Part shown: positions 1-64,000 of the stretch, in pieces
Layout: the number at the start of each line of letters is the position of its first letter
How positions within the stretch are numbered: position 1 is the first letter of the stretch
DNA from: a virus
Taxonomy: Duplodnaviria > Caudoviricetes
Length of the DNA: 64,000 bases
Virus record (IMG/VR): IMGVR_UViG_3300012007_000013
Span: 20,435-84,434 of that record
Reading direction: 5' to 3' (one strand)
Position numbers and translations under genes: made by a program
Notes under the pieces: model-generated
Seen by the model: only the letters and a program-made list of their open reading frames with translations
What the model was told of the DNA's origin: nothing
Database searches by the model: none

Positions 1-23
1 GACATCTAATAATTAGAGAACCA

Positions 24-422
24 ATGGCATACATCGACAGGGACGAATTACAGGACTATCCTTTCGAGGGTGAGTTTTACCGCTCGGTGAACAATCCTTC
101 TTCGCTTCTGAACTCACAGACGGAGGAGATTATCGCCAAGGTGGTATGCGACATTCAGGAGGATGCCAACTTCCGCGCGACAGCGACTGCGAAAGCGGTC
201 TACGCCGTGTATGTTCCTTTCGACAGCGACACCGACGTCGTTCCCGTGCAGCGAGGCAATATGTTCAGAGGCTACCAATACGGGCTGCTTGTGGCTGGCA
301 AGGTCATAGGCGTTTTCCCGTCACAGTTGGGGACCTTCGACAACTACACCGAGCGAGGGGATGACGTGGTGCCGCACCGATGCCGTGGTTATCTTGCAAG
401 GGTGGAGGCTACTGACGTATGA
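24..422 (+). CDS. putative head-tail joining (stopper/adaptor-like) protein
   Basis: 132-aa ORF directly upstream of tail completion and tail tube genes; assignment mainly from synteny. Confidence 0.45.
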   Translation: MAYIDRDELQDYPFEGEFYRSVNNPSSLLNSQTEEIIAKVVCDIQEDANFRATATAKAVYAVYVPFDSDTDVVPVQRGNMFRGYQYGLLVAGKVIGVFPSQLGTFDNYTERGDDVVPHRCRGYLARVEATDV

Positions 423-1051
423 TTGGCGGTATCTTTCTTGAAATCCCATTCGGTGATATTTACCATGTGGAATCTGTCTCTCGTATCAGGACAAACATCA
501 ATAAATTGTTTGGATATTCAGACAATTATTTCACAAAAGGTAATATGGATAAACAAATAGTTAGTCAGATATTGAAGATTGGGAGGGAAGATATATCGCG
601 CCATCTTAGTACAGTTAGGAAAGATTACCAACACAGGTCTTCTGACCTAATCAGAAGCACCGTTCTTGGAGTTTTCAAAGACAGAAAGTGGACAAAGGAC
701 TACTACCGCTTTGACAGCAAACAGCCGGAGGAAGCGCCGCCGCTGCGCCCTCACGACGATTGGGATTTAGACCAACGTGCAGTTGAATTTTTGAGCGAAT
801 ATAAACTACATTATACAGGCTCTCGATTCACAGCAGTAATTGCAGCCACTGCCCCTTATGCGGTAAGGGTGGAGTCTACAAATTGGACGTGGGACTACCC
901 GGGCTATGCACTTGCTGTTCTAAAGTATGGTATCAACAGAATAGGTGGCGCTTTGATGAAAGCAAGACCCGATTCCGCAAAAGGTAGTGCAATGTACGGA
1001 TATATATTTGAGACAACAGGAACGTCACAGATACAGAAAAACGGATTGTAA
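419..1051 (+). CDS. putative neck/tail-component protein (HK97 gp10-like position)
   Basis: ORF coupled to both neighbours; position in the head-tail module; true start may be later (MDKQIV). Confidence 0.4.
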   Translation: MIGGIFLEIPFGDIYHVESVSRIRTNINKLFGYSDNYFTKGNMDKQIVSQILKIGREDISRHLSTVRKDYQHRSSDLIRSTVLGVFKDRKWTKDYYRFDSKQPEEAPPLRPHDDWDLDQRAVEFLSEYKLHYTGSRFTAVIAATAPYAVRVESTNWTWDYPGYALAVLKYGINRIGGALMKARPDSAKGSAMYGYIFETTGTSQIQKNGL

Positions 1052-1452
1052 TGAATGAACTGAACAGAAACGCAAACACGTCGAACGTCGAAGAGTACCT
1101 ATACCAAGCCTTGTGGGGCAAGGTATCAGACCACGTTTTTGCAGGAACGTTGCCCACGACAGTAGGCGGCAACTGGAACGATATGGTGCTCATAGACTGC
1201 GACCTGCCGATGGCTGACTACGGCCCGTACAGCAGTGCGACAGTCTACATTTTCCTCTATGCGAGACCAAACCCAGACGGAACGAAAAACGTTCCGCTTC
1301 TCGCACAGATGGAGAATAAATTATGCGACGTGCTTGACAGCATCTCTAATGCTCACTACTCCGTGAACCGACTGTCCAACGGTGCCGACTACGACACTAC
1401 ATTGCAGTGGCACCGAAATTTCGTCTACTTTTCATTAACAATATCTTGCTAA
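1051..1452 (+). CDS. putative tail terminator/completion protein
   Basis: 133 aa, immediately upstream of the tail tube gene; typical siphovirus order. Confidence 0.45.
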   Translation: MNELNRNANTSNVEEYLYQALWGKVSDHVFAGTLPTTVGGNWNDMVLIDCDLPMADYGPYSSATVYIFLYARPNPDGTKNVPLLAQMENKLCDVLDSISNAHYSVNRLSNGADYDTTLQWHRNFVYFSLTISC

Positions 1453-1485
1453 AAAAATAATCAATAAAATAAGAAAGGAAAAACA

Positions 1486-2178
1486 ATGGCTTCACAACTT
1501 AAAAAAACAAACGCAAACCAGCGTAGATTTCAAGACCCCATTGCAATGTTTGTCACGCCTTATGGGTATGACGCAGACATGAATCTGAATCTTGGCGAAA
1601 TCACGTATGACATCCACGACATCGTTGGAGACACCATTTCGCTGACGCAGGACGACCCAGACAAGACCGAAATCTCTTGGGAGTTTGGTGACGACCCTCT
1701 GGATACCAACGTCAATGCTGGCGCCAAGAACTTCACGTGCCAGTGCTTGGACTTCCAAGACGACATCTTGAAGGCTCTCTTTGGCTGCAAGATTCTGAAT
1801 GGGGCAACCATTTGGCCGACTGGCTACGAAGACCTCTACGTCTACATCCGCGTGGTGTTTGACAAATTCGACCTGGTTCTTCCCTATGTTAAGATGGACT
1901 CCAAGACGACCCTCGAAAACATGCGTTCAGACATCGCCCGCGGTGAACTTTCCGGCACTCTGATGTCAAAGGAAATCACCATTGCTGGTCTTCCGACAAG
2001 TGACGGACAGCAGGCTCCTTCTGGCACCAACAAAACGTCTGCTAACACCGCTGAGACCCCGATGGCTATATTGCCGAACTCGGATACCAACGCAAAAGCC
2101 GCTTACATTACCAATATCAGTGGTACTGGTTCTTCGGCCACCACTTCGTTGGTCTGCGACTACCGCGATGTTGAATAA
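1486..2178 (+). CDS. major tail (tube) protein, paralogue 1
   Basis: 230 aa, beta-rich; position before chaperones and tape measure; followed by a strong terminator; shares FTCQCLDFQDDILKALF with the next gene. Confidence 0.65.
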   Translation: MASQLKKTNANQRRFQDPIAMFVTPYGYDADMNLNLGEITYDIHDIVGDTISLTQDDPDKTEISWEFGDDPLDTNVNAGAKNFTCQCLDFQDDILKALFGCKILNGATIWPTGYEDLYVYIRVVFDKFDLVLPYVKMDSKTTLENMRSDIARGELSGTLMSKEITIAGLPTSDGQQAPSGTNKTSANTAETPMAILPNSDTNAKAAYITNISGTGSSATTSLVCDYRDVE

Positions 2179-2207
2179 ACATCAAAAAAACTCTTCATTA
2201 CAAATGG

Positions 2208-2243
2208 GAAAGGGAATGGTCGAGTACCATTCCCTTTCTTTCT
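2208..2243 (+). terminator. intrinsic terminator
   Basis: 13-bp stem GAAAGGGAATGGT/ACCATTCCCTTTC, 5-nt loop, then TTTCTT. Confidence 0.8.
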
Positions 2244-2258
2244 TAAAAAAAATAGATT

Positions 2259-3035
2259 ATGTCATTGATTGAGACAAAAACAGGACGAAAATACTTCCGC
2301 AAGACGGAGTCGATGATGCTGGTGCCGTATGTTTACGACGACAGCGACGAAGTGAACGACTACGTTCTCGGGAGTGACGTCTATGATATATCTGCTGTCA
2401 TTGGTGACAGCATCACTCTTGAACAGAAAGACGGCGACGTCGATGAGAAATTCAACGAGTTTGTACGCACACCGATAGTGCGCAATGTTACTGCAGGTTC
2501 ATACGATTTCACGGCACAGTGCCTTGACTTGCAGGACAAGATTCTGAAATCTCTTTTCTGTGCATATACTGCAAGCGGTGCGACAGGTGTTGTGCAAGGT
2601 GTCGTCGCTATGCCTGACGACTATCAATTGCAGTATGTCATGATACGCATACGTTTCAAGGACGCGAGCCTTTCTGACATCGTACTTCCGAAGGTCCAGA
2701 TGAACAGCAATATTCTCTTGCAGCAGATGAAGTCGAGAGGTTCGCAGGGGAATGTCAGCGGCACGGCATTGTCTCAAAGGGTGGCTGTCATCGACATAGG
2801 CGACGCGGCGCCTATGGTATTGCAGTTCGGCTCGGGTTCGGTCGGAGAGTCCACGTTCGTTCCTGTTACGCCTGTTTTGTTTGTGCCTCGCGGATACACG
2901 CCTATGGTGCTTCATCACGAGGATGATGCAGACGATAACAAATACGTTTTTTCCACCGTCAATTTCTCAACAGGCTCGGTGGCTCACAACACTGTTGTTA
3001 ATATCGAGGACGGGAGTTACGAAACATTGTCGTGA
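2259..3035 (+). CDS. tail tube-like protein, paralogue 2
   Basis: 258 aa; VIGDSITLEQ and FTAQCLDLQDKILKSLF align with 1486..2178. Confidence 0.6.
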   Translation: MSLIETKTGRKYFRKTESMMLVPYVYDDSDEVNDYVLGSDVYDISAVIGDSITLEQKDGDVDEKFNEFVRTPIVRNVTAGSYDFTAQCLDLQDKILKSLFCAYTASGATGVVQGVVAMPDDYQLQYVMIRIRFKDASLSDIVLPKVQMNSNILLQQMKSRGSQGNVSGTALSQRVAVIDIGDAAPMVLQFGSGSVGESTFVPVTPVLFVPRGYTPMVLHHEDDADDNKYVFSTVNFSTGSVAHNTVVNIEDGSYETLS

Positions 3036-3053
3036 CCATAAGCAAAAAAATCG

Positions 3054-3061
3054 TATCTTTG
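3054..3061 (+). promoter_or_regulatory. Bacteroidota housekeeping promoter -7 element (TATCTTTG)
   Basis: TAnnTTTG consensus 24 nt upstream of ATG 3085; same motif at 9564, 14801, 16100, 21102 (+) and 23189, 44364, 49392, 56329, 63579 (-). Confidence 0.75.
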
Positions 3062-3084
3062 CACTGAATTAAAACTTTAAGTAA

Positions 3085-3630
3085 ATGGCTATAATCAAGT
3101 CACAATCAAAAGTAAAGCAACAGATTAAAGAGCAGCAGAGGAAAGAACTGCTCGTTAGCGAAGAGGCGCAGAACCGCCTTGCCGAAATACTTGCTGACGC
3201 TCCGTCGATAGAGAAACTCGCAGGCACAGAATGGGAGATGCGCCCGCTACGTTTCGGAACGCAGTACCTTATCGTCGAAGAGGTTTGCAAAATCAACCAG
3301 GCGGAGAGCGCCACCTACGGCGATGTTCTGAAAGGGATGCTCGCACAGATACCTGCCACCTGCAAGGTGCTGACGCTTGCCCTGCTCAACGACAAGAACA
3401 GCATCTATCAGAACGGCGACCCCAACCAAGGGTTCAGCAAACTCTTCAACAAGACCTACAACACCGTCCTTTGGGAGGCTGACAGGAACGACCTTGCAAA
3501 GATTATGCTCGACTGCTTGCAGATGGTGGATGTCAGTTTTTTTATGGAGGCTCTGGGTATGCTCCAGATATTCAGAGCGAGCGTTACGGAGAAGAAAAGG
3601 ACGAGGATAAAGAAAACAGGACAGAAGTAG
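3085..3630 (+). CDS. tail assembly chaperone (G-like)
   Basis: Between tail tube and tape measure genes; contains in-frame T TTT TTT heptamer at 3537-3543. Confidence 0.6.
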   Translation: MAIIKSQSKVKQQIKEQQRKELLVSEEAQNRLAEILADAPSIEKLAGTEWEMRPLRFGTQYLIVEEVCKINQAESATYGDVLKGMLAQIPATCKVLTLALLNDKNSIYQNGDPNQGFSKLFNKTYNTVLWEADRNDLAKIMLDCLQMVDVSFFMEALGMLQIFRASVTEKKRTRIKKTGQK

Positions 3631-3659
3631 TCCGCTCCGTAAGCGAAATTGGAGACATA

Positions 3660-3884
3660 GTGGACTTCCTCAAAGCCAACCCGTTTATGACGATGGATGA
3701 TTACCTTTGGAAGTACAGCATACCGATGATAAAGATAATGGGGATGGACAATTCCCACGTCAATTACCTCAGTGAGAATGAGGCGAAGAACAGAGGCGTG
3801 AAGAACGTCGATGTCAACAATATGAGCGTGGAAGAGTTGAACAACGACCTTGGGGTCAAAATCAAATTTCCTAACGAACAATAA
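3660..3884 (+). CDS. tail assembly chaperone, T-like part
   Basis: -1 frame relative to 3085..3630 and open from the slippery site to 3884. Confidence 0.5.
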   Translation: MDFLKANPFMTMDDYLWKYSIPMIKIMGMDNSHVNYLSENEAKNRGVKNVDVNNMSVEELNNDLGVKIKFPNEQ

Positions 3885-3903
3885 ATCATAAAGATATACC
3901 GAT

Positions 3904-6900
3904 ATGGCAGACAACGTCAGCGACCAGATAAAGAATTTCGACCAGTCGATTAAAGACGCAGATAAGTCGTTAAAAAATCTGTTGGATACATATAATAAGT
4001 TTGAAGCGAAGGCAAACGCTCCCACCGACAAGGGGTTTAAGATGCTGCACGACACCGCTACACGTGGAAGTGAACAATTTACGAGCGCACAAAACAAGGC
4101 GAAGAAATCGGTTGAGAAAACCACAAGTAGCATAAAAGAACAAAAAGGTTCTCTAGAATCTATGCTTCCCACCCTCCGCCGCCTTGCCTCCGCATTCGGT
4201 GTGGCGTTTTCTGTGCAGGGGCTTGTGAACTTCGGCAAGAAACTTGTCGAAACGAGAGGCGAGTTTGAGTTGCAGCAGGTCGCTATGCGTTCTATCTTGC
4301 AGAACAAGCAACTTGCCGACGAGATTTGGGACAAGACAATGCAGGCGGCATTGCAGTCTCCGTTCACCGCTATGCAGTTGACAAAGTACACGAAGCAGTT
4401 GGCTGCATACCGTATCGAGACAGACAAACTCTTCGACACAACCAAGCGACTTGCAGATGTGTCGGCTGGTCTTGGCGTCGATATGCAACGCCTTATCCTT
4501 GCCTATGGACAGGTGAAGGCTGCAAACTATCTACGTGCGTCTGAAATCCGTCAGTTCACAGAGGCGGGCGTGAACATTCTCGGTGAATTATCAACATACC
4601 TGTCAAAGACAAGAGGCGAAATGATTTCGACCGCACAGGTGATGGATATGGTTCAGAAGAGGATGGTGACTTTTGAGGACGTTGAAGCCATATTCAAGAG
4701 GATGACCGATGAAGGCGGCATATTCTATAATATGCAATACGTTCAGTCGCAGACAGTCAAAGGTCAGATAAATAAACTGCACGACGCCTACGACCAAATG
4801 TTGAACAGTATAGGTAAGGGGAATGAGGGCGTTTTAAAAGATGTCGTCGCTGCATTAAACAACATTGTACAAAACTGGAGATATTGGGCTGCTGCAATAA
4901 AGTCGATTGCATTTGGCACTATTATAGCAAGTCTCACAAAGTTGGGCGTTACACTAACAGGGGTTAATGTTGCGGGAATTGCAGCTGGCAAAGGAATGAC
5001 AAAACTTGCAGGTGGGGTCAAGGCTCTTGGTGTTGCTTTAAAAGGCAACTGGCTTACACTTGCAATAGGGGCTGTCGTATCTCTCGCAGCAGAGTTGTAC
5101 AACCTCAACAAGAGAATGAAAGCCGTCAATGCTGAAATTGACGAGCAGAATCTTAATTTATTTGAGACAAAGGAGAGACTTGAAGGATACCAGACGGCAA
5201 TAGAAAAGAACAACAAGGCGTTAGAGGGTAGCACTGGGAACGAAGAGAAACTAAAGAAGAAAAGAGAAGAGAACGCTGAAATACTCGCAAAACTAAAAAA
5301 TGATTACCCCCAACTTGCCGAGGGGATGGAGATGCAGAAGAACGGCGTTATTGACCTTACCGATGCCCTTAAAAAAGAGAATGAGGAGTTGGAAAGGCAA
5401 ATAACGCTTAATAGCTTGATGAAGCAGTCGTCAATATTTGACGAAAATTTGACGAAAGATGCGCAGGATTTGTCCAAGGCTTACATTAACCAACAGCAAC
5501 AAATTATTGCTGCGAGGGCACAGGCTCGCAGTTTAATGGTGCAATTAAAGCAAAGGGGGGCAGAAGGGTCTAATCAATATGACATATTAAAGCAAATTTC
5601 AGAGATAAATCCAGACGATTTGCAAAAGGCATACAAGAGGCTAATAGAATTAAGGCATCTCCTTTATAATGATATATATACACTTAATGGGAAACAACCT
5701 GCCCCAGGAACATACCAACCTCTTGAAGATTATTATAGAAATTATTTGAGAGGAATTTCTAATGTATCGGGTTCAGAGAAAGAACTAGGTGACGAGTTTA
5801 ATAAATTAGGTGAATATATTGGATATGAGTTGGAGAAAGGATTGGAGTCTGAATACAAAGAAGAGATAGAGAAATCAGGACTTTCTACGTTACAATGGTA
5901 CGCACTTAACGTAAACAAAGTACAAAAAGATATAGACGATGGTGTTGTAGATATTTATAGGTTTTTACGGGATTCGCTGGAGAAAAACGGACAGGCTCAA
6001 GGACCCGGTATGCAGACTTTTTGGAATAATATAGTAAAGACAAACTATATTGACCCTTATTTTAAGGCGTGGAAAGTCGGTATGGAAGAATTAGAAGCGG
6101 GTGGATGGCGTTTTCCAATGGCATTACCGACTGAGAGCGGTATGCCAAATATCTTTGCAACGCCCAAGAAAGGTGGTGATACTTCCGAAACCATAATAAA
6201 AGATGATGACGGCTCAAAAGCCAAGAAAAACGCTTCAAGGTTGATTTCTCTCATCCGTGAGATGCGTGCTGAATACGACAAGTTGTCGAAGTCGGCTTAC
6301 GGCTATGCAAAGAGCGAGGAGAAGGTAAGGACGAGTTTCGCAAAATCCTATGAGGCAATATTAAAAGAGGCTGGTGTACCGGAAAATTTTGACTTTAGTA
6401 CGAATGCTGGAGAAATTGCTGCATTAGAAAAGGTTCGTGATTATGTAAAAGGCAACGCTAAATTTGCAGAAGATGCGTGGAAAGATGTCCAAAAGGTTAT
6501 CGACCAATTAAAAACCGAATCCGAAATTGAAGTTCAAGTCCGCATCCGCGAGGACTTCGGTCGTCAGATGGAGGAGGCTTTCGGGAATTACGAACTCACG
6601 CTCGAGTTGCAAAAACTCAATCTTCCGAAAGGACTTGCCTCCGAGATGTGGGGTATCGAAGAAACGGACTTGCAAGACTTACGCGCAAGACTGAGTGAAA
6701 TGTATAACGGCCTCCGCGACGAGAATGGACAACTGTATACAGACGCCTTTAAAGATTACGAGAAATTCCTCAACAAGATTGACGAACTTGAAAGAAAGCA
6801 GCAGAGAGAGAGATTGAAGGACTATGCCAAATACCTCGAGACACAGTATAGCGACAGGGTGAAGATTGAGATGGAATACATTCAGAAACTCTCCCGTCTT

Positions 6901-8964
6901 GAGGCAGAAACGGCAATACCCGAGGCACAGAAGTCCGCTATCCGAGAGGGTCTGAGGAAGGAGTTTGACGAGAAATCGCGCAAGCAAGACTGGGAGGATT
7001 TCAAAGGCTCAGAGTTTTATGTCGAGATGATGGAGGACTTGGAGAAGCAGGGCACGGCATCCCTTGAAGTTATGCGCAAGAAACTCCTTGAAATGAGGGC
7101 AAATGCTGAAAATCTTTCCCCGAGGGCGCTGAAAGAAGTTGTGAATGCCCTTGAAAAGATTGACGAGATTGAACGCAAGAGAACACAACCTTTAAAGAGG
7201 GTTAGAGATGCTCAAAAGGCGTTGGAGGGGGTGAATATGAAAGAGGTGTATGAGGAACTTGCGATAAACCAAGAGCAACTTGCCTTGAGCGAGGAGCAAG
7301 AGCGCAGTATGGAGCGTGCGATTATGCTCATACAGAAAAGAAACGAACTCGAGAAACAGGGTTACACCATAGAGGAAGCAAGGGTTCGCCTTTCGCAGGC
7401 AAATCAGGCTCGTGACTTTGCTCAATCGGCTCTTGATGCGTTCAAATCTGACGGCTCAAAGGAGGCCCAAGACAATCTTGCAACATTGGAGCAGGTTTTG
7501 AATAAAGCAAAGGCAGACGTCGAGAAGTGGCAGGAAATTGTCAATATACTGTCAGGAAAGGCAGTCATCGACGAACAAGCGAAAGGGAATAACTATACAA
7601 CTCTCGGTCTCAGTGAGTTGCAGGAACGCAGAAAGAATATAAAGCAATCTATCAAGGATTTAGAGGGCGTAATTGGGAAAGAAGAGGAACTTGCAAAACT
7701 CAACAAAGAACTGAACGACGCTTGGGATGCAACCTATGAGGCAATCAAGGGTTGGGCGTCATCTGTACAAAACGTATTCGATGGCGTTATGGACAATGTG
7801 GACTACTTCTCTGATTCAACATACGGCATGGTAACTGCTTGGAAGGAATTTGGGGATACATCCGTGTCAGCATTAAACGACCTCGTGAGCGGCATTCAGG
7901 CGTACAGAAAGGCAAACGCGGAGGCTGAGAAAGACAATGCAGCGACAGGTTTATTTACTGCAAACGGACTACAACTCGCCCTTGTTGTATTGGGCGTTCT
8001 TATGAAAATTGTGCAAGCCATAGCAAAGCAGCACGACGCGGCGCTTGACAAGCAGATACAGAAGCAGCAGGAACGCATCGACGCCCTCAAAGACGCCTAT
8101 GCCCGCCTCGAGAAGCAGATTGAGAAAACTTGGAGCAGCGTGTCCTATATGCAGACCTACGAGCAACAGGTGCAGAACATACGAGAGCAGATTGACGCTA
8201 TGGAGGCACAGATGCGTGCGGAAGAAGCGAAGAAGAATACCGACGACAATGCTGTCCGTCAGTACCAGCGCGACATACAGGACGCTTACGACCAACTTGA
8301 TGAGTTGGAGCAGAAGTCCATCGAGGTGTTCGGTGGCATCGGCGAAGAGGGGTATCGTAGTGCCGCAGAGGGTTTCGTCGAGGCTTGGAAGTCGGCATTC
8401 TTGGAGACGGGTGACGGACTGCAAGGTCTGCAAGACCACTTCGACGAGTTCCTACAAGACTGGTTTACCAAACAAGCAACGATGCTTATTGCAAGAAAAT
8501 ATTTGGACACGATGTTTGACCAAATAGATGCAGCGGTGAATAAAAATGGTCGTGGAGGAGTGGAAGTTGCATGGGACGAGATACAAGACATAATGGATAC
8601 GGCGACATCACAGTTCCCTGCATTTTCTGCCGAGTTGGAGGAATTTTTCCGTAGATTTGGCGGTTTCGGAGAAGGCTCTCTCAGTGGTCTCGCCGCAGGT
8701 ATCCAAGGTATGACGGAGGAGCAGGCAAACATCCTCGAAGCCTATTGGAACAGCGTCCGCATGTACACGGCAAGCATTGACCAAAATGTTGCCATGATTG
8801 CATCCGCGCTCGGTGTTGGCGGCAATTCGCCGTCGACAAACCCTCAACTTCAACAATTACAGTTGATAGCAGCAAACACACAGGCGACGCACCAACTGCT
8901 GCAAAGCGTTACAAGAAGCGGTCACTCGCTCGGCGGATATGGTATCAAGGTGTTTAACGATTAA
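3904..8964 (+). CDS. tape measure protein
   Basis: 1686 aa, helical/coiled-coil, tape-measure N-terminal domain (SPFT...LTKYTKQLAAY), hydrophobic segments, canonical position. Confidence 0.9.
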   Translation: MADNVSDQIKNFDQSIKDADKSLKNLLDTYNKFEAKANAPTDKGFKMLHDTATRGSEQFTSAQNKAKKSVEKTTSSIKEQKGSLESMLPTLRRLASAFGVAFSVQGLVNFGKKLVETRGEFELQQVAMRSILQNKQLADEIWDKTMQAALQSPFTAMQLTKYTKQLAAYRIETDKLFDTTKRLADVSAGLGVDMQRLILAYGQVKAANYLRASEIRQFTEAGVNILGELSTYLSKTRGEMISTAQVMDMVQKRMVTFEDVEAIFKRMTDEGGIFYNMQYVQSQTVKGQINKLHDAYDQMLNSIGKGNEGVLKDVVAALNNIVQNWRYWAAAIKSIAFGTIIASLTKLGVTLTGVNVAGIAAGKGMTKLAGGVKALGVALKGNWLTLAIGAVVSLAAELYNLNKRMKAVNAEIDEQNLNLFETKERLEGYQTAIEKNNKALEGSTGNEEKLKKKREENAEILAKLKNDYPQLAEGMEMQKNGVIDLTDALKKENEELERQITLNSLMKQSSIFDENLTKDAQDLSKAYINQQQQIIAARAQARSLMVQLKQRGAEGSNQYDILKQISEINPDDLQKAYKRLIELRHLLYNDIYTLNGKQPAPGTYQPLEDYYRNYLRGISNVSGSEKELGDEFNKLGEYIGYELEKGLESEYKEEIEKSGLSTLQWYALNVNKVQKDIDDGVVDIYRFLRDSLEKNGQAQGPGMQTFWNNIVKTNYIDPYFKAWKVGMEELEAGGWRFPMALPTESGMPNIFATPKKGGDTSETIIKDDDGSKAKKNASRLISLIREMRAEYDKLSKSAYGYAKSEEKVRTSFAKSYEAILKEAGVPENFDFSTNAGEIAALEKVRDYVKGNAKFAEDAWKDVQKVIDQLKTESEIEVQVRIREDFGRQMEEAFGNYELTLELQKLNLPKGLASEMWGIEETDLQDLRARLSEMYNGLRDENGQLYTDAFKDYEKFLNKIDELERKQQRERLKDYAKYLETQYSDRVKIEMEYIQKLSRLEAETAIPEAQKSAIREGLRKEFDEKSRKQDWEDFKGSEFYVEMMEDLEKQGTASLEVMRKKLLEMRANAENLSPRALKEVVNALEKIDEIERKRTQPLKRVRDAQKALEGVNMKEVYEELAINQEQLALSEEQERSMERAIMLIQKRNELEKQGYTIEEARVRLSQANQARDFAQSALDAFKSDGSKEAQDNLATLEQVLNKAKADVEKWQEIVNILSGKAVIDEQAKGNNYTTLGLSELQERRKNIKQSIKDLEGVIGKEEELAKLNKELNDAWDATYEAIKGWASSVQNVFDGVMDNVDYFSDSTYGMVTAWKEFGDTSVSALNDLVSGIQAYRKANAEAEKDNAATGLFTANGLQLALVVLGVLMKIVQAIAKQHDAALDKQIQKQQERIDALKDAYARLEKQIEKTWSSVSYMQTYEQQVQNIREQIDAMEAQMRAEEAKKNTDDNAVRQYQRDIQDAYDQLDELEQKSIEVFGGIGEEGYRSAAEGFVEAWKSAFLETGDGLQGLQDHFDEFLQDWFTKQATMLIARKYLDTMFDQIDAAVNKNGRGGVEVAWDEIQDIMDTATSQFPAFSAELEEFFRRFGGFGEGSLSGLAAGIQGMTEEQANILEAYWNSVRMYTASIDQNVAMIASALGVGGNSPSTNPQLQQLQLIAANTQATHQLLQSVTRSGHSLGGYGIKVFND

Positions 8965-8975
8965 AAATCAATACA

Positions 8976-9539
8976 ATGGCAGACATTAAAATTTTATCAC
9001 CGTTTATCCTCTCTTTTGAAGGTGGTTTTGTAAAACACCCGAATGACAAGGGGAAAGAAACAAACAAAGGGGTTACTATCGCCACTTGGAAGAAACAGGG
9101 ATACGACAAAGACGGCGACGGAGATATTGACGTTGACGACTTGAAAATGATTTCAGACGAGGATGCCGTGAACGTCATTCTCCGTCCTCATTATTGGAAC
9201 AGGTGGAAGGCCGACGAAATCAATAGCCAATCCATCGCTAATATTCTTGTGGATTGGGTCTGGGGTAGCGGCGTAAATGGAATAAAGATTCCACAGCAGT
9301 TGCTTTGTGTTAAAGCAGACGGTATTGTGGGACCGAAAACGTTGGCCGCGTTGAATGCAAAAGAGCCTCACGCATTCTTCAATCTTATCAAGAATAGGAG
9401 GGAGCAATTCTTCAATACAATAGTGAAAAACAATCCTAGTCAGAAGGTATTTTTGAAAGGATGGCTTCGCAGACTCAATTCGATAGGCTTTGGTTATCTG
9501 AAAGATAACAGGGGCAAAGTCACTCATTTCAAAGATTGA
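8976..9539 (+). CDS. endolysin, glycoside hydrolase family 108 with C-terminal peptidoglycan-binding domain
   Basis: N-terminal EGGF...D.G.ETNKGVT motif; DGIVGPKT and FLKGWLRR motifs. Confidence 0.85.
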   Translation: MADIKILSPFILSFEGGFVKHPNDKGKETNKGVTIATWKKQGYDKDGDGDIDVDDLKMISDEDAVNVILRPHYWNRWKADEINSQSIANILVDWVWGSGVNGIKIPQQLLCVKADGIVGPKTLAALNAKEPHAFFNLIKNRREQFFNTIVKNNPSQKVFLKGWLRRLNSIGFGYLKDNRGKVTHFKD

Positions 9540-9563
9540 TTTTTGTAAATTAAAAAATATTTG

Positions 9564-9571
9564 TATCTTTG
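9564..9571 (+). promoter_or_regulatory. Bacteroidota -7 promoter element upstream of the holin-like gene
   Basis: TATCTTTG in the AT-rich gap after the endolysin. Confidence 0.65.
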
Positions 9572-9613
9572 CACTCGTAAAAGTTAAAGTAAAACTTAAA
9601 TAAACATTACGCA

Positions 9614-10015
9614 ATGTGGTGGCAAACAATACTTATTGATGTTCTCTCGGTAACATCCATACTGAGCATAATCGCCGTTGTGCGATTTTGGAAGCAGAAC
9701 AAAAAACTCAAAGACAACGAGGTAAAAATCAACGACAGCGAGGTTGCTCAATCAAACGTCGAGGCACAGAAAGCCGAGATTGACCTCGCAAACAAGTACC
9801 GCGACGAGATGCTTAATATGGTGCAGATGGTGAAGGATGCGAACGAAAAGAATTTCACCAACCAAGACGAGATAATGCGTAGTCTCACACGGTTAGAAAC
9901 AAAGGTCGGCGATATAGAGAGTTATCTAAACGGACCCTACCACCAATACATTGCCGATAAGCAAAGCAGGTACAACCCGAATATCAAGCCAAATGAGGAT
10001 TCTTCAAAGTCATAG
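9614..10015 (+). CDS. holin-like membrane protein
   Basis: Single N-terminal TM segment plus coiled coil; lies between endolysin and spanin-like gene. Confidence 0.5.
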   Translation: MWWQTILIDVLSVTSILSIIAVVRFWKQNKKLKDNEVKINDSEVAQSNVEAQKAEIDLANKYRDEMLNMVQMVKDANEKNFTNQDEIMRSLTRLETKVGDIESYLNGPYHQYIADKQSRYNPNIKPNEDSSKS

Positions 10016-10439
10016 ATGTTTTAATTGGTTTGTAGCGGCACACGGAAAAGTCGCCGTGGCGGTAGCATTGATTTGTCTGACCGTCTCGGCGACGTCGTGC
10101 CGTTCCACAAACGAGATTGTCAAGGAAGTACCAGTCCACGATACGACATATATCACCAAAACGCAACGCGACAGCACTTACATTGACAGGTGGCATACAG
10201 AATACGTCAAGGGCGATACCGTTTTTGTCACGAACAATCAAATAATAGTCAAATACAGAACCGTCTCTGATACAGCATATAAATACGTAGAAAAGCCAGT
10301 CGAGGTGGTTGTCAATCAAATAAAAGAGGTAGGCAGGCCGCTCCGTTGGTGGCAAAAAACGATGATGTGGTGCGGCGTAGGCTTCATCCTCGTGCTTATA
10401 GGTTTCGGTATGTCACTCTATGTAAAACTGAAAGGGTAA
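9993..10439 (+). CDS. unimolecular spanin-like lipoprotein
   Basis: Signal peptide with lipobox (SATS-C), beta-rich middle, C-terminal TM helix; adjacent to lysis genes. Confidence 0.6.
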   Translation: MRILQSHRCFNWFVAAHGKVAVAVALICLTVSATSCRSTNEIVKEVPVHDTTYITKTQRDSTYIDRWHTEYVKGDTVFVTNNQIIVKYRTVSDTAYKYVEKPVEVVVNQIKEVGRPLRWWQKTMMWCGVGFILVLIGFGMSLYVKLKG

Positions 10440-10443
10440 CGTT

Positions 10444-11052
10444 ATGAAGGAGAGAGTGCTTACAGTTTTGGTGCCTATTAAGGATAGCGATGCCACGGTT
10501 GTGACGTCACTCCCCGCCGTAACACCCGACAATATTAACGTCATATACAAACACGAGGGTGTCTACAAACGCATTTGGTTGAATCCAGCCACAAACCAAT
10601 ATGAGTATCACGAGGTTATAGATAGAGAGTTCCCTTATCTCGGCAAACCACTCGAGATATTCGATTTCACATACGACGCCACTCGAATGGGTACTGCCCC
10701 GACAATTTCCGCCCAAAATATAATGTGGTATGCAGACCGTGACGCAAACAACAAAGAAGTCACGCTTGAACGCCTTTGGTCTCAGGAATGCCACGTTGTG
10801 TTTAACGGTGAGAACTATTACTTGAAACAGATACCAACGGCGGGCAAATCGAACGAGGATGCCCGATATAAATATGACATAGACTTTGTCAACGAGCGCG
10901 TCGTCCTAGAACAGGTATACATTTATGATGTCGTTCAGCCGTTTATAACAGAGCGACCCGTGTCAGAATCGACGAAATTCTCGTTTTTCGGTGACATCAA
11001 TGAGTTGATAAAGAGGATTAATACATCTCTACTTAGAAGCAAACTTGCTTAA
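10444..11052 (+). CDS. tail hub/Tal-like protein, N-terminal part (ends at in-frame TAA)
   Basis: Same frame as 11317..14733; only TAA 11050-11052 interrupts the frame. Confidence 0.55.
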   Translation: MKERVLTVLVPIKDSDATVVTSLPAVTPDNINVIYKHEGVYKRIWLNPATNQYEYHEVIDREFPYLGKPLEIFDFTYDATRMGTAPTISAQNIMWYADRDANNKEVTLERLWSQECHVVFNGENYYLKQIPTAGKSNEDARYKYDIDFVNERVVLEQVYIYDVVQPFITERPVSESTKFSFFGDINELIKRINTSLLRSKLA

Positions 11053-11316
11053 ATTGCGTTAAATGACGGCGTTTCGGAAAGCGATATACTGAGTTACTCT
11101 GAGTGGAATTCAATCGGTCTTGGAACGTATGACGGTCCGATTGAAAAGACAAGAAAGTACATAGGTGGACAAGGTGCTACCGTATATCGTTATTTTTATC
11201 CATATTACGATGGAGACTATAACGCTTACCTTCGTGGTGAGATTTACAAGATTGTTGACGGCGATTTTGTAATTACAGGTTATCAGTGCAAGATTGGCAA
11301 GAATGCCAAGGGCGAA

Positions 11317-14300
11317 ATGACAACTTCGGAGGAGAAACTTATTGTTTTCGAGGACGACTATATCCACGAGGCGTTGCAGCAGATACACGACACGTTCGGA
11401 TTGCAGTATTATATTGTCAAAGAAAAAAACGGAGAGGGAGAATTTACAGGCAACACTTTTATTGTCATTGGCGATTGCGAATACGATTTTGCCGACTTAA
11501 ACGAAGAAGGCACAGACTATATTCGTGACGATGAGGGTCTGCCTACAACCACACATCCTTTTGACTATGGCGTGGACGATGCCTTGCTTTCCAAGGAAAA
11601 AACGAACACGACAGACAAGATAATCACGCGTATTACAGGCACGGGTAGCGAAGAGAATATTCCTTGGTATTACCCCAACCCTACGGCGGACGGATGGATA
11701 AAACCTCTGTTCAAGGAGAACGGTGAGGTTCAGAACATTGAAGTTGACTACCCACAGACCGAGGGGACTACAGTGCAAGACGGAGTAAAATATGAGAAAT
11801 ATTTAAAGAACCGTATCGGTGACATATTTCAATACGGCGTAAAAAAAGGCATTCTTCGGCAAACATCCTACAAGTCTTCGTTAAGCGGAGAGACAGGCGG
11901 CACAAATAATACTATACAAGTAGTTTACGTGCTTAATGTGAGAACAGGGTTTGTGAATCCGAAGTTCCAATTTTCGCTATCATTTCTGAACGGCTCAAAC
12001 TTGTCATATTATCAAGTCAAGTTGAGAGACAATACATCGGAGACCATTGTCGGCGAATATGACTCAAGCCAGTCGTATGCTAACCCGACGAACTTCCAAA
12101 GGGCGTTTATTGCAAGCGACGGCAGCGTAATACTTGATATGGTAGAAGGTCATATCTATTACTTGTATTTCGGTATCCATATCAATGGATATATGCCTCT
12201 ATCACGCAAATATGACTACTCTGGATATTTTTATCCTATACAAGACGTAGAGGTGTCACCGGGCGTCGTTTTGTCTGTTCCGTCCGATTTCTATGATTCC
12301 GACGGATTGCTTCCCGCTATTCATTACAGTGAAGGAACGGTAATATGGGCAGGATATAGTTATGACGGAACGAAAGACACCAAGGCGGAACCAATGAAGA
12401 GGTTTGTCAATATGAAGTATAAGGACGTCGACACTGGTTCTATATATCTTTGCACTGCTTCTGAGAGGCCCGATTATAATACAGGGGCGCGTTACAATGC
12501 CTATTTTATAAATCCGAGGATGCACTATCAAGAATGGGTGGAGACATTTATGCGTCTTTCTATCGGGCTGTGGTCAACCGACGGATGGTACAGGAACTCG
12601 AAAAAAGTCAATCTTGCCGACTATGCTTTGGAATTAGGAGACCTCAGTGGCCACACCTTGGGAATCACAGACACTATCGAATTCCAACGATTGAAGTATC
12701 TCACTCCGCAAGCCACACTTATGCCAGAGGTGTACGTCAAGACCGACGGGGAACGCAGATTCTATGATGCCGTCAATTACCCTCTGCCAAATGGAAACCC
12801 TGACCCCGCAATTGGAGAGACGGAAGTCGATGGACAAATAGTGAATCCTCTTTACTATAAAGATGATACTCGTACTCATTACGACTTCGAGAACGAACTA
12901 ATGCCGAACAAGCCTCTTGAACACATAGAGGGAATGGATGACATCAAGCCGACAATTAAGGGACAGACCAATTATATCAAAGTCCACGAGCAACCCGACG
13001 ATTGGGATGTGAATTATGGCTCTTATTACACTAAAAACAATGACGGCCAATTCATTCCCAACACAAATCCTGTTTTTCCTACACTAGTCACGGAAACAAC
13101 ACAGATATACAAACTTGTCAGGATAGACGTTGTTGAAATGTTTGCCTATGACGATTTGGACAACGACGAGATATGGGAGAATAACGATAACGGAAATGTC
13201 AGCGGAGAGTACAAGCACCCATACTTTTTCGCTAAACTACGCCCTCTTGGATTCAATTTGTTCGACCTAGCTTTGCAGGACGATATGGTACTGTCTATGA
13301 CAACAGGACATTGCGGGGCGTGCAACTTCAAGATAGGTGTCGACGAGAACACCAAGAAGAACCCAGTGCAGATTTGGGAGTATAACGTCTATCAAGGGGC
13401 GGACTACAACTCTAAAACACTGAAATATACAGCAGGTGAGTTAAGGAGATATGTTGATACGACAAACCTTTATTATGACACGACACCGGGCGACGAAGGT
13501 GGATACATCTCAGTCGATTCAAACGCGAATATGGCAAGAACCGGATTTATAGTGGATGCGTCCTCGAGACAACAATCATACCAACGCGCTGTGTATCCGT
13601 CCGAACAGGTGGTAAATGGAGAAGTCGGCAGTCTCAAGCAAGAAGGAAAGACACATTTCGAGGGAGATGTAAAAACAAGCGGAAAATTTATTGAGTCACA
13701 ACAAGATACTTCGGAGAATTTTGTCTGGGTGGCTCTTATGAAAGACACTGATTCCTATGGAGTCATTATGCCCTCGGCTCGTCCTGATTACGGCGATAGC
13801 AATTACAGCGTCTATATACGTCCCGCGTCGTTCAGTGACACTGGCGATGAAAATACGGCGGACAAGTTTGTATTGACAAATATCCGTCTTCCTCAGATGT
13901 ATCTTCGCCGTGCGGAGAGAGAACTGTCGGCGGCTTTAATCAAATTTATGTACGACGGGAACTATCAAAAGTTCAACTTCTCAATAAATAACAGCAGGAT
14001 TTTCCTTGCCCAGAATATATCGGTGGAAGACCGCCTTAATGAAAATTCCGTGGTCTATGTATCTTTTGATAACAAAATTTACAGACAGTATGTAAAGCAC
14101 TACACTTACAGAATGACAAAGGATGTCGTTCTTCCTGAAATTTCTGTCGATATGAACGAGGAATTGTCGGTTTCACGTACACGAGCAGGGAACGAACGTA
14201 ACCGTGAACGCGTGATGACTGCAAGTAGAAACGAACAGATTAATAGTGCGATAAGCCGTCTTACAGACAAGATGAGCAAGATATATATTGGTAGGAATTC

Positions 14301-14733
14301 CGACGCGATAGTTAGCGGCAATCTTGTTAGCAGGGATGCCGCGACATCATTCTCGGATTTGAGCGACATCAGTAAAGAAAACGAGGCTGGTGTTAGACAG
14401 AATCAAGAGAACATTTCGACAGAGCGGACACAGTTTGTGTCTTTCGTTGGCAAAGTGAATACCTTTAACGGCGGCGTCGACGAAAGATTAAAACAGATTA
14501 GAATCACTGTTGAAAAACGACTTTTGCCCGTCGCTCAGGATGTACGCGTAAATTCTTCTTGCCAAGACGTGTACAAATATCATTTTGAGCCTGTTATTTC
14601 TACTGCTAACACTGAGGCGAAACTGTGGTACGATGCAGATGGCAATGACCAAACATACAACACTACGCAAATGTCTTGTCCCACCGACCAAGGTATGTCA
14701 GACCTCGGATGGACAGATTTTGATATAACTTAA
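11317..14733 (+). CDS. large tail hub/central fibre protein, C-terminal part
   Basis: 1138 aa; DKIITRITGTGS...YYPN tail-protein motif; position after tape measure and lysis genes. Confidence 0.65.
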   Translation: MTTSEEKLIVFEDDYIHEALQQIHDTFGLQYYIVKEKNGEGEFTGNTFIVIGDCEYDFADLNEEGTDYIRDDEGLPTTTHPFDYGVDDALLSKEKTNTTDKIITRITGTGSEENIPWYYPNPTADGWIKPLFKENGEVQNIEVDYPQTEGTTVQDGVKYEKYLKNRIGDIFQYGVKKGILRQTSYKSSLSGETGGTNNTIQVVYVLNVRTGFVNPKFQFSLSFLNGSNLSYYQVKLRDNTSETIVGEYDSSQSYANPTNFQRAFIASDGSVILDMVEGHIYYLYFGIHINGYMPLSRKYDYSGYFYPIQDVEVSPGVVLSVPSDFYDSDGLLPAIHYSEGTVIWAGYSYDGTKDTKAEPMKRFVNMKYKDVDTGSIYLCTASERPDYNTGARYNAYFINPRMHYQEWVETFMRLSIGLWSTDGWYRNSKKVNLADYALELGDLSGHTLGITDTIEFQRLKYLTPQATLMPEVYVKTDGERRFYDAVNYPLPNGNPDPAIGETEVDGQIVNPLYYKDDTRTHYDFENELMPNKPLEHIEGMDDIKPTIKGQTNYIKVHEQPDDWDVNYGSYYTKNNDGQFIPNTNPVFPTLVTETTQIYKLVRIDVVEMFAYDDLDNDEIWENNDNGNVSGEYKHPYFFAKLRPLGFNLFDLALQDDMVLSMTTGHCGACNFKIGVDENTKKNPVQIWEYNVYQGADYNSKTLKYTAGELRRYVDTTNLYYDTTPGDEGGYISVDSNANMARTGFIVDASSRQQSYQRAVYPSEQVVNGEVGSLKQEGKTHFEGDVKTSGKFIESQQDTSENFVWVALMKDTDSYGVIMPSARPDYGDSNYSVYIRPASFSDTGDENTADKFVLTNIRLPQMYLRRAERELSAALIKFMYDGNYQKFNFSINNSRIFLAQNISVEDRLNENSVVYVSFDNKIYRQYVKHYTYRMTKDVVLPEISVDMNEELSVSRTRAGNERNRERVMTASRNEQINSAISRLTDKMSKIYIGRNSDAIVSGNLVSRDAATSFSDLSDISKENEAGVRQNQENISTERTQFVSFVGKVNTFNGGVDERLKQIRITVEKRLLPVAQDVRVNSSCQDVYKYHFEPVISTANTEAKLWYDADGNDQTYNTTQMSCPTDQGMSDLGWTDFDIT

Positions 14734-15995
14734 GGTAACTATATATAACTTTACACACAAAAAAAATAAACTAAAATTTTGTCAGTTTAGTTTTTATTCG
14801 TATCTTTGCAGTGATGATTAAGACATACAAATATAGACTACACCCTAACAATGAGCAAATTACTTTCTTCGAGAAGTCGTTTGGTTGCGTTAGGTTTGTC
14901 TATAATTGGGCACTTAATCAGCGTATCGAGGCATATCAGAAAGACGGAACCCGCATTTCGTGGGTCGATAATTGCAAGCGACTGACCGAACTCAAAAAGC
15001 AGGAAGAGACGAAATGGCTGTGCGAGGTCGCAAACCAATCACTGCAATCATCCATACGTAATATGGATAGTGCTTTCACACGCTTCTTTCGAGAAAAGAA
15101 AGGCTTTCCGAAGTTCCATTCAAAGAAACGTGGAAGATTCTCTTTCCAGTTGGTGCAGGGTGTATCTATTGACTTCAATACACATAAGGTAAAACTGCCG
15201 AAGGTTGGCGAAGTGAAATTCGGAAAGAACAAAGAGTTTGTCGGCAAGATTGGCACTTGCACGGTTTCAAAGACACCGACGGGAAAATACTACATTTCAA
15301 TACTTGTAGACGACGGCAAGCCTATGCCAGAAAAAGCACCGATTACAGCTGACACCGCCGTCGGCATAGATGTTGGCATCAAGGATTTCGCCGTGCTATC
15401 TAACGGTCAAGTTTATTCTAACCCCAAATATTTGGAGAAAGATGAAAAGCGGTTAAAAGTATTACAAAGACGTCTTTCGAGAAAGCAGAAAGACAGCAAG
15501 CGTAGCGAAAGTGCGAGATTGGCGGTAGCAAGGCAGCACGAGAAGATACGCAACAGACGTGTCAATTTCATCCACCAAGTCACTTCGAGGATTGTCCGCG
15601 AAAACCAAACGGTAATCATCGAGGACTTGAATGTGGACGGTATGCTTAAAAACCACAATCTCGCAAAGCATATAGCGTCGGCGTCGTGGTCGGAGTTCTT
15701 CCGTCAGTTGCAGTACAAATGCGACTGGCAAGGTAAAAACCTCATACGCATCGGGCGTTTCGAGCCAAGTTCAAAGATGTGTCTGTGTGGGTTCATCAAC
15801 AAGGATTTGACATTGAAAGACCGAGAGTGGGATTGCCCACAATGTGGTAGGCACAACGACCGCGACTTGCTTGCAGCAGTGAACATAAAGAGGTTCGGCT
15901 TGCAGAAGCAGAATCTCATAGGAGAAATATCACCCGTGGTGAACGGGGCAGAGGACGTGGAGCCGCTGACATTGGTCGGGGCTGTGAAGCGTCAA
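14725..15995 (+). mobile_element. tnpB-only IS200/IS605-family element (no tnpA)
   Basis: Preceded by TTGAT (14720-14724); ends in TCAA (15992-15995) after a structured 3' region typical of omega-RNA; boundaries inferred. Confidence 0.55.
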
Positions 15996-16010
15996 TATAT
16001 CAAAGTGTAA
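14814..16010 (+). CDS. tnpB: TnpB RNA-guided endonuclease
   Basis: N-terminal HTH (YKYRLHP...FGCVRFVYN), RuvC motifs GIDVG, IEDL and DRD..AAVNI, zinc finger C..CG...CPQCG; catalytic residues intact. Confidence 0.93.
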   Translation: MIKTYKYRLHPNNEQITFFEKSFGCVRFVYNWALNQRIEAYQKDGTRISWVDNCKRLTELKKQEETKWLCEVANQSLQSSIRNMDSAFTRFFREKKGFPKFHSKKRGRFSFQLVQGVSIDFNTHKVKLPKVGEVKFGKNKEFVGKIGTCTVSKTPTGKYYISILVDDGKPMPEKAPITADTAVGIDVGIKDFAVLSNGQVYSNPKYLEKDEKRLKVLQRRLSRKQKDSKRSESARLAVARQHEKIRNRRVNFIHQVTSRIVRENQTVIIEDLNVDGMLKNHNLAKHIASASWSEFFRQLQYKCDWQGKNLIRIGRFEPSSKMCLCGFINKDLTLKDREWDCPQCGRHNDRDLLAAVNIKRFGLQKQNLIGEISPVVNGAEDVEPLTLVGAVKRQYIKV

Positions 16011-16122
16011 ACACCTATAATCACCTAACTTAAAAATTTTCAATTATGGCAAATTTAAACCAATTTTACATTTTTTTTTAATAGTTACAAAAAAAGTTGT
16101 ATCTTTGCAAAAAATATAAGCG

Positions 16123-16884
16123 ATGGTAGACAGGCAAAGTTTCTTACAGGGTGAAGATATATTCATCACAGTTTCAATTGGTAAAGAATATTTTACCGAT
16201 ATGGACATGTTGTATGCCTATGTATTTTTTGATGATAATCACGGACTTATAACAAGTGAAGACAGTGAGTATATCGATATGAATTACGATAAAGAGAAGT
16301 CGGAGGTTAGCATCCATATATCTCACGAAATAACGGCAAATGCTCGTTACATGCCAGTAGGAACATACGGACTTGAGATAATGAAAGTCACAAAAGATAC
16401 GGAATACAGAAAGATATACCAAAACAAGAAACAGTTTGATTTAAAGAAGTCTTACATTGTAAATTCAGGTAGTAAAATAATTAATTTCAACATAGCGATG
16501 GCATTAAAGAACAATCAGTATCAAGGTGAAACTCTCGACCTAATCATAGAAGGTGATGAGAATTTTGACTTTGGAGAAAGCGGCACTCAACCGTTCAAAG
16601 TATTCGTTTATCCAGACGGACTTGACACAAGTATTGAGGCAAATAAAGAGTATATCAAAATCATAGACTCTAGAGATGTTGACGGTAATGCCGTCTATGG
16701 AGATGGTTATGTGTCGAGAGAAGAAAATTATACTGCTCACGCATTTCTCCCATACTACGAGACGCAGAATATGAGGACTGGTTATTATACGGTGGAAGTG
16801 CTCTATGGGGACGAAGCGCGTTCTGTAAACAAGTTTAACAATGCTTTCATTTTAGTTGAAGGATATAGTAACGAAATACAATAA
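16123..16884 (+). CDS. baseplate/fibre-associated protein with two similar Ig-like domains
   Basis: Two ~120-aa halves each beginning .QGE and containing M..G.Y..E; own promoter at 16100. Confidence 0.4.
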   Translation: MVDRQSFLQGEDIFITVSIGKEYFTDMDMLYAYVFFDDNHGLITSEDSEYIDMNYDKEKSEVSIHISHEITANARYMPVGTYGLEIMKVTKDTEYRKIYQNKKQFDLKKSYIVNSGSKIINFNIAMALKNNQYQGETLDLIIEGDENFDFGESGTQPFKVFVYPDGLDTSIEANKEYIKIIDSRDVDGNAVYGDGYVSREENYTAHAFLPYYETQNMRTGYYTVEVLYGDEARSVNKFNNAFILVEGYSNEIQ

Positions 16885-16888
16885 AATC

Positions 16889-19402
16889 ATGGCTGTAAAT
16901 TTAAAAATAGTTTCTCAGGTTGTAGCATCCGGCACACCTGGCCCTGCTGGCAAAAGCGCATATCAAATCGCCGTAGATAATGGTTTTCAAGGAACCGAAT
17001 CCGAGTGGCTGAAAGAACTTCATCCGTTCAAAGGTTGGTTCGATAGCGTCTCCGAATTGGAGGAGGAACATTCTGCTCCATCCGTCGGTGAGTATGCCTA
17101 TGTCAAGGGCGCAACGTCAAGTGACCCTGTTAAAATATACGAGTGCTCTACGGAAGGCTCTTGGTCTGACAGCGGACGTACTGTTGACACAAGCACCGTC
17201 CAGACATTCAGAAGCGGTGAGTCAGTCAACGATGTTGACATTACGGAAGATTCATCCGAAATTTTAGAAGATGGAGAAAAGATACCTACAGCATCTGCTG
17301 TTGCCGGCGCATTGGGTAATGCAGAATTTTCAACAGGAGAAAAAATCAAGAATGTGGGTATTGACGCTGAACCTACTGCTAAAAGTGATAATCTGGTTAA
17401 AAGTGGAGGAGTGGCACAAAAGATACAAACACTAATTAATGACTCTATTGCTCCTAATTGGGATAATTATGAATTAGAAAATGGATTCTATTATAGTGGT
17501 ACATCCGAGGAGACTGGTTCTGGATGGAAAAGATGCAAAATAGATATTTCAAGTGCATCTATTCTTAAATTTAGAACAAATCTTTATGGTGGTGGTAATT
17601 GTTGCATCACAGATGTAGAGGGGAATGTGCTAAAAACTTGGATTTTAGCAGACCTCCCAACTGGTAAGTTCGTTATTTTTGATTTATCTTCTATTACTAA
17701 TCCTAAATATTTTTATTATTCAGTTTGGCTTAATAATTTTACAGAGGATGATGTCTATATCAAAGCACTTGCAGATATAGCATCTTTACACGAACTGAAA
17801 GAAACCGAATCTTATATCACATCCGAAGAAGATATAGATAGTGGAGAACTGAATAATGTTTTAATACTTGTTAATAATGCTCCAACCGAAACTTCATCTT
17901 CTGTATATAGAACAACTAATTATATACCCGTATCAGAAGGGGATATAATTAGAGTACTCTCTTATTGTAATAATAATGCTTTTGTTATTACAGGTTATGC
18001 CTCTAAAAGTCAAGATTCCTATGTTTCGTCTTTTTCGGTTTATGGAAAAGCCAATATGGAAATAGCAGAATGGTTTTTTGCCAAAATTCCAAGTGGAGTC
18101 AATTATATAAGGGTATCTTGTCCAAAGGAATACTTGGTAAATGGAAAGATAATAATAAAGAGGAAGGTTGCAGATTCTATTGATGCAAGACTATTTCCAA
18201 TAGATGGTAGGCAGTTGGTTTTCCTCAATAATCCCTATTTGATTGATGTCAAGGGAACTCTTGTTTCAAGTAGTGTATATTATTGTTCGGATTTCATTGA
18301 ACTTAATGAATGTGATTCTTATAAATTAAGTGGCATTAGTGGTGGATATGGATGCCTATGGGTGTCATTCTATTCTTCACAGAATCAGGCAGACTTCATA
18401 GGACAAGCAATTACAGGAGATGGTGGTACAACACCAAGAACGATAGTGTTTACAGTTCCAAAGGGCGGCAAATATGTGAGATTCTGTGGTAGTTGGGATG
18501 TTGCTCATCCGCAACCAATAACTCTTATTAGAGCAAATGAGGGTTATAGGATAGCAGCCAATGAAAGCAAGTTACTACCAAGCAATAGAACACTTCTTGA
18601 CTTTCCTCGTACTGCATCAAGAAAACCTATGATTCTTTTCCAGATGGATATGGCAAAGGTTGCATATAGCCAGAAGATAATTGACTATGCAGATATTCTT
18701 GAGGCAAATGGAGTGAAGAGGAGTACATATAATGTTCTTCCCGAGTATCTTGGCCACGATGCTTATACCAACTTTGATTTCTGGATGAACACCTTATTCA
18801 ATAGAGGAAATGAGGTGGCTTTGCATACGGGGCCAGATTACAATTTCTTTCTTAATAGCACTATGACTGATGCACAAGTTGAGGCTGCTATGAAAGACTA
18901 TCTTGATAGACTTGAGTCAAAGGGTTATGAGATTACAGGATTTATACCTCTTGGAGCAGAACTTAAACCATCATTCAAGCCTATCATAGCAAAATATATG
19001 AATTGGATGCTTTCTGGAGATGGTCCAACAGGAAATGTTCCTGGAGATGTTGGCTTAATGGAAGATAATGTGATGGATTATATTTCAAGTCTACAAACTG
19101 ATAGGTTCCAAATTCTACGCATAGATTTGGAGTGTGTTCATACAGATGCATCCGCAGAAATGCACGCAGCAATGCTACAAAAAGCAAAAGATGTGGTAGA
19201 TGAAACTATCGATAGAGGTGGATATACAATCTTCTACTCTCATACTTATAATCAAACATTTGGCACTACCTATACACTATATCCAGAGTTATTTATTCCT
19301 CTTTGCGAATATATTAAGAGTAAAATTGATGAACGACAAATAGTTACGGGTAACACCAATGAAATGTTGGAGTGGTATTATACACCAAGAGTGGGAGAAT
19401 AA
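16889..19402 (+). CDS. tail fibre/receptor-binding protein with C-terminal polysaccharide deacetylase-like domain
   Basis: GKSAYQIAVDNGF.GTE.EWL fibre motif, three ~95-aa beta repeats, then ILFQMD/EVALHT/FYSH (CE4/NodB-like pattern). Confidence 0.6.
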   Translation: MAVNLKIVSQVVASGTPGPAGKSAYQIAVDNGFQGTESEWLKELHPFKGWFDSVSELEEEHSAPSVGEYAYVKGATSSDPVKIYECSTEGSWSDSGRTVDTSTVQTFRSGESVNDVDITEDSSEILEDGEKIPTASAVAGALGNAEFSTGEKIKNVGIDAEPTAKSDNLVKSGGVAQKIQTLINDSIAPNWDNYELENGFYYSGTSEETGSGWKRCKIDISSASILKFRTNLYGGGNCCITDVEGNVLKTWILADLPTGKFVIFDLSSITNPKYFYYSVWLNNFTEDDVYIKALADIASLHELKETESYITSEEDIDSGELNNVLILVNNAPTETSSSVYRTTNYIPVSEGDIIRVLSYCNNNAFVITGYASKSQDSYVSSFSVYGKANMEIAEWFFAKIPSGVNYIRVSCPKEYLVNGKIIIKRKVADSIDARLFPIDGRQLVFLNNPYLIDVKGTLVSSSVYYCSDFIELNECDSYKLSGISGGYGCLWVSFYSSQNQADFIGQAITGDGGTTPRTIVFTVPKGGKYVRFCGSWDVAHPQPITLIRANEGYRIAANESKLLPSNRTLLDFPRTASRKPMILFQMDMAKVAYSQKIIDYADILEANGVKRSTYNVLPEYLGHDAYTNFDFWMNTLFNRGNEVALHTGPDYNFFLNSTMTDAQVEAAMKDYLDRLESKGYEITGFIPLGAELKPSFKPIIAKYMNWMLSGDGPTGNVPGDVGLMEDNVMDYISSLQTDRFQILRIDLECVHTDASAEMHAAMLQKAKDVVDETIDRGGYTIFYSHTYNQTFGTTYTLYPELFIPLCEYIKSKIDERQIVTGNTNEMLEWYYTPRVGE

Positions 19403-19424
19403 ATAATTTATATACTTAATAGTT

Positions 19425-19457
19425 AAGGACTACATCAATAAAATGTGTAGTCCTTTT
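19425..19457 (+). terminator. intrinsic terminator
   Basis: 10-bp stem AAGGACTACA/TGTAGTCCTT followed by TT. Confidence 0.7.
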
Positions 19458-19581
19458 GAAAATAGATTTTGTTAATTCAAATTTTATTAGCATTTTTGCA
19501 ATAAATTTAAAACATTGTGGATATGGCTAAAAGAAGTAGTAAATCAGGTAAATGGCACGCTAACAAAAAATAATAAGACAA

Positions 19582-20109
19582 ATGGGTAGAAGTTCACAAT
19601 ATAATCACTATATGCAGAGGGTCGATAGTCCCGGGTACGCCACCATTGACATAGAGGAGGAGTTTCCCGGTCTGCTATACTCGAGTGCGAAAGGTATTTA
19701 TGACATAGGTAAACCAAAGAATATCTACACAGAGCAGTATGCAGATAGCGACAGAACTCGTGTGTATATTCCAATAGAATACCTTAATGGTCAGTTAGTG
19801 CATAACACATCGTTGATTGCTAATGAATCGACTACTGTAGAAATGACTTTCCTTGTAGTTGGAGATGCTCATGCTCGACGTGACACCATAACTGCCTTTG
19901 AGGATTATGTTCGCACAGGAATTCATACATATTATGATACTGCTCGTCAGATGGAGTTTGAGTTTTTCGTTTCAGACGACATAAAGGTAAGCGATGAAAA
20001 ATGGCACGGAAGTCAACCATACGTAGAACTGACAGTACCGTTGCAGAATATCAACGGGAAAACTCGACATATAGAGCCGTCTGCGATTATACAGACAAGA
20101 ACATCGTAG
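19582..20109 (+). CDS. putative distal-tail-like protein, paralogue A
   Basis: 175 aa; strong similarity to 25140..25649 (KNIYTE.YADSD..RVY.P, KVSDEKWHG..PY). Confidence 0.45.
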   Translation: MGRSSQYNHYMQRVDSPGYATIDIEEEFPGLLYSSAKGIYDIGKPKNIYTEQYADSDRTRVYIPIEYLNGQLVHNTSLIANESTTVEMTFLVVGDAHARRDTITAFEDYVRTGIHTYYDTARQMEFEFFVSDDIKVSDEKWHGSQPYVELTVPLQNINGKTRHIEPSAIIQTRTS

Positions 20110-20118
20110 AGTAAAATA

Positions 20119-20472
20119 CTAGTTCGTAATTCTCTTTTTTACAGGCGGTCGCTTCTCAAGAGTTGCGACCGCTTCCACTTCTGTACGGAGGAATCCGACT
20201 TTGTGGTTGTTTATCGTGTGCGTTTTTACACCGTGTTTTGCGAGCACTTTCTGCATTGCCTCACGCGAGCCTATGTTAAGGATACGCATTGCATCGTCGT
20301 AAGTCACGAAAGAGTCTTCCCTAAAGTAGCCTTTGTTTTCGGCGTTGACGCGACCGAGCATATAACCTATCTGCTCGTCGTTGCATTCGCCGTTCTCCAT
20401 TCTGTGGAGGATGTCCTTTAAATATCGTATCGCCTCTTTCATAAGTGGCGATTTTACTTTTCCGCCTTCCAT
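20119..20472 (-). CDS. putative HTH DNA-binding protein
   Basis: C-terminal VTYDDAMRILNIGSREAMQKVL resembles an excisionase/MerR-type HTH; basic tail. Confidence 0.45.
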   Translation of the reverse strand: MEGGKVKSPLMKEAIRYLKDILHRMENGECNDEQIGYMLGRVNAENKGYFREDSFVTYDDAMRILNIGSREAMQKVLAKHGVKTHTINNHKVGFLRTEVEAVATLEKRPPVKKRITN

Positions 20473-20828
20473 ATCTTCTTTAATCTTTGTACTCTTACGA
20501 AGTGGCGTATAGCGAGAGTTGTCGTGGTGAGAAGACCTATGGCGATAATAGTTGGTGGTATATATACAGTCCAATTAATCGGCAGAAAATCAAATATATT
20601 GTTTGTGCAGACTAACGTATCAGAAATCAATATACCATAAGCAGTATAATTAATAAACCGACAATGGTACACGCCTTGTTTAGATATGCACAAGCAAGTG
20701 CATAGTTCAAAAAGCAAATAGTATGTTTGCGACCATATATTTATGTCAAAAAGCATTTCAGTAACATAGCAAAGTGTTAAATATATTGCTACGCTGACAA
20801 CGCTCATCCTTATTGTAAATTTACTCAT
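20454..20828 (-). CDS. multi-pass membrane protein
   Basis: 124 aa with 3-4 hydrophobic segments. Confidence 0.6.
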   Translation of the reverse strand: MSKFTIRMSVVSVAIYLTLCYVTEMLFDINIWSQTYYLLFELCTCLCISKQGVYHCRFINYTAYGILISDTLVCTNNIFDFLPINWTVYIPPTIIAIGLLTTTTLAIRHFVRVQRLKKIWKAEK

Positions 20829-20944
20829 TTTTTCTTTGATTTTGCTTTGAATGTTGCGACATTATGTAATAATGAGTTCCTTGCCGTCCTGTTCGGTCTT
20901 ACTTTCGCTTTCGCCTTGACTTTCACTCTTCTACGTCTTGCCAT
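20825..20944 (-). CDS. 39-aa highly basic peptide
   Basis: MARRRRVKVKAKAKVRPNRTARNSLLHNVATFKAKSKKK; TGA overlaps the next ATG; absent from the ORF track. Confidence 0.55.
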   Translation of the reverse strand: MARRRRVKVKAKAKVRPNRTARNSLLHNVATFKAKSKKK

Positions 20945-21163
20945 AATTTATTCAATTTTTCAACATTAACGAAAAAGGCAATGTTTTATTGCCGAATGTC
21001 ATAGGAAAATGTCAAAAGAATTTGCAAATTCTATTTTGGTATTGCAAATCACTCGTTTACGTATAGAAAAGAATTCAGTAGTTCTTTGTGCATTCCTGTC
21101 TTACCTTTGCATCCGTGACGTCACACAAACAAACGGATTTATTAACCTTAAAACTCGAAAACA

Positions 21164-22081
21164 ATGAGTGAAACTATCGTGGTTCCCGACAATGGGAACA
21201 ACAACATGAACAACGCTCTGCCTTGGATGCTCGCCAACAACGGCTATGGCAATGGCGGTTTCCTTGGCGGCGGTTTCGGCACGGGCTTCTTCGGCGGTAT
21301 CCTCGGCGGTATCCTCACCAACTGGCTCGGCGGAAATGGCTGGGGCTTTGGCGGAAATGGTATGAACGGTGCTGGTGCGGCTGCCGCCCTCGGCGCTCAG
21401 GCTACCGCAAACAACAACACTGACCTTCTGATGAACGCCATCACCAACAGCGGCGAGCGTCAGCACGAGGCTGTACAGACCCTCAGCACTATGCTCGGTC
21501 AGGACTTTAACCTTGTGAACCAAGGTGTGCAGACTATGCAGTCCGCCCTCGCGACCATCGCTGCAAATCAGGGCATGAACACTATGCAGGTGGTGAACGC
21601 CATCCAGCAGGGCAATATGACGCTCGCACAGTCTATGTGTGACTGCTGCTGCCAGACGCAGAAGCAGATTATGCAGCAGGGCTACGAGAACCAAATCGCC
21701 ACCCTGAATCAGACCAACAGCCTGAACACTACAATCAACGGAAACGGTCAGCGCACTGTCGACGCTATCGCCGACCTCAAGACCTCGATGATTTCTGAGT
21801 TCTGTGCCGCTCGTGAGCGCGACATGCAGGCTAAGATTGACACGCAGGCCGAAATCATTACGCAGTTGCGTAACGCAGCCGACAATGCCAATCAAACCAA
21901 CCAAATCGCTGCCATGATTGCCCCGTTGCAGGCTAAACTGGTCGCCATCGAGAACCGTCAGCCCAACACTGTCAGCGTGCCTTACCCCCAGCTTTCTGTC
22001 GTGAACACCACGCCTTATATGGGCGGTTTCTATGGCAACGGTTGGTATGGTAACGGATTCGGTAACAGCATCACGTTCTAA
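21164..22081 (+). CDS. Gly/Asn/Gln-rich protein with glycine zipper, coiled coil and CDCCC cluster
   Basis: 305 aa, strong codon bias, promoter TACCTTTG at 21102. Confidence 0.8.
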   Translation: MSETIVVPDNGNNNMNNALPWMLANNGYGNGGFLGGGFGTGFFGGILGGILTNWLGGNGWGFGGNGMNGAGAAAALGAQATANNNTDLLMNAITNSGERQHEAVQTLSTMLGQDFNLVNQGVQTMQSALATIAANQGMNTMQVVNAIQQGNMTLAQSMCDCCCQTQKQIMQQGYENQIATLNQTNSLNTTINGNGQRTVDAIADLKTSMISEFCAARERDMQAKIDTQAEIITQLRNAADNANQTNQIAAMIAPLQAKLVAIENRQPNTVSVPYPQLSVVNTTPYMGGFYGNGWYGNGFGNSITF

Positions 22082-22109
22082 ACGCAATAACGGATAAGGA
22101 GGTAAAAGC

Positions 22110-22445
22110 ATGAGTTGTAATCCCAATATTACAGTAAATGCAGGCGGAATACCCGTATTGCAGTCCACAAACATCAGCGTAGGTACTGAGAGTGTCAATA
22201 TCGGACTTGGTTTCCGTAACATTCGCCCGATGGGCAAGTTCATCGTCGAGTTGTCGGATGTCATTCCTGCCGATGCAACGACCACGTTGCCTGTGACGCT
22301 TACCCTCAACGGAACGACGAGACCTCTGACCTTGCCAAACTCCGTACCGGTAACTGTCGCCGAATTGACAAGTGTCAGTGCCTTTGAGGTGTACAACAAC
22401 CGTTTCAAGGGTTACTTGATGCTGATGTCACGCACGACCGAATAA
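22110..22445 (+). CDS. small beta-sandwich-like hypothetical protein
   Basis: 111 aa, V/T/P-rich; TAAGGAGGT upstream. Confidence 0.7.
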   Translation: MSCNPNITVNAGGIPVLQSTNISVGTESVNIGLGFRNIRPMGKFIVELSDVIPADATTTLPVTLTLNGTTRPLTLPNSVPVTVAELTSVSAFEVYNNRFKGYLMLMSRTTE

Positions 22446-23088
22446 TGCTATCTCGGATTGGGTAGCGAGTTCTTTGACATATTGACAAGTTTTCGTAGTC
22501 TTCGAGGTACATCCATTTGAACCCACCACCTTGGGAGTACAATCCTCGACAACACTGGCTGATGCTTCCTTGGCAAACACCAGTGTGTTTGGATGCTTCA
22601 ACGATACTTACGTATTTCGCTACAAAAGCATTCTCAATCGTCAACTGGATTACTTTCCTTCGTTGGTACGCAGTTTGATGGATAGTCGTTGCCATACGTT
22701 CGTTGTGTCGGCCATAGTTGCAGTTATAAGATTGAGTACACCACTCAAGATTTTCTGAATTATTATTCTCGGGATTTTCGTCCTTGTGATTTATATAAGG
22801 CAGGTTATCTGGGTTTTGTATAAAAGAATTTGCAACAAGTCGATGAATCAAAAATTGTTTACGATGTTTTTCTCCGTCTGATAAGACGACAGATAGGTAT
22901 ACACTCGACTTCCTCGGTTTGATTAGTTGTGGTTTTCTGAAACAGACTCTATCCCCACAAAGATAGGGTGCAGAGAAAGACACTATTCTTCCAAGGTTAG
23001 AAACGGCATATCGGCCTTCGTAACCGACTACATCTCGCCAATCCTCTCCCTCCAATTTAATGGAATTGATGAACTCTTCGTTTGTCAT
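22405..23088 (-). CDS. NUMOD4-HNH-NUMOD1 homing endonuclease
   Basis: EDWRDVVGYEGRYAVSNLGR, IHRLVA..F, INHKDEN..NN...NLEW, FVAKYVSIVEAS; ATG at 23088. Confidence 0.88.
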   Translation of the reverse strand: MTNEEFINSIKLEGEDWRDVVGYEGRYAVSNLGRIVSFSAPYLCGDRVCFRKPQLIKPRKSSVYLSVVLSDGEKHRKQFLIHRLVANSFIQNPDNLPYINHKDENPENNNSENLEWCTQSYNCNYGRHNERMATTIHQTAYQRRKVIQLTIENAFVAKYVSIVEASKHTGVCQGSISQCCRGLYSQGGGFKWMYLEDYENLSICQRTRYPIRDSIIRSCVTSASSNP

Positions 23089-23247
23089 TGCCAATCGTTT
23101 TAAGTTACGCCAACGATTTGAAAAAGAGGGAAAAGGGCGTTGGCTTACCCCTTGTCAATAGGTCATGACTCCTACCTATTCCCAATTGCAAAGATACGAA
23201 TAAAAATTGAATTAACAACAACTTTTAACAAAAAAAACGAAGAAACT

Positions 23248-23790
23248 ATGTTTGGAGCGTTAAAGACAGGTTCGCTGATATACGTTTTGTACAAAGGCGA
23301 TGCTCCCTACCTCAAAATGGGAGAATTGGTGGCAAATCCAGTGCTGCGTCCGAAGCAGAATCCCCAACTTATGCCGAATCCATTGCAGTTTGAACAAGTG
23401 CTTGATTTGGTGGTCAAGGTCGGGGACGACACTAAAAATTTCACCAATGTACCACCCAATGCGTCGTTCTGTGATGCAGGTTCTGGGTACATCATATCCG
23501 ATGACAAGAATGAAATAACCAACGAAGTGGAGAAATTTGGTGCATACAGTCAGAACATATTGAACGCCATACCATTCCACAAAAAAGTCGTTTCATCCGT
23601 CAAGCAGATGATGATAGACCTCAATCCAAGCCTACAGAAGGAGGCGCAGAGGGATGATGAGATGTCCAAGATGAAGTCAGAAATGACCGAGTTGCGGAAC
23701 ACCATCGGTGAGTTGGCAAACCTGTTGAAAGGCGCTATGACACCTGCTGCCCCAAGCATGGGTTCTTCGTTAATTAGAAAGGAGCAGTAA
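23248..23790 (+). CDS. hypothetical protein with C-terminal coiled coil
   Basis: 180 aa from ATG 23248; cassette member. Confidence 0.7.
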   Translation: MFGALKTGSLIYVLYKGDAPYLKMGELVANPVLRPKQNPQLMPNPLQFEQVLDLVVKVGDDTKNFTNVPPNASFCDAGSGYIISDDKNEITNEVEKFGAYSQNILNAIPFHKKVVSSVKQMMIDLNPSLQKEAQRDDEMSKMKSEMTELRNTIGELANLLKGAMTPAAPSMGSSLIRKEQ

Positions 23791-23792
23791 AA

Positions 23793-24041
23793 ATGGCTTA
23801 CGTTATAATCCAGAAAAAGGACAAAAAGAAGATGTCCGCAATGGTCGAGGACATTCTCTACACCGCCGGTGAACTGATGCACTGCGTCGAGGAGATGCGT
23901 GAGGACGGATACGGCGACCGCTACTACGGAGACCGCTACGGCGACCGTTACGGTATGGGAATGCGCGACGGTGGTCGCTACGGCAACCGCGACTGGGACG
24001 ACGACGAGATGAACGAGCGTCGCCGTTACCCCAGATACTAA
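23793..24041 (+). CDS. small YGDR-repeat low-complexity protein
   Basis: 82 aa; YGDRYYGDRYGDRYG...RYGNR. Confidence 0.7.
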   Translation: MAYVIIQKKDKKKMSAMVEDILYTAGELMHCVEEMREDGYGDRYYGDRYGDRYGMGMRDGGRYGNRDWDDDEMNERRRYPRY

Positions 24042-24055
24042 ACGTTCCAAACGTG

Positions 24056-24100
24056 GGAGGGGAGCGATGAGGCTTGTTCCCTTTGCCCCCTCCTTTTTTA
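24056..24100 (+). terminator. intrinsic terminator
   Basis: GGAGGG...CCCTCC stem followed by a T run. Confidence 0.55.
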
Positions 24101-24122
24101 AAATTATTAAATAAAAAAAACA

Positions 24123-24542
24123 ATGAGTTTACCTTTAGACTATATGGATGAAATTCCGAGAAGTATGCGCCGCTATCTTGACTACTACGGATGGCATTTC
24201 AACAAGCCTGCATACGAATATGCCGCATCATTGATGTGGAAAGAAGACAAGGACGGAAAAAAGACAAAAGTCGAGCCTGTCAAAAAGGAGGAGGTCGACA
24301 AAATCCTCAAAGATAACAATGTCGAAATCGAAAACAAGGGCAATTGGGATTATATGTACTGGGCAATGCAGTGCAAGGCAGACCTTATGCCCGAGGCTAT
24401 CGAGGACGAAAAGCACATGGCAAAATACGTCAAGATGATGACAGACGACCCCGATGTCCCCGATGACGTCACATTCCGTATTTTCTATGCCAAGTGTGTT
24501 GCCGCAGGCAGAGGCATACCTTTTGAAGAATTTCTTGATTGA
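24123..24542 (+). CDS. hypothetical protein (YGWHFNK motif)
   Basis: 139 aa; cassette member. Confidence 0.7.
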   Translation: MSLPLDYMDEIPRSMRRYLDYYGWHFNKPAYEYAASLMWKEDKDGKKTKVEPVKKEEVDKILKDNNVEIENKGNWDYMYWAMQCKADLMPEAIEDEKHMAKYVKMMTDDPDVPDDVTFRIFYAKCVAAGRGIPFEEFLD

Positions 24543-24544
24543 TT

Positions 24545-24961
24545 ATGCTACGCCAGCGTATATACATACCGCGTTACCATTGGGAGGTTGTCGTCTATTA
24601 TGAGAGCGACTACCGTGATGCGTCGTACATACTCAGGGAACTTGACGAGACGGGTGTGGACAATGATACTTATTGGAAGGCGGCAAGGAATCTCGAGGCT
24701 GGGCTTACTGATACGGGGCTGACGTACTCCAATATGGAAGACGGGAAGTCTATTATCGTTTTGTCCAAGGCGTCGTCTAAAGCGGAGTTTGCCAATACTT
24801 GGTTCCACGAACTGATACATTGTGCAAACCATATAGCGTTAGCGAACGGACTTGACCCGATGGGCGAACCGATAGCGTATGTCGGCGGAGAACTCGCACG
24901 TTCTATGCAGCCGATTGCAGCACGTCTTATGTGTCCAACCTGCGAAAAAAGAAAGATATGA
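24545..24961 (+). CDS. HEXXH zinc-metallopeptidase-like protein
   Basis: WFHELIHC motif plus downstream E.IAY..G; C-terminal CPTC. Confidence 0.6.
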   Translation: MLRQRIYIPRYHWEVVVYYESDYRDASYILRELDETGVDNDTYWKAARNLEAGLTDTGLTYSNMEDGKSIIVLSKASSKAEFANTWFHELIHCANHIALANGLDPMGEPIAYVGGELARSMQPIAARLMCPTCEKRKI

Positions 24962-25139
24962 AACGGAAAAAAGAGAAATATATACCCTTAGAAAAGGTGT
25001 TGCAATATGAATGTCTGACTGACATTCTGATGTTTGCACACCTTTTTTATTTGGAGTAGCGTACATTTTCAAAAAAAGTTGTATTTTTGTATTGGAAAAG
25101 GAAAACCTTTTTCTGTGTATAACTTTTAATATCAATAAT

Positions 25140-25649
25140 ATGGCTTACGGGGAATATACGCACAAGATGCAAAGAATAGATAAAACTGGTTACAACGTCA
25201 TTGATATTGAGGATGAGTTCCAAGGTTTAATCTACCTCAATGCAAAAGGGATGAATGATGTCGGCAAGGCGAAGAATATCTATACGGAGACTTATGCTGA
25301 CAGTGACGATTTGCGTGTCTACGTTCCCGAAAGCGATACGGTTTTTGAAAACGGCAGGGAAGTCGATTCATATACCAATGAAGCGACAGTTATCACTATG
25401 AGTTTCGCTGTCGTGGGTGATGCCTATATGCGCCAATTGGTGATAGACAGGTTTGAAAGTTATCTTCGGCACGGCGTGCATCTGTATAAGGATAATGCAA
25501 GAAATAGAGAGTTCCGTTTTGTCGTCCAAGATGAGATAAAAGTGAGCGACGAAAAATGGCACGGCAATACGCCCTACATTATCTTGGAAGTTCCTATGCA
25601 GAACTTGAACGGCAAGACCAGACTGTTACAATACTCAGAAACCTTTTGA
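25140..25649 (+). CDS. putative distal-tail-like protein, paralogue B
   Basis: Paralogue of 19582..20109. Confidence 0.45.
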   Translation: MAYGEYTHKMQRIDKTGYNVIDIEDEFQGLIYLNAKGMNDVGKAKNIYTETYADSDDLRVYVPESDTVFENGREVDSYTNEATVITMSFAVVGDAYMRQLVIDRFESYLRHGVHLYKDNARNREFRFVVQDEIKVSDEKWHGNTPYIILEVPMQNLNGKTRLLQYSETF

Positions 25650-25656
25650 GTATTTT

Positions 25657-25692
25657 AAAAAGAAAGGGTTCCATTTTATGAACCCTTTCCAC
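25657..25692. terminator. terminator between convergent late and replication modules
   Basis: GAAAGGGTTC/GAACCCTTTC stem with an upstream A-run. Confidence 0.6.
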
Positions 25693-25720
25693 TTAAATAT
25701 ACACAAATGACACTAATTTT

Positions 25721-26305
25721 TCATTGATTGTTTTTCTTGGCTTGAAATTCCTTTTCCAATCCGGTAGCGAAATTTTCAATCATTTCGTTCATTTGAACGA
25801 TAGCCTTGTCGTATTCGGGGTTGTTCGTCTCTTCAGTGGGCACTTCTCCCATTTTTTGCAGCAGGTTCATATACATAATCCCCATTGTGGCAATATTGAG
25901 CGTTGTCTGCGGATGAGACAGTACGAACATCGGCAGACGGAAGACCAATTCTGCTGCGGAAAGCATTAGTTCAACACCCTCACGCTCGTCCTTGTCTGTG
26001 ATGTCGCTCGGAACGCCGTCCATAATCTGCTGCAATGCAGACGCTGTAGACATCAGTTTGTCGTCTACAAGCACATCGTAACCGCCGTGGTAGTGGAGCA
26101 GGTATCCGTTACGGGTCTTGTGGAGTTTGTATATTTCTCCGTCCTTTGTCTCTTGGATGTCGTTTTTCGTCACGATGAGGGGGCAATCCGCGTCGTGCTG
26201 CGCGATTTCCTCGTATGTGAGTTTGTCGAGGAGTTCGCGGGTCTCTATGGGGTCTGTGCTCAACTCAACGAGACGTTCCCTGATTTTTATGATTTCGTCA
26301 GTCAT
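25721..26305 (-). CDS. hypothetical protein
   Basis: 194-aa ORF in the - strand operon. Confidence 0.7.
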   Translation of the reverse strand: MTDEIIKIRERLVELSTDPIETRELLDKLTYEEIAQHDADCPLIVTKNDIQETKDGEIYKLHKTRNGYLLHYHGGYDVLVDDKLMSTASALQQIMDGVPSDITDKDEREGVELMLSAAELVFRLPMFVLSHPQTTLNIATMGIMYMNLLQKMGEVPTEETNNPEYDKAIVQMNEMIENFATGLEKEFQAKKNNQ

Positions 26306-26471
26306 TTACTTTGTTGTATTGTTTTAACCACCCCATTTGCCAACAACGGTAAAGGAAATTGTTTAATACCGCCATTTCAGCGTGAGATGTTTTGATGTTT
26401 GTTTTTTCAAGAATGTCTTTTTTTGCTGCTTCAATTATCTCAAAGCGGACGTCATTACACGTATCGCCCAT
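26298..26471 (-). CDS. 57-aa hypothetical protein
   Basis: MGDTCNDVRFEIIEAAKKDILEKT...FLYRCWQMGWLK; fills the gap between genes; absent from the ORF track. Confidence 0.55.
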   Translation of the reverse strand: MGDTCNDVRFEIIEAAKKDILEKTNIKTSHAEMAVLNNFLYRCWQMGWLKQYNKVND

Positions 26472-26474
26472 CAA

Positions 26475-26906
26475 TTATTCCTCCAAGGCTTTGAGTTGTT
26501 GGAATACTGCCGCCTTGACGACCTCTTTGTTGAGTTGGTCGATGTCCATACCGTCGAAATAACCGCCGACGGCATAGGGCAGGTTGAGCGACTTCAAATA
26601 TGCGATACGGTCGCTTTCGTCGGAGTCCTTGGGGAATTTCTTGATGTACTGTTTGTCGAGTACGATATACGGATAGACCTCTTCTATTTTGACGAGCGCC
26701 GCTGTTGCGCCATTGACGTATGTTACACGGTAGGAGAGGTCGGCGTTTCGTTTTACGACGCCGTATGCCACACTGTTGTTGGCAAGGCGGATTTTTGCGA
26801 TTGCCTCAATCCAAAGGGACTTATTGGGGTCAGCCTTCTTCGGGAGGGTTGTGAGGTGCGCGAAATTGAGCGCATCGGAAATCAGTTTCTGTTCGTATAT
26901 GTCCAT
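26475..26906 (-). CDS. hypothetical protein
   Basis: 143-aa ORF in the operon. Confidence 0.65.
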   Translation of the reverse strand: MDIYEQKLISDALNFAHLTTLPKKADPNKSLWIEAIAKIRLANNSVAYGVVKRNADLSYRVTYVNGATAALVKIEEVYPYIVLDKQYIKKFPKDSDESDRIAYLKSLNLPYAVGGYFDGMDIDQLNKEVVKAAVFQQLKALEE

Positions 26907-26918
26907 TGTTTTTTGTTT

Positions 26919-27206
26919 TTATTTGATTGGCAACTTTTTGACTTTCTCGCAAATTTCATTGGAGAATTTAGCGTGAGGCGTGTAGTGTGCTGGGATGACA
27001 ATCTGTTCGTTTTTCTTGATGTTCCGTCCGACTTTTTCTGCTCTCTTTAAAGGAGCAATGGTAAATAGTCCACGGATGTAAATCGGTTCGCCGTTGCAAA
27101 CCGAATCGGCAACGATGTCGATTGCTTCGTCAATTACGGCTTGTATAGCCTCTCTTGTAACTCCGGTCTTGCGAAAGACCTCATCAATAATGTCTTTTTT
27201 TGTCAT
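26919..27206 (-). CDS. hup: HU/IHF-family DNA-binding protein
   Basis: MTKKDIIDEV...GEPIYIRGLFT...R..KVGRNIK..EQIVIPA...P..KFS. Confidence 0.88.
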   Translation of the reverse strand: MTKKDIIDEVFRKTGVTREAIQAVIDEAIDIVADSVCNGEPIYIRGLFTIAPLKRAEKVGRNIKKNEQIVIPAHYTPHAKFSNEICEKVKKLPIK

Positions 27207-27251
27207 AATTTTACTGTTTTTTGATTTGCAAAAATACGAATATTTTTTGAA

Positions 27252-27611
27252 TTAGATGTTACTTTTAATAAAATCTTCGGTTTCCATAACTTCTTCTGTC
27301 TCTTTTGTTACGTGCTTGTCCTTAATCATACCGCCTATCTTGTGGTTTGCGAAAGCCTCGATTTGTGCTGTGGAGAGTCTCTTTATCTGGTTTCTTGGTA
27401 TGAACTTCATAAGGAAGTGAGAGAAGCGTGACTTTGGTTCACGGTATCCGAAAGCGCGGAACCATAATTGTATTTCGTCTCCCCACATAACGATGTCGTT
27501 GTCCTTGAAAGGGATGAATATGCCTTTTTCGACAGCACCGTCCTCCTCCACTTCCATAATCTTGGTGCGGATAAGCGAGTTCAATACGATTTTACCGACG
27601 AAATGGCTCAT
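27252..27611 (-). CDS. hypothetical protein
   Basis: 119-aa ORF. Confidence 0.6.
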   Translation of the reverse strand: MSHFVGKIVLNSLIRTKIMEVEEDGAVEKGIFIPFKDNDIVMWGDEIQLWFRAFGYREPKSRFSHFLMKFIPRNQIKRLSTAQIEAFANHKIGGMIKDKHVTKETEEVMETEDFIKSNI

Positions 27612-27943
27612 TGTCTGACTGAGTTTAGTAACACTTGAACATTAGCTTCCTGTATGGTATCGAGACCGAAAGTCTCTTTGACCATCTCTCTGAAACGTGA
27701 CACCTTTTCGTATACGTTATCTCCGTTGAGGTATCCGTGCTTGATAGCGTAGTTGCTGCAAACGTGGTAGAATATTGTCGCGGCGTGGAACATATCCTGC
27801 TCGTCGTAGTCGATGAAGAATGAAGTCTGTGTGCCGTCCTCGTGTGGAGCGTCGAGGTCAATCATAGCCTCGTGGAGCATCTCGAGTACCTGACGCACTC
27901 TTTCTTCCTGCTGCTTGGCGTGTTGCTGTATTGTATCACTCAT
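27608..27943 (-). CDS. hypothetical protein
   Basis: 111-aa ORF. Confidence 0.6.
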   Translation of the reverse strand: MSDTIQQHAKQQEERVRQVLEMLHEAMIDLDAPHEDGTQTSFFIDYDEQDMFHAATIFYHVCSNYAIKHGYLNGDNVYEKVSRFREMVKETFGLDTIQEANVQVLLNSVRQ

Positions 27944-27959
27944 AATTTATTGATTTACA

Positions 27960-28370
27960 CTAAAATGGCAATTCGTCATCTTCTGGCATTGCGGACGATA
28001 TAGACTGCGGGGCTAGATTGGATGGATATACAGGTTGTGCGGTCGGCGGTGTATATTGCTGTGCCGTTGGAGTCTGTTGTGCATGTTGCTGCTGCTGAAC
28101 AGGGAACACGCTCATGCACTGCAAATCGGTGTACCAACGGTCGTTGTACTCGCGGCTCTGAGGGTTGTAGTTTACGACAACCTCCATACCCTCTTTCAAC
28201 CCAGCGCAAGCCTGTAACTTTTGCTCTCCGAAGATTGTGAACGCGGCTTTTGTCGGGTACTCGTCGCCGTATTCAATAACGATACCGGCCTTTACCCAGT
28301 GGTTTCCGCTTGCACTATTGCCCTCCGTCTTTGGGAGGAACTTGATGATTTTACCTGTGATTGTTTGCAT
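27960..28370 (-). CDS. SSB-like protein (DUF3127 type)
   Basis: OB-fold-like N-terminus (SREYNDRWYTDL), Q/P-rich linker, acidic DDELPF tail. Confidence 0.8.
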   Translation of the reverse strand: MQTITGKIIKFLPKTEGNSASGNHWVKAGIVIEYGDEYPTKAAFTIFGEQKLQACAGLKEGMEVVVNYNPQSREYNDRWYTDLQCMSVFPVQQQQHAQQTPTAQQYTPPTAQPVYPSNLAPQSISSAMPEDDELPF

Positions 28371-28391
28371 AATTTATTGAGGTTTTAATAG

Positions 28392-29129
28392 TTAATACAT
28401 TAGTTGAATTCTGTTTTCTTGTTTGTTCATTTCATCCGCTTTGTTTACCGCTTCAATGAAATTTTGGGGATTGACAAAAAACTTGTTTAGTTTGTTGAAG
28501 GAGGATACAATCTGCGGATTATCGTTAAGGTTAATAACGGTTTTGCCGACGTGTATATCCTGTACAGTTTCCGAGAGAGACCTTGCGACCTTGAATATTT
28601 CTTCAATGCAAAGACCGAGCAAATATTTTGCGTTAGGTGAAATCTTTGACACACTTCGGATGTAATCCTTCGCAGTCATAGTGGCATAATCACAGAGAGT
28701 GGATGCGCATTCGACTGACGCGACCCAATGTGCATATTGTATTCCTGCGTTCTTGAGGCAGTCTGTGACAGCATTTTTGAAGTCTGCGATTTTGTCATCA
28801 AGGTATCCGTCCATACCCTCGAACAGGTTTGCGATTGAGTATTGGTCTACTTTTGTGTTATTTATAAAATCCCAATATGCGTTTACTCTTTTCATCAAGG
28901 CATTGTAGACCGTATGAACCGCCTTTGATTTGTATGGTATAGTCTTGAGTTCCTCACCGAGGAACTTGCACGCGTTGCACGCCACGTCGTTCATATAGAG
29001 GATTTGGTATACAGCGTAGTTCTCTATGTTTGCAATGCTTTTTTCGTCAAGGTGCTGCATTCTTTCGGCGGCATCTTTGATTTCTTCCTTATACCTCTGT
29101 GATTGTCTTTTCTGTGCTTTGGTTGCCAT
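28392..29129 (-). CDS. hypothetical helical protein
   Basis: 245-aa ORF. Confidence 0.7.
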   Translation of the reverse strand: MATKAQKRQSQRYKEEIKDAAERMQHLDEKSIANIENYAVYQILYMNDVACNACKFLGEELKTIPYKSKAVHTVYNALMKRVNAYWDFINNTKVDQYSIANLFEGMDGYLDDKIADFKNAVTDCLKNAGIQYAHWVASVECASTLCDYATMTAKDYIRSVSKISPNAKYLLGLCIEEIFKVARSLSETVQDIHVGKTVINLNDNPQIVSSFNKLNKFFVNPQNFIEAVNKADEMNKQENRIQLMY

Positions 29130-29135
29130 AGGGTG

Positions 29136-29546
29136 TTAATTTACTGCTGCGTTTGTGAGTTTTGTTATCTTTATGTCTTTTCCGTACAAGGCTTTGAACA
29201 TTACTCGCTTCTCCTTGAACTCCGGCGTCTCAAATCCCTTGAAGTCCTCAACGACCTCTTCGCCTTTCTTGTTGACGTAGACAAAATCAGCCTCGTACCA
29301 ATGCTCTCTGTCGTAACGTTTGAGTTCTATCTCGCGTCCATCGGGAAGTCTGCGGATGTCAACCGTGCCTTTGGGGAACAGTGTGTACTTTACGTGGTAT
29401 CTGAGATTGGAGATTTCGCCAGCCTGCTCCATCATTTTAAGGAAATTGTGACGCAATGCTTCATGCTTACTGTCATACCGTATTCCGTCAACCTCAACTA
29501 TTTCGTTGTGGTATTTGCTCTTCGGCTTGTTGTACCAATGCGACAT
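29136..29546 (-). CDS. DUF1064-type PD-(D/E)XK endonuclease (resolvase-like)
   Basis: SKYHN...DGIRYDSKHEA...YEADFVY...VVEDFKG. Confidence 0.8.
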   Translation of the reverse strand: MSHWYNKPKSKYHNEIVEVDGIRYDSKHEALRHNFLKMMEQAGEISNLRYHVKYTLFPKGTVDIRRLPDGREIELKRYDREHWYEADFVYVNKKGEEVVEDFKGFETPEFKEKRVMFKALYGKDIKITKLTNAAVN

Positions 29547-29549
29547 TTC

Positions 29550-30354
29550 TTATTGTATTTTTACAGAAACTAATACTCCATTTTCTTCAACCAAGACATA
29601 GCCGTCAGGAATATCTATACTTAGATTACGCGGGGATTCTTCCGTATATGTGCTGTATGCGTCCTTCATGCAAATTGGAATATTGGTCATATTGTTGAAT
29701 TTTAAAAACTCACATTCTCTGCATCTTTTTGCTGCTCTGCGATTTCTGTATTTCTTGGGGCAACTTTTACTTGGTTTTATAAAATCATCATAAGGGTCCA
29801 TATCTTTTATTCTTTTACGAGTTCAACAAAATCGTTAATCGGCGCGTCCTTTGTCGGATGAATTTTAATCTTATTCTCGACGAACAATTTGTTCAGCACC
29901 TTGCGAATGTCCTTGTTTATCGCGCCGAGCAACTCGCCTTTTCTGACAAAGTTCGGTATGACGGTAGACTTTGCTTTCTCCGTCTGCATCGCGTCGAGTT
30001 TCAATGTGATGTATTGTTCAAGATTGGTCATTATCGTGAATTTAACGTAAACAAAAGTAAAGTTCTGTCCACGCCGCTTACATTTGAAATTTCACCGTAG
30101 TAATCAACGCAACCATCTTTGTTTACCTGTCCTATTATAATACCATCATCAGGTACGACACCCCATAAAAGAGACACTAGAACTACATGGCAAACTGTGC
30201 AATCCTTATTTTCTTGTATAAAAGACAAGACTGTTTCGTGGTCACGTGTAGTAAATCTTTCTTTTACAAACATATTCCATTCGGAAATGTCATATAGCCC
30301 TTTTGTTTTTTGTTTGACAATAGAAACAATTTCATTTAATGTCTTTATATTCAT
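29550..30354 (-). CDS. three small hypothetical proteins (29550-29801, 29807-30031, 30031-30354)
   Basis: Closely packed, co-oriented ORFs. Confidence 0.55.
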
Positions 30355-30365
30355 ATTGTTAATAA

Positions 30366-31121
30366 TTAGAAGTTGTCACTTTCTACCTCAAATGTATCTC
30401 CGCTGTGAGCCACTGACACTTTCACGAGAGGCAGTGCGTCTTGAACAGACTTCAATGCAAAGTCCTCGTTTATGTTTTGGTGACTGAGATGTATTAGGAT
30501 TATCTGCTTTGTGCTGATTGACGAGTTGCGTCTGCAGAAGTCGATGCAGTCTTCAAGTCCCATGTGGTTCTCGGGGTGGCTCCGGCTCTGTTCCGCGTTG
30601 ACAAAGTTGTCGATGAGCGTGTCGTCATCGTGGTTGCATTCGACCATTATGCAGTCGATGTCCTTGAAGTTGTACTGACACCCCATAGCGTCCGTGACGA
30701 ACACAATGCGTTCCTTTGTCGGCGTTACTATCAGAAAGCCGTAATTTGGCACGTTGTGGGCGACTTCGAACGGCTGGACGACAAATCCTCCGACGAACGT
30801 CTTTTGAGCCATAGGAAGCGGCTTTATGCCCTTAATCGAGCCTTCTTTTAGCAGTTCCTCGTAGACTTTCTCGCCGCAGAACACTGGGATACCTCGTCTG
30901 ATAAACTCTTTTGCGGTGGACTTGTTTAAATGGTCTGTGTGCCTTGGTTTTATTCACCAGTGCGAGGCGATACAGCCCCGCACCGATGCAAAGTCCTCCA
31001 TATTTAATGTATAATCCATCATTTTCATTCCGAGTTCCACAATCAAACATTGATTGTTAGAGCGTAGCAAAAATCCGTTTCCTGTGCTACCAGTGTTTAC
31101 TACCTTGATACTTGTTCCCAT
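30366..31121 (-). CDS. MBL-fold metallo-hydrolase (putative exonuclease) with in-frame TGA in the HxHxDH motif
   Basis: ATG 31121 MGTSIKVVNTGSTGNG...; SH[W*IKP]RHTDH; downstream H.V, FVTD, ECNHD, HM and LIHLS motifs intact. Confidence 0.75.
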
Positions 31122-31681
31122 ATAAATCCTCCCGCTTGTTTTCTGATGTGTCCTGGGCAGAACTCTTCTTTACCTGCCACCTGTTTTATATTTCTTGCAC
31201 ATACACCGGTTGCCCTACTCGCTTCCGCTGCATTTTCATACATTGCGATAAAGTTGCCTTGCAAGTCCTTTTGAATGATTTTTTGCGGTCTTACATACTT
31301 ATTGTAATAGTTCATTCCTTTTACGTCCCTCGAATCAATATCTTTTTTATAGTGTTCTTCTGCGGATACAAGTTCAAGATTTTCAACGCAATTATTTTGC
31401 TTATTATGGTCTTTATGGTGAATGTGCCATTTGTGTCCTCTTGGTATTTCTCCAACAAAATGTTCATAGACTAATCTGTGTATCCTTGTGTATTTAACCT
31501 TCCCCATCCATTGAAGAATCACGGAAAAATATCCGCCTTTTGCATTTACATTTGGCAAGACACGCCATTCTGTGATTCTTTGAGTGGGGTTCCTTCTTTT
31601 TTTACACGATAGAAGAGTGCCTTTATCGCCTATCCGATAGACACCTTCAAACCCTTTAATATCTACAAATTTTTCTTCCAT
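31100..31681 (-). CDS. NUMOD4-HNH-NUMOD1 homing endonuclease
   Basis: FVDIKGFEGVYRIGDKG, IHRLVYEHF, IHHKDHNKQNNCVENLE, YENAAEASR. Confidence 0.88.
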   Translation of the reverse strand: MEEKFVDIKGFEGVYRIGDKGTLLSCKKRRNPTQRITEWRVLPNVNAKGGYFSVILQWMGKVKYTRIHRLVYEHFVGEIPRGHKWHIHHKDHNKQNNCVENLELVSAEEHYKKDIDSRDVKGMNYYNKYVRPQKIIQKDLQGNFIAMYENAAEASRATGVCARNIKQVAGKEEFCPGHIRKQAGGFIWEQVSR

Positions 31682-31682
31682 A

Positions 31683-31802
31683 TTATTCGTTTTTATAGTC
31701 CATCATTTTGCACCCAAGTTCGAGCACAAGAGCCTGACCGCCGCTTTCGAGAATGTAGCCGTTCGCAGATGAAGATGAAGAGCAAACGTGAATAGTGGTC
31801 AT
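31683..31802 (-). pseudogene. orphaned original N-terminus of the MBL hydrolase (39 aa)
   Basis: MTTIHVCSSSSSANGYILESGGQALVLELGCKMMDY aligns with residues 1-37 of 30366..31121. Confidence 0.75.
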
Positions 31803-31822
31803 ATTATCGTTTCATAGTATAG

Positions 31823-32502
31823 TTAATACGTCTCGTGCATATAGTCGCCTGCTTTTATTTCAGAATTTTCATCTTCTGAGCACTCTATAAATTCAGGAAC
31901 TTGTGCTTCAAAAGTATCGTATAGAATCCAAATATTCTTTTCTTGGTCAAAACCTTGCAGGATTTCTATTAATTCTTTTACTTTCATAACTTATAATTTT
32001 ATTCCGTAGTATTTTATTTTGAATTTAATAATATTGCTATATATATCAAACTTGTTACGTAGGCGCTCATCATTGACAAAAACGCAAAAATTGCAGTTAT
32101 GTCAAGTATACAAATATCCCTTACTTGTACTCCGAAAAGAGAAAAAGATGGTAATAAAATCGCTTGCCCTGCTTGTGGGAACGCAAATATAAATAATAAA
32201 AGAAGTACAAAAAAAGCAATAAACGAAACAAAGAAACCGATTAAACAATCTTCTATTTCATCTCGAAACTTTAATTCTTCATTCCCCATAATACTCATTT
32301 ATTTTTGATTAAACAGTTTTTCAAGTTCTTCCTGCAACAAGTCGAACGCTTCTTGGTCGCAGATGTGCTCGTATGCCTCCCTCCATTCCATCGCCCTGTC
32401 GTGGAAATAGGCACCGTCGGCGAAATAAACGCTTTGCGCCATAGCACGGATTATCTCCGTGTCATTCGCAGTTACCTTTTGATGTGCTTCTACCTCTTTC
32501 AT
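31823..32502 (-). CDS. three small proteins (31823-31987; membrane protein 32014-32298; 32299-32502)
   Basis: Co-oriented short ORFs; the middle one is hydrophobic and AT-rich. Confidence 0.5.
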
Positions 32503-32594
32503 TGTCTTTTTGACTTAGTGCCCGTGGGTTTGTCTCCTTGCCCACGGGCTGTTGGCTGTCCAGAGCCTCCTTTGTATAGTTGGCGAACCTCGGG

Positions 32595-33356
32595 TTATTC
32601 GATGACTTTCACCTCTTCGATTGGGTGTTCTCGCGCCCACTCCATTTTGAGGTCGTTCATACGGCGTTCGATGTCGTGCTGACGTGCGGTGTGTGCGTCG
32701 CGCTGTCTGTTCACGGCTTCACGATAGCGGTCGTTTTCCTTTCGTTGATTCTCGACGTGTTCCTTGTTCAAGGCGTCAAGGGTTTCGCGGTTTTTTTTTC
32801 CGTTGTCCTGCTGCTCTTCGCGCAGTGATTGCATCTTTTGCAGATACTCTTCTCGGTTCATAATTCTGTTGATTTAATTGGTTTTTATTTCAATCTTCTT
32901 GAGTATTCTCTTGTACCACGGGAGGGCGTTGAATCGCTCTATCTCTTTGTGTTCTGTATCTCTTTGGTCATAAGCATCGTCTAACTGCTTGTTTAATTTT
33001 TTGATTTCATCGTTGAGTTTTTCAATTTTGCCATCTTTGTGACTGATTTCAGACAGAAGCCCTGCCTGTTCAGCATTTGGGTTTATTATACACCCAATGC
33101 TTTCAGTAAGGCATTCTTTTTCTCCCGTAATTGCATCAATCACTACTTTACACTTCTCGCGTGAAATAAATGCCGGAATATTTTTTAATTGTGAGATAAT
33201 AATCCCCATCGTCTTTGCGTTGCAAGTGAAGTTGCCGTACATCTTAACGTACTGCTCACCGTCAACCCAAACACCTTTGTTGCTTTCAACAACAAGTTTG
33301 CCGTCATCGTTGAAGTAGAAGTACTGCGGGCGCTGTTCTTGTTTTTTTTCTTCCAT
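32595..33356 (-). CDS. two hypothetical coiled-coil proteins (32595-32861, 32874-33356)
   Basis: ORFs with charged heptad patterns. Confidence 0.6.
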
Positions 33357-33381
33357 TTCGATATGTTTTTAGTTTGTCTTG

Positions 33382-33464
33382 TGCCACAGGCCGGACTCGA
33401 ACCGACATCGGACGCGGGGCGTCATTTTACCAACTGACCAATAGGGTCATTAAACTACGGTGGC
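33382..33464 (-). ncRNA. atypical tRNA-like element
   Basis: Acceptor stem GCCACCG/CTGTGGC (6/7), T-arm GTCGG-TTCGAGT-CCGGC, D-arm with a 15-nt hairpin insert, anticodon arm GACGC-CCC-GCGTC; no encoded CCA. Confidence 0.6.
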
Positions 33465-33502
33465 AACCATCCCACGTTTCACACTGGAGACGAGATTATA
33501 CT

Positions 33503-33835
33503 TTACTTGGATTTGAATATCGAGAAAATCCACTGAAGGAAATCCCATATCTCGTTGCGGTCATAAATCTTGTTTGCAGCGAGACCGCATCCAAGACCGA
33601 TGAGAACGGTCTTCACCCAGCCCTGCCAAGTGTCGATAGCACCACAGTCGGCGAAAAAGCCGAGTTGGAGGGCAAAGCCGATACAAGCAAGGGCGATTGA
33701 AAATACCCACGAAAGGATGAGTTTTGTCCGAGAGTTCTCGACCTTGAATAGGCGGAACAGTGCCTCATTGATGGTAATGACACCACCCACAAATGCTACG
33801 AACGTAGCGAACATTGTCATTAAAGTCGTTGCCAT
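33503..33835 (-). CDS. three-TM holin-like membrane protein
   Basis: 110 aa, three hydrophobic helices, GLG.GLAAN..YD motif. Confidence 0.55.
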   Translation of the reverse strand: MATTLMTMFATFVAFVGGVITINEALFRLFKVENSRTKLILSWVFSIALACIGFALQLGFFADCGAIDTWQGWVKTVLIGLGCGLAANKIYDRNEIWDFLQWIFSIFKSK

Positions 33836-33862
33836 AACTATGTATTTTTAATGGTTAATAAT

Positions 33863-34714
33863 TTACTTGTCGAACATTTCTGTCTGAGCCTTACCGTCGT
33901 TCTGCACAACCTCTCCTGTCTGCTCGTCCACGACCTCCGCCTCTTGGAAGTCCTGCGGCTCCGTCTCGACAGGCATTTCTCCGCCGTTGTCAACGTAGTG
34001 GACTTGAGGATTGTCCATATCTCCAGAGAGGGCGGCTTGGTCACGCTCGATAGCCATCTGCATTTCGAGCGACTTTGGTAAATACTTGGTAATCAGATGT
34101 TTAAGCACAGATTTGAGCGCCATGCTATTAAAGTCATCTTTCCAAAGGCCGTAGCCCCGCTTGAATGTTTGCGAGAAACGGAGTCCGTGCTGTTTGCACT
34201 TCTCAACGTCCCAAAAGACGTATTTTTCAAAACCGTTGGAAAGTTTTGCGTAGGCGAGGTAGCCGATAATCTTGTCAGACTTGCGTTTTGTTTCGTCGAA
34301 CACGTACTCATCGGTGAAACGGTTGTGTGACACAAGTTCGCCCTCATAGACAATCTCGTTTGCGAGGCGGACAACCTGACCGCTACGTTGAGCGAGTTCT
34401 ACCCACCCCGAGCGCATAATTTGGCAAGTCGCTGTGCACGAGCCGGTTTTATTGTCTTTGAACGGGATTATTGCTGCATAGCCGAGGTTAGGATTGATAG
34501 GCAAATCCAAGGCAGCGGCGGTTGCTGCGGCAAGAATGATAGAGTTGACGTCTGCTTTTTTGAGCAGGTCGTTGTTGCTCACCACATTGGTGATAGAGGT
34601 GATAAATCCGGGAGCACGTTTCCCGAGCATATCGGAAAATCTCTTTGCCACCGACTCGCTTGAAAGGGCGACTTTCAAGTCTTTTGCGTTGTTGTACTGT
34701 GCTACTTCGCTCAT
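33863..34714 (-). CDS. recT: RecT-family single-strand annealing recombinase
   Basis: L.INPNLGYAAIIPF, G.VELAQRSGQ, W..DF..MALKSV.K.L..KYLP.S.EMQ. Confidence 0.88.
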   Translation of the reverse strand: MSEVAQYNNAKDLKVALSSESVAKRFSDMLGKRAPGFITSITNVVSNNDLLKKADVNSIILAAATAAALDLPINPNLGYAAIIPFKDNKTGSCTATCQIMRSGWVELAQRSGQVVRLANEIVYEGELVSHNRFTDEYVFDETKRKSDKIIGYLAYAKLSNGFEKYVFWDVEKCKQHGLRFSQTFKRGYGLWKDDFNSMALKSVLKHLITKYLPKSLEMQMAIERDQAALSGDMDNPQVHYVDNGGEMPVETEPQDFQEAEVVDEQTGEVVQNDGKAQTEMFDK

Positions 34715-34715
34715 A

Positions 34716-35018
34716 CTATTTGATTTTTTCGTTTAACTTTTCTTTGATTGCTTTCACGTCCTCTGCGAGCTTGCAAGTTTCTTTCTTGACGGATGACGCG
34801 ACGGACGCAATTCGGTATTCGACGGTACGTCGGGCATTGTAACCGAACATCTTCTGTATCTCGTATATCTTGTACTCTCGGCTTGCGTAAAGCAAATACA
34901 TCAGTACGCTGTGTGCCGCCGAGAACGGATATGCTCGTTTCGAGGTGTCGTACAAATCTTCCTTGGAGACTTGGAAGTGCTCTGCCACTGCTTTTTCTAT
35001 GTATGTTTTATGTTTCAT
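34716..35018 (-). CDS. small HTH protein resembling the DnaA C-terminal domain
   Basis: I..AVAEHFQVS.EDL....R....AR-like pattern followed by an HTH. Confidence 0.4.
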   Translation of the reverse strand: MKHKTYIEKAVAEHFQVSKEDLYDTSKRAYPFSAAHSVLMYLLYASREYKIYEIQKMFGYNARRTVEYRIASVASSVKKETCKLAEDVKAIKEKLNEKIK

Positions 35019-35300
35019 AATTCGACTGCAAAATTACGAAGAAAAATTGAATACGCAAAACATTTTTCGCAAATTATTGAAAATATTTTCCAACCATCTG
35101 GTTTTCAACGCTAAGTTTTGTTCATTTTTCTTCTCCGGATAGTCTAAAAAGCAACTCTTCGTGTGCCTTTTCGGCACATTTCCTGCAATATGGGTGCGGC
35201 GGAATGTCGGGGTCTACGTTACATGGATACCATACTTCCGCTTGCTTCCCGCATTCGACGCACTTGTAGTCGGATGCTTTAATCTTCTTTTCCTTGCTCA

Positions 35301-35624
35301 TTATATATTGAGTGTTGCTTGGTTTTTGACTTTCTTTGTATACTTTTTCCGCTCGGTCTTCATAAACGGGCACAGCGTTCCGTGCAGGACGAAGTCTCGA
35401 CAGATGTCGATTGTGCGTTGGTTGATTGGCTCGTTCGAAAACATTCGCAGAACGATATCGCGTTGGATGGAACACTTCGGCATATTGTTCTTTGTGGAAT
35501 TCGTATACCGCATACCATCGTCTCTCGGTTCGCTAGACTTGATACATTTGTCGCAGCAGTATGCCTCAAATGCTCTGTGGTCGCTGCCGTTGCTGAACGG
35601 GTCTTGGTTTACAAGTTTCTTCAT
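35301..35624 (-). CDS. Cys-rich hypothetical protein
   Basis: 107 aa with C..C and C patterns. Confidence 0.55.
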   Translation of the reverse strand: MKKLVNQDPFSNGSDHRAFEAYCCDKCIKSSEPRDDGMRYTNSTKNNMPKCSIQRDIVLRMFSNEPINQRTIDICRDFVLHGTLCPFMKTERKKYTKKVKNQATLNI

Positions 35625-35805
35625 CTTCTGTATGTTTTATTCAATTCGTCGGCGTCATTAGAGCCTTGAATGTAACTTTGTTTAGCCACTTCTTGCATTG
35701 CTTCCATCTGTTCGTTTGTCATATCGAGGGCAACAGCGATTCTGAGTATCCAGTCGTGAATAGATTCTTTCTTTCGTTGTTTCAGATTTCGTTGCATATC
35801 AAGTA

Positions 35806-36894
35806 TCAGAATAGTTTTAATTGGTTTAACTCTGGTTCTATTCTTTTTCGTGCGATTTCTGCATATTCTGTGCTCAACTCCGAACCTATGAACTTCCTGT
35901 TTCCAAGTGAATGAATGACTGCAAGTGCGGTCGTTCCGGAGCCTAGAAAACAATCGTACACCACGCCGCCTTCGGGACAACCTGCGAGAATGCAAGGCAT
36001 TATCAGTTTCTCGGGATACATCGCACAATGCTCGATGTTGCTCGGCTGCGTATTAACAGACCAAACGTCACGTTTGTTTCGAACAACTCTTTCTGCTCCG
36101 TATCCGCCGCCGGGATTGTCACGTTGTCCTGTTTCTTGTGACCACTTTTGTGTCTGCGGTTTCCATTCTTTCCCCGACTTTGTAGCAAACTGCGGGTCGT
36201 CGTTATCGCCATATTTCTTTCCGCCAAATCTGATACCTGTAGAAATGCCATACTTTTCAGGCTCGCGCGACTGTTTTGTATCATAGTCAAACTCTCGTTG
36301 CCTGACTATACCGAACGGTCTGTTCTCGAAAGTCTTCGCAGGCTCTTGGATTGCCTGATAATCGAAGTAGTATTTCTCGTTCTTTGAAAAGAGAAAGATG
36401 TATTCGTGGGATTTGACGCAACGGTCGGTTACAGGTTCTGGCATTGCGTTCGCTTTATCCCAGATAATATCCTGACGGAGATAGAAACCGCACCTGTCAC
36501 GGAGGGCAAAGGCTAAAAGCTATGGGATACCGATAAGGTCTTTGTTCTTGCACCCGTTCCATCTTTCTTTCTTGAAACTATCAGTGTTTGCACTTTTCCA
36601 TTTCGGGTTGTCGTTTCCTGTTTTATTGCCGTTGTAAGTATCACCGATGTTTACCCATACGGTTCCTGTCGGTTTCAACACGCGATATACTTCGGCAAAC
36701 ACCTCGACAAGATTGTCTATATACTCGGTCGGGGTCTGCTCTCTGCCAATTTCCTTATCGCTATCTGTATAAAGACGCAAATTAAAGTAAGGAGGCGACG
36801 TGACGACACAGTCGATGCTATCGTCATCCATCCTTTTGAGCGTTTCGATACACGGCTCGTTGTATATTTTATTCAGTTCAATCATTGTTTTCAT
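35806..36894 (-). pseudogene. beta-class N4/N6 DNA methyltransferase interrupted by in-frame TAG
   Basis: VTSPPY in the 5' part and DCFLGSGTT in the 3' part; KDLIGIP*LLAFALR with TAG at 36520-36522 where W is expected; frame continuous. Confidence 0.8.
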
Positions 36895-37498
36895 TTTTGA
36901 TTATTTCAGAGAATACGCGAGCCTTGTACTCTTTGTAGACCGTGTCTTCGTCAGATGGCTGTGGTCTTCCCTGTTTCATTCTCTCTTGCGGAGTTCCAAA
37001 AGTCCTGCGTGCTTTCCGTATGCTGTATTGCTCGGCAGCATTTAGTCTGTTGTCCACATATTGGTTGAACCAGTCCATCACAGTTGCGCAACTGAGACGC
37101 TCGTACATTTTGCCGTACTTACCCAAACGAGCGTCGGTGAAAATGACCTTTATGTCAGCAAAGGTTATCATACCTCCGTATTCGGAGATGATGTTTTCGG
37201 CAGTAAAGAATATTTCCTCGTTGGACATACCTTCCTTGAGATGCAGAAATCTGTCTGTCGCGAAAAGCAGCATTGCGAGTGTTTTTTTCAAGTTTGCCCC
37301 ATCATCGTCGCTCTCTCTCTTGATACGGAGCAAGCATTTAACGGTGTCCGGGTTATCCGCTTGCAGGGCGACGCAATCTGACGGTGTTCTGACGGTGGCA
37401 AACTTATCATTGAGCCGAGCCATTACCGTAACGGCGTTCGAGTTCGTCAAAGAAAGACTGCTCGTCGTCGCGGGCGTTTTGGTGTTGTTGTCTTCCAT
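36878..37498 (-). CDS. replication-associated hypothetical protein (possible helicase loader)
   Basis: Directly downstream of the initiator; function inferred from synteny only. Confidence 0.45.
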   Translation of the reverse strand: MEDNNTKTPATTSSLSLTNSNAVTVMARLNDKFATVRTPSDCVALQADNPDTVKCLLRIKRESDDDGANLKKTLAMLLFATDRFLHLKEGMSNEEIFFTAENIISEYGGMITFADIKVIFTDARLGKYGKMYERLSCATVMDWFNQYVDNRLNAAEQYSIRKARRTFGTPQERMKQGRPQPSDEDTVYKEYKARVFSEIIKNENND

Positions 37499-38393
37499 TT
37501 TTCAGTTGCGAGTATATTTCGTTGAACTTTGAATTAATTACAGGTAGAGAGAAATTGTCGATTATCCATTTCTCGACCCTGCCGCTATTGAGTATTGCTT
37601 GGATAAATGCGTCAAAATTAAACGCTATGGCATCCTCATTGTTCTTGTCTTCCTCGGGTAACTTGCTTTTGATTTTGTCAATGATGTGTTTTATAGCATT
37701 AGCATCTTTCGCCTCGTAATAATACTGCTCTCCTTTTTTCTGCAAATAATGCTGCTCGAATGCAAGTCTGCACCGATGGATAATCGTGTATTTTTTTTCT
37801 TTTTTCTCTTTTATAACAGAAATATTTTTTTTCTTTCCTGCCGAAGCATTTTCGCTCGGCACGTCTACGATAGTAGACGTAACATTATTATTTGTGTTAT
37901 TAGTTGTATTGTTATATTGTTGGTATTGTTTGTCCGCTGGCGGAATATGGTCATCCGCTGGCGGAATGTCGATTTGGTCATCTGCGGAAAATGGGGTTTC
38001 TTTCTGCGGAAAATCCGTGTATGTTTCATATCCAAGTTCTTTCAAATACATAAAAAACTTGTCAGTGAATGAATACCAAACGGTTCTGTCAAATGGACTC
38101 TTATTGAAGTTTTGTTTCATAATAAGAGGCTCGTGTTTGGGCTTTACGTCCTTTTTGTCAGTGCCACCAGCGAGGTCGATAAGTATTCTTTTCACCTTAC
38201 TCTCACTCCAGAAAGGAAATTGTTTTGCGAAGGCAGTAAGGGAGTTATATGTCCAATACCTCCCGTCGTGATAATTCATATCATTGGTCGCATTGTGTTT
38301 TATCCAACCATAAATATTGGAAATTATTATCGCCTCCTCAAGGCTATATTTCTCGGCGATGCGAGCGTCAAAAATAATACCATTGTCTAACAT
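37407..38393 (-). CDS. phage replication initiator-like protein
   Basis: N-terminal winged HTH (GRYWTYNS...FPFWSESKVKRIL), internal DNA repeats, N/T-rich linker. Confidence 0.7.
   Translation of the reverse strand: MLDNGIIFDARIAEKYSLEEAIIISNIYGWIKHNATNDMNYHDGRYWTYNSLTAFAKQFPFWSESKVKRILIDLAGGTDKKDVKPKHEPLIMKQNFNKSPFDRTVWYSFTDKFFMYLKELGYETYTDFPQKETPFSADDQIDIPPADDHIPPADKQYQQYNNTTNNTNNNVTSTIVDVPSENASAGKKKNISVIKEKKEKKYTIIHRCRLAFEQHYLQKKGEQYYYEAKDANAIKHIIDKIKSKLPEEDKNNEDAIAFNFDAFIQAILNSGRVEKWIIDNFSLPVINSKFNEIYSQLKNGRQQHQNARDDEQSFFDELERRYGNGSAQ
37933..38014. repeat. iteron-like repeats, candidate origin of replication
   Basis: TCCGCTGGCGGAAT x2 (37933, 37954) and TCTGCGGAAAAT x2 (37981, 38003), next to an AT-rich tract at ~37885-37925. 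Confidence 0.6.
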
Positions 38394-38822
38394 AATAACA
38401 TCTCCTTAGACGTTTTCTTTCAAAAGAATATCCGCTATCTACTTTCGGCTTGCCCTCCGATTTTGATAGCGGATAATTCCTATATTTTCTGTTCGTTAAT
38501 GGTCGCTATTGGGCAAGACACGACCGACGAATTTCTTTTCATTGCCATAATAACGCGACAACTTTTCTTTTATTGTGTGCTGAAAAAAATTTTTCTAACT
38601 TTTTTCTATCCTCACCCTGACATAGTCCGTTGTCACGTCTTGGCATCTGTCTTGTACTTCTATGTTTTTCAGTCCAAGTTCGACTGCCTCGAGCCAAGCA
38701 AGGAAATGTACGCAGTCGTCGCGAAATTTACATTTTTCGCCCGTACAATGCAAATATTTGTGGTTAAACCTGTTAGCCATTTTCTTTTTTTAAAAAACGA
38801 TTACAAAGACACAAAACAATTC

Positions 38823-39506
38823 TTAAAACAATAATGATTGGGACAATTCTTTGTCTATTCTTGCTTTTGCGATGTCGAAATACTTTTTTTCTATCTCGCA
38901 CCCGAGAAAACGTCTTTTTTCTTGGATTGCCGCGACCGCAGTTGTGCCCGAGCCTAGAAAAGTGTCAAGTACGATGTCATTCTCGTTTGTGCTTGCCCTT
39001 ATTAATTCGCGCATCAAGTTGACTGGCTTGGTTGTCGGATGCCCTTCGTTCTTGGCAATAGGATAGCGTAGCACTGTGTTTTTGCATCTGTAATTGTAGG
39101 TTGCACCCGATTTTTTTGCGAACACACAAGTCTCTATGCCGCTGAGCCATATATGTTCGCCATTGATAGGGAGCGGGTTTGTCTTTTCCCAAACAATCAA
39201 CCGTGTCCCTGTTTTCTTGTCTCGAAAGAAACTGTTGATTTGGGAGATTTGTCCAAGTCCGCAAAAAATGTAAAAACTTCCCCTACACACACGCCACATT
39301 TCATCAAGTACAGCATTAAGGTCTATTTGTGCACCGTCAGCGTTTCCGTGGTCGAAACGTATTGTGTAACCGTGGCATTGTAAACCGTTGCTTTTCCTGT
39401 TGACTTCATTATAGGGTATGTCTGTACAGATGCAATCGACGCCGTTCTTTTCGATATTACGCATATATTCAAGGCAATCACCAAGTTCTATTGTATTGTA
39501 CTGCAT
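38823..39506 (-). CDS. beta-class DNA adenine methyltransferase
   Basis: CICTDIPY, HPTTKP, LDTFLGSGTT, GCEI. Confidence 0.85.
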   Translation of the reverse strand: MQYNTIELGDCLEYMRNIEKNGVDCICTDIPYNEVNRKSNGLQCHGYTIRFDHGNADGAQIDLNAVLDEMWRVCRGSFYIFCGLGQISQINSFFRDKKTGTRLIVWEKTNPLPINGEHIWLSGIETCVFAKKSGATYNYRCKNTVLRYPIAKNEGHPTTKPVNLMRELIRASTNENDIVLDTFLGSGTTAVAAIQEKRRFLGCEIEKKYFDIAKARIDKELSQSLLF

Positions 39507-39514
39507 AATTATTA

Positions 39515-40880
39515 TTATTTTGGTTCCGGATATTGCGAGCACACCCATTGGTAAAAACTTTCCGAGAGGAGTTCGACCTCTTCAATGGTGGTTTCGTCAC
39601 TCCATGATGTCGTGAGTTCCAAACTCTCGTCGATAATTCGCGATACAGCTGTGTGTATTTCAATACCAACGTTGTCTCGCCCCTCTTTTGGAATTCGGTC
39701 GTAATACTCTGGATGTAGAATGTTGTCATAGATACTCAGAAGTAATTGATACCCTGCCCTATCCTCATCCCATCTGTTGTCATCTCTGTGGAATGACTTT
39801 CCGATAACGTAATCTTCTCGGTGCCAATGCTGATTATACTTTTTGTAACCTCTGTCAATCAGTTGCTTTTCAAGTTTGTCGAATTGTGTTTTTTTCATTT
39901 CTCACCTCCTTTCCCTTTTGGACAATGTCTCATATAACGACACTCCATATCAAAACCAAATCTGTCCTTTTTATGCGGGCACGCTAACATATATGATGGG
40001 GCGTTATCTTTGGTGTAATTAAACCCCAATGGTTGTACTCTTACAATACTGTCTTCGCAATTGCGGCAGATTGTGATTTTCATTGGTTGCCTCCTTTCGA
40101 GAATAGTTTGTCATAGCACTTTGCACAGAAAGGAATACATGCTTCGTCAAAAATCAGGTCATCGTAACTCAGAATAAGTTTTCCGCATTGTTCACATACA
40201 GCATGAGCACCTTCCACCCTTTTCGCGAAACGCATTGCCGCGTTCCAGCCTTGATGAAAAGCAGCCATTGGGTCTGGGTATCGTTTGCGCCTTGTAATGC
40301 GCTCTATCTTTTCATAGTTTTTGTATATTACGTCGTTAGAAATATCAGATATTTTCATTTTCACATCCTCCTATTGATTTGTCGAGTTTTTTGACGAGTT
40401 TGTCGAGTAGGCACTTGACGACTTTTAAGTCTTCCTTTGTCGCGAAACGGTACTCACCCTTCTTCAATAACGAAAAATTGGGTTCGCCGTTCATATCGGC
40501 TTTGATTCGTATTTCGTAATCCTGATAGAACGTGCTCATTCTTTGCCTCCTTCCGCGTTGTGTACGAACTCTATGTTGTCATTGTTCTCGGCGGAGCAGG
40601 ACGGCTCGTTGTCTTTCTTTTCATACTCGCTTTCGTCCTTCAAATGGCGGGCTATAATGGCGAGGGCAGCGGCGTATGGAAGAACGTCGTCGACCTTTTT
40701 CATCTCTTCGAGAGCCTTTGCGTTCTTGTTTCCTTGATATACACAGATAAACAAGCAGACGGACATAAGCAGCAATCCTACGGCGTTAAACCATTTGCCA
40801 CAGGCGGCGTTAAATCCGATTGTAAAGAAGTCAAATGCAAGCACGATGCCTGCGACGATGTTGAGAGTTTTTTGTTTCAT
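39515..40880 (-). CDS. five translationally coupled small hypothetical proteins (39515-39898, 39895-40083, 40080-40364, 40345-40539, 40536-40880)
   Basis: Overlapping stop/start junctions, each with AGGAGG upstream; the last has two TM segments. Confidence 0.6.
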
Positions 40881-40975
40881 TGCTGTATTACTTTTAAATG
40901 TTAGACTTTTAATAAAACCCCGCCGCGTATGCAGAAAGTAGGACTAAAGGTTTTTTGACGGCGGGGCTAATTGGT

Positions 40976-41254
40976 TTAATATTCTTCGCTTACGAAAATT
41001 CCGCCTTGAATCCAGACCCTCTTGCCGTCGAGGTCGAAGAAAATCTGATTGTCGGAGCCGTTGTCTCTGATGTCGAACTTGCCTTCCCACGTGGCGATTG
41101 TGTCGCCGGTGTAATCCATCAGTGTGGCCGTTCTGTGGAGGCCGGAGAATTCTGATGACAGATTTTTAATGCTGCGTGAGCACCTCTCGCAGGATGCGAA
41201 TTGGATTGATGTCGCTACGATTGCGATTGCGATGATTAATTTGAACTTTTTCAT
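40976..41254 (-). CDS. small lipoprotein
   Basis: MKKFKLIIAIAIVATSIQFAS-C lipoprotein signal. Confidence 0.65.
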   Translation of the reverse strand: MKKFKLIIAIAIVATSIQFASCERCSRSIKNLSSEFSGLHRTATLMDYTGDTIATWEGKFDIRDNGSDNQIFFDLDGKRVWIQGGIFVSEEY

Positions 41255-41266
41255 TTTGAATTGGTT

Positions 41267-43195
41267 TTATTTTGTTTCTATTTTGAGAGGTTCATCCGAG
41301 CAGAAGAGGTAGAACGTTTGAACGCCGTCGAAGTGAGGCAAGTTGCCAGTAGAAAAAATCGCACTTTCGTCGATAAACACTGGCATGTTCACATTTAACT
41401 TCTCGCAGAAGAAACGCTGAATGTCTGCGGTGACGGCGATACGGCTAGCGTTGTTCGATGTAGCGAAGTTGACTCCTTCGGAGTTTTTGAGCACAATGTC
41501 CGGAACTGTGGTGCCATCTTTCTGCTGCGACCAACACTCGATGTAGGAAGATTTGAGACCGTCGTTGACTTTGTGGGATAGGATTTCCATCTGCTCCTGC
41601 TTGAAGTCCTTGACGAGTTGTCTGCGACGTTCGTACATTGCGAGTTCCGCGCCTTTTTCACGCTGCTCGGAGCGTAGATTGTCGATGTCTATTTCGAGCG
41701 ACGAGAGACGGCTTTGCAGACCTTTCTTCATATAGAGTCCTTTGAGTTTCTCCTTGATGTCGGCTGCTTTCTGCTTGAGTTCTCCGTCCTCGGGCATCTT
41801 GACTTCGGGGATGACAACGGCATCTATGTCCGCTTGGAGAATCTTTCCTTGCTCGGTGAATTCAAACGGGGCGATGTCACTTGTGCGGAGGTCGTTAAGT
41901 TTCTGCTTGAGTGGTTCGGTATCCTCAAAGACGATAGAGTTGATTTCCTCTTGCCGATTCTCGATTTCTTTGTTGATGCGGTCAATATAATCCTTAAACT
42001 CATTGCCAAATCCGATAACTTCTTTAAGTTCCTTCTTGTTCATCTCGTAGAAGTCATTCATTGACTTCTCCTGCATCTCTTGCGGTAGTTCACGACCGCA
42101 CACAGGACAAACGCTCACTCCGTCATATTTCCTTGACTTTATCGCTTCAATCCTGAAACGGATGTCATCCAGTTTTTTCTCGTGCCCATCTAGTGCTTTC
42201 TTGTCAATATCATTAGCCCTCCGCAACTCGGCGATGTGCGACTTCTTTTCGGCATTCTCTTTTTCGATGCGGGAAATCTCGGCACACAAGTTATTGTCTT
42301 GTTCAATAAGCCCCTGCATATAGGTCTTCTTCGCCTTGTCGTAGACTTCCTGCTTCATCCGCTTGTCGCCCTCTGCTTTTGCCTTTGCCTCAAGTAGCGG
42401 CTTCATACGAGCGGAATAGTCGAAAATCTTTTCCTCGATGGACTTCTGTTCACCTTCGAGAGTGTCTATCTCGTTCTGCACGGCGGTGAAGTCTGTCTGC
42501 TTGATTTCGCTGATTTCGGCTTCTTTTTGGGCAATAACGGTGGGTATCTCGTTGAGGCGTGCGTCGATGCTCTTGGAGAGGTTTTTGGATTGTTCCTCGA
42601 TTTGCTCTGGGGTCATCTTTTGCAGGAGTTCGTCGATGTCTTCATAGTCGCCTTTCATCTCGGAACGCTCGACAGTGCCGACAGTCTTTTCGATGATGGC
42701 GCGTGCTTTTTTCTTGTCAGAAAAAACAAGGTTGATGAAGTATTCGCCTGACAGAGTATATCGAAGCATATCGTCAGTGGCTATGTTATTTGATAGCCAG
42801 TCTTTATACTCCGTTGCGCCGTATGATATATTGTCAACAAAATATTCGTAGTTGTCAGATGCAGATTTAATATAGGAGTCTGTGCCCCTCTTTCGTGCGA
42901 AAGCGGCCGTTGCAGTGCGTTTCAAAGTGTATTCGTTGCCGTCAATGTCGATAATAGCCTCGACAATAGCAGTTGGAGTATCTGGCGACAACTCAACGCG
43001 ATTGTCGAAAAGGTTATAGTTGCCGACTTCGTTTGCGGAGCAGCAACCGCATATAAGCCATTGCCAAGCGGCGATGCGTGTTGATTTGCCTGCTGAATTT
43101 CGTCCTGAAAGAAAATTGGTATTTCCGTATGAGTCATTGAAATTTTGACCTCGGAAGTTTGATGCAGACAACTTTTTAATTTTTACTTGTTTCAT
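41267..43195 (-). CDS. SMC/Rad50(SbcC)-like ATPase
   Basis: Walker A GRNSAGKST, long coiled coil with central CPVC hook, Walker B VFIDE. Confidence 0.85.
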   Translation of the reverse strand: MKQVKIKKLSASNFRGQNFNDSYGNTNFLSGRNSAGKSTRIAAWQWLICGCCSANEVGNYNLFDNRVELSPDTPTAIVEAIIDIDGNEYTLKRTATAAFARKRGTDSYIKSASDNYEYFVDNISYGATEYKDWLSNNIATDDMLRYTLSGEYFINLVFSDKKKARAIIEKTVGTVERSEMKGDYEDIDELLQKMTPEQIEEQSKNLSKSIDARLNEIPTVIAQKEAEISEIKQTDFTAVQNEIDTLEGEQKSIEEKIFDYSARMKPLLEAKAKAEGDKRMKQEVYDKAKKTYMQGLIEQDNNLCAEISRIEKENAEKKSHIAELRRANDIDKKALDGHEKKLDDIRFRIEAIKSRKYDGVSVCPVCGRELPQEMQEKSMNDFYEMNKKELKEVIGFGNEFKDYIDRINKEIENRQEEINSIVFEDTEPLKQKLNDLRTSDIAPFEFTEQGKILQADIDAVVIPEVKMPEDGELKQKAADIKEKLKGLYMKKGLQSRLSSLEIDIDNLRSEQREKGAELAMYERRRQLVKDFKQEQMEILSHKVNDGLKSSYIECWSQQKDGTTVPDIVLKNSEGVNFATSNNASRIAVTADIQRFFCEKLNVNMPVFIDESAIFSTGNLPHFDGVQTFYLFCSDEPLKIETK

Positions 43196-43206
43196 AATAA
43201 AATATT

Positions 43207-44262
43207 TTAATTGTTTTCAAATAATGGTGTAAACCTCCAAATAAAACCTTTGTAGGTTTTTCTCTTTCCAAGACAGCAAGAACTTATATTATTTGCGCGA
43301 AAACCGTTTCTTTGACATTCTGTTTCACTTGGCCATATTTTAATTAATTCAAAATCTAACGAGTATTGGTAAACTTTCTTCTTCTTCTCTGAGTTCCTGT
43401 TTAATACTTTTTCTTTTATATTATTTAATTCGTTTTCATGAAGGGCTTTGAAACTCCAGATATGCCCTTTATGCTTTGTTTGCTTCCCAATGCAGCAATT
43501 AGAAATACACGCTTGCGAGAATCCAAATTTTTCAGGTTCTGCTTCGTTGTTCCATATATTAACAAGTTCCCCATCAAGTGTGTATTGATACACTTTCCTA
43601 ACCAAATGTTTGTTTAATTTAGGAATGGCCATTTTTGAAAATTCAAGCAACTCTTGTTTGCTCATTTCATAGAAACTCCAAATAAAACCTTTATGCGTGA
43701 GTCTTTCTTTTTTACAACACGCATGAACTTTGCATACTAAAAATCCTTTTTCTTTAAACTCTTTTGAATACTCCCATTTCTTTATAAACTCACCATCGAG
43801 TGAATATTGAAAGACAGGGATTGTCTTTGTCTTTGAAGTCCTTTGCGCTGATGTCCCGTACCTATTGTTTTCTGTGCTTGTAACTACTTCGAGGTTTTCT
43901 GCACAGTTATTATGTGGGTTCTCGTCTTTGTGATTTATAACAAACATTTTGTCTCCGTTACCTTTGCCCATGTATTTAAACTCAGGGAGTATTCCATTGA
44001 ATGCTTTATAAACCAATCTGTGAACAAAAATTTTCTTTGTTTTGTTGTCTTTGCACAATGTAACCCTATGGTGTTCTTTTCTAATGTCATGCCGTAAAAG
44101 CGATGGTCTGTTTGTCGAATGATAATTCAAACTTTTTACCCTACCTTTGTTGCTCACTTGATACAGCCCTTCGTACCCCACAACGTCTTTCCAGACCTCA
44201 CCGTCAAGGTCGACGATAGGTTCGTGCACTTTTTTAGACTTTCGTCCTTCCGTTTGTTTCAT
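43207..44262 (-). CDS. NUMOD4-HNH endonuclease with three NUMOD1-like repeats
   Basis: EVWKDVVGYEGLYQVSNKGR, VHRLVY, INHKDENPHNN..ENLE; three V.QY.LDG...K.W repeats. Confidence 0.88.
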   Translation of the reverse strand: MKQTEGRKSKKVHEPIVDLDGEVWKDVVGYEGLYQVSNKGRVKSLNYHSTNRPSLLRHDIRKEHHRVTLCKDNKTKKIFVHRLVYKAFNGILPEFKYMGKGNGDKMFVINHKDENPHNNCAENLEVVTSTENNRYGTSAQRTSKTKTIPVFQYSLDGEFIKKWEYSKEFKEKGFLVCKVHACCKKERLTHKGFIWSFYEMSKQELLEFSKMAIPKLNKHLVRKVYQYTLDGELVNIWNNEAEPEKFGFSQACISNCCIGKQTKHKGHIWSFKALHENELNNIKEKVLNRNSEKKKKVYQYSLDFELIKIWPSETECQRNGFRANNISSCCLGKRKTYKGFIWRFTPLFENN

Positions 44263-44399
44263 CTTGCTATTCCTTTTCTGCTATTCCATTTGTTGATTTT
44301 GAGGGTTTTGTAGGAGAGGCGGAATAGCAGTTATCCTCTCCTACGCCCTCTGAAATTTCGATGCAAAGATACGAAGATTTTTTGATTATACAAATATTT

Positions 44400-44720
44400 T
44401 TACGCCCTCCTCCAACCTATAATTTCGTACTCGCAGTCCATTCCGAGATACTCGGCGACAGCGTTTTCTACGTCCTCATCCTCGACGTAACACTCTTTCT
44501 CGAAGTCGTCGCAGGTGAGAAGTGCATCGACCGTGATTGTCGTGGTGAGTGTTGTTTCACTGTCCTCGAAAGTGATGTTTGATGTTTCATTCTTGAACTC
44601 GTCGATGATGTGTTGTCCGAGGTTGAATATTAAGACCTCAACTTCAGCGGGGACGTATTCGTCCTCGCACTCATCGTAAGGATTGGCAAGTTTCCAATCA
44701 TCATAACTGTTGTATCCCAT
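44400..44720 (-). CDS. acidic hypothetical protein
   Basis: 106 aa; promoter motif near 44752. Confidence 0.6.
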   Translation of the reverse strand: MGYNSYDDWKLANPYDECEDEYVPAEVEVLIFNLGQHIIDEFKNETSNITFEDSETTLTTTITVDALLTCDDFEKECYVEDEDVENAVAEYLGMDCEYEIIGWRRA

Positions 44721-44807
44721 AGTCCTATATGTTTTTAATTGATTTCGGTTGCAAAGATACGAACTTAATTTGATATACGCAAATTTATTTTCGCACTTTT
44801 CAATTAA

Positions 44808-45263
44808 CTACCACGTTTTCAATACTGTCGCATAGTAATTTTTAACATTTTCACGGTAGGCTTCAGGCGCTTCCCCATTCCAGATGTCCACCGCTTTGTC
44901 AATATTCAGCGTCGGATTGTGGTGTTCCATAACTGCTTTGAACATTCCGTATGAGCATCCTGCGTCGTATCGGTCGCTGTAAGAGTAAAGTTCCTCACCG
45001 AGCACTCTGTTTGCCTCTCGCACCATTATTTCAGAGATTTGAAGGCATCCTACGTACTTTCCGCAAGGCGATACGGCATCTTCTGCCATCCGCGACTCTT
45101 GCATTGCGAAAGCGTCCGCCATTGCGAAAATGGTATCTATGCGTTCTTTTGCTCTTGTTTCTTGCGGAAACGTGTCTGTAATCGCTTCTTTTCGGTTCTC
45201 GGTAGAATTGCCGCATCCGACCGTCAAAAGTGCCGCAAACGCGGCGAAAATCATTTTATTCAT
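44808..45263 (-). CDS. lipoprotein with lytic-transglycosylase (lysozyme-like) motifs
   Basis: Lipobox LTVG-C; QES...AVS...G.LQI...WNG. Confidence 0.65.
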   Translation of the reverse strand: MNKMIFAAFAALLTVGCGNSTENRKEAITDTFPQETRAKERIDTIFAMADAFAMQESRMAEDAVSPCGKYVGCLQISEIMVREANRVLGEELYSYSDRYDAGCSYGMFKAVMEHHNPTLNIDKAVDIWNGEAPEAYRENVKNYYATVLKTW

Positions 45264-47391
45264 AATTCAATCCTCTTCTTCTGATTTCTGATTTATATCC
45301 ATTAAAGGTTACTATAATTATTGTATCTTCCGTACTCTTGTATATACGCTTTTGCGCTTCGTTATACAAGGGCTCTATGTTTTTAATTGACTCTATGAGC
45401 ACATCATCAGGTATTTTGGAAATTTTTTCATCCAACGTTTTCTTAATGTCCATAATTATTCTTGTTTTAATTTGTCTAATGCCATTTGCAATGCCTTTGG
45501 AACATTTTCGTTGTACCAATCTTTAACAATCCTTCTGCAATCGTCTTTAGATTTTCCATAGAGAATGTCACTTTCTAAAAGAGTGTAATCTTCACCGTCA
45601 GAATAATGATTACCATCTTCGTCTTCTGGTATATGAAAACAACTCAAAAATATAATTGAACATATTACAGAATTGTCAGGATAATATCTTGTGTCACAGT
45701 TTATAACTTGAAAGTCAAAATCTTCTTTCCCTTGGCAGTCTTTTGTCCATACTGCGTTTTTTGTAACATCCATCTTATTCTCCTTTCATTGCGTTAATAA
45801 ACGCATTAAGATTCACGACACATTTGGTTTCACCGGTTCTTGGCTGAGTGTAGGTAACATTGGTTTTTAACCAATCACAAGCCTTTTCAATAACTGTGTC
45901 ATTATTCACTTTAAGGCCAAGTTCAAAGAAATGTTTGGCAATATCAATAGCAGATGGATATTCACCACCATTTTCGTAAGCATATCTACCCATAAAGCCT
46001 GTCAATGTTTTATCCAAGTCCACCTCTTGCACTTCAAGAGTGTTTAATTTCATCTCCAACGTGCGTAAAGCGTGTTGCCAACCATTACAGTAAGATGAAC
46101 TGTCATCCACTTTACCTTTTAATTTATTTATCTCCGCCACTACAGCGTCTTTGTCTATTAGTTCCATATTTTGCTATTTTAACAATGCTTTTAAGTCTTC
46201 AATAATTGTTTGGTTATGCTCATCAACATTGAGTAGATTGACCAAACTAAGAAGTTCTTTTTTCTCTTCTTTATATTGCTCGTCTTTCCATTTGGCCATT
46301 TCCACTAAATCTTCGTAAAGAGATTCATGTAAAGCATTAAAATTTACAACATCGTATACTTGATTAGTGTTGGATATACTTATTATTTCTCTTATTTTTT
46401 CTTCGTTTGTCATATTTTAATTGGTTCTTCTTCAAATGTTATCTTTTGTCCTGTTAAAGCTAAAATAGAATTAAATGGTAATGTTATCCCAGTATCGGGT
46501 TCAAATGAGTACCAATTTTCATCGGTGTGCCCATAGTCATCAATCCAGTCATTGTTTTCTCTCACAGGACAATGTTTGAATATTAATTCAATTCCGTCTT
46601 TGTTTACTGCCAAGTATGCCATAGTTTAATTTTTTATGTTGATTAATCCTCGTCCAATATCAAGGTCTTTTCACAAAAGCAACATAGGTTCATACACTTC
46701 GGTTTGTATATCACCTTGGGATATACCATCCGGCATGCCGCAAACGTGTTCTTTGCAAAGTACCCCGCTTCCCCTGCGTGTTCCCCTGTAATCCACTTGA
46801 AATTCGCAATCTTTCCATATATATGAGTGATTTCTATTTCCTCATATTTTAATGGTGATATTATGCTGAACTCTCTACAATCGTCCATGTAAAGTCTTGC
46901 CCTGACAAAAAGTTTTTCAAAGTCAACATTCGGCAACCTGAGTAAGCATGAACGTTCTTCGTATTGGTATCCGTTGCTACTTAATACTTTCGCATACCCT
47001 GCTTTCTCCAATATGTAACTCGCAAACTCATCTTTTGTCCATCCATACCTCTCATAGAGGTGTACTATAAAATCGTTGTTCATATCAGAAAAGTTTTAGT
47101 TGATTATAATTTTTCAAGTTCTTTCATTGACGAATCGACAATATTTTGGCAGTGCGCCTTGTATGACTCAATAAGTTCCATTGCAAAGGTGCGAGGCATA
47201 TCCGTTATTTCCAGTTTTGTTGTTACTGTATCGTGTTCTACCGCAGTTACGAAGTTTACAACCTGCAACTTTGTGTTTATGTAATCTCTTTCAAAATCGC
47301 AAGTGACTTCTTCGATGTTTTTTAGGATTCCCTTGTACTTGTTAATTGTTTCGACTAAACCTTTCGCCTCTTCAAAATTTTCGTATTTCAT
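45256..47391 (-). CDS. run of AT-rich small hypothetical proteins (45256-45519, 45456-45773, 45775-46167, 46174-46413, 46410-46622, 46643-47083, 47104-47391)
   Basis: Closely packed co-oriented ORFs. Confidence 0.55.
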
Positions 47392-47392
47392 A

Positions 47393-47479
47393 TTAGAATA
47401 ATTTTAGTTGTTGTAATTCTGTTTCTATTCTCTTTTTTGCGACCTCGTAATAGTGCGGGTCATTTTCTATTATATAATA
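47393..47479 (-). pseudogene. displaced original C-terminus of the methyltransferase at 48129..48890
   Basis: YYIIENDPHYYEVAKKRIETELQQLKLF* aligns with FICIEREEKFFNIASKRIENELQQLTLF*. Confidence 0.75.
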
Positions 47480-48125
47480 GAGGGAGAAACACTGCATCTT
47501 TTTTTGAAAATCCGTATTTTTGGAGGCGTTTTCTGATTGTTTCTGCATTTATTCCACTAATTCTACTCCACTCTGCCAATGTGTGACATATCCCGTCTAT
47601 TTCTATAATTCTATTGTTCGTTTTATTATTTGCTTGCATATATACACTTACCCATCTACAATTTAGCGGGGAATAACCATTGTTGTTATCAATTCTGTCA
47701 ATAGTAAGATTATCGTCATATCCGTTGGCAAGTGACCATTTAATAAAGTTTTTTCTCCCACACGTCCCCATCCATTCTTCTGTTACAATCACCCCTTTCC
47801 CCCCATACCTTTCGTAATTGATTGCCTTTCGATTATAGCATCTTGTAATCATATTGTCGTAAATACGATGCAATCTTTTGTACTTTTTAGGAGAATAGGG
47901 ATTTTTATCAACCATCTCTTTTCTAATTTCAGTTAATATGCAACCGCAACTTTTTGTTTTCCCTCGAATTATGTTCAGTAAATTGATGCTTTTTTCTTTC
48001 CCGCAACCACATTTGCATATAACTCTTGGCTGATGTACACCACAAGGAGAAACATAATCATCAGTTAAAGATAATATAGTTAATCTTCCAAATTTCTTAC
48101 CTATATATTCAGAATAATCTTTCAT
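47460..48125 (-). CDS. HNH-like homing endonuclease (GKKFGRL type)
   Basis: IGKKFGRLTIL, C.CGCG, TKSCGC, YERYGGKG, TIDRIDNNNGYSP.NCRW. Confidence 0.8.
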   Translation of the reverse strand: MKDYSEYIGKKFGRLTILSLTDDYVSPCGVHQPRVICKCGCGKEKSINLLNIIRGKTKSCGCILTEIRKEMVDKNPYSPKKYKRLHRIYDNMITRCYNRKAINYERYGGKGVIVTEEWMGTCGRKNFIKWSLANGYDDNLTIDRIDNNNGYSPLNCRWVSVYMQANNKTNNRIIEIDGICHTLAEWSRISGINAETIRKRLQKYGFSKKDAVFLPLLYNRK

Positions 48126-48128
48126 AAT

Positions 48129-48890
48129 TTAAAACAATGTTAATTGTTGAAGTTCATTCTCAATCCTTTTTGATGCAATGTTGAAAAATTTCTCTTCGCG
48201 TTCGATGCAGATAAAATTCCTTTTCTCCCTTATCGCCGCTATCGCAGTCGTGCCGCTGCCGCAGCAACTGTCAAGGACTGTCTCACCCTCGTTGGTGTAG
48301 GTGCGGATGAGGTATTGTAGTAATGCCACAGGCTTTTGTGTGGGATGCAGATTCTCTCCTTTGTCTTTGTTGAATTGCAAAAGTTGTTTTGGATATCCAG
48401 ATTTTGTCTGTGTGAAAGACTGGGGTTTTCGATTAGGGCGGTATGCCTTTGAGCAAGGTCTGTCGATTATTTCTTTGTGACAATCTTGCAGACCTTGAGG
48501 ATAATATTTCATTTTTAATTTTGAATTTGGAGCAATATTACCTTCACTGAAAATGCTTATCGTTTCTATGATTTTCAAAGGCATATAGGGCGCTTGTGCA
48601 AAGTTGGCAAATCTATTTTTAAGCCAATACCAATCATAACGATACCATTCTATATTGGACAAACGAAGTGTTGATGCAAAAGGTTCGTTCCCGAAAAGAG
48701 CAACGATTCCGTTTGGAACTAATAGCCGCTTATATTGTTTCCATAATTCATCTATTGGTAAAATATTGTCCCATTTACTTTCTATGTAACCATACGGTAA
48801 ATCGGTGCAAATCATATCCACGCTGCCGTCCGGAATATCCTTCATTTTTTCGAGGCAGTCAGCGTTATATATTTGATTTATTTCTAACAT
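48129..48890 (-). CDS. beta-class DNA adenine methyltransferase
   Basis: MICTDLPY, HPTQKPV, VLDSCCGSGTT. Confidence 0.88.
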   Translation of the reverse strand: MLEINQIYNADCLEKMKDIPDGSVDMICTDLPYGYIESKWDNILPIDELWKQYKRLLVPNGIVALFGNEPFASTLRLSNIEWYRYDWYWLKNRFANFAQAPYMPLKIIETISIFSEGNIAPNSKLKMKYYPQGLQDCHKEIIDRPCSKAYRPNRKPQSFTQTKSGYPKQLLQFNKDKGENLHPTQKPVALLQYLIRTYTNEGETVLDSCCGSGTTAIAAIREKRNFICIEREEKFFNIASKRIENELQQLTLF

Positions 48891-49474
48891 TTTATCTTTT
48901 TTAATTTACTTTGTTCATTTTATTTATACCATAGCACCTTTCTCCCTGCATAACCCTTTCTTTTATACGTGCGCAAGGTTTGGGTGATATATCAGATAAT
49001 CTATATCGTGAGTTATATTGTTGAGATGTCCCTGATACATTCTTTTCGTTTTTCGTTAAACCCTTTCGGTGGTCATGCAGTCGGATAGTCGTTGGTGCTT
49101 GGAACGTTGCTACCACTTGTGAAAAACGCTCAACTCAACCTCTATGCTTCCTTTTTCGCCTTTCGCGTCATCTGTCGGCGTGCCGTGTGTGGGAAGGAAA
49201 GAACACCTACTAACTTACGGCAAATAGCCCTCCAAGTGTGCCAAAAAAAATCAACCTTTGCATATTGGGAAGTCGGCAAAGGTTGTTTTCTTGGTAATTG
49301 GAAGGCTACCACCTTATATCTGTTTAGAACATCCTGCGTGACTTCCCCAAGTCGCATTGTGTTGGTCTTCTTAATCTCTTGAATGACGCTGCAAAGATAC
49401 GCACATTTCCCGAATTGGCAAAATATTTTTTCAAACTTTTTCGCATTTCGCTGATTGTCAAGAGCAATTTTTTC

Positions 49475-50032
49475 TCAATAAAGGTACTTGACAAGTTCGT
49501 TCAAGAGGAAACTTGCCTTCATTACCGAGCAAATTTCGGGTGGAAGAAGATGCTCCAAGTACTCATCTTGCGTGTCAAATGACTTTGCAAGTTTCACCTC
49601 TCCGACATCGCCGCCCCATATCGGCACGATGTACAAATCAACGGTGGGGTTTCCTTTGTTATCCTTGTGTCTTGCGAGTACAGACGCACCGCAGTAGAAC
49701 ACGTCGGCAATCGTCGTGTCGTTGAGTGTTCGTGATGTGTCAGCCTTTGCCACGCCTCGTCCTGTTTCCCTGTCAATTGCAGACAGCATATCTGGTGAAA
49801 TTCCCATTCCGCGAAGTCGGGAGAGAAACATGGCTGTGCTGTGGTTGGAAGTCAAGGTGTCCACCTTTACCTCGGTAATCTCTATGCCGTCGGGATATGG
49901 CGACACTGACTCGATGTAGGCGATAACGGATTTTCTGATTTTCATTTCGCGCTGCTCTTCTTCTGTCGGCTGGTGGCAACTGACCAATACCATTGCGGCT
50001 GCTATGACCGCGAGAATGATTGATTTTTTCAT
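49475..50032 (-). CDS. lipoprotein
   Basis: MKKSIILAVIAAAMVLVS-C signal. Confidence 0.65.
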   Translation of the reverse strand: MKKSIILAVIAAAMVLVSCHQPTEEEQREMKIRKSVIAYIESVSPYPDGIEITEVKVDTLTSNHSTAMFLSRLRGMGISPDMLSAIDRETGRGVAKADTSRTLNDTTIADVFYCGASVLARHKDNKGNPTVDLYIVPIWGGDVGEVKLAKSFDTQDEYLEHLLPPEICSVMKASFLLNELVKYLY

Positions 50033-50131
50033 TGTTGTATTTTTTATCTTTTATTTTTCTCAACTCGCTGAGATTGAGGGGAAAATCTTTACGTTTCCCA
50101 TTGTCTTAGTGATTTTGATTTGTTTTAATTG

Positions 50132-51043
50132 TTAATTGAAAAGTGTGAGTTGCCCGTTCTCGTCTGTCTTTATTTCGGTCGGGAGAGGGTCGATTTGCTG
50201 TTTTTCTTTGATGAGTTCCTTGCCTCTTTTTGTTAATTGCCACTCGAACTTGTCTCCCTCAATGACTTCAGTGCCATCTTCTGTTACGATTGCCGTGTCT
50301 TCTGCTTTTGGCAGTTTGAAGTATTTGACCCATCCTCGCTCCGCAACCCACAGCCACCATTTTTCTCGCTTCTCCTGCACTTTCTCAGCGTCGGACAAGG
50401 TGTACTGCCAATAGGTTGTAAAAACGGCTCCAGTAGTCAAATTTCGCAGTTTGTCGAGTTTGAAGAATGTCGTCTGTTTAGGGTCGTTCAGTAATGCGTC
50501 CCCGCAAGTGACCGCGCCGTCAACAGAGTTGATGCAGAAATTGAGCATCGTCATCTTCGCGCAGGTCATCGAGAGGTCGTTGGCGTATAGTTTCGGCTCA
50601 TACCCTTTGGAGCGGATATGTTTCAGAGCCATAAGCAGCGTGCGCCCCGTACCGCAGGCTGGGTCGTTCACAGTCATATCGTCGTGGAGTTTGTCACCCA
50701 TAATGATTTCCGACATCAGCAGTGAAATACTCTCGGGCGTGAAGAACTGCCCGTGGTCACCGTGGGAGATGCGGCTCATAAAGATGTCGCCCAAAGGGTC
50801 GTGGTAGTCTTCCGCCTCGTCGCCGAAAGCGGTGACAGCCTCCTTGTAGGCGTTCTTAAAGTTTTCATCTTCCTCAATGCGCTTTCTCAACTGCATCTGA
50901 CGCTCGTCCATATTATTGCAAAAGTACGACAATGCGAGGTCGAGGAAGTTGTTAAAGCAGTCGGCGAACTGGTTTCGTCCTCCGATTGACATTTTTTCAA
51001 TTGCTTTATCCAGATTGGAGTATGTTCGCTTTTTTGTTGCCAT
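50132..51043 (-). CDS. N-6 DNA methylase (HsdM-like) protein lacking an evident NPPY/F motif
   Basis: GQFFTP and VNDPACGTG present; no [ND]PP[YF] in the translation. Confidence 0.7.
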   Translation of the reverse strand: MATKKRTYSNLDKAIEKMSIGGRNQFADCFNNFLDLALSYFCNNMDERQMQLRKRIEEDENFKNAYKEAVTAFGDEAEDYHDPLGDIFMSRISHGDHGQFFTPESISLLMSEIIMGDKLHDDMTVNDPACGTGRTLLMALKHIRSKGYEPKLYANDLSMTCAKMTMLNFCINSVDGAVTCGDALLNDPKQTTFFKLDKLRNLTTGAVFTTYWQYTLSDAEKVQEKREKWWLWVAERGWVKYFKLPKAEDTAIVTEDGTEVIEGDKFEWQLTKRGKELIKEKQQIDPLPTEIKTDENGQLTLFN

Positions 51044-51384
51044 AAATGTTTTTTTGAAGTCAAACGTTGTTTCTGTCTATGATTGTGTCCCAATATCTGA
51101 CATACACGACAATTTCCGTATTTGCTTTCTTATTCAGAAAGTTCATTTCTTTGACCGCTTTGTCTTGGGAATCGTGTTGGCCAAATATAATTCCGTTGAA
51201 ATTGCACAACACGAACTGTTTGCATCCGACGGATTTATTCCTCATCCTTACAATGAGGTCTTGCTTGTTAAAATAATCCATAATTGTTTGTATTAAAGTT
51301 TGTTCTCTAATGCGAAGTCGATGACGAAGTCCTCTGTCAAGTCGAGGAAGTCGGCAATCTCCACGTATGTATGTTCGCCTTTCA

Positions 51385-52227
51385 TCAGCTATTGGTGAGG
51401 ATTGCCTCCTGCTCCGGCGTGAGTTCAACCTTCTCGAACTCAATCGAGCCTTCAAGGTGCGCCAACTCGCCGTTATAACCCAAGCACCGGTAGTGCAGGA
51501 ACGGGTCGTTGGTGAGTTTCACCGACATAACGTCTGGCAGCGCGTGGCTCTCCCTCGTCTTGACCTGCTTGATGTACTTGTACGGTTTTCCGCACCGCGA
51601 CTGCCCGATGGCGAAGGCGCTGTCTATGAAATTTGCAATCATCTTTGAGCCGCCGAGGCTGTCGAGCGTCAGCGGCGACCACGGTCTTAGTTTCGGGCAG
51701 TGTGCGATGAGAAGGATTGTCAGCCCGAACTTCTCCTTGAGTTTCTTGAACTCAAACACCAACTTTTTCATCTTGTTGGCGTTCATTATCGACCCGAAAC
51801 CGTTGGTGATATTGTCGATAATAATGAGTTTCGGTGCATCTGCCTCCGCCTGCATCGCGGTGATGAGTTTCTTGACCTCTGGCAGGATGTCTTCGTCATC
51901 CATCTCCGAGGTGTCAATCATCGCCCTGCGGTAGGTGTTAGGTATGTACTCCTCAGCCGTTGCGTATCTGCTCGCGAACTGCCGTGTTGACATTTCCAAG
52001 TCGATGTACAGCGAGGGGATGTGCGGACATTCAATGTCGCCCCAGTCGTGCCCACCGCCGCCCGCGAAGAACGCGATGTCGTTTGCGAGGATTGACTTTC
52101 CCGTACCGCTTCCGCCGAAGAGGATGGAAAGTTCCCCCTCATAGAGGAACTTTCCGAACACTTCTCTTGCCTTCCTTTTGTTTTCTTCATTGCCGAACAG
52201 GTCGGCTTTGCTCTGTATCTGTATCAT
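51385..52227 (-). CDS. RecA-fold AAA ATPase (helicase/RepA-like)
   Basis: Walker A GGSGTGKS, YIDLE, IIIDN, LIAH. Confidence 0.8.
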   Translation of the reverse strand: MIQIQSKADLFGNEENKRKAREVFGKFLYEGELSILFGGSGTGKSILANDIAFFAGGGGHDWGDIECPHIPSLYIDLEMSTRQFASRYATAEEYIPNTYRRAMIDTSEMDDEDILPEVKKLITAMQAEADAPKLIIIDNITNGFGSIMNANKMKKLVFEFKKLKEKFGLTILLIAHCPKLRPWSPLTLDSLGGSKMIANFIDSAFAIGQSRCGKPYKYIKQVKTRESHALPDVMSVKLTNDPFLHYRCLGYNGELAHLEGSIEFEKVELTPEQEAILTNS

Positions 52228-52256
52228 AACTTTTTCTCTTTTTCGTATTTTTCAAT

Positions 52257-54599
52257 TTATTTACACGACTGATAGTTCCTGTAATATTTGTCAAGGTTTT
52301 TTGCAACCTCATCAGACAAAATCTGTGCGCTGTTGATGCTTTCAGTCCATTGTTTGCCACAGCATTTGCACTTAAACTCTCTGTTTCCGAGGTGTGTGCG
52401 TTCCACCTCTATCACATCATTGTGGATTAGATGGCTTACAGGTGTCGAGTAATGGTTAGTTTCTATTGCTTTCATGTTTTTAGTATTTCTTGTATTTCTT
52501 GATTTCTCCTGTCATCAGGTTGTATAAGTTTCCGTGCGTGTCAACTACCCTTACGGTGTTGTCAAGGTCGTTCGTGTACCCTTTCCTTGATATGAAGTTG
52601 AGGCAAGCCCTGACTGATTTGTACGTTGCGACAAACTTGCCGTTATACTCAACGAAGAATGTTGTTTTCATATTGCTGATTATTTGAATAAACCTTTACC
52701 TTTGCCGAAGTTGTAACTGCCGCCGTCGGCAAGCACGACGAGTAAAATCGCTAATACTATCATCTCAAATGGATTTAGATTTAAATTTCGTCAGGGCATA
52801 TAGTGATGCGAAAGTCTTCGACTTGGCATCCGTCAAAATCGTATGCACTTGTCACCATTTCTTCGAGGTGAGGTTCGAGCAGCCAATATGCGAAACCTTC
52901 AACATCCTCTTGCGTTTTGTTTTCCGGTGCTTCCACCGTCAGTTCGACGGTCATAGTTACTTTGTGTGTCTGTGTCATTTTTCAGTCCTCCATTTTGATG
53001 TAGTAGAAATCTATTATCTGCCCGTTAGCAGCCTCCAACGTAAGGTCGGGGTCGGGAAAGGATGAGTCTTGGAATTCGTTCAATCTTGGATTTTTGTTAA
53101 ACGTTTCCTCCCTATACACATAGAAGTGTAGATAGGGGATTTTGACGTTTTCTACCGTGTCGTATGCAAGACTGCTGCTGTCCGTTGCGCCCCACACTCC
53201 CCAACATTCGTTTCCAACTGCGTTACAATTAATTGACTTGATGATTTTCAATTCTTTCTGTGTCATATCATTTTGTTTTAAAGATTAGTTAATTTTGTTT
53301 CTAATCGGCTCTGGCATCCAGAAGATATCCACGTTCCATTCGCTGTCCTTGTCAGCGCACAGAGAATCCTCTCCCTCAGTCCAGTAGTCTGCGTCCTCCT
53401 CGGTGCGTTTCCACCCGTCCTTCCATTTCTTGATTAGTTGGGCGACCCTCTGCTTCGCGAGTTCCTCGGTGGCATATATCTCGATGAGGATTTCCTCCTC
53501 CTCGCCGATATTCATATCGTAGTATGCCGTCACTCGGTATGCCATCTGCGGCTTTACTTTTGCCCTTGCGTGCGCCCAAGCGTCGTTGATGAGGTCTCCG
53601 AGTTCGTCCTTGTAATAGCCATCTGCGTAGCATTCTGCCTTACCGTTGTCCTCGATTTCGATGTTGTAAGTACCGTCACCGTTTTGATTAACATTGATGT
53701 ATACCTTTTGTGGATTAAGTTCTTTGTTTGCAAGTTTCAGCAACTTCTTCCAATCATTTACTCTATTTGCCATAAGGTTTTTGTTTTTAATTGTTGTACC
53801 ATTCGTTGAATTTCACTTCGTCGATTTCTATCTTGTAGAACCAAAAGTTGATGCTTTCTATCTCTTCGCTATTAAGGTCATCAAACAATCTTTCAATGTT
53901 GTCATAGCACAGAACATCGTCGATTATACCCTGCGAGTAACGCATCGTGTCAAACAACTCATCGTCCGTCTTGCGGTCGAGGTCATATCTTTGGAAGTCA
54001 TCGCATATCGGGAATGCGAGATATAATGTCTTTTTTGCCATAATTGTAAATTTTAAGGTATTTATTTGTATTTCTCTATTATTTGTTGATAGATTTTTAA
54101 GAATGAGTGCATCTGATTCCCATTGTTGGTGTACCAAATCGGATGAATTGGGAAACCGAAATTGTTGTAGTTTAACTTTATACCCGTTTCGTCGGCGGCG
54201 TAGTGAGCAGCGAAGTATTCCAAATTACCAAATATGCAAGGTTCAGTATCTCCATCCTCTTGCGGAACAATGACAGCAATTTTTCTGCCGCCTATCGTCC
54301 CGATAATTGTCTGTTCCTTGCGGTATTCGTTAGACGCGGTAATCTCTACTCCCAATATTTCAAATTCCAAGTGAGAGATAAAATCTATTCCTTTTTTATT
54401 TGTTCTTATTGTCATAATTTTTAATGTATTTATAAATTGTTTTTCCTTCCGTTTCAATCTCAAAACCGTCCCAATCGTCGAAGATTAGGAGCAGGTGTTT
54501 CATCGTATTCACAAGGATGTCCTTGTAAGGTGCAATCGTTGTGTTAGACCGCCCGCCGTCCTCATTGAAGAAGCGGGCGGTGAATTTTGTTTCAGTCAT
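52257..54599 (-). CDS. cluster of small early hypothetical proteins (52257-52475, 52480-52671, 52781-52978, 52982-53266, 53285-53773, ~53787-54040, ~54062-54415, 54396-54599)
   Basis: Co-oriented short ORFs separated by A-rich (mRNA sense) spacers. Confidence 0.55.
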
Positions 54600-55155
54600 T
54601 GTCGTCTTCTTTGTAACTCATCGTTCCGTCCTCGTTCAGCACAAGGTATTCCTCCCAATAATCGTGTGTCTTTCTGAATGCTTCCCATGCCTCTTTGCTT
54701 TCATCCTCGTATTCGATATATTCGAACTCGGCTCCACCGAGAATATAGTGACCGGTATTGTTACCCGAATCTTCGTCGGCATAAGTTACTTCGCATAAAA
54801 CGTGGTACTTTACGCATATATCATGTAACTTCTCCATGACAGGTATTGGTGACGCCCATGCTGTGTCGAATATGATGGTATTGCCGTCTCTTTCGATTGA
54901 ATAGGCATTCCATTTTGTACCCCAATTTTCTCGGTTCCAATCGTACCAATTCCATCCGCGGGTTTCTTCCTCTTCCTTTCGTCCAATACCTCCTTGAAAA
55001 AGGCTCTTTGGCTGAGGAATGATGTTGTTGAAATCAATGTGGCGAGTCCATTGCTCACCGTTGTCGTTCTCATCTGTCTTTAGAATACTGAGAAGAAAAT
55101 CGACATCTTCTTGCTTGCCGGAGAACTCGGCAATGTGTCTTACGTTGTTTGGCAT
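54592..55155 (-). CDS. DUF1281/YubB-like ferredoxin-fold protein
   Basis: IDFNNIIP.P, WYDWNRENWGTKWNA, F.TAW.SP.PV. Confidence 0.7.
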   Translation of the reverse strand: MPNNVRHIAEFSGKQEDVDFLLSILKTDENDNGEQWTRHIDFNNIIPQPKSLFQGGIGRKEEEETRGWNWYDWNRENWGTKWNAYSIERDGNTIIFDTAWASPIPVMEKLHDICVKYHVLCEVTYADEDSGNNTGHYILGGAEFEYIEYEDESKEAWEAFRKTHDYWEEYLVLNEDGTMSYKEDDND

Positions 55156-55166
55156 AATTATTTAAT

Positions 55167-55603
55167 TTATATTGTTTTGAATTTCTTTTTGAGTTCATTT
55201 ATGGCGTTTTTCAAAGCATCCACATTGCTTATCGCATATTCGCCGACAACCTCTGTGAAGCCGTGCTTTATCTTCCATTGGTAGAACTCTCCGTTTATAA
55301 TTCGTCGGTAAGCGGTACATTTACCGAGACGTTCAACCTCGATAGGTGTACCTTTGTCCCAAGCGTTTGCTTTCATTCCATTGCATCGTTAAGGTAGTCG
55401 ATTGCATCTTCAAGACTTGATACAGCGGATTCGAGGTTCTCGATTCCGTTCTGAATCTGCTCACCACGTTCACTTTCTTGAAGACCTTCGGGCATATTGT
55501 CCAGTTTTTCAGTCTCGTCCTCTTGGATTGTCTCGAGGCATGATTTGATTTCTTCGAGTTTGTCGACGTAACTCTGCAACTCTTTTCTTCCTTTTGCATT
55601 CAT
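55167..55603 (-). CDS. two small hypothetical proteins (55167-55376, 55373-55603)
   Basis: The second is a helical protein with DNMPEGLQESERG. Confidence 0.6.
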
Positions 55604-55638
55604 ATTTTTTTGTGTTTTAGATTTGAATTATTTGAAAA

Positions 55639-56160
55639 TCATAATGGTCTATATGACCACATATATCCCTGTGCGGTTTTTCTTTCTCCTCTGCAACAAG
55701 ATGCTACATTACCGAAATGAAATCCGTTTCTGTTGCATTCCATAACACTTTGCCATATTTTAACCAACACTTTGTTCTTTGTATATTGGTATACTTTTTT
55801 AGATGAACTATGATTCACATTTTCACTATGAGTGACGAGTTCTAAGTTCCAAACGGCATTATTTGATTTGTTTTTGTCTATGTGGTTTATCTCCATTCGC
55901 TCGGAACCCACACCACTCTTATTGAAAGCGGGTATATCCGAAACAAAAGTCATATAAACGAGTCTGTGAGCAAAAATAAACCACCTCTTCTGCTTTTTTG
56001 TTAGTACATACATGTGATAACCATGTGGGTCGATATATGGCTTTAGGATTTTACTTTTTCCTGTTAAATGATAGTTTAACGATTTAATCCTACCATAATT
56101 ACTCACTTGATACATCCCTTCGTATCCTTTAACATCCTTCCATATTTCTTGTGTTTCCAT
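55639..56160 (-). CDS. NUMOD4-HNH homing endonuclease
   Basis: EIWKDVKGYEGMYQVSNYGR, AHRLVY, INHIDKNKSNN..WNLE; ATG at 56160. Confidence 0.88.
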   Translation of the reverse strand: METQEIWKDVKGYEGMYQVSNYGRIKSLNYHLTGKSKILKPYIDPHGYHMYVLTKKQKRWFIFAHRLVYMTFVSDIPAFNKSGVGSERMEINHIDKNKSNNAVWNLELVTHSENVNHSSSKKVYQYTKNKVLVKIWQSVMECNRNGFHFGNVASCCRGERKTAQGYMWSYRPL

Positions 56161-56208
56161 TGTATAAAAATATAAATCTGCACTACGAGTTGTCAGGTTC
56201 AAATTAGC

Positions 56209-56304
56209 CTAAACCTTGTGGACGTTTCCGTTACCACACTCGGTGCAGATGTTATATTTAATCCCTTTGATATGCAAAACGCTAACAATGAATGTTTGCG
56301 GCAT
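56209..56304 (-). promoter_or_regulatory. 31-aa leader uORF within a structured 5' leader
   Basis: MPQTFIVSVLHIKGIKYNICTECGNGNVHKV*, between the promoter at 56329 and the HNH ATG. Confidence 0.45.
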
Positions 56305-56470
56305 ATCGCTAATTTGATTTTGACAATGCAAAGATACGAAGAATTTTACACATGACAAAATTTTTATTCGTATACTTGTTCTCCATCTTCGTCGAGCACG
56401 CTCTCGATGTTTTGTTTGATGTCTTCAAGACTACTGATGTAGTTGCCGATTTGCTTTCTGTCGTTTTTGT

Positions 56471-56674
56471 TCATATCGTTATTTTTTTTGTTTTTTCATT
56501 TATTGTTAGCGTGAACTCAATCCGTCCGTCATCGTCGTAGCGGACGGACAAGTTTTGGATGGCTTCTTTGTATCCGCTCCAACTTTCGAAGAGTTTTTCG
56601 CGGATGTTTTTCGCCAACCTCCAACCGACATTCAAGTCGCGCTGGATGTTCGATTCGATTTCTTTCAGTTTCAT
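56471..56674 (-). CDS. hypothetical protein
   Basis: 67-aa ORF coupled to the upstream gene. Confidence 0.55.
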   Translation of the reverse strand: MKLKEIESNIQRDLNVGWRLAKNIREKLFESWSGYKEAIQNLSVRYDDDGRIEFTLTINEKTKKITI

Positions 56675-56967
56675 AATTCGTTTACCTCCTCTCCGTCAAC
56701 ATTTATGATGCTGTTCGACTTGCACGAACGCCAAGCACCCTTCTCCAAGTCGAAGAACCGCACAACACCGCTGTCCTTCTGTTTCTCGGTGCTTTCCTCG
56801 ACGCTTGTCATATCTTTCGGCCACAAGTCCTGTGGCACAAGGTCGAGGTTCGTTGTTCCGACTGCTGCACGTCGGCTGCCGTCCGCTTTCTTGAAGACAA
56901 AGTTGACTTCTCCGTTAAGGAGTTTCTCGCGGAGTACGTCCGCAACGTTTTCTTTAATGAGGTTCAT
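56671..56967 (-). CDS. SH3 beta-barrel (WYL_2-like) protein
   Basis: F.FKKADGS.R.A.GT.N and FFDLEKGAWRS motifs. Confidence 0.7.
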   Translation of the reverse strand: MNLIKENVADVLREKLLNGEVNFVFKKADGSRRAAVGTTNLDLVPQDLWPKDMTSVEESTEKQKDSGVVRFFDLEKGAWRSCKSNSIINVDGEEVNEL

Positions 56968-57147
56968 TGTTGTGTATTTTATCTGATTATACCATCCGCG
57001 ACCATCTTGTCGTACAGTTCGGCAAGGTCGCTGTCTTTCAAATAAGGGTTCAAGGCATTGATGATATCCTTGCCATCCCATTCTTCCTCCATAAAATTGA
57101 GGAGTTCCGATGCTTTTTGTTTGTCGTTCATTGTTGTGTTTTAAAAG

Positions 57148-58257
57148 TTAGACCATAAACGCCTTCCCATTATAGAGAAGGAACATTTCTTTGTACGTTC
57201 CCCTCGTCACGCATCTAAGCGGCTCGCCATCGTTGTCGATGACAGCCACACATAATTTCTTTTTCTCGAGGACTTTTTTTGCGTCCTCGATAGTCTTGGC
57301 GTCGTCCCTGTGCATCAAGGCTCCGCCGTCGGTGAAATAAGTTATCATAACTTTAAATTAACCAAATATTTCCTCAATGTCGTAATCGTCAAATTCTTCA
57401 TCCGTTACGTTGTTATCAATCGCCCAATCTGCCATAGCGGAATTAATGTCGCAGACCAGATGGTAGTCCGCCATGCTCAGCGTGCATCGGTAGTGCCCTA
57501 TAATTCCCAACGCACGTTGGTAACGAGGCTCGAAGTCATTAACATTGTCTATGACGTATTGCACCATTTCTTTCGGTGCGTTCTCTGTATTGAAGTCGTC
57601 TGCTGTGTACATAACTTTACCAATAAATCGTTTTGATTTCGTTGAAACATTCTGTGTTTTCATCCACAAGGGCTACTTGCACGAAGTCCAACTCCTTGTG
57701 CCCTGCATCGGCATACCAAATGCCATCCGATGCTATTTCTTTTGCAATCTCGATTGCTTTCTCGTCGCTGTCGGAAACAAAGTAATCGTCGTGCATATCG
57801 TCTATGCCGACCACATCGTAGTCGGCTCTGTACCATCGTTCCATATCTGTATGTTTTAAAGGTTGATTAATTGCATTATCTCCTCTGATGTTTCCGTGAC
57901 TTCTATCTGAAAGAAGTTTGTTGTCACAATCGTGAACGGCTTGTCAAAACTGACCGTTTTGAAGGCATTGATTGTGTCCGCGTTCACATATACTTCATCG
58001 TTTCCGTGACGCGTGTGTAACTTGATGATGTTTGCCATAATATTGATGTTTTATTGATTTTATCTATCGGAACAGACTTTGTAGCCTGCTAGGAGTTGCT
58101 CATATATTTGAGCGTAACGCTCTGCCTCAGAGCCTTCGCACACCAACATACCTTCTCCGAATTTTTTGATTGCCTCCTGACGGGGCATTTTTCTTGTTTT
58201 ATTGTAACATACGATTGTCACAATATCTACATCTGTTTTTTCCATTGTTTTTTCCAT
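57148..58257 (-). CDS. cluster of small early hypothetical proteins (57148-57348, 57358-~57610, 57617-57844, 57856-58038, 58060-58257)
   Basis: Co-oriented short ORFs. Confidence 0.55.
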
Positions 58258-58351
58258 TGTTTTTGATAAAGGGGCGTCGTCGGCCGCCCCGAAATAAACC
58301 TTAAAACTTACAACAATTCGTCACTCCGACGCGTGACGTTTTTCTTTATTC

Positions 58352-59023
58352 TCAGACAAGAACACCATCGAACACTTTACCGTTCTCGTAGTATTCGTTG
58401 TCGTCACATTCAAGTAGCCATTCCTTGACACCCTCGTATGAATTGTACCACTCGATTTCCTTTTGCCACGAAGAGAAGAAACTGTCGAGACAGTCGTGAA
58501 CAAGGTCCTCGAGCGTGTAATCCTCTTCGTAAGGCTTCGACAGATACTTTGCGATAGGTTCGAGAATGTCACAATCATAGCATACGCCTGTCAGCACACA
58601 CTCGTTCCATTCCTGACGGATTACTTTTGAGTACCGTTGTTTGTTCCAACGTTTTTTCTCGCGGTCATCTCCTGCGTTATAATTGTAGAACTTCTTGCGC
58701 GGGAACAAGTCATCCCACACGTTGTTCATAACGTAACGCCACAGATATTTACCTTTGATTTCCTCTCCGTCCACATCGTGATAATACCCGTCAGAATACG
58801 CACTTATTGCATACTCAACGCGGTAGTTATAACCGCATCCGCTGACTTCCCAATTCTTCACCTTGATGCCCATAAGTTTCTCGAACTCCTCGAGCGTTCC
58901 TTCCCAGTCAGAGTAATATGCCTCGGCGAAGTCGATGCGAGACTGACGTTCTGCTATGATGATGTCTTGTATCTTCTCTTCTAGTTCGTCGAACCGATAG
59001 AGTTTTATTTTTGCCTCTTTCAT
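58352..59023 (-). CDS. hypothetical protein (aromatic/acidic)
   Basis: LYRFDEL...CVLTGVCYDCDIL; AGGAGG upstream of ATG 59023. Confidence 0.65.
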   Translation of the reverse strand: MKEAKIKLYRFDELEEKIQDIIIAERQSRIDFAEAYYSDWEGTLEEFEKLMGIKVKNWEVSGCGYNYRVEYAISAYSDGYYHDVDGEEIKGKYLWRYVMNNVWDDLFPRKKFYNYNAGDDREKKRWNKQRYSKVIRQEWNECVLTGVCYDCDILEPIAKYLSKPYEEDYTLEDLVHDCLDSFFSSWQKEIEWYNSYEGVKEWLLECDDNEYYENGKVFDGVLV

Positions 59024-59034
59024 TGTTTGTCCTC

Positions 59035-62000
59035 CTAAATTACGTTTTGTTTTTGAATCTCTTGCTCCCACCATTCGGGCAATTCTACTCCTTTATTTCT
59101 CAATGCCATCCCGATATTATCGAGGATATAGTAAGAATAACGCCCTGCACAGTAAGTTATAAATCTGTATCCACCAACCATCTCTAATCCCAGTTCAATA
59201 AGCATTGCATGTAATGAGTAGTATGTTTTTTTCTCACTGTCAAAATAAGCAAGTTTAAACACCGCCTTGCTACCTTTGCTCTTGCTGTCGATGATGATAA
59301 GCAGTGTGTGTTTTTTGACCGCGTTGAAAAACTCATTTAATTTCTCGTTGAAAAATATTGCATCCATTGGTTGTCCTCCTATTCTTCGTTTCTAAGTTTG
59401 TAAAAGCACAGCAGTTGGAAGATGCCGTCTAAATAGTTCAGCATCTCGGCACTGGATTTTCGGCCGTCGAATCCCAGACAACTGCGGTGATGTCCACCTC
59501 CCTCCGCAATTTCATACATATTCCATCCGCCATATTGGGCGGCATAAGATATTTCGTACTTAGTTCCGAGCCTCTTGTTGATGTAATTAACTCGGTACTC
59601 AATTAACCTTCTATATTCTGTTCTTGTCATAACTATTGATTTTGTTTGTTATACATTAATTGATTTTTGCAAAACTCTCAAGTTCATACGTAATGCCTCC
59701 GGGGTAGTCGGCGTACTGTTTCAGCCACTTGTCAAAGTGCATCGACAAGTAACTTTCAAAGTTTTCAAGAGCCGCCTCGTTCGCGGCCAACTTCTTGATT
59801 GCGGCACAGAACTGGCGTGCCTCTTCTGCATATTTTCTGTTCATAATTTTGTTATTTAATCATTTCTGCATTATTGCATTGCGGACGGATAGAGTTCTCA
59901 CTCACTCCGCCCAAAAACCTCTATCGAAGTATTTTCTGTATGGTTCTAATCTCTGCATCGTAATCCTGCCCTGCGCAATACGTTCCACGCACCTTTTTGT
60001 CGTAGTGTTTCTTTTGTATTGTCAGCCGTTGCAAGATTCCATAACTTTGTCCACAGTAGTACCTGACATTGTTAAACTGCGTCTTCGTCACTCTGCTGTA
60101 TACAGCGTTGGCGAACAGTTTCACCGCACGTTCAATCTCTTCCTCCGGAAGCTCGAATTTGTACCACTTCCTTGATTTCGCGTGATAGAATTGTCTCGCC
60201 ATAAATTCATTGTAATTCATTTCGTGAGACCAACATTGGCCGAGCAATCCTTCAAGGGTCTTATATTTTCGTGTTTTCATTGTTGTGTGTTTTTAAAATT
60301 CGACTACTAATTCAGCCCTGTATCCCTTGCTTTTGTCAAGGCAGGATAGATTGTATGACGCAAGTGCTCTGTAGTCGCTCGTCGCAACTACATCGGCAAG
60401 CGTTCGCCCGTTCTGCACCACCTTGTACATTCCGAGTTTCCTCTCTCCATTCATAACGGCAATGACATCGTCAAGTTCCAAGTCCTCCCACGTCCCTCCG
60501 TGGTAGTTCTTGTCGATATATTTTCTCATTCTTTCAAAAGCATTCATATCATTCTCCTTTCTCCCTGTATTGCTTGACGCAGACATATCCGCGCTGCATC
60601 ATCGCGGCGGCGTATTCCTCGCCCTTTTTCATATCAGCGAACCAACCGCTGACTATTGCTCCGCCCTTGTCGGTCAGGGCTGTGACCTTCATTTGTTTCT
60701 TCATTTTGTTTATTGTTTTATAGGTTTGTATTTCTTTTTGAATTCACCAACCGTCATCCCGAATATCTTCGTTATGATGAAGTTCAGTTCCTCAAGTGTG
60801 GCATTTACTGCACTGCTGCCGTAGTTCCTCCAAAACCAGTACGGGCCGCCGCTGTTATTGCCGTACCCGTAGCATAATACGGTGCTCCATATATCCTCCT
60901 GCACGCATACCTTCGGCAGCAGTTCGCAGTAACGAACGCCGCTGCGGAGATTGTGCGCGAGTTCTTTTAGTTCTTCTGTGTATTTCATAATTCCCCATCG
61001 TATAATTGTTCCATAACGTCCGCGAGTTCGCTGAGGTCGCGGTATACCTCATAGTCTGAATAATTTTGATACATAGCTATTCCTCCTACATTATACCATT
61101 CTTTTTCTTGCACTCGTCATAGAGCGCCTGCCACGCCCTATGGTTGTTATATCCACATAGTTCCCACAATTCGCTGTGGTCGGGGTCGTCCAGCCTGTCG
61201 TATGCCAGGCTGTTGTTGCTGTGGCACTTGTATTTTTTTCCACGGTAGATTATTCGGACTTCATATTGTCCATATCCGCACTTGGTGACGCGCACGCGGT
61301 CGCGCAGCTCGCTTGTCGTCATATTTTAATTTATTTCTTGAATTTCGAAAAAACATCTATCATTCTCTCGAATTTCTTTTTGATTTACCAGCCTTCTGGC
61401 GTACTTATCCAAATCATCCTGCGAAAAGGAGGACAGAAGATTTTTAGTCTTTGATGAAATTTTAACGTCAAAGACTATTCGATTGCAATGCCATATAAGC
61501 ATTGCGAATTCTCTTGGTTTTGGTTTCATAATTGTTAAATTTATTAAAAGGTTTGCAAAATCATTTTTTAAGTTCATTGTAAATGTCCCGCAAATAGCCG
61601 TGCAAGTCTTCGGCGTCAAAGATGGAACACCCTGGCGTGTTTATCTCCAACTCAATAAACTTGTCACCACCGCAGATATAGTTCGCCTCGGTGGCATCCT
61701 TTGCCGTGAAGAACATCAGTTCCCCACGTCTCGTTATTGTCGCAAAACTTTTCATTGTTAAAATTGTTAAAATGTTTGTAACTATTCTCAGAAAATTTAT
61801 TCGCGTGCAGGCACGTGAGGGCGTTGATTATATTACATTCGCCCTCGCGCGACCCGTCATACACGCAGTTATTATTCTCATATTATACCATTCATCGCCG
61901 TCACGATGGCAGAACGTTCCCCTTGTAGGCTGTCCTCGTCCCGCATCATACACGACATAATTATCTCGCAAGCCATCTCTGTCAGCCCGACCAACTCAAC

Positions 62001-62090
62001 GCATTTTGACGTCTCATTGTACTCGAATTTCGCACACAACCATTCAATAAACGATGGTGTATATTCATCGCGGTAAATTCTCAAATTCAT
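59035..62090 (-). CDS. cluster of small early hypothetical proteins (59035-59367, 59379-59630, 59656-59844, 59921-60280, 60293-60586, 60710-60988, 61086-61322, 61561-61755, 61878-62090)
   Basis: Co-oriented short ORFs typical of a host-takeover region. Confidence 0.55.
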
Positions 62091-62268
62091 AATTTATTCT
62101 TTTTTTTCGTTAATAAATTCATTTAATTTTTCGTACATTTTGTACTCAGTGACCACAACGCAATCCCTCGCATCGTGGCCATATTGTTCTATCATTATTC
62201 GGACTCCCTTCCTCGTTCCAAATTCTCAGACAAAACGCTGTCTAAACGATTCGTTTGTCTATGATATA

Positions 62269-62815
62269 CAATTCGGTTACGAATTACATAATCAACAATT
62301 CGACTATGCAATAAGATTCTCAGACTAATACAACCATACAAGCAGTATCCGATTTTGTCACTTATCGGACTTACTCATAACATTGTGCATCGTATTAGTG
62401 CGTATGTGTAGTTTGCAATTCCTTTCTCGCAATAGTCGCATACGTCCTTTCGGTGTAATTCGCCCTATTCACGTTCATACCAATTCATAGTCATTCCTTA
62501 CAGCGGTTGTTTCAATTCATTGGCAATTCTGCAATTCGTTTGAAGTCCACGGACTATTCGGCCACGATAGTCAATATTTTGAGCCCTCTCACAACGTTTT
62601 CGCTTCTTGTGTAGGTGTGTCTACAATCTTCACACTTGCATATTGTTCGTTGTTGTTTTCGTTGTTTGTTGTTTTGTTTGTTGTTATTCTCAATACGACA
62701 GAGCTATAACAACTTGCTGCAACAATTCTCTACTCACAACAAACTACTAAATGTGTAGTTTGCGCCCTTCTCGACAAGTTCATTGTGCTATTATAACACA
62801 ATTCACACACAATTC
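62269..62815 (-). repeat. array of ten GAATTG motifs in a long non-coding region
   Basis: CAATTC on + at 62269, 62296, 62416, 62481, 62513, 62524, 62532, 62723, 62799, 62810. Confidence 0.7.
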
Positions 62816-63004
62816 ACTATTCGTTGTGCTTTCGTACTACATACAGCTGTTTTGCTGTCCCTTTTGCGTACTCAATAAATTCACCTCTTTACACACTTAG
62901 CTTGTGGCCGTTTGTTGTGTGTGTCCTTGTGGGACTGGTTACTTAGGGCGAGCCTATTGAATTGGACAATAGCAAAGGCGCCAGCGCTCGCCGTTTAAGG
63001 CCGT

Positions 63005-63526
63005 TTATTTTGCGGCCTTGTTAATGTTATTTAACAGAGTACGCAATTCATTGTTTTTTGCCTTGCTTGCTATCAGTCTGTAAAGTGTTTCTACTTTATA
63101 ATTACCCTTATTGTCAATGTATAACGGCAATGTTGTTTCGGTTACTTGTTGCAATATAGTTTGTGCGGCCTCGCCCTTAAGAGCAGAAACAATTTTTTTG
63201 TCTAGACCGTTCACGGTTGCAACTTGCTTAATGTAGGACATAAGGCTGTCTATTGCTCCTTGTACATTTGCAGAACTTGCGTTTGCCGTTCTTACATTGG
63301 CAATTGTAATGTTTGCAAACCCTACAGCGTTCATTTTCACTTGTTTTAAGGCCTCAAAACGTTTTGTTGCAATTTCTAACCTTTTGGCCTTATTGGCCTC
63401 TATTTTTTCCAATCTTTCGGCCTTTGCAACAGCTTTTTCCATATCATCCTTTGCAGTTGTTTGCTTTTTGCTGGTTTCTTTTGCGTTGTTTGCTTTTGCG
63501 TTTGCGTTTTTAACTTGTTTTTTCAT
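63005..63526 (-). CDS. basic Lys/Ala/Asn-rich hypothetical protein
   Basis: 173 aa; promoter TACTTTTG at 63579-63586 (-). Confidence 0.7.
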   Translation of the reverse strand: MKKQVKNANAKANNAKETSKKQTTAKDDMEKAVAKAERLEKIEANKAKRLEIATKRFEALKQVKMNAVGFANITIANVRTANASSANVQGAIDSLMSYIKQVATVNGLDKKIVSALKGEAAQTILQQVTETTLPLYIDNKGNYKVETLYRLIASKAKNNELRTLLNNINKAAK

Positions 63527-63960
63527 TTTGTTTAAGTTTTAAAGTTTATAAATATGTTTTTTGATGTTCAACTGAATGCAAAAGTACTAAAAATTTTGAA
63601 TGTACCAAACATTTCTTCAAAAAAAAATTTCAAAATAGATTAAAATATTGAAAACCAGACAGAAAAAAATGAAAAAAAATTTTAAAGCAAGCGAAAAAAC
63701 TGCAAAAATTGACAAAAAAAGAGCGAAAAAAATCAAAATTTACAAAAAAATACCACATTAAAATAAAGCAAAATGATTATAATATTGTAAAACAGAACAT
63801 TACAAAGGTTTATGTTTACAATGTGCTGTAAATGAGCAAAATAACAAAAATACTCAAAATAAACCAAAATGAATATATATGCAGAATATTATATATATAA
63901 AAAGGCAATGAACCGCGGTTTTTTGCCGTCTGCTGGTTTTTTTCCGGCTGTGATTATCGA

Positions 63961-63996
63961 GGGGAGGGGGAGGGGGAACGGGAGCAGCGGGAGGGG
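63961..63996 (+). other. G-quadruplex-forming motif
   Basis: GGGGAGGGGGAGGGGGAACGGGAGCAGCGGGAGGGG: six G-runs of 3 or more. Confidence 0.5.
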
Positions 63997-64000
63997 CGTC

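Follow-up and report, generated by a model that had tools for sequence, protein, structure and literature searches.

A portable six-gene late operon of gut Bacteroidales phages as a candidate rod-plus-cap fibre module

Background

Proteins that join a long helical rod to specialized ends occur in viruses of several kinds. The DNA pilot protein H of phiX174, of about 300 residues, has a glycine zipper in its N-terminal part and, after it, a Q/N-rich coiled coil, and class I viral fusion proteins and spanins combine a Gly-rich hydrophobic head, a helical rod, a cysteine cluster and an aromatic tail. Among virion fibres, gp21 and gp29 form the head fibres of phiCrAss001 (PMC10172136), and the trimeric tail fibre of phage Pa193 has bead domains, including bead III (PMC11456595). 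Here we describe an operon that resembles each of these in part, examine which of its features are conserved, and weigh what kind of structure it might encode.

Results

The locus lies in a 64,000-nucleotide stretch (hereafter, the window) of the viral record IMGVR_UViG_3300012007_000013. A preliminary description had delimited a self-contained unit of nine genes, six reading rightward and three leftward from a divergent control region. The ORFs and motifs listed there are present (products of 305, 111, 180, 82 and 139 residues, the HEXXH protein and the three leftward genes), and the comparison of related loci confirms the unit for the six rightward genes only: these stand in the order 305-111-180-small charged protein-DUF7841-HExxH, on one strand, in most of the 80 IMG/VR loci, at 14-68% identity. 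The six genes are a real operon that is common, in fixed order, to very different gut Bacteroidales phages. Specifically, its carriers include crAss-like podophages (by name, cr4_1, cr52_1 and cr116_1), temperate siphophages and the cultured Bacteroides phage C3_41T2LP. The operon always lies within late/structural operons: its neighbours are the lysis genes on one side and the gp31/MCP homologues on the other in crAss-like phages, and an MCP-like gene on one side and genes for head-tail and tail-tube proteins on the other in temperate siphophages; in the window, it comes after tail-fibre-like genes. It had also been stated that the genes could not be assigned to any named system, and this holds: searches of Pfam, PHROGs and the PDB yielded no characterised homologue for any of the six proteins, PADLOC models applied to 10 proteins gave only a chance-level match to JetA (E 0.015, 11.9 bits), and we found in the literature no paper mentioning the operon and no virion proteomics or structure for the carrier phages.

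Rather than nine genes, the unit comprises these six, which are conserved, and an intruder. The minus-strand gene at 22405..23094, between the second and third genes and overlapping the stop codon of the former by 41 nt, was overlooked in the preliminary description. Its 229-residue product has the domain order NUMOD4-HNH_3-NUMOD1 (NUMOD4, 37.8 bits, and NUMOD1, 23.0 bits, above cut-off; HNH_3, 22.8 bits, just below the cut-off of 24.8) and matches phrog_59 (E 8e-45), by which it is identified as a homing endonuclease; loci L010, L022, L038, L040, L047, L055 and L073 likewise have an HNH gene at this position and in this orientation.

For the leftward trio, none of the 80 related loci gave a match in sequence. 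The trio consists of a 39-residue Lys/Arg peptide (20825..20944, minus strand), a multi-pass membrane protein of 124 residues (20454..20828, minus strand), to which the peptide gene is coupled by an ATGA stop/start overlap, and an excisionase/MerR-like HTH protein (20119..20574, minus strand; phrog_9452, E 4e-4, HTH part only), which probably starts at ATG 20472 or 20442 and, accordingly, comprises 107-117 residues. Analogous genes are found elsewhere: similar K/R ORFs of 35-43 residues just upstream of the membrane protein gene in 6 of 30 related loci, membrane proteins of 115-155 residues (clusters c7 and c13) ahead of the operon in about 31 loci, and HTH proteins of 91-108 residues (c8 and c9) in other loci. 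When the membrane and HTH proteins of the trio were compared by hhalign with these upstream families, the probability was 0.5% for the membrane proteins and 8% for the HTH proteins. The divergent intergenic region (20945..21163) exists in the source phage, with a hairpin at 20977-20993 and, 54 nt ahead of the ATG of the first rightward gene, a candidate Bacteroides-type -7 element (TAccTTTG, 21102-21109), a match of little weight because such an 8-mer pattern often arises by chance. This divergent arrangement is particular to the source phage: in most relatives, the upstream membrane protein and HTH genes point in the same direction as the operon. The region is also flanked by two paralogous genes, 55% identical to each other (19582-20109 and 25092-25649), on which the preliminary description did not remark.

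The first gene of the operon (21164..22081, plus strand) encodes the 305-residue protein g305 (phrog_16490). Its layout, as judged from the alignment, comprises an uncharged, Gly/Phe/Leu-rich "glycine-zipper" head, a segmented Q/N-rich helical rod, a CCC cluster, a PNTVxVxYP motif and a Gly/aromatic tail. The start is N/G-rich, an acidic motif at the N-terminus has an invariant P8, and the sequence contains GGGFGTGFFGGILGGILTNWLGG; the CDCCC sequence spans residues 159-163, with C162 and C163 of the CCC cluster being invariant in the family; and the tail is rich in G, Y, N and F, the last residue being F. Throughout the first 98 residues, which are uncharged or acidic, there is not a single Lys or Arg, and the glycine zipper is marginally hydrophobic (KD 1.44), a combination more in keeping with a membrane-active segment than with a capsid anchor. 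The AlphaFold2 (AF2) monomer model, which is poor (pLDDT only 41), places helices at residues 100-135, 152-191 and 196-264. The rod is a mosaic of segments that are shuffled between relatives, with identity ranging from 14% to 100% within one pair, a pattern resembling that of fibre genes. There are more than 6,497 metagenomic homologues, none of them named; in databases, homologues are annotated as "viral fiber" or "spike". The same conserved N-terminus is found in podophages and in siphophages with unrelated tails, with no evident common docking site.

The second protein, g111 (22110..22445, plus strand; phrog_31654), had been described as a beta protein of 111 residues, in agreement with its AF2 model, a confident all-beta sandwich (pLDDT 84). 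The best match in the PDB, and the single one to stand out, is bead III of the Pa193 tail-fibre protein gp47 (Z 5.4, rmsd 3.7 over 94 residues), which is weak, considering that unrelated models often score above it. Among the BFVD matches (E-values from 2e-4 to 1e-2) are long proteins that bear the names tail fiber, receptor binding protein or TAA stalk. In the g111 clusters (n=240), nearly all members are standalone proteins of about 110 residues. The N-terminus carries 0 to 4 cysteines, depending on the lineage; g111 is among the better conserved members of the operon, unlike typical receptor-binding tips. Among the loci with enough downstream sequence, the aromatic tail of g305 and g111 are both present in 66 and both absent in 5 (L007, L051, L061, L063 and L068); g111 and the Gly/aromatic tail of g305 thus come and go as a pair.

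The next three genes encode g180, g82 and g139. The protein g180 (phrog_28898) starts, according to the family alignment, at ATG 23248, inside the ORF 23140-23790, and occupies 23248..23790 (plus strand); it combines an N-terminal beta domain, an LNPxYA motif and a C-terminal coiled coil, and its comparison with the PDB gave only coiled-coil noise. The 82-residue YGDRYYGDRYGDRYG protein g82 (23793..24041, plus strand) has an N-terminal helix and a tail rich in Arg, Asp, Glu, Gly, Tyr and Met; among its relatives, the ending RDSRGRY[MIL] is frequent, and a gene of this type occupies the same slot in most loci. The 139-residue g139 (24123..24542, plus strand; phrog_38431) belongs to Pfam PF25223 (DUF7841), with 68 bits against the cut-off of 25.2 (E 1e-18), and has the invariant residues Y18, A34, M38, D87, D109 and D111. 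The reported GC-richness and codon bias are borne out: GC3 is 0.71 in the g305 gene and 0.76 in the g82 gene, the latter being the highest of the 129 ORFs, against a genome median of 0.51, which places both near the top of the list, beside ORFs in the head-gene position.

The last gene (24545..24961, plus strand, or from the alternative start TTG 24539) encodes g140, a predicted mini-gluzincin metallopeptidase. With numbering from TTG 24539, all 35 sequences compared retain H90, E91, H94 and E110; Y114 and G117 are likewise invariant, and many members have a C-terminal CxxC. The HExxH motif is, hence, accompanied throughout the family by a downstream Glu that would supply the third ligand, as expected of a zincin of the gluzincin type. 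The protein from the window has no Pfam match at E<=0.1, and none of its 35 relatives reaches the gathering scores of Peptidase_M78, SprT-like or PolyVal; weak matches were obtained to Peptidase_M78 in 8 of the 35 (best E 0.0019), to SprT-like in 6 of the 35 (best E 0.015) and to PolyVal in none. The homologue in C3_41T2LP carries the annotation PolyVal metallopeptidase.

Discussion

Given the helical rod, the joint gain and loss of the g305 tail and g111, and the invariant HExxH...E site, the most economical reading is that the operon encodes an elongated structure able to self-assemble, along with a dedicated protease. We tentatively suggest, with a probability of about 0.35, that this structure is a late-made rod-plus-cap fibre built, with its assembly factors, by the six-gene portable operon. 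The synteny, the late-operon position, the helical rod with its shuffled segments, the g111 fold, the coupling of g111 to the g305 tail, the protease site and the GC3 values all support this reading. Under this scenario, g305 would form a coiled-coil rod, built of segments and ending on both sides in low-complexity Gly/aromatic sequence, and the beta-sandwich bead of g111 would dock onto its C-terminal Gly/aromatic tail; g180, the small Arg/Asp/Gly/Tyr-rich protein and the DUF7841 protein would be accessory or assembly subunits, and g140 might process one of the operon components. Bulk production alongside the virion genes would be expected of the rod and, probably, of the small protein as well. 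The co-conservation, the gene order, the g111 fold, the paired gain and loss, the intact protease site and the codon bias are observed, whereas the oligomeric state, the physical contacts, the protease substrate and the final location are inferred; with respect to the last, an accessory fibre on the virion surface (head or neck) is slightly favoured over a membrane-attached location. Several observations count against a virion fibre: virion proteins seldom contain low-complexity Q/N and R/G/Y sequences, g111 is well conserved, the g305 N-terminus is kept across unrelated tails and its zipper is membrane-like, the PDB fold match (Z 5.4) is weak, and the g305 model (pLDDT 41) is poor.

The membrane-like features of g305 invite consideration of a late function in the envelope, with the glycine-zipper head inserted into the inner membrane and the complex assisting lysis or egress, or blocking superinfection late; the acidic N-tail could be outside and the rod cytoplasmic, or else the protein could be fusion protein-like or spanin-like, with two membrane-active ends. 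The lack of Lys and Arg before residue 99 and the overall layout of g305 speak for such a function, as does the setting: in many loci, holin-like, endolysin and lipoprotein genes stand immediately before or after the operon, and a gene for a multi-pass membrane protein is often just upstream. However, the zipper hydrophobicity is marginal, none of the six proteins has a signal peptide or lipobox, and five of them look soluble; the neighbouring lysis cassettes hold their own lipoprotein and C-terminal-TM candidates, so that the spanin role is already filled; in temperate siphophages, the operon sits between head and tail genes, away from the lysis genes; and in the window, the endolysin is 11 kb away, past the tape measure. 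In particular, g305, with no lipobox, no Lys or Arg in the first 98 residues and only a marginal hydrophobic peak, has neither the signal-anchor TM nor the lipobox that would place a spanin coiled coil in the periplasm, which lowers the likelihood that it is a spanin and leaves unlowered the likelihood that it acts on membranes. On balance, we regard an envelope function as rather unlikely.

The preliminary description had proposed an intracellular assembly, which can be specified as a filament network or condensate of g305, of the intermediate-filament/keratin type (a coiled-coil rod between a Gly/aromatic head and a Gly/aromatic tail), in which the R/G/Y-rich small protein would serve as the matrix and the protease would act as a switch for maturation. 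Such a scaffold would fit the division of g305 into three parts of distinct composition and the R/D/G/Y-rich tails seen in the small proteins, its partners are all predicted to be soluble, and the codon bias is strong; moreover, the presence of the module in phages with unrelated virions implies that its parts probably interact mainly with one another. Nonetheless, this proposal is based on composition, with no homology to cytoskeletal or phase-separating proteins found; it has no known precedent in phages, and shuffling of the rod segments is easier to explain for an exposed structure. We therefore consider it improbable. Taken more broadly, it is a somewhat unlikely possibility that the operon represents a previously unknown late phage structure rather than an ordinary virion fibre, namely, a keratin- or fusion-protein-like coiled-coil polymer, bead-capped, with an R/G/Y-rich matrix, matured by the metalloprotease and acting on the infected Bacteroidales cell or inside it, either at its membrane or in its cytoplasm.

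Alternatively, the products could be packaged and ejected, g305 being a pilot or conduit protein analogous in architecture to phiX174 H, and the small protein, basic or acidic, and the DUF7841 protein being internal cargo that the metallopeptidase processes, as proposed for PolyVal metallopeptidases, the annotation given to the C3_41T2LP homologue of g140; the placement among late genes would fit. Yet no match to a pilot protein was found in PHROGs or the PDB, siphophages already have the tape measure for this role, and g140 is below every Pfam threshold, PolyVal included, which makes ejection quite improbable. Finally, a defence or anti-defence island carried as a moron would be consistent with the accessory distribution (phiCrAss001 does not carry the operon, whereas cr116_1, of the same subfamily, carries it at the same site) and with the protease and the nearby HTH gene, but is very improbable given the lack of a PADLOC match, the strictly late-operon placement in a fixed gene order, and abundant structural-type proteins, which would be atypical.

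Several families of Crassvirales, a group ranking among the most abundant human gut viruses, have the operon, as do unrelated Bacteroidales siphophages, and the number of rod homologues alone makes this a very large family. Should the favoured virion fibre be real, it would represent a widely shared, exchangeable adhesion or stability module of gut phages; should the products act in the cell, they would provide a new late function specific to Bacteroidales infection. The cultured carrier C3_41T2LP, whose host is Bacteroides uniformis, makes the operon accessible to experiment.

Comparison with known systems

Spanins and class I fusion proteins share with g305 the Gly-rich hydrophobic segment, the coiled coil, the cysteines and the aromatic end, along with frequent adjacency to lysis genes, but g305 has no signal-anchor charge pattern and no lipoprotein partner, separate spanin-like candidates exist, and there is no lysis adjacency in the window. 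The phiX174 H protein is comparable in size and in the zipper-then-coiled-coil layout, whereas sequence similarity is not detectable, and g305 comes from tailed phages, within a six-gene operon. As for g140, it resembles the minimal zincins (ImmA/IrrE Peptidase_M78, SprT-like and PolyVal MPTase) in having HExxH and a downstream Glu within about 130 residues, and differs from them in scoring below the Pfam gathering thresholds and in having no cognate Xre-type repressor.

The coiled-coil fibres with a terminal beta domain that are trimeric, namely, phi29 gp8.5 (a head fibre), T4 fibritin and phiCrAss001 gp21/gp29, resemble the proposed rod and cap in being late proteins with an elongated helical shaft and a small beta domain, an accessory distribution and mosaic shafts, and the position of the operon in crAss-like phages is the region where phiCrAss001 carries its head fibre gp29. 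In contrast to these fibres, to which its products have no sequence similarity, the operon encodes the beta domain as a polypeptide of its own; the rod bears the CCC cluster between a Gly-zipper head and a Gly/aromatic tail, and four more conserved genes, including that of the metalloprotease, complete the set. Likewise, there is no homology to the tail-fibre and chaperone cassettes (lambda stf-tfa and T4 gp37-gp38/gp57A), the putative helpers being a DUF7841 protein, a low-complexity protein and a gluzincin, and the cap being conserved rather than hypervariable; what the operon has in common with these cassettes is the organization of a portable module, spread across unrelated phages, in which a fibre gene (here, a putative one) is followed by small helpers.

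A portable late operon of six genes

Six co-directional genes at the end of the window's late block constitute a portable, self-contained late operon. They encode, in this order, a 305-aa protein (g305; 21164-22081), a 111-aa protein (g111; 22110-22445) and, downstream to 24961, a 180-aa protein (g180), an 82-aa protein (g82), a 139-aa protein (g139) that belongs to the DUF7841 family and a HExxH protein (g140). To assess co-conservation, 80 IMG/VR loci were fetched around relatives of g305 and compared by tblastn and then by all-against-all clustering. By tblastn, g111 was detected in 71 of them, g140 in 57, g139 in 56 and g180 in 55; all of these partner genes are located downstream of g305, are oriented like it and keep one and the same order. 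Upon clustering, the per-family counts rose to 61-69 of the 80 loci, and the fourth slot proved to be occupied nearly always by a small, charged, low-complexity protein too divergent for BLAST. Since the identities to the window's cassette range from 14% to 68% across the related loci, this gene order has been preserved across a long divergence. The preliminary description had proposed a nine-gene cassette; its six rightward genes do co-occur in order, whereas the three leftward genes (a 39-aa K/R peptide, a 124-aa membrane protein and a HTH protein; minus strand, 20119-20944) have sequence relatives in none of the 80 loci.

The g305 family (phrog_16490) is very large and unnamed, comprising more than 6,497 members at E<=0.001. 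The same block is carried by the cultured Bacteroides phage C3_41T2LP (host B. uniformis MB20-41), where WLZ21182 and neighbouring entries are the homologues of g305 and g111, and matches in bacterial bins come mostly from Bacteroidales (Phocaeicola dorei, Prevotellaceae, Paludibacteraceae, Parabacteroides leei). Within Crassvirales, cr116_1 (Steigviridae) possesses all the rightward gene slots as judged by matching gene sizes, and cr4_1 and cr52_1 (Suoliviridae) contain the 305-aa gene, a 111-aa-type gene and a 188-aa gene, the assignment being size-based for the 188-aa slot and for cr52_1. The cassette is absent from phiCrAss001; in the relative of this phage, cr116_1, it is inserted between the L,D-carboxypeptidase and the gp31/MCP homologues. 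A reduced sub-module without g305 is found in the crAss-like phage cr8_1 (NC_055877, 4461-5408), after the gene for a 1,063-aa hypothetical protein; it consists of a 68-aa fragment that corresponds to the coiled coil at the C-terminus of g180, a 56-aa D/E/R/Y-rich protein ending in GRGRYGRY, and DUF7841 (locus L111).

Neighbors and boundaries of the operon

Although the leftward genes of the window found no relatives, their architecture is recurrent: in about 31 loci, the operon is immediately preceded by two genes co-directional with it, the first encoding a multi-pass membrane protein of 115-155 aa and the second an excisionase-like HTH protein of 91-108 aa, and in 6 of 30 loci (L020, L027, L033, L034, L056, L070) a 35-43-aa K/R-rich ORF directly precedes the membrane-protein gene. 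These short ORFs, several of which carry an RRYxxGGK-like motif, resemble the 39-aa peptide of the window in position and composition. HMM and profile comparisons did not support homology of the window's membrane and HTH proteins to these upstream families, and the leftward trio possibly represents analogous neighbors rather than proven members.

All nine ORFs of the preliminary description exist and have the motifs attributed to them; its gene list, however, omitted a 229-aa HNH homing endonuclease (22405-23094, minus strand; NUMOD4, HNH_3 and NUMOD1; phrog_59, E 8e-45) that is located between g111 and g180 and overlaps the stop codon of g111. In at least seven related loci, the corresponding slot and strand are likewise taken by homologous endonucleases, which suggests a recurrent, preferred homing site and not a part of the system. 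A second member of its cluster is encoded at 31100-31681. The g180 gene starts at ATG 23248, the aligned methionine beginning 34 relatives; the starts of g140 and of the HTH ORF are probably ATG 24545 and ATG 20472 or 20442, respectively. The entire region is bracketed by a pair of paralogous genes in direct orientation, 19582-20109 (175 aa) and 25092-25649 (185 aa), whose products are 55% identical and have no relatives in the 80 related loci, GenBank phages, Pfam or PHROG; this pair may be the footprint of the block's entry into this genome.

Genomic position and expression

The window corresponds to positions 20435-84434 of an IMG/VR virus record of 84.4 kb; no near-identical DNA was found in the GenBank phage collection. 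The late genes of the window are oriented rightward up to about 25.6 kb, with minus-strand genes thereafter. The late block includes a tape-measure-sized ORF (1,686 aa), an endolysin-like gene (8976-9539; phrog_315), and tail-fibre-like genes ending at 19402, amid which lies a 399-aa ORF (14811-16010). The lysis genes of the phage (8976-11052) appear to lie directly 3' of the tape-measure gene; besides the endolysin-like gene, this stretch contains, at about 10050-10430, a weak relative of a lipoprotein cluster (c17) whose layout in other loci is u-spanin-like.

Wherever it occurs, the cassette is embedded in operons of the late, virion or lysis type. Crass-like phages carry it either in the interval separating their lysis genes from the gp31/MCP homologues or immediately ahead of the lysis genes. 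In one group of temperate, integrase-bearing siphophages, it is flanked on one side by a MCP-like gene, whose product has an N-terminus resembling a delta domain, and on the other by the head-tail and tail-tube genes. In the window, it comes after the tail-fibre genes, at a distance of 11 kb from the endolysin gene.

The earlier observation that the first rightward genes are GC-rich and codon-biased is borne out by the third-position GC content (GC3), which is 0.71 for g305 against a genome median of 0.51 and reaches 0.76, the highest value among 129 ORFs, for g82. Taken as a proxy for expression, this bias predicts that g305 and g82 are abundant. Further ORFs with high GC3 are putative head genes by their position. 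A 417-aa ORF in this position, a candidate capsid gene, gave no match in Pfam or PHROG. A Bacteroides-type -7 element, TAccTTTG, a motif common by chance, is located 54 nt before g305, and a hairpin with a T-rich tail is found 3' of g111.

A proposed rod, its cap and their partners

In the best-supported physical model, g305 is a predicted helical rod and g111 a bead protein that caps it; helpers and a processing protease would be supplied by the rest of the cassette. The acidic N-terminus of g305 is conserved, with an invariant P8 and a near-invariant D9, and is followed by about 70 uncharged Gly/Phe/Leu/Trp residues, there being no Lys or Arg before residue 99, and then by a helical region of three to five segments. 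The protein further contains a CCC cluster, in which C162 and C163 are invariant, a PNTVxVxYP motif and, in most members, a C-terminal Gly/aromatic tail. The rod segments are swapped among relatives; one relative, for instance, is 85-97% identical over residues 1-160 and 16% identical over 196-265. The AF2 model of the g305 monomer (pLDDT 41) was left out of fold searches.

The aromatic tail of g305 is always accompanied by g111 (66 loci), and in five loci (L007, L051, L061, L063, L068) a tail-less g305 occurs without g111. One of these, L007, retains g180 despite the absence of g111, so that the coupling of tail and cap is specific to g111. A complex prediction with three copies each of g305 residues 230-305 and g111 scored 0.00, which is no answer and speaks neither for nor against contact. 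A disulfide link between the N-terminal Cys of g111 and the Cys of g305 was rejected, as the Cys counts are uncorrelated overall (Spearman 0.10) and roughly 40% of the g111 family lacks Cys altogether. Extra Cys residues appear in both proteins in only one clade (L071, L072, L078, L079, L082, L085), where the cap begins with MNCCNCNCN and the Gly-rich head of the rod gains three or four Cys (e.g. GNCGGCGCP); these may reflect lineage-specific cross-linking or metal binding.

As to the partners, the HExxH...E site of g140 is invariant; the protein reached no curated family, with weak M78 or SprT-like matches in some relatives only. PDB profile searches with g305, g180, g139 and g140 gave nothing beyond chance matches and coiled-coil noise, ESM Atlas feature searches with g139 and g180 yielded only unnamed viral clusters or nothing, and NCBIfam and PADLOC searches found nothing, as did literature searches on DUF7841, on C3_41T2LP and on crAss-like phages with glycine zippers. 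A fusion of DUF7841 with PPDK_N was set aside as a single case on a 3-kb, possibly chimeric contig.

Where the proposed rod might act

Late structural context, mosaicism of the shaft and the fibre-like cap fold favor the possibility that the cassette encodes a virion fibre, to which we assign a probability of roughly 35%. Action at the membrane is more doubtful. The uncharged glycine-zipper head of g305, the frequent proximity of lysis genes and of a TM protein, and the conservation of the g305 N-terminus across phages with unrelated virions all speak for it; the hydropathy of the zipper is marginal for a membrane span, and the cassette is not simply a missing spanin, since the adjoining lysis cassettes, upon sequence inspection, hold their own candidates for a lipoprotein with a C-terminal TM segment. 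A cytoplasmic scaffold, for which only the low-complexity termini and a partner protein rich in R/G/Y speak, is unlikely. Ejected pilot-type proteins and a defence-related island are less likely still.

An exhaustive profile search with g111 retrieved 240 clusters, which consist almost entirely of standalone proteins close to 110 aa in length. The sole long protein among them, the metagenomic P0140 (3,735 aa, fn3/He_PIG repeats), matches the core profile positions 30-92 in 17 stretches; this protein and a 303-aa one, considered as fused forms of g111, were uninformative. BLAST with the head fibre gp29 of phiCrAss001 matched none of the related loci's ORFs, those of the g111 family included, and the ESM Atlas fold search returned only the cap's own unnamed family. 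The AF2 fold of g111 is confident (pLDDT 84). In BFVD, its matches beyond the family are parts of 400-950-aa phage proteins (E 2e-4 to 1e-2), several of which are named tail fiber, receptor binding protein or TAA stalk. In the PDB, the sole match that stands out, albeit weak by the tool's calibration (Z 5.4, rmsd 3.7 A over 94 residues), is bead III of gp47, the trimeric tail fibre of phage Pa193 (PMC11456595).

Follow-up and report, generated by a model that had tools for sequence, protein, structure and literature searches.

The HxHxDH motif of an MBL-fold phage hydrolase gene is interrupted by 15 nt that carry an in-frame stop codon, and comparison with relatives shows these 15 nt to be the terminal (3') coding gap of a mobile HNH homing-endonuclease cassette. 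The gap is preceded by a conserved hairpin, which suggests that ribosomes hop over it. The mechanism that we consider most likely, at somewhat better than even chances, is that they stall at UGG-UGA and hop to AGG, a route that would give the motif SHWHTDH. The gene lies in the window, by which we mean the whole stretch of 64,000 nt that was analysed; it is part of an 84-kb virus record that is about 99% complete. The phage is of the rumen type and belongs to a group known from rumen and gut metagenomes.

All genes in this stretch are on the minus strand, which at 30965..30939 reads TCG CAC TGG TGA ATA AAA CCA AGG CAC ACA GAC CAT, translated as S H W * I K P R H T D H. The HxHxDH motif is uninterrupted in intact relatives. 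Close relatives with 70-84% identity and a length of 246 aa read SH-x-HxDH without the insert, and against these homologues the window has an extra 15 nt, or five codons, exactly at the motif. The in-frame TGA that the preliminary description had placed within a 15-nt insert in HxHxDH was thus read again at the same place, and it is absent from homologues. The hydrolase ORF begins at 31121 and continues for 55 codons, with a typical MBL-fold N-terminus, to ...GCIASHW; it then meets the TGA at 30956-30954, after which the same frame resumes as IKPR-HTDHLNK... and extends through to 30366. The features of the locus are as follows.

31683..31802, minus strand: ORF1 remnant, the first 36 codons of the resident hydrolase plus KNE and a stop, left by the cassette insertion.
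30945..31694, minus strand: the whole mobile cassette, made up of a 13-nt leader, the HNH gene, a replacement N-terminus, a homologous stretch with the hairpin, and the coding gap; it takes the place of 53 nt of the resident gene.
31100..31681, minus strand: HNH homing endonuclease of 193 aa, with Pfam and PHROG matches.
30957..31121, minus strand: the first 55 hydrolase codons, borne by the cassette; their start overlaps the HNH stop.
30960..30983, minus strand: 9-bp hairpin, GUGCGGGGC-UGUAUC-GCCUCGCAC, which ends at the His1 codon and abuts the take-off codon.
30957..30959, minus strand: proposed take-off codon TGG (Trp); at this position, next to the hairpin, relatives always have a Trp or Arg codon.
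30945..30956, minus strand: coding gap, TGA plus ATA AAA CCA, missing from intact homologues.
30942..30944, minus strand: proposed landing codon AGG; alleles a, m and n (listed below) retain the AGG-CAY junction although their gaps differ in length.
30366..30941, minus strand: rest of the hydrolase from H-T-D-H onward, 191 codons plus the stop, open throughout.

We fetched the DNA of relatives from viral, metagenome and assembly collections and compared the stretch between the two His codons; hereafter, WIN is the window's own sequence and L-numbers are the loci of the fetched relatives. Twelve contigs from at least 10 samples share the same 15 nt (WIN, L022, L027, L048, L050-L056 and L065), and in relatives this codon is occupied by about 13 further versions of the insert. 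Because it is identical in at least 12 independent assemblies, the insert is not an assembly error, and the comparison confirms it as a real feature of the DNA, neither damage nor artefact. Its recurrence is far beyond what chance would produce among these loci. The concern raised in the preliminary description, that the insert might be unique to its assembly, therefore falls away, and the recurrent stop-bearing inserts that it proposed to look for in homologues do exist.

The comparison yielded 10 distinct intact alleles and about 14 with extra bases at exactly this codon, the inserts being 3-16 nt long. Eleven of the latter contain a stop: nine have TGA and one has TAA directly after a Trp or Arg codon, and in allele g a TAA is found two codons further on. 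The sense variants h and i have AUA or CGA at the position of the stop.

Allele a: TGG TGA ATA AAA CCA AGG; the window and 11 other contigs.
Allele m: TGG TGA ATA AAA AGG; L046 (CCA deleted).
Allele n: TGG TGA ACAAAAACCA AGG, out of frame; L060 and L061.
Allele k: TGG TGA GTA TGG; L047.
Allele l: TGG TAA GCA TGG; L049.
Allele b: TGG TGA GAA TGT; L004.
Allele c: TGG TGA CGA AGG; L013.
Alleles d and e: CGA TGA AGC; L003 (d), L006 and L033 (e).
Allele f: AGG TGA GT, out of frame; L005 and L029.
Allele j: CGG TGA GG, out of frame; L059.
Allele g: CGA CGA AGA TAA AGT; L039 and L042.
Allele h: CGA ATA GGT, no stop; L035.
Allele i: CGA CGA, no stop; L057 and L058.

The two halves of the gene have no other interruption at any insert locus, those with the out-of-frame alleles f, j and n included; more than 20 loci, among them the endonuclease-free genomes L003, L006 and L013, show no second lesion. 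Gap length varies within the allele family of the window (9, 12 or 13 nt), with the TGG-TGA and AGG-CAY flanks kept, and the 13-nt form is in frame only with landing at AGG. Alleles k and l have the same codon for take-off and landing (TGG/TGG) and keep the stop through a change from TGA to TAA. Take-off and landing codons have at least two of three bases in common in seven of the eight allele families; the match is two of three in alleles a, m, n, b, c, f, j and g, and d and e have none. The gaps are rich in A/U, and no NGG triplet lies ahead of the landing codon.

The gap lengths are skewed to multiples of three, and stop-less alleles that bear the hairpin (HRRH, HRIGH) are common, comprising 19 protein clusters with full ORFs. 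Either extra residues are tolerated or do not matter at this position, or the gene is dispensable. Both observations are also what would be expected if the stop were simply read through, by a near-cognate tRNA(Trp) or a phage suppressor-like tRNA, to leave 2-5 extra residues between His1 and His2; the sense versions would be its counterparts with one or two extra residues. Relatives even possess a tRNA-like gene with UCA, UUA or CUA at the anticodon position. We nevertheless regard readthrough as highly improbable. Alleles f, j and n are out of frame, and five residues between two ligands of a single metal site make an active enzyme unlikely. The anticodon of the tRNA-like gene does not match the gap stop in L046, L047 and L055, and in the window the anticodon position reads CCC. 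Such mismatches, found in most of the phages, led us to discard the suppressor-like tRNA as a dedicated decoder of the gap. Further, the genome uses the standard code: reading TGA as sense does not lengthen the largest ORFs, and ARAGORN detects no tRNA. A reassignment of TGA is ruled out by these two results together with the TAA allele and the out-of-frame alleles.

A second way of living with the stop would be to make the enzyme in two pieces, with termination at the TGA, a restart nearby, the hairpin acting as a backstop, and chains of 55 aa and about 190 aa that assemble. Functional genes split by HNH elements are known (T4 genes 39/60 and nrdA/mobE), and in alleles f and j the downstream frame does contain a GTGA in which stop and start overlap. 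By contrast, no downstream-frame start precedes the HxDH codons in alleles a, b, c, d, e, k, l and m; the first in-frame GTG of the window is at 30884, after the motif. We consider a two-piece enzyme very unlikely, a shade more so than readthrough.

The history of the insert is evident from L023, an intact and endonuclease-free relative whose N-terminus is 100% identical to the 36 aa of the ORF1 remnant. Nucleotide homology between WIN and L023 ends at 31696 (codon 36) and restarts at 30943; in the exchange, about 750 nt came in and 53 nt of the resident gene went out. The incoming HNH gene scores 48.7 bits against Pfam HNH_3 (cut-off 24.8) and 30.6 bits against NUMOD4 (cut-off 23.4), and it matches HNH families of PHROG. 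The hydrolase received a new start and 36 replacement codons, followed by a 19-codon stretch (codons 37-55) homologous to the deleted resident segment, and then the gap. The association with a homing endonuclease noted in the preliminary description is therefore closer than was claimed there, the insert being the 3' edge of the cassette itself. Three different ORF1 remnants are followed by the conserved 13-nt leader, AAAAACGAATAAT-ATG, which in L048 and L050 is located behind a tRNA-like gene. The HNH gene is under purifying selection, with dN/dS of 0.04-0.24 among cassette copies. A sister cassette, L062 (12 contigs), has the same layout, with a homologous 243-aa HNH protein and a different replacement N-terminus; it has no gap and its THTHLDH motif is intact, which shows that the design of the cassette keeps the gene usable.

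These boundaries also bear on the proposal that the 15 nt are the scar of a lost intron. A position within a conserved catalytic motif is typical for the insertion of introns and inteins. But the boundaries are those of the HNH cassette, a Rfam search over 27-36 kb returned only a tRNA-like gene and no intron family, and 3-16 nt is far below the size of any self-splicing intron, the ribozyme fold of which requires at least about 200 nt. The suggestion of an intron scar, which had been offered as an alternative in the preliminary description, is thus not borne out; a lost-intron scar, an RNA-level micro-intron and the assembly error considered above are, even when taken together, extremely unlikely to account for the insert.

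The 3' part of the cassette has travelled widely. The stretch TLNMEDFASVRGCIASHW, with its stop, is identical in amino-acid sequence on at least 10 very different N-terminal backgrounds (P0121-P0133), and it is identical at the nucleotide level in WIN, L022 and L027. Some of the backgrounds that bear it have no HNH gene, and one is a chimera of duplicated N-termini, as expected from deletion of the HNH gene between repeats. To the right of the insert, the identity of WIN ends after about 95 nt in comparison with L022 and after about 9 nt in comparison with L027; dS between the C-terminal parts of WIN and L022 is 0.66. This decay of identity around the motif, together with the shared stretch, points to gene conversion centred on the motif. 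The alignments thus show that gene conversion has carried the 3' part of the cassette into many diverged alleles, some with the HNH gene and some lacking it.

Such mobility raises the serious alternative that the gene is simply dead. Translation would stop at the TGA, the gap would serve only to protect the DNA from its own endonuclease or would be a repair junction, and conversion driven by the endonuclease would spread the allele; the intact flanks would then reflect recent and repeated conversion into functional genes. Several facts fit this account. The gap-bearing stretch has very recently swept across many backgrounds, being identical in nucleotide sequence while its flanks have dS of 0.4-1.2, and there are recombination breakpoints at the insert. 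The hydrolase belongs to an accessory family and is possibly an anti-defence gene, and with an accessory gene a selfish cassette could spread while killing its host gene. The landing codons are mismatched in alleles a, d and e, and three alleles are out of frame. Recombination also removes one argument for a living gene. The preliminary description had taken the conservation of the downstream part as a sign of continued selection, and dN/dS there is indeed 0.03-0.1; this is no different from intact pairs, and as a test of function it is invalid, given that recombination at the insert keeps supplying the cassette with functional C-termini. In part, this caveat also holds for the cassette-borne N-terminal codons of the hydrolase, whose dN/dS among cassette copies is about 0.15-0.3, and this signal of selection may partly predate the sweep of the gap.

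The hairpin is the feature that an inactive gene explains least well. It occupies 24 nt that end exactly at the His1 codon, with 9 bp and a 6-nt loop, and in the window it has a dG of -16.4 kcal/mol. It is present in 23 of 23 insert-bearing loci (dG -14.7 to -17.1 kcal/mol) and missing in 10 of 10 intact alleles (-1.2 to -6.1 kcal/mol), the gapless sister cassette included. When 15 distinct alleles are aligned, 99.3% of the cells are paired and five of the nine pairs have changed on both sides; none of 500 shuffles was as good, and slid controls were paired in only 27-54%. These data show that the hairpin is maintained by compensatory changes and is limited to insert-bearing alleles. The Cys, Ser and His encoded within it are invariant. 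The Ser codon switches between UCG and AGC/AGU, and the partner codon, which encodes a variable residue, is altered so that pairing is kept. These codon switches and the invariant residues imply that the protein and the RNA structure are both under selection. In a genome-wide scan, the combination of hairpin, sense codon, stop and long open frame was unique; no other such gap was found by this hairpin-stop scan or beside two of the other HNH genes.

A different and smaller hairpin, TGGT/ACCA within the insert, had been put forward as the signal in the preliminary description. It exists, with 4 bp and a dG of -2.6 kcal/mol, but it is not conserved: it is lost in close alleles, through deletion of CCA in L046 and through other gaps in L047 and L049, and it is no more than chance would give. 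The bypass proposed there is still the best-supported reading, with the signal moved to the 9-bp hairpin upstream of the take-off codon. A GGAGG located 31-44 nt upstream of the stop in all insert-bearing stretches was considered as a Shine-Dalgarno element and dropped, as this genome makes almost no use of such elements (13% of starts vs 11% background).

Constraint on the hairpin stretch, as both protein and RNA, extends across six diverged insert-bearing families and is hard to reconcile with a dead gene. If the gene were dead, the placement of a compensated 9-bp hairpin exactly against the pre-stop codon would be unexplained, as would the invariant Cys, Ser and His with their codon-family switches. 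Nor would it be clear why the stop is kept through TGA to TAA between matched TGG codons, why more than 20 loci show no second lesion even where the endonuclease is absent, or why the cassette supplies an intact replacement start and N-terminus. We therefore judge loss of function to be rather unlikely, though less so than readthrough or a two-piece enzyme. From the covariation of the hairpin, the retention of the stop, the matched codons and the open halves, we infer that the hydrolase is still functional.

The bypass that we favour can be pictured as follows. The ribosome would pause when peptidyl-tRNA(Trp) is on UGG and the A site holds UGA. While UGG is in the P site, the 3' arm of the hairpin would be inside the ribosome and the hairpin melted there. 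Slow termination would allow time for the hairpin to nucleate as the mRNA exits, and its re-zipping would pull the message forward. The tRNA would then detach and pair anew with AGG, 15 nt further downstream, with which it can form two G-C pairs. Decoding would resume at CAC to give ...GCIASHW-HTDHLNK..., a normal HxHxDH motif, and the predicted junction peptide of the hop product is GCIASHWHTDHLNK. The suggestion in the preliminary description that SHWHTDH is a valid motif agrees with the intact relatives L023 and L024, which read THWHTDH. All of the proposed hops would be 5-16 nt long, approximately the length of mRNA that must emerge for the 9-bp arm to re-pair. For gene 60, pairing of the mRNA as it exits the ribosome has likewise been proposed as a forward driver (bioRxiv 10.1101/2024.12.09.627546). 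At the level of the DNA, the gap and the recoded homologous stretch would destroy the target of the endonuclease in the conserved HxHxDH-coding sequence. The carrier would be immune, and intact alleles would be cut and converted, as has been demonstrated for T4 MobA/gene 60.

Several observations weigh against bypassing. The first base of the window's AGG does not match tRNA(Trp), and no usable landing match exists in alleles d and e (CGA-TGA-AGC), whereas in gene 60-type cassettes the take-off and landing pairs are always cognate or wobble-matched (bioRxiv 10.1101/2022.08.31.505936). Further, bypassing does not require the bias of the gaps toward multiples of three, and the common stop-less alleles with the hairpin and the accessory nature of the hydrolase also count against it.

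The hydrolase itself belongs to a recognizable family. Read across the join, it matches phrog_392 ("metal-dependent hydrolase") with E = 1.4e-44 over residues 3-247; the frame after the insert is open and all other MBL motifs are kept, as the preliminary description had stated. Phage genes that carry the annotations metal-dependent hydrolase, YycJ-like or Apyc1-like share about 30% identity with it. Against PF12706 (cut-off 27), intact relatives reach 46-53 bits; the read-through product of the window has no Pfam match because its motif is interrupted, although the downstream motifs are invariant. PF23023 appears only as precomputed flags on some homologues. No solved structure matches the hydrolase by sequence, and a blastn search of the phage collection gave no match. 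The fold family and motif set are those of MBL-fold phage hydrolases (phrog_392; PF12706; Apyc1-like, PMC9117128). With respect to the anti-Pycsar nuclease Apyc1, the resemblance is limited to the approximately 30% identity with genes annotated as Apyc1-like, and the score against NF041851, the NCBIfam model for cyclic-nucleotide phosphodiesterases, is 28.7 bits where the cut-off is 400, far below the level for membership. As a separate observation, one relative has been called under genetic code 4.

Taken as a whole, the allele series may represent a natural family of hops of 5-16 nt, driven by a 9-bp hairpin, directed to a loosely matched codon and borne by a cassette for which the gap provides immunity; we think it slightly more probable that such a family exists than that it does not. 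To our knowledge, natural programmed bypassing is confined to very few systems (T4 gene 60 and its MobA relatives, Magnusiomyces mitochondria and, as a candidate, phiHau3), and the only endonuclease-linked cases that we know of in the literature are in the topoisomerase genes of T4-like phages. If our proposal is true, this locus is a miniature counterpart of T4 gene 60, independent of it and located in another gene and another phage lineage, with a shorter gap and a 5' hairpin as stimulator. It would mean that selfish nucleases can invade catalytic motifs without destroying the gene. The locus is also relevant to the question of how homing endonucleases can settle in the most highly conserved regions of genes with no intron or intein to carry them. 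The natural allelic series, with about 14 gap versions behind one covarying hairpin, would allow the minimal signals for hopping and the looseness of the landing codon to be studied with simple reporters. There is also a consequence for annotation, as such genes are now called as two fragments or as pseudogenes.

The closest known system is that of T4. In Manning & Atkins (bioRxiv 10.1101/2022.08.31.505936), and in Bonocora et al. 2011 as cited there, the MobA element is described as an HNH gene with an N-terminal extension that contains a homologous region and a bypass gap at the 3' end. It deletes 55-75 nt, the gap guards against self-nicking, and frequently the endonuclease has disappeared but the gap persists (bioRxiv 10.1101/2022.08.31.505936). 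The cassette described here is alike in having the HNH gene directly upstream within one mobile unit with clean boundaries (31696 and 30943 vs L023). A short piece of the target is likewise replaced (about 55-75 nt there, 53 nt here), and the new N-terminus has a homologous stretch. In both, an untranslatable gap lies at the 3' end of the element, with a stop right after a sense codon, and the insertion is in a metal-binding motif. The persistence of the gap after frequent loss of the endonuclease and the multiple recent insertions into diverged hosts are also common to the two.

There are clear differences as well. The target here is an MBL-fold hydrolase and not the large subunit of topoisomerase II. 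The gene is not split into two functional ORFs, since a complete substitute N-terminus comes with the cassette. The gap measures 5-16 nt and not 50, and no sequence homology to the gene 60 gap was detected. In contrast to gene 60, there is neither a conserved take-off stem-loop nor a mini-SD in the gap, and the take-off codon is instead directly preceded by a covarying 9-bp hairpin. Take-off would occur at Trp/Arg codons here, and landing would often be matched at only two of three bases. Bypassing at the present site is a candidate mechanism.

Two other systems offer comparisons on the scale of the hop. In the terminase gene of the Streptomyces phage phiHau3, bypassing of a short gap was proven in E. 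coli by mass spectrometry of the junction peptide (PMC10732093). That case is alike in its short gap (about 10 nt), its phage gene, the stop in the A site and the implication of local RNA structure. It differs in that a rare UUA codon is the trigger and the hop is a regulatory device in a different gene, for which no homing-endonuclease cassette is reported. In the stop-hops of E. coli, reportedly described by Weiss et al. in 1987, peptidyl-tRNA is said to pass over an adjacent stop to a similar codon 6-9 nt away, at low efficiency, in artificial constructs and with no dedicated stimulator. Alleles k and l, which read TGG-stop-NNN-TGG, closely resemble this arrangement, but at the present site the stop is accompanied by a conserved hairpin and a mobile element.

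The DNA directly downstream of the hydrolase motif (window 30880-30938, minus strand) reads DHLNKSTAKEFIRRG, with the core TCCACCGCAAAAGAGTT. In the window and in all of the relatives, the nucleotides of this stretch hardly vary, and this holds even for pairs of alleles in which synonymous sites elsewhere have reached saturation. The stretch may be a portion of the endonuclease's recognition site, or a zone that has been homogenised by repeated conversion.

A cassette of the same layout as that in the window, comprising an N-terminal remnant, a 243-aa HNH homologue and a replacement N-terminus, occurs in a related locus:

L062:1663-3241, sister cassette of the type represented by protein P0004, found on 12 contigs

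Its THTHLDH motif is intact, with neither gap nor hairpin. The cassette would be a natural control for tests of cleavage immunity and expression. In another relative, L004 (a contig of ENA ERZ14210014), the public gene call for the hydrolase (protein P0020) reads the TGA of the gap as Trp under genetic code 4. This call is an annotation artefact caused by the gap.

The genome holds five HNH_3 endonuclease genes, namely that of the cassette and four more:

Window 22723-22794, further HNH_3 gene
Window 43207-44262, further HNH_3 gene
Window 55639-56202, further HNH_3 gene
Genome C1:14321-14452, further HNH_3 gene

Of these four, those at 43207 and 55639 were examined; both stand alone between genes, and no coding gap adjoins either of them. 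In a relative of 84.6 kb, the following gene is found some 1.4 kb downstream of the hydrolase gene:

L047:4568-5998, TnpB/IS605 OrfB (Cas12f-like) gene

Two further elements in the window are as follows:

Window ~32521-32548, minus strand, strong intergenic hairpin, CCCGTGGG...CCCACGGG, dG about -14.8
Window 33382-33464, minus strand, tRNA-like gene, 29.3 bits with the Rfam tRNA model
Relatives, tRNA-like gene: L006 ~1200-1305; L024 ~1183-1288; L046 ~156-261; L047 ~465-570; L048 ~434-539; L055 ~1240-1345

The loop region of the hairpin contains AAGGAGA, and immediately downstream is the ATG (32502) of a small gene, whose translation the hairpin may control. The tRNA-like gene, which ARAGORN does not detect, has a D-loop with an additional hairpin and an anticodon arm in which positions 32-38 and 33-37 are able to pair, leaving a 3-nt loop. 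Seven of eight related phages have a stop anticodon (UCA, UUA or CUA) as its triplet; the window copy carries CCC, has C-G substituted for U-A as a compensating change, and has an acceptor-stem mismatch. The anticodon triplet does not match the stop in the hydrolase gap. Possible roles of this gene are those of a suppressor, a competitor of release factors or a decoy.

Finally, a similar gene arrangement is found in a fragment of a human faecal phage:

GenBank MT838995.1:2341-3590, HNH gene and distant hydrolase homologue

There, an HNH gene (40% identical) lies directly upstream of the hydrolase homologue (29% identical); the pairing of endonuclease and hydrolase is therefore also present in human-gut phages.

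Follow-up and report, generated by a model that had tools for sequence, protein, structure and literature searches.

How can a homing endonuclease gene stand within a coding sequence without costing the phage the gene that was entered? Homing endonuclease genes usually spare the host gene in one of three ways, by lying between genes, within a self-splicing intron or within an intein. Here we describe a locus on the minus strand of a 64,000-nt stretch of phage DNA (the window), in which an HNH gene lies in the 5' part of a gene for a metallo-beta-lactamase-fold (MBL) hydrolase. Our explanation has three elements: a cassette with the HNH gene, a replacement gene start carried by the same cassette, and a short coding gap at its right end that would be hopped over by the ribosome. 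We assign this explanation as a whole a probability of roughly 80%.

A preliminary description of the locus reported a truncated start of the hydrolase gene upstream of the HNH ORF and a diverged second start overlapping the end of this ORF. Both were present (Table 1). The second ATG, at 31121, gives an overlap of 22 nt with the HNH ORF and opens a frame that reads MGTSIK...MMDYTLNMEDF.... Between the stop codon of the stub and the ATG of the HNH ORF there is 1 nt, a spacing that suggests translational coupling. The same junction recurs in two relatives of the locus, L002 and L035, and two further ones (L036 and L037) have other leaders at about the same codon.

Table 1. Features of the hydrolase locus, in window coordinates.
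Feature	Position	Strand	Description
MBL hydrolase stub	31802-31683	minus	39 codons, MTTIHV...MMDYKNE*; native codons 1-36 of the MBL hydrolase gene, then KNE and a TAA stop; from ORF list
Left end of cassette, 14-nt leader	31682..31695	minus	AAAAACGAATAAT plus one base; read from sequence
HNH ORF	31681-31100	minus	Intact, 193 aa, free-standing
Replacement N-terminus of MBL gene	30957..31121	minus	55 codons, MGTSIK to ASHW
Shine-Dalgarno-like GGAGG	30995..30999	minus	11 nt 5' of the hairpin
9-bp hairpin	30960..30983	minus	GTGCGGGGC / 6-nt loop / GCCTCGCAC; ends on the first His codon of HxHxDH
Proposed take-off codon TGG	30957..30959	minus	x of HxH; stop codon follows immediately
15-nt coding gap	30942..30956	minus	TGAATAAAACCAAGG; TGA first, AGG (proposed landing triplet) last; right end of cassette
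Rest of MBL hydrolase gene, host-derived	30366..30941	minus	HTDH... to stop; 191 codons, complete

The host gene encodes an MBL-fold metal-dependent hydrolase, with the reservation that in the window its HxHxDH motif is unbroken only when the gap is skipped. The whole gene matched PHROG 392 'metal-dependent hydrolase' at 1.4e-44 over residues 3-247, full-length relatives carry PF12706, and H53, H55, D57 and H58 showed no variation across the hydrolase family. In the PDB a single-sequence search with the hydrolase found nothing and a profile search only weak MBL matches. Among GenBank phages there was no DNA match and protein matches were 31% identical at most; no relative was found in the prokaryote genome collection, and the IMG/VR search gave six loci only. 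The hydrolase is probably an accessory gene. Annotations of distant relatives read anti-Pycsar or metal-dependent hydrolase, and an assignment as Apyc1 would rest only on annotated sequence matches of about 30% identity.

The HNH gene is a free-standing homing endonuclease gene, I-HmuI-like. Its product matched the Pfam families HNH_3 (5.9e-13) and NUMOD4 (3.9e-07) and, weakly and under the curated cut-off, NUMOD1 (0.013); it also matched PHROG 59 (2.6e-31), and the closest solved structure was I-HmuI (1U3E, 2.2e-6). Homologues numbered 247, of which 13 were 68-88% identical. Site-specific cleavage and its specificity are inferred, as no cleavage data exist. I-HmuI-type HNH genes of phages reside in introns in many cases, and this habit together with the 1U3E match could point to a group I intron or an intein, with stub and body of the hydrolase joined by splicing. 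No Rfam match was found at E <= 1 between 29500 and 33000 on either strand, however, the stub ends in a stop codon with the HNH gene as a separate ORF, and a complete second N-terminus would be redundant if splicing occurred. We regard splicing as practically ruled out.

The two N-termini, MTTIHV in the stub and MGTSIK behind the HNH gene, are homologous, with 51% identity over 35 aa (E 2e-9); a lack of homology had been named beforehand as refuting the preliminary description. Outside the ELG.KMMDY block the two copies share only about 50% DNA identity. In the HNH-less allele L004, 36 of 36 residues were equal to the stub and continued without interruption into THWHTDH, and the DNA homology of the stub region with this allele ran from the upstream gene through 31696 at 92.8%. 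The remaining HNH-less alleles also all begin with MT.... None of them carries the MGTSIK version, the second finding that would have spoken against the description; they have the MTTIHV-type start. In L002 the cassette N-terminus is 100% identical; with the stub, as with the N-termini of HNH-less alleles, it shares about 50% identity. Starts of the MG type were encountered only where an HNH gene directly precedes (window, L002, L028/29, L035, L036 and L037) or in the remnant L009, where the start is retained and preceded by no more than the last 33 codons of a lost HNH gene. On the protein level an MG[ST] start was seen in 10 of 88 full-length clusters, with attached C-termini 58-94% identical to that of the window.

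The preliminary description took the convergence of both copies at GAA CTY GGR ... AAA ATG ATG GAY TAT as the mark of the crossover. The ELG.KMMDY block alone is no such marker, because the whole family shares it (L003-L008, L018), but the location itself was borne out: right after the TAT codon, at 31696/31695, the stub loses its likeness to HNH-less alleles. Homology with L004 picks up again at 30943, so that the 752-nt segment 31695-30944 of the window stands in place of 53 nt of L004. The description also expected HNH-less alleles with the MTTIHV start fused to TLNMEDF. The start was found in them, but codons 37-54 are their own (TLKIKDAF...), and TLNMEDF turned out to be cassette sequence absent from their continuation.

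Comparison with L002 revealed a transfer mosaic. Within 31702-30850 (about 850 nt) the window and L002 differed by 2 mismatches, whereas the flanks differed by 10-20%. Mismatches amounted to about 1 in 10 on either side, and the stub had 11 in about 100 nt; it has diverged at the rate of the flanks, unlike the cassette. We also observed a presence/absence polymorphism, the HNH gene being present at this locus in the window, L002 and L035 and absent in L003, L004, L006, L008 and L018. In L035, L036 and L037 the HNH relatives (72-87% identity) are preceded by stubs that come each from a different host lineage and break off at about codon 36-42, and an MG-type N-terminus comes next in each case. 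The stub type, of which four were found, goes with the host backbone. L007 ceases to be identical to the window 6 nt past the gap. Since related cassettes stand behind stubs of four host lineages, sequence comparison supports the conclusion that the cassette moves horizontally between them.

Two homologous N-termini flanking an HNH gene could also go back to a local duplication in tandem, with the 5' end of the gene copied within this genome and an unrelated HNH gene dropped between the copies later, without any imported or mobile cassette. Such copies should not be only 51% identical in protein while the stub equals the L004 N-terminus by 100%, and the HNH gene and second copy would not be near-identical in L002 between flanks 10-20% different. 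The same module behind four stub lineages already contradicts a duplication, and we consider it very improbable. The earlier view of an intron-free mobile cassette is borne out by the near-identity in L002 despite diverged flanks, the four stub lineages and the missing Rfam match. That an HNH cassette with its own replacement N-terminus was inserted in the hydrolase gene is the part of our explanation of which we are most confident, and we see little room for doubt in it.

The proposal that the cassette repairs the gene holds only in part. The second copy shares its frame with the rest of the gene without being open throughout: a TGA (30956-30954) follows after 55 codons, and 15 extra bases lie in between; the replacement start thus completes the gene only if this stop-containing gap is bypassed. 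The gap splits HxHxDH after the TGG, and its removal gives H-W-H-T-D-H as in L003 and L004. Relatives showed 15 types of gap, all at exactly one common spot; the lengths are 3-16 nt and cover all three phases, and deletion of the gap restored HxHxDH in every type. The first gap codon was TGA in 13 of the 15 types and CGA in the other 2. The triplet at the end of the gap (landing) was identical to the triplet before it (take-off) in 5 types (L026, L027, L033/34, L035 and L036), and positions 2-3 agreed in 6 further types. In the window UGG and AGG agree at 2 of 3 positions. Across the gap types, landing and take-off triplets agree far more often than the chance expectation of 1/64.

Other ways past the gap were considered. 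Genome-wide recoding of TGA is excluded, as TGA terminates 15 of 41 long ORFs and is an ordinary stop in this phage. No tRNA gene that could act as a suppressor was detected in the window or in the remaining 20 kb of the genome (84.4 kb in all), and a tRNA-like element at 33382-33464 has an anticodon loop of 3 nt and cannot decode. Stop read-through cannot account for the gaps in general, since those of 5, 7, 8, 13 and 16 nt change the frame. By reasoning, -1 or +2 frameshifting was also rejected, since it yields HxxHxDH or HxxxHxDH and has no re-pairing triplet.

A hairpin was found directly 5' of the take-off codon in every gap allele and in no gap-free allele. Its energy was -16.4 kcal/mol, compared with -1 to -7 for the same 24 nt of gap-free alleles. 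We observed covariation in the stem, with 99.2% of cells paired and compensatory changes in 5 of 9 pairs, and 0 of 500 shuffles reached the observed value. A z-score of -4.5 was obtained for the hairpin. Extension of the stem into the take-off codon was variable (1-5 bp), and a 4-bp UGGU/ACCA mini-stem occurred in the window-type gap only. Judged by eye, 12 of 13 gap types had GGAGG at 4-11 nt from the hairpin on its 5' side, in varying codon phase, and only 1 of 7 gap-free types had it. The uncultured hosts are probably Bacteroidota, because the genes lack SD sequences, and for this reason a role of GGAGG is doubtful. GGAGG, hairpin, take-off codon, stop and gap together span about 70 nt.

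The gap may instead mean that the hydrolase is dead. In this reading the gene is a pseudogene, the second N-terminus a co-converted piece of the donor, and the gaps are nuclease-resistant null alleles or scars left by misrepair at the cut site. An in-frame TGA after 55 codons, the lack of any Pfam match in the read-through protein and the probably accessory nature of the hydrolase are compatible with this. So is the frequent absence of the HNH gene from gap alleles, as expected of resistant alleles: it was absent nearby in many of them (L001, L005, L015-17, L026, L027 and L030-34). The cassette in L037 has no gap, so the association of gap and HNH gene is a loose one, which weighs against our own explanation. 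Stop-free in-frame gaps (HRRHSDH, HRIGHTDH), found in 14 protein clusters, weigh against it too: they may mean that the enzyme tolerates a small insertion or may mark alleles on the way to loss.

Against this reading stands the downstream part. It has the family-typical C-terminus and shows 80-95% aa identity to relatives, and the downstream frames were complete (187-191 codons) in 16 of 16 gap alleles (53-95% identical in protein), without a second lesion. Selection on these frames was evident from a dN/dS of 0.07-0.2 between gap-bearing pairs at a dS of 0.4-1.2; recombination with intact alleles could make downstream frames look selected. A scar would need no hairpin with compensatory changes, and one was seen in gap alleles only. 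A TGA stands right after the x codon in 13 of 15 gap types, and landing triplets match the take-off codon well above 1/64; both likewise speak against a dead gene. A dead hydrolase is in our opinion unlikely, and it remains the strongest of the alternatives.

A further possibility is that two polypeptides are made, a 55-residue N-fragment and a C-fragment produced by termination-reinitiation near the gap, which then assemble as with the split genes that T4 MobA or Aeh1 MobE leave behind. Most gap types have an RTG that overlaps the stop (GTGA or ATGA), at the 5-nt and 8-nt gaps this GTG shares the frame of the downstream part, and gene callers predict fragments of 189-207 aa. For gaps of 6, 7, 9, 12, 13, 15 (window) and 16 nt the overlapping GTG or ATG is out of frame, however, and the first in-frame canonical start in those alleles lies past HxDH (in the window, the GTG at 30884). 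Reinitiation would also leave the matched triplets and the hairpin unexplained. We judged this possibility quite improbable, more so than a pseudogene.

We thus return to insertion of a cassette followed by a ribosomal hop, for which the following course is proposed. The 752-nt cassette would have taken the place of 53 nt in the 5' part of the hydrolase gene, leaving the native codons 1-36 displaced upstream as a stub. As the stub stop lies 1 nt before the HNH start, the nuclease probably relies for transcription and translation on the signals of the hydrolase gene. With a diverged copy of codons 1-55 that begins in the HNH stop region, the cassette would restart the gene downstream of the nuclease, and the hydrolase would be neither split nor destroyed. 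Spread may occur by double-strand-break repair, with the stub and upstream gene as the left homology arm and conserved sequence past HxHxDH as the right arm. At the gap, peptidyl-tRNA(Trp) would leave UGG while UGA occupies the A site, the 9-bp hairpin would refold just behind the ribosome and pull the mRNA through, and the tRNA would re-pair at AGG, so that decoding restarts at CAC and yields HWHTDH. The hop over the window gap is inferred without protein data; we lean towards it, with clearly less assurance than towards the cassette.

A further proposal of the preliminary description was immunity of the recoded 5' copy to cleavage. Protection of the carrier from its own nuclease may come from the diverged copy, from the gap or from the two together, but a role of either in immunity is an analogy only, because the cleavage site is unknown.

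With its cassette, the element follows a fourth route, in a phage: it supplies a spare gene start, and the old start becomes a stub that may drive translation of the nuclease. Should the hop occur as well and its module serve as immunity, hop and replacement start together would make up a complete 'invade, repair and protect' kit without intron or intein. The 15 natural gap types would, given a hop, offer a means of testing what governs take-off and landing and what 5' RNA structure contributes. Fragments made up about 30% of the related protein clusters; if the gap is hopped, gene callers split or truncate these genes, which are therefore missed by annotation pipelines.

In fungal mitochondria, free-standing homing endonuclease genes that bring a duplicated gene end are known, e.g. 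in Allomyces atp6. As there, the element brings a substitute terminus and the original is left as a non-functional remnant. In the fungal cases the 3' end is replaced and here the 5' end including the start codon; the fungal nucleases are mostly GIY-YIG or LAGLIDADG, and no coding gap is known from them. MobE in nrdA of Aeromonas phage Aeh1 is likewise an endonuclease inside an ORF without intron or intein, with host function kept by an ad hoc solution, but the two halves are there made separately and assemble, whereas here the cassette copy takes over from the upstream part, which is left behind as a discarded stub. Intronless homing by the Seg and Mob endonucleases of T-even phages (review PMC2988022) resembles our case in that the nuclease gene is intergenic or gene-adjacent, a nuclease-less allele is cut nearby, and flanks are co-converted with variable tract ends. 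Those genes lie between genes, whereas the one here lies inside a coding sequence and requires a duplicate N-terminus.

For the hop itself, slow-codon hops in E. coli and the byps of Magnusiomyces mitochondria share frame-independent re-pairing of peptidyl-tRNA at a nearby matching triplet, occupation of the A site by a stop or hungry codon and tolerance of imperfect matches. In E. coli such hops are synthetic and inefficient; byps measure 27-55 nt and are confined to one yeast lineage, and neither kind is known to be tied to a homing endonuclease.

The closest parallel is T4 gene 60. MobA travels with the gene 60 gap, which protects against nicking by MobA (Manning & Atkins, bioRxiv 10.1101/2022.08.31.505936), and the mobile cassette of MobA at gene 39-gene 60 was described by Bonocora et al. 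2011, as cited in that preprint. In both systems a free-standing endonuclease gene lies within the gene of a conserved enzyme, and a recoded flank moves together with a stop-led untranslatable gap at a metal-binding or catalytic region; the stop follows the take-off codon, a landing triplet serves for re-pairing (here by inference, the window triplets matching at 2 of 3 positions), and the endonuclease can vanish while the gap stays. There is no sequence homology to gene 60 or topoisomerase, the host gene being an MBL hydrolase and not, as in T4, a topoisomerase, and the published homologues all lie within myovirus topoisomerase genes. Our phages are rumen-type and probably infect Bacteroidota. 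The gaps here measure 3-16 nt compared with 50 nt in gene 60. The conserved hairpin lies immediately 5' of the take-off codon, whereas the T4 stem-loop contains that codon, an arrangement absent here. The hydrolase gene is re-started by a full duplicate N-terminus, whereas the T4 gene is split in two with tails added. If the hop is real, gene 60, long regarded as isolated, gains an unrelated natural counterpart. Whether this is a second, independent natural combination of endonuclease and programmed bypass, with hops of 3-16 nt driven mainly by a hairpin and a module of about 70 nt that spreads by itself from one phage hydrolase gene to another as immunity against the nuclease, we consider evenly balanced.

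The open reading frame (ORF) list, the sequence and the Pfam and PHROG matches confirmed the layout given in the preliminary description, a truncated hydrolase start (stub), an HNH gene and an overlapping second start. The HNH ORF contained the Pfam domains NUMOD4, HNH_3 and a weak NUMOD1 and matched PHROG 59, with I-HmuI as the nearest solved structure; judged from its sequence, it is a typical free-standing HNH endonuclease. The stub and the second copy were homologous as claimed (51% identity over 35 aa, E 2e-9), and the proposal was not refuted on this point. In the same frame the second copy led into PHROG 392, metal-dependent hydrolase (1.4e-44, residues 3-247), but an in-frame TGA closed it after 55 codons, so that the claimed continuity with the rest of the gene held for the frame only. 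PF12706 was present in full-length hydrolase relatives, and distant GenBank relatives (~30% identical) were annotated as metal-dependent hydrolase, YycJ-like or anti-Pycsar Apyc1-like. The Rfam search of 29500-33000 gave no family match and hence none to a group I intron, in line with the proposed intron-free element.

Features of the window and of related loci
Feature	Position	Strand	Details
Stub ORF	31802-31683	minus	39 codons, MTTIHVCSSSSSANGYILESGGQALVLELGCKMMDYKNE then stop (ORF list and sequence)
HNH ORF	31681-31100	minus	193 aa, begins one base after stub ORF
Second-copy ORF	from 31121	minus	MGTSIKVV...ELGMKMMDYTLNMEDFASVRGCIASHW then stop; overlaps last 22 nt of HNH ORF
GGAGG motif	30995-30999	minus	
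Gap	30956-30942	minus	TGAATAAAACCAAGG
tRNA-like element	33382-33464	minus	Rfam tRNA 29.3 bits
c4-2 antisense-type RNA	56174-56250	minus	RF02944, 56.7 bits
HNH-like ORF	55639-56202		5' end overlapped by c4-2 RNA
HNH homologue	22513-23046	minus	
HNH homologue	43678-44199	minus	
HNH homologue	55657-56151	minus	
HNH homologue	G000:C1:14120-14638		
L036, HNH cassette and hydrolase	921-1655		3-nt gap
L009, remnant of HNH gene	673-771		last 33 codons
L001, mosaic block	4093-4164		codon 32 to gap

Scans of metagenomes and IMG/VR yielded 19 related loci. HNH-less alleles started with MT... and read without interruption; none had the MGTSIK-type start that would have spoken against the proposal. The HNH-less locus L004 equalled the stub at all 36 residues and continued with TLKIKDAFTIKGCVVTHWHTDH. 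At the DNA level it matched the window at 92.8% from the upstream gene to 31696 and again from 30943, and thus 53 nt of L004 are replaced by 752 nt (31695-30944) in the window. The stub diverged from L004 immediately past GAC TAY. The ELG.KMMDY block shared by stub and second copy, earlier taken as the mark of the crossover, was conserved in most alleles; it reflects family conservation and does not prove a crossover, even though the junction sits directly behind it.

A second locus with the identical stub-HNH-second start layout, L002, showed only two differences from the window over 31702-30850, compared with 11 mismatches in ~100 nt of the stub and about 1 in 10 in the gene body outside that tract. 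In L007 the block identical to the window stopped 6 nt past the gap. The right-hand limit of conversion therefore varies, starting at the HxHxDH codons. The protein collection led to three HNH homologues (L035, L036 and L037; 87%, 81% and 72% identity). The stub in front of each represented its own host lineage (MTRIQT..., MTEIRIV... and MTEITIV...) and broke off near codon 36-42, and an MG[TS]-type N-terminus came after it in all three loci. In L009 only the last 33 HNH codons remained before the MG-type start, so the nuclease was lost; the pattern resembles a 'hit and run' in which the replacement N-terminus stayed behind. Of the full-length protein clusters, 10/88 began with MG[ST], and the C-termini attached to these starts shared 58-94% identity with that of the window. 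From these patterns we infer that the stub belongs to the recipient backbone and that the HNH gene moves as one module with the second N-terminus, which supports the earlier interpretation.

H53, H55, D57 and H58 were invariant in the family alignment. The window reads S-H-W-stop-I-K-P-R-H-T-D-H, and TGA is an ordinary stop codon in this phage; removal of the gap restored HWHTDH, as in L003 and L004. Many relatives had an interruption at the identical spot, whether or not they carried an HNH gene.

Gaps between 'Hx' and 'HxDH' in the window and related loci; the take-off codon precedes the gap
Locus	Take-off	Gap	Length (nt)
L036	CGA	CGA	3
L032, L033, L034	CGG (L032), AGG (L033, L034)	TGAGG	5
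L005	AGG	TGAGC	5
L001	CGA	TGAAGC	6
L027	CGA	TGACCGA	7
L030	CGA	TGAAAGC	7
L026	AGG	TGACAAGG	8
L017	TGG	TGACGAAGG	9
L035	TGG	TGAGTATGG	9
L015	CGA	CGAAGATAAAGT	12
L016	CGG	TGACAAACTAAGG	13
Window	TGG	TGAATAAAACCAAGG	15
L028	TGG	TGAACAAAAACCAAGG	16
L031	CGG	TGAGATAAATATAAGG	16

Because the gap lengths occupy all three phases, the gap is not translatable in general. The complete downstream frame (187-191 codons) was kept in 16/16 gap alleles, and pairs of them at dS 0.4-1.2 gave dN/dS of 0.07-0.2. The triplet before the second His codon equalled the take-off codon in five gap types (AGG/AGG twice, CGA/CGA twice, TGG/TGG) and agreed with it at positions 2-3 in six more (NGG/AGG). Fragments called from alternative starts at the gap site made up about 30% of the related protein clusters. 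Every gap allele carried a 24-nt hairpin ending on the first His codon (-14 to -17 kcal/mol), compared with only -1 to -7 kcal/mol for the equivalent 24 nt in nine gap-free alleles. Among 14 distinct hairpin sequences 99.2% of pair cells were paired, with compensatory changes in 5/9 pairs; 0/500 shuffles reached the observed values, slid controls collapsed, and the window segment had a folding z of -4.5.

We favour a homing cassette by which the hydrolase gene is re-started, with a short programmed translational bypass proposed at its end; the hop is inferred from sequence alone, and protection by the gap rests on analogy. The cassette would invade the 5' part of the gene and supply its own N-terminus. 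When the take-off codon occupies the P site and the stop the A site, the hairpin's 3' arm would be inside the ribosome; refolding of the hairpin would draw 5-16 nt of mRNA through, and the retained peptidyl-tRNA would re-pair at the landing triplet, the last of the gap. By analogy with MobA and gene 60 the gap may protect its carrier from the nuclease, and HNH-less gap alleles may have survived through resistance or may result from partial conversion. Gap and nuclease are only loosely associated: the nuclease is present in L037, which lacks a gap.

Several further observations concern the gap region. In L036 the hairpin is followed by CGA CGA, giving HRRHHDH without a stop; this is either one extra residue that is tolerated or a rare codon skipped by a +3 hop. 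Stop-free in-frame gaps lay behind hairpin-type peptides in 14 full-length clusters (e.g. P0068, P0078, P0114, P0032), reading SHRIGHTDH, SHRRHSDH, SHRIRHTDH and SHWWECHSDH. GGAGG, with equivalents in L001, L005, L015-17, L026, L028 and L030-34, was located 4-11 nt 5' of the hairpin in 12/13 gap types, in varying codon phases, and in only one gap-free type. In HNH-less gap alleles ~70 nt formed a mosaic block, unlike the L004 stretch, between homologous flanks (L001), and on this ground the hop module may be able to move without the nuclease.

The window belongs to a virus record of IMG/VR (84.4 kb, 99% complete), and its relatives came from rumen-type and other gut metagenomes. Shine-Dalgarno sequences were absent from the genes of the window, from which we infer a host that probably belongs to the Bacteroidota. 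No tRNA genes were encoded in the whole phage genome. The tRNA-like element (gathering score 29) had a 3-nt anticodon loop, a 20-nt insert in the D-region and no ARAGORN call; the region was 85-93% conserved in L001 and L003. A whole-genome search returned four more HNH homologues, 32-36% identical.

The proposed hairpin refolding is the same kind of driver as the mRNA pairing at the ribosome exit suggested for gene 60, whose gap prevents nicking by MobA (Manning & Atkins, bioRxiv 10.1101/2022.08.31.505936). The gene 60-type bypasses published so far all lie in topoisomerase genes of myoviruses and are homologous insertions; according to the authors, no comparable bypassing had been reported from other phages. 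Our literature search found nothing on this hydrolase, nor on natural hops this short in phages; the high interest of the cassette comes from the attached candidate hop. In fungal mitochondria, homing elements are known to replace the displaced gene end. Phage gene-internal Mob insertions leave split genes (Manning & Atkins, bioRxiv 10.1101/2022.08.31.505936); new here is that a cassette in a phage substitutes the 5' end, with its start codon, and leaves a stub probably coupled to the nuclease.
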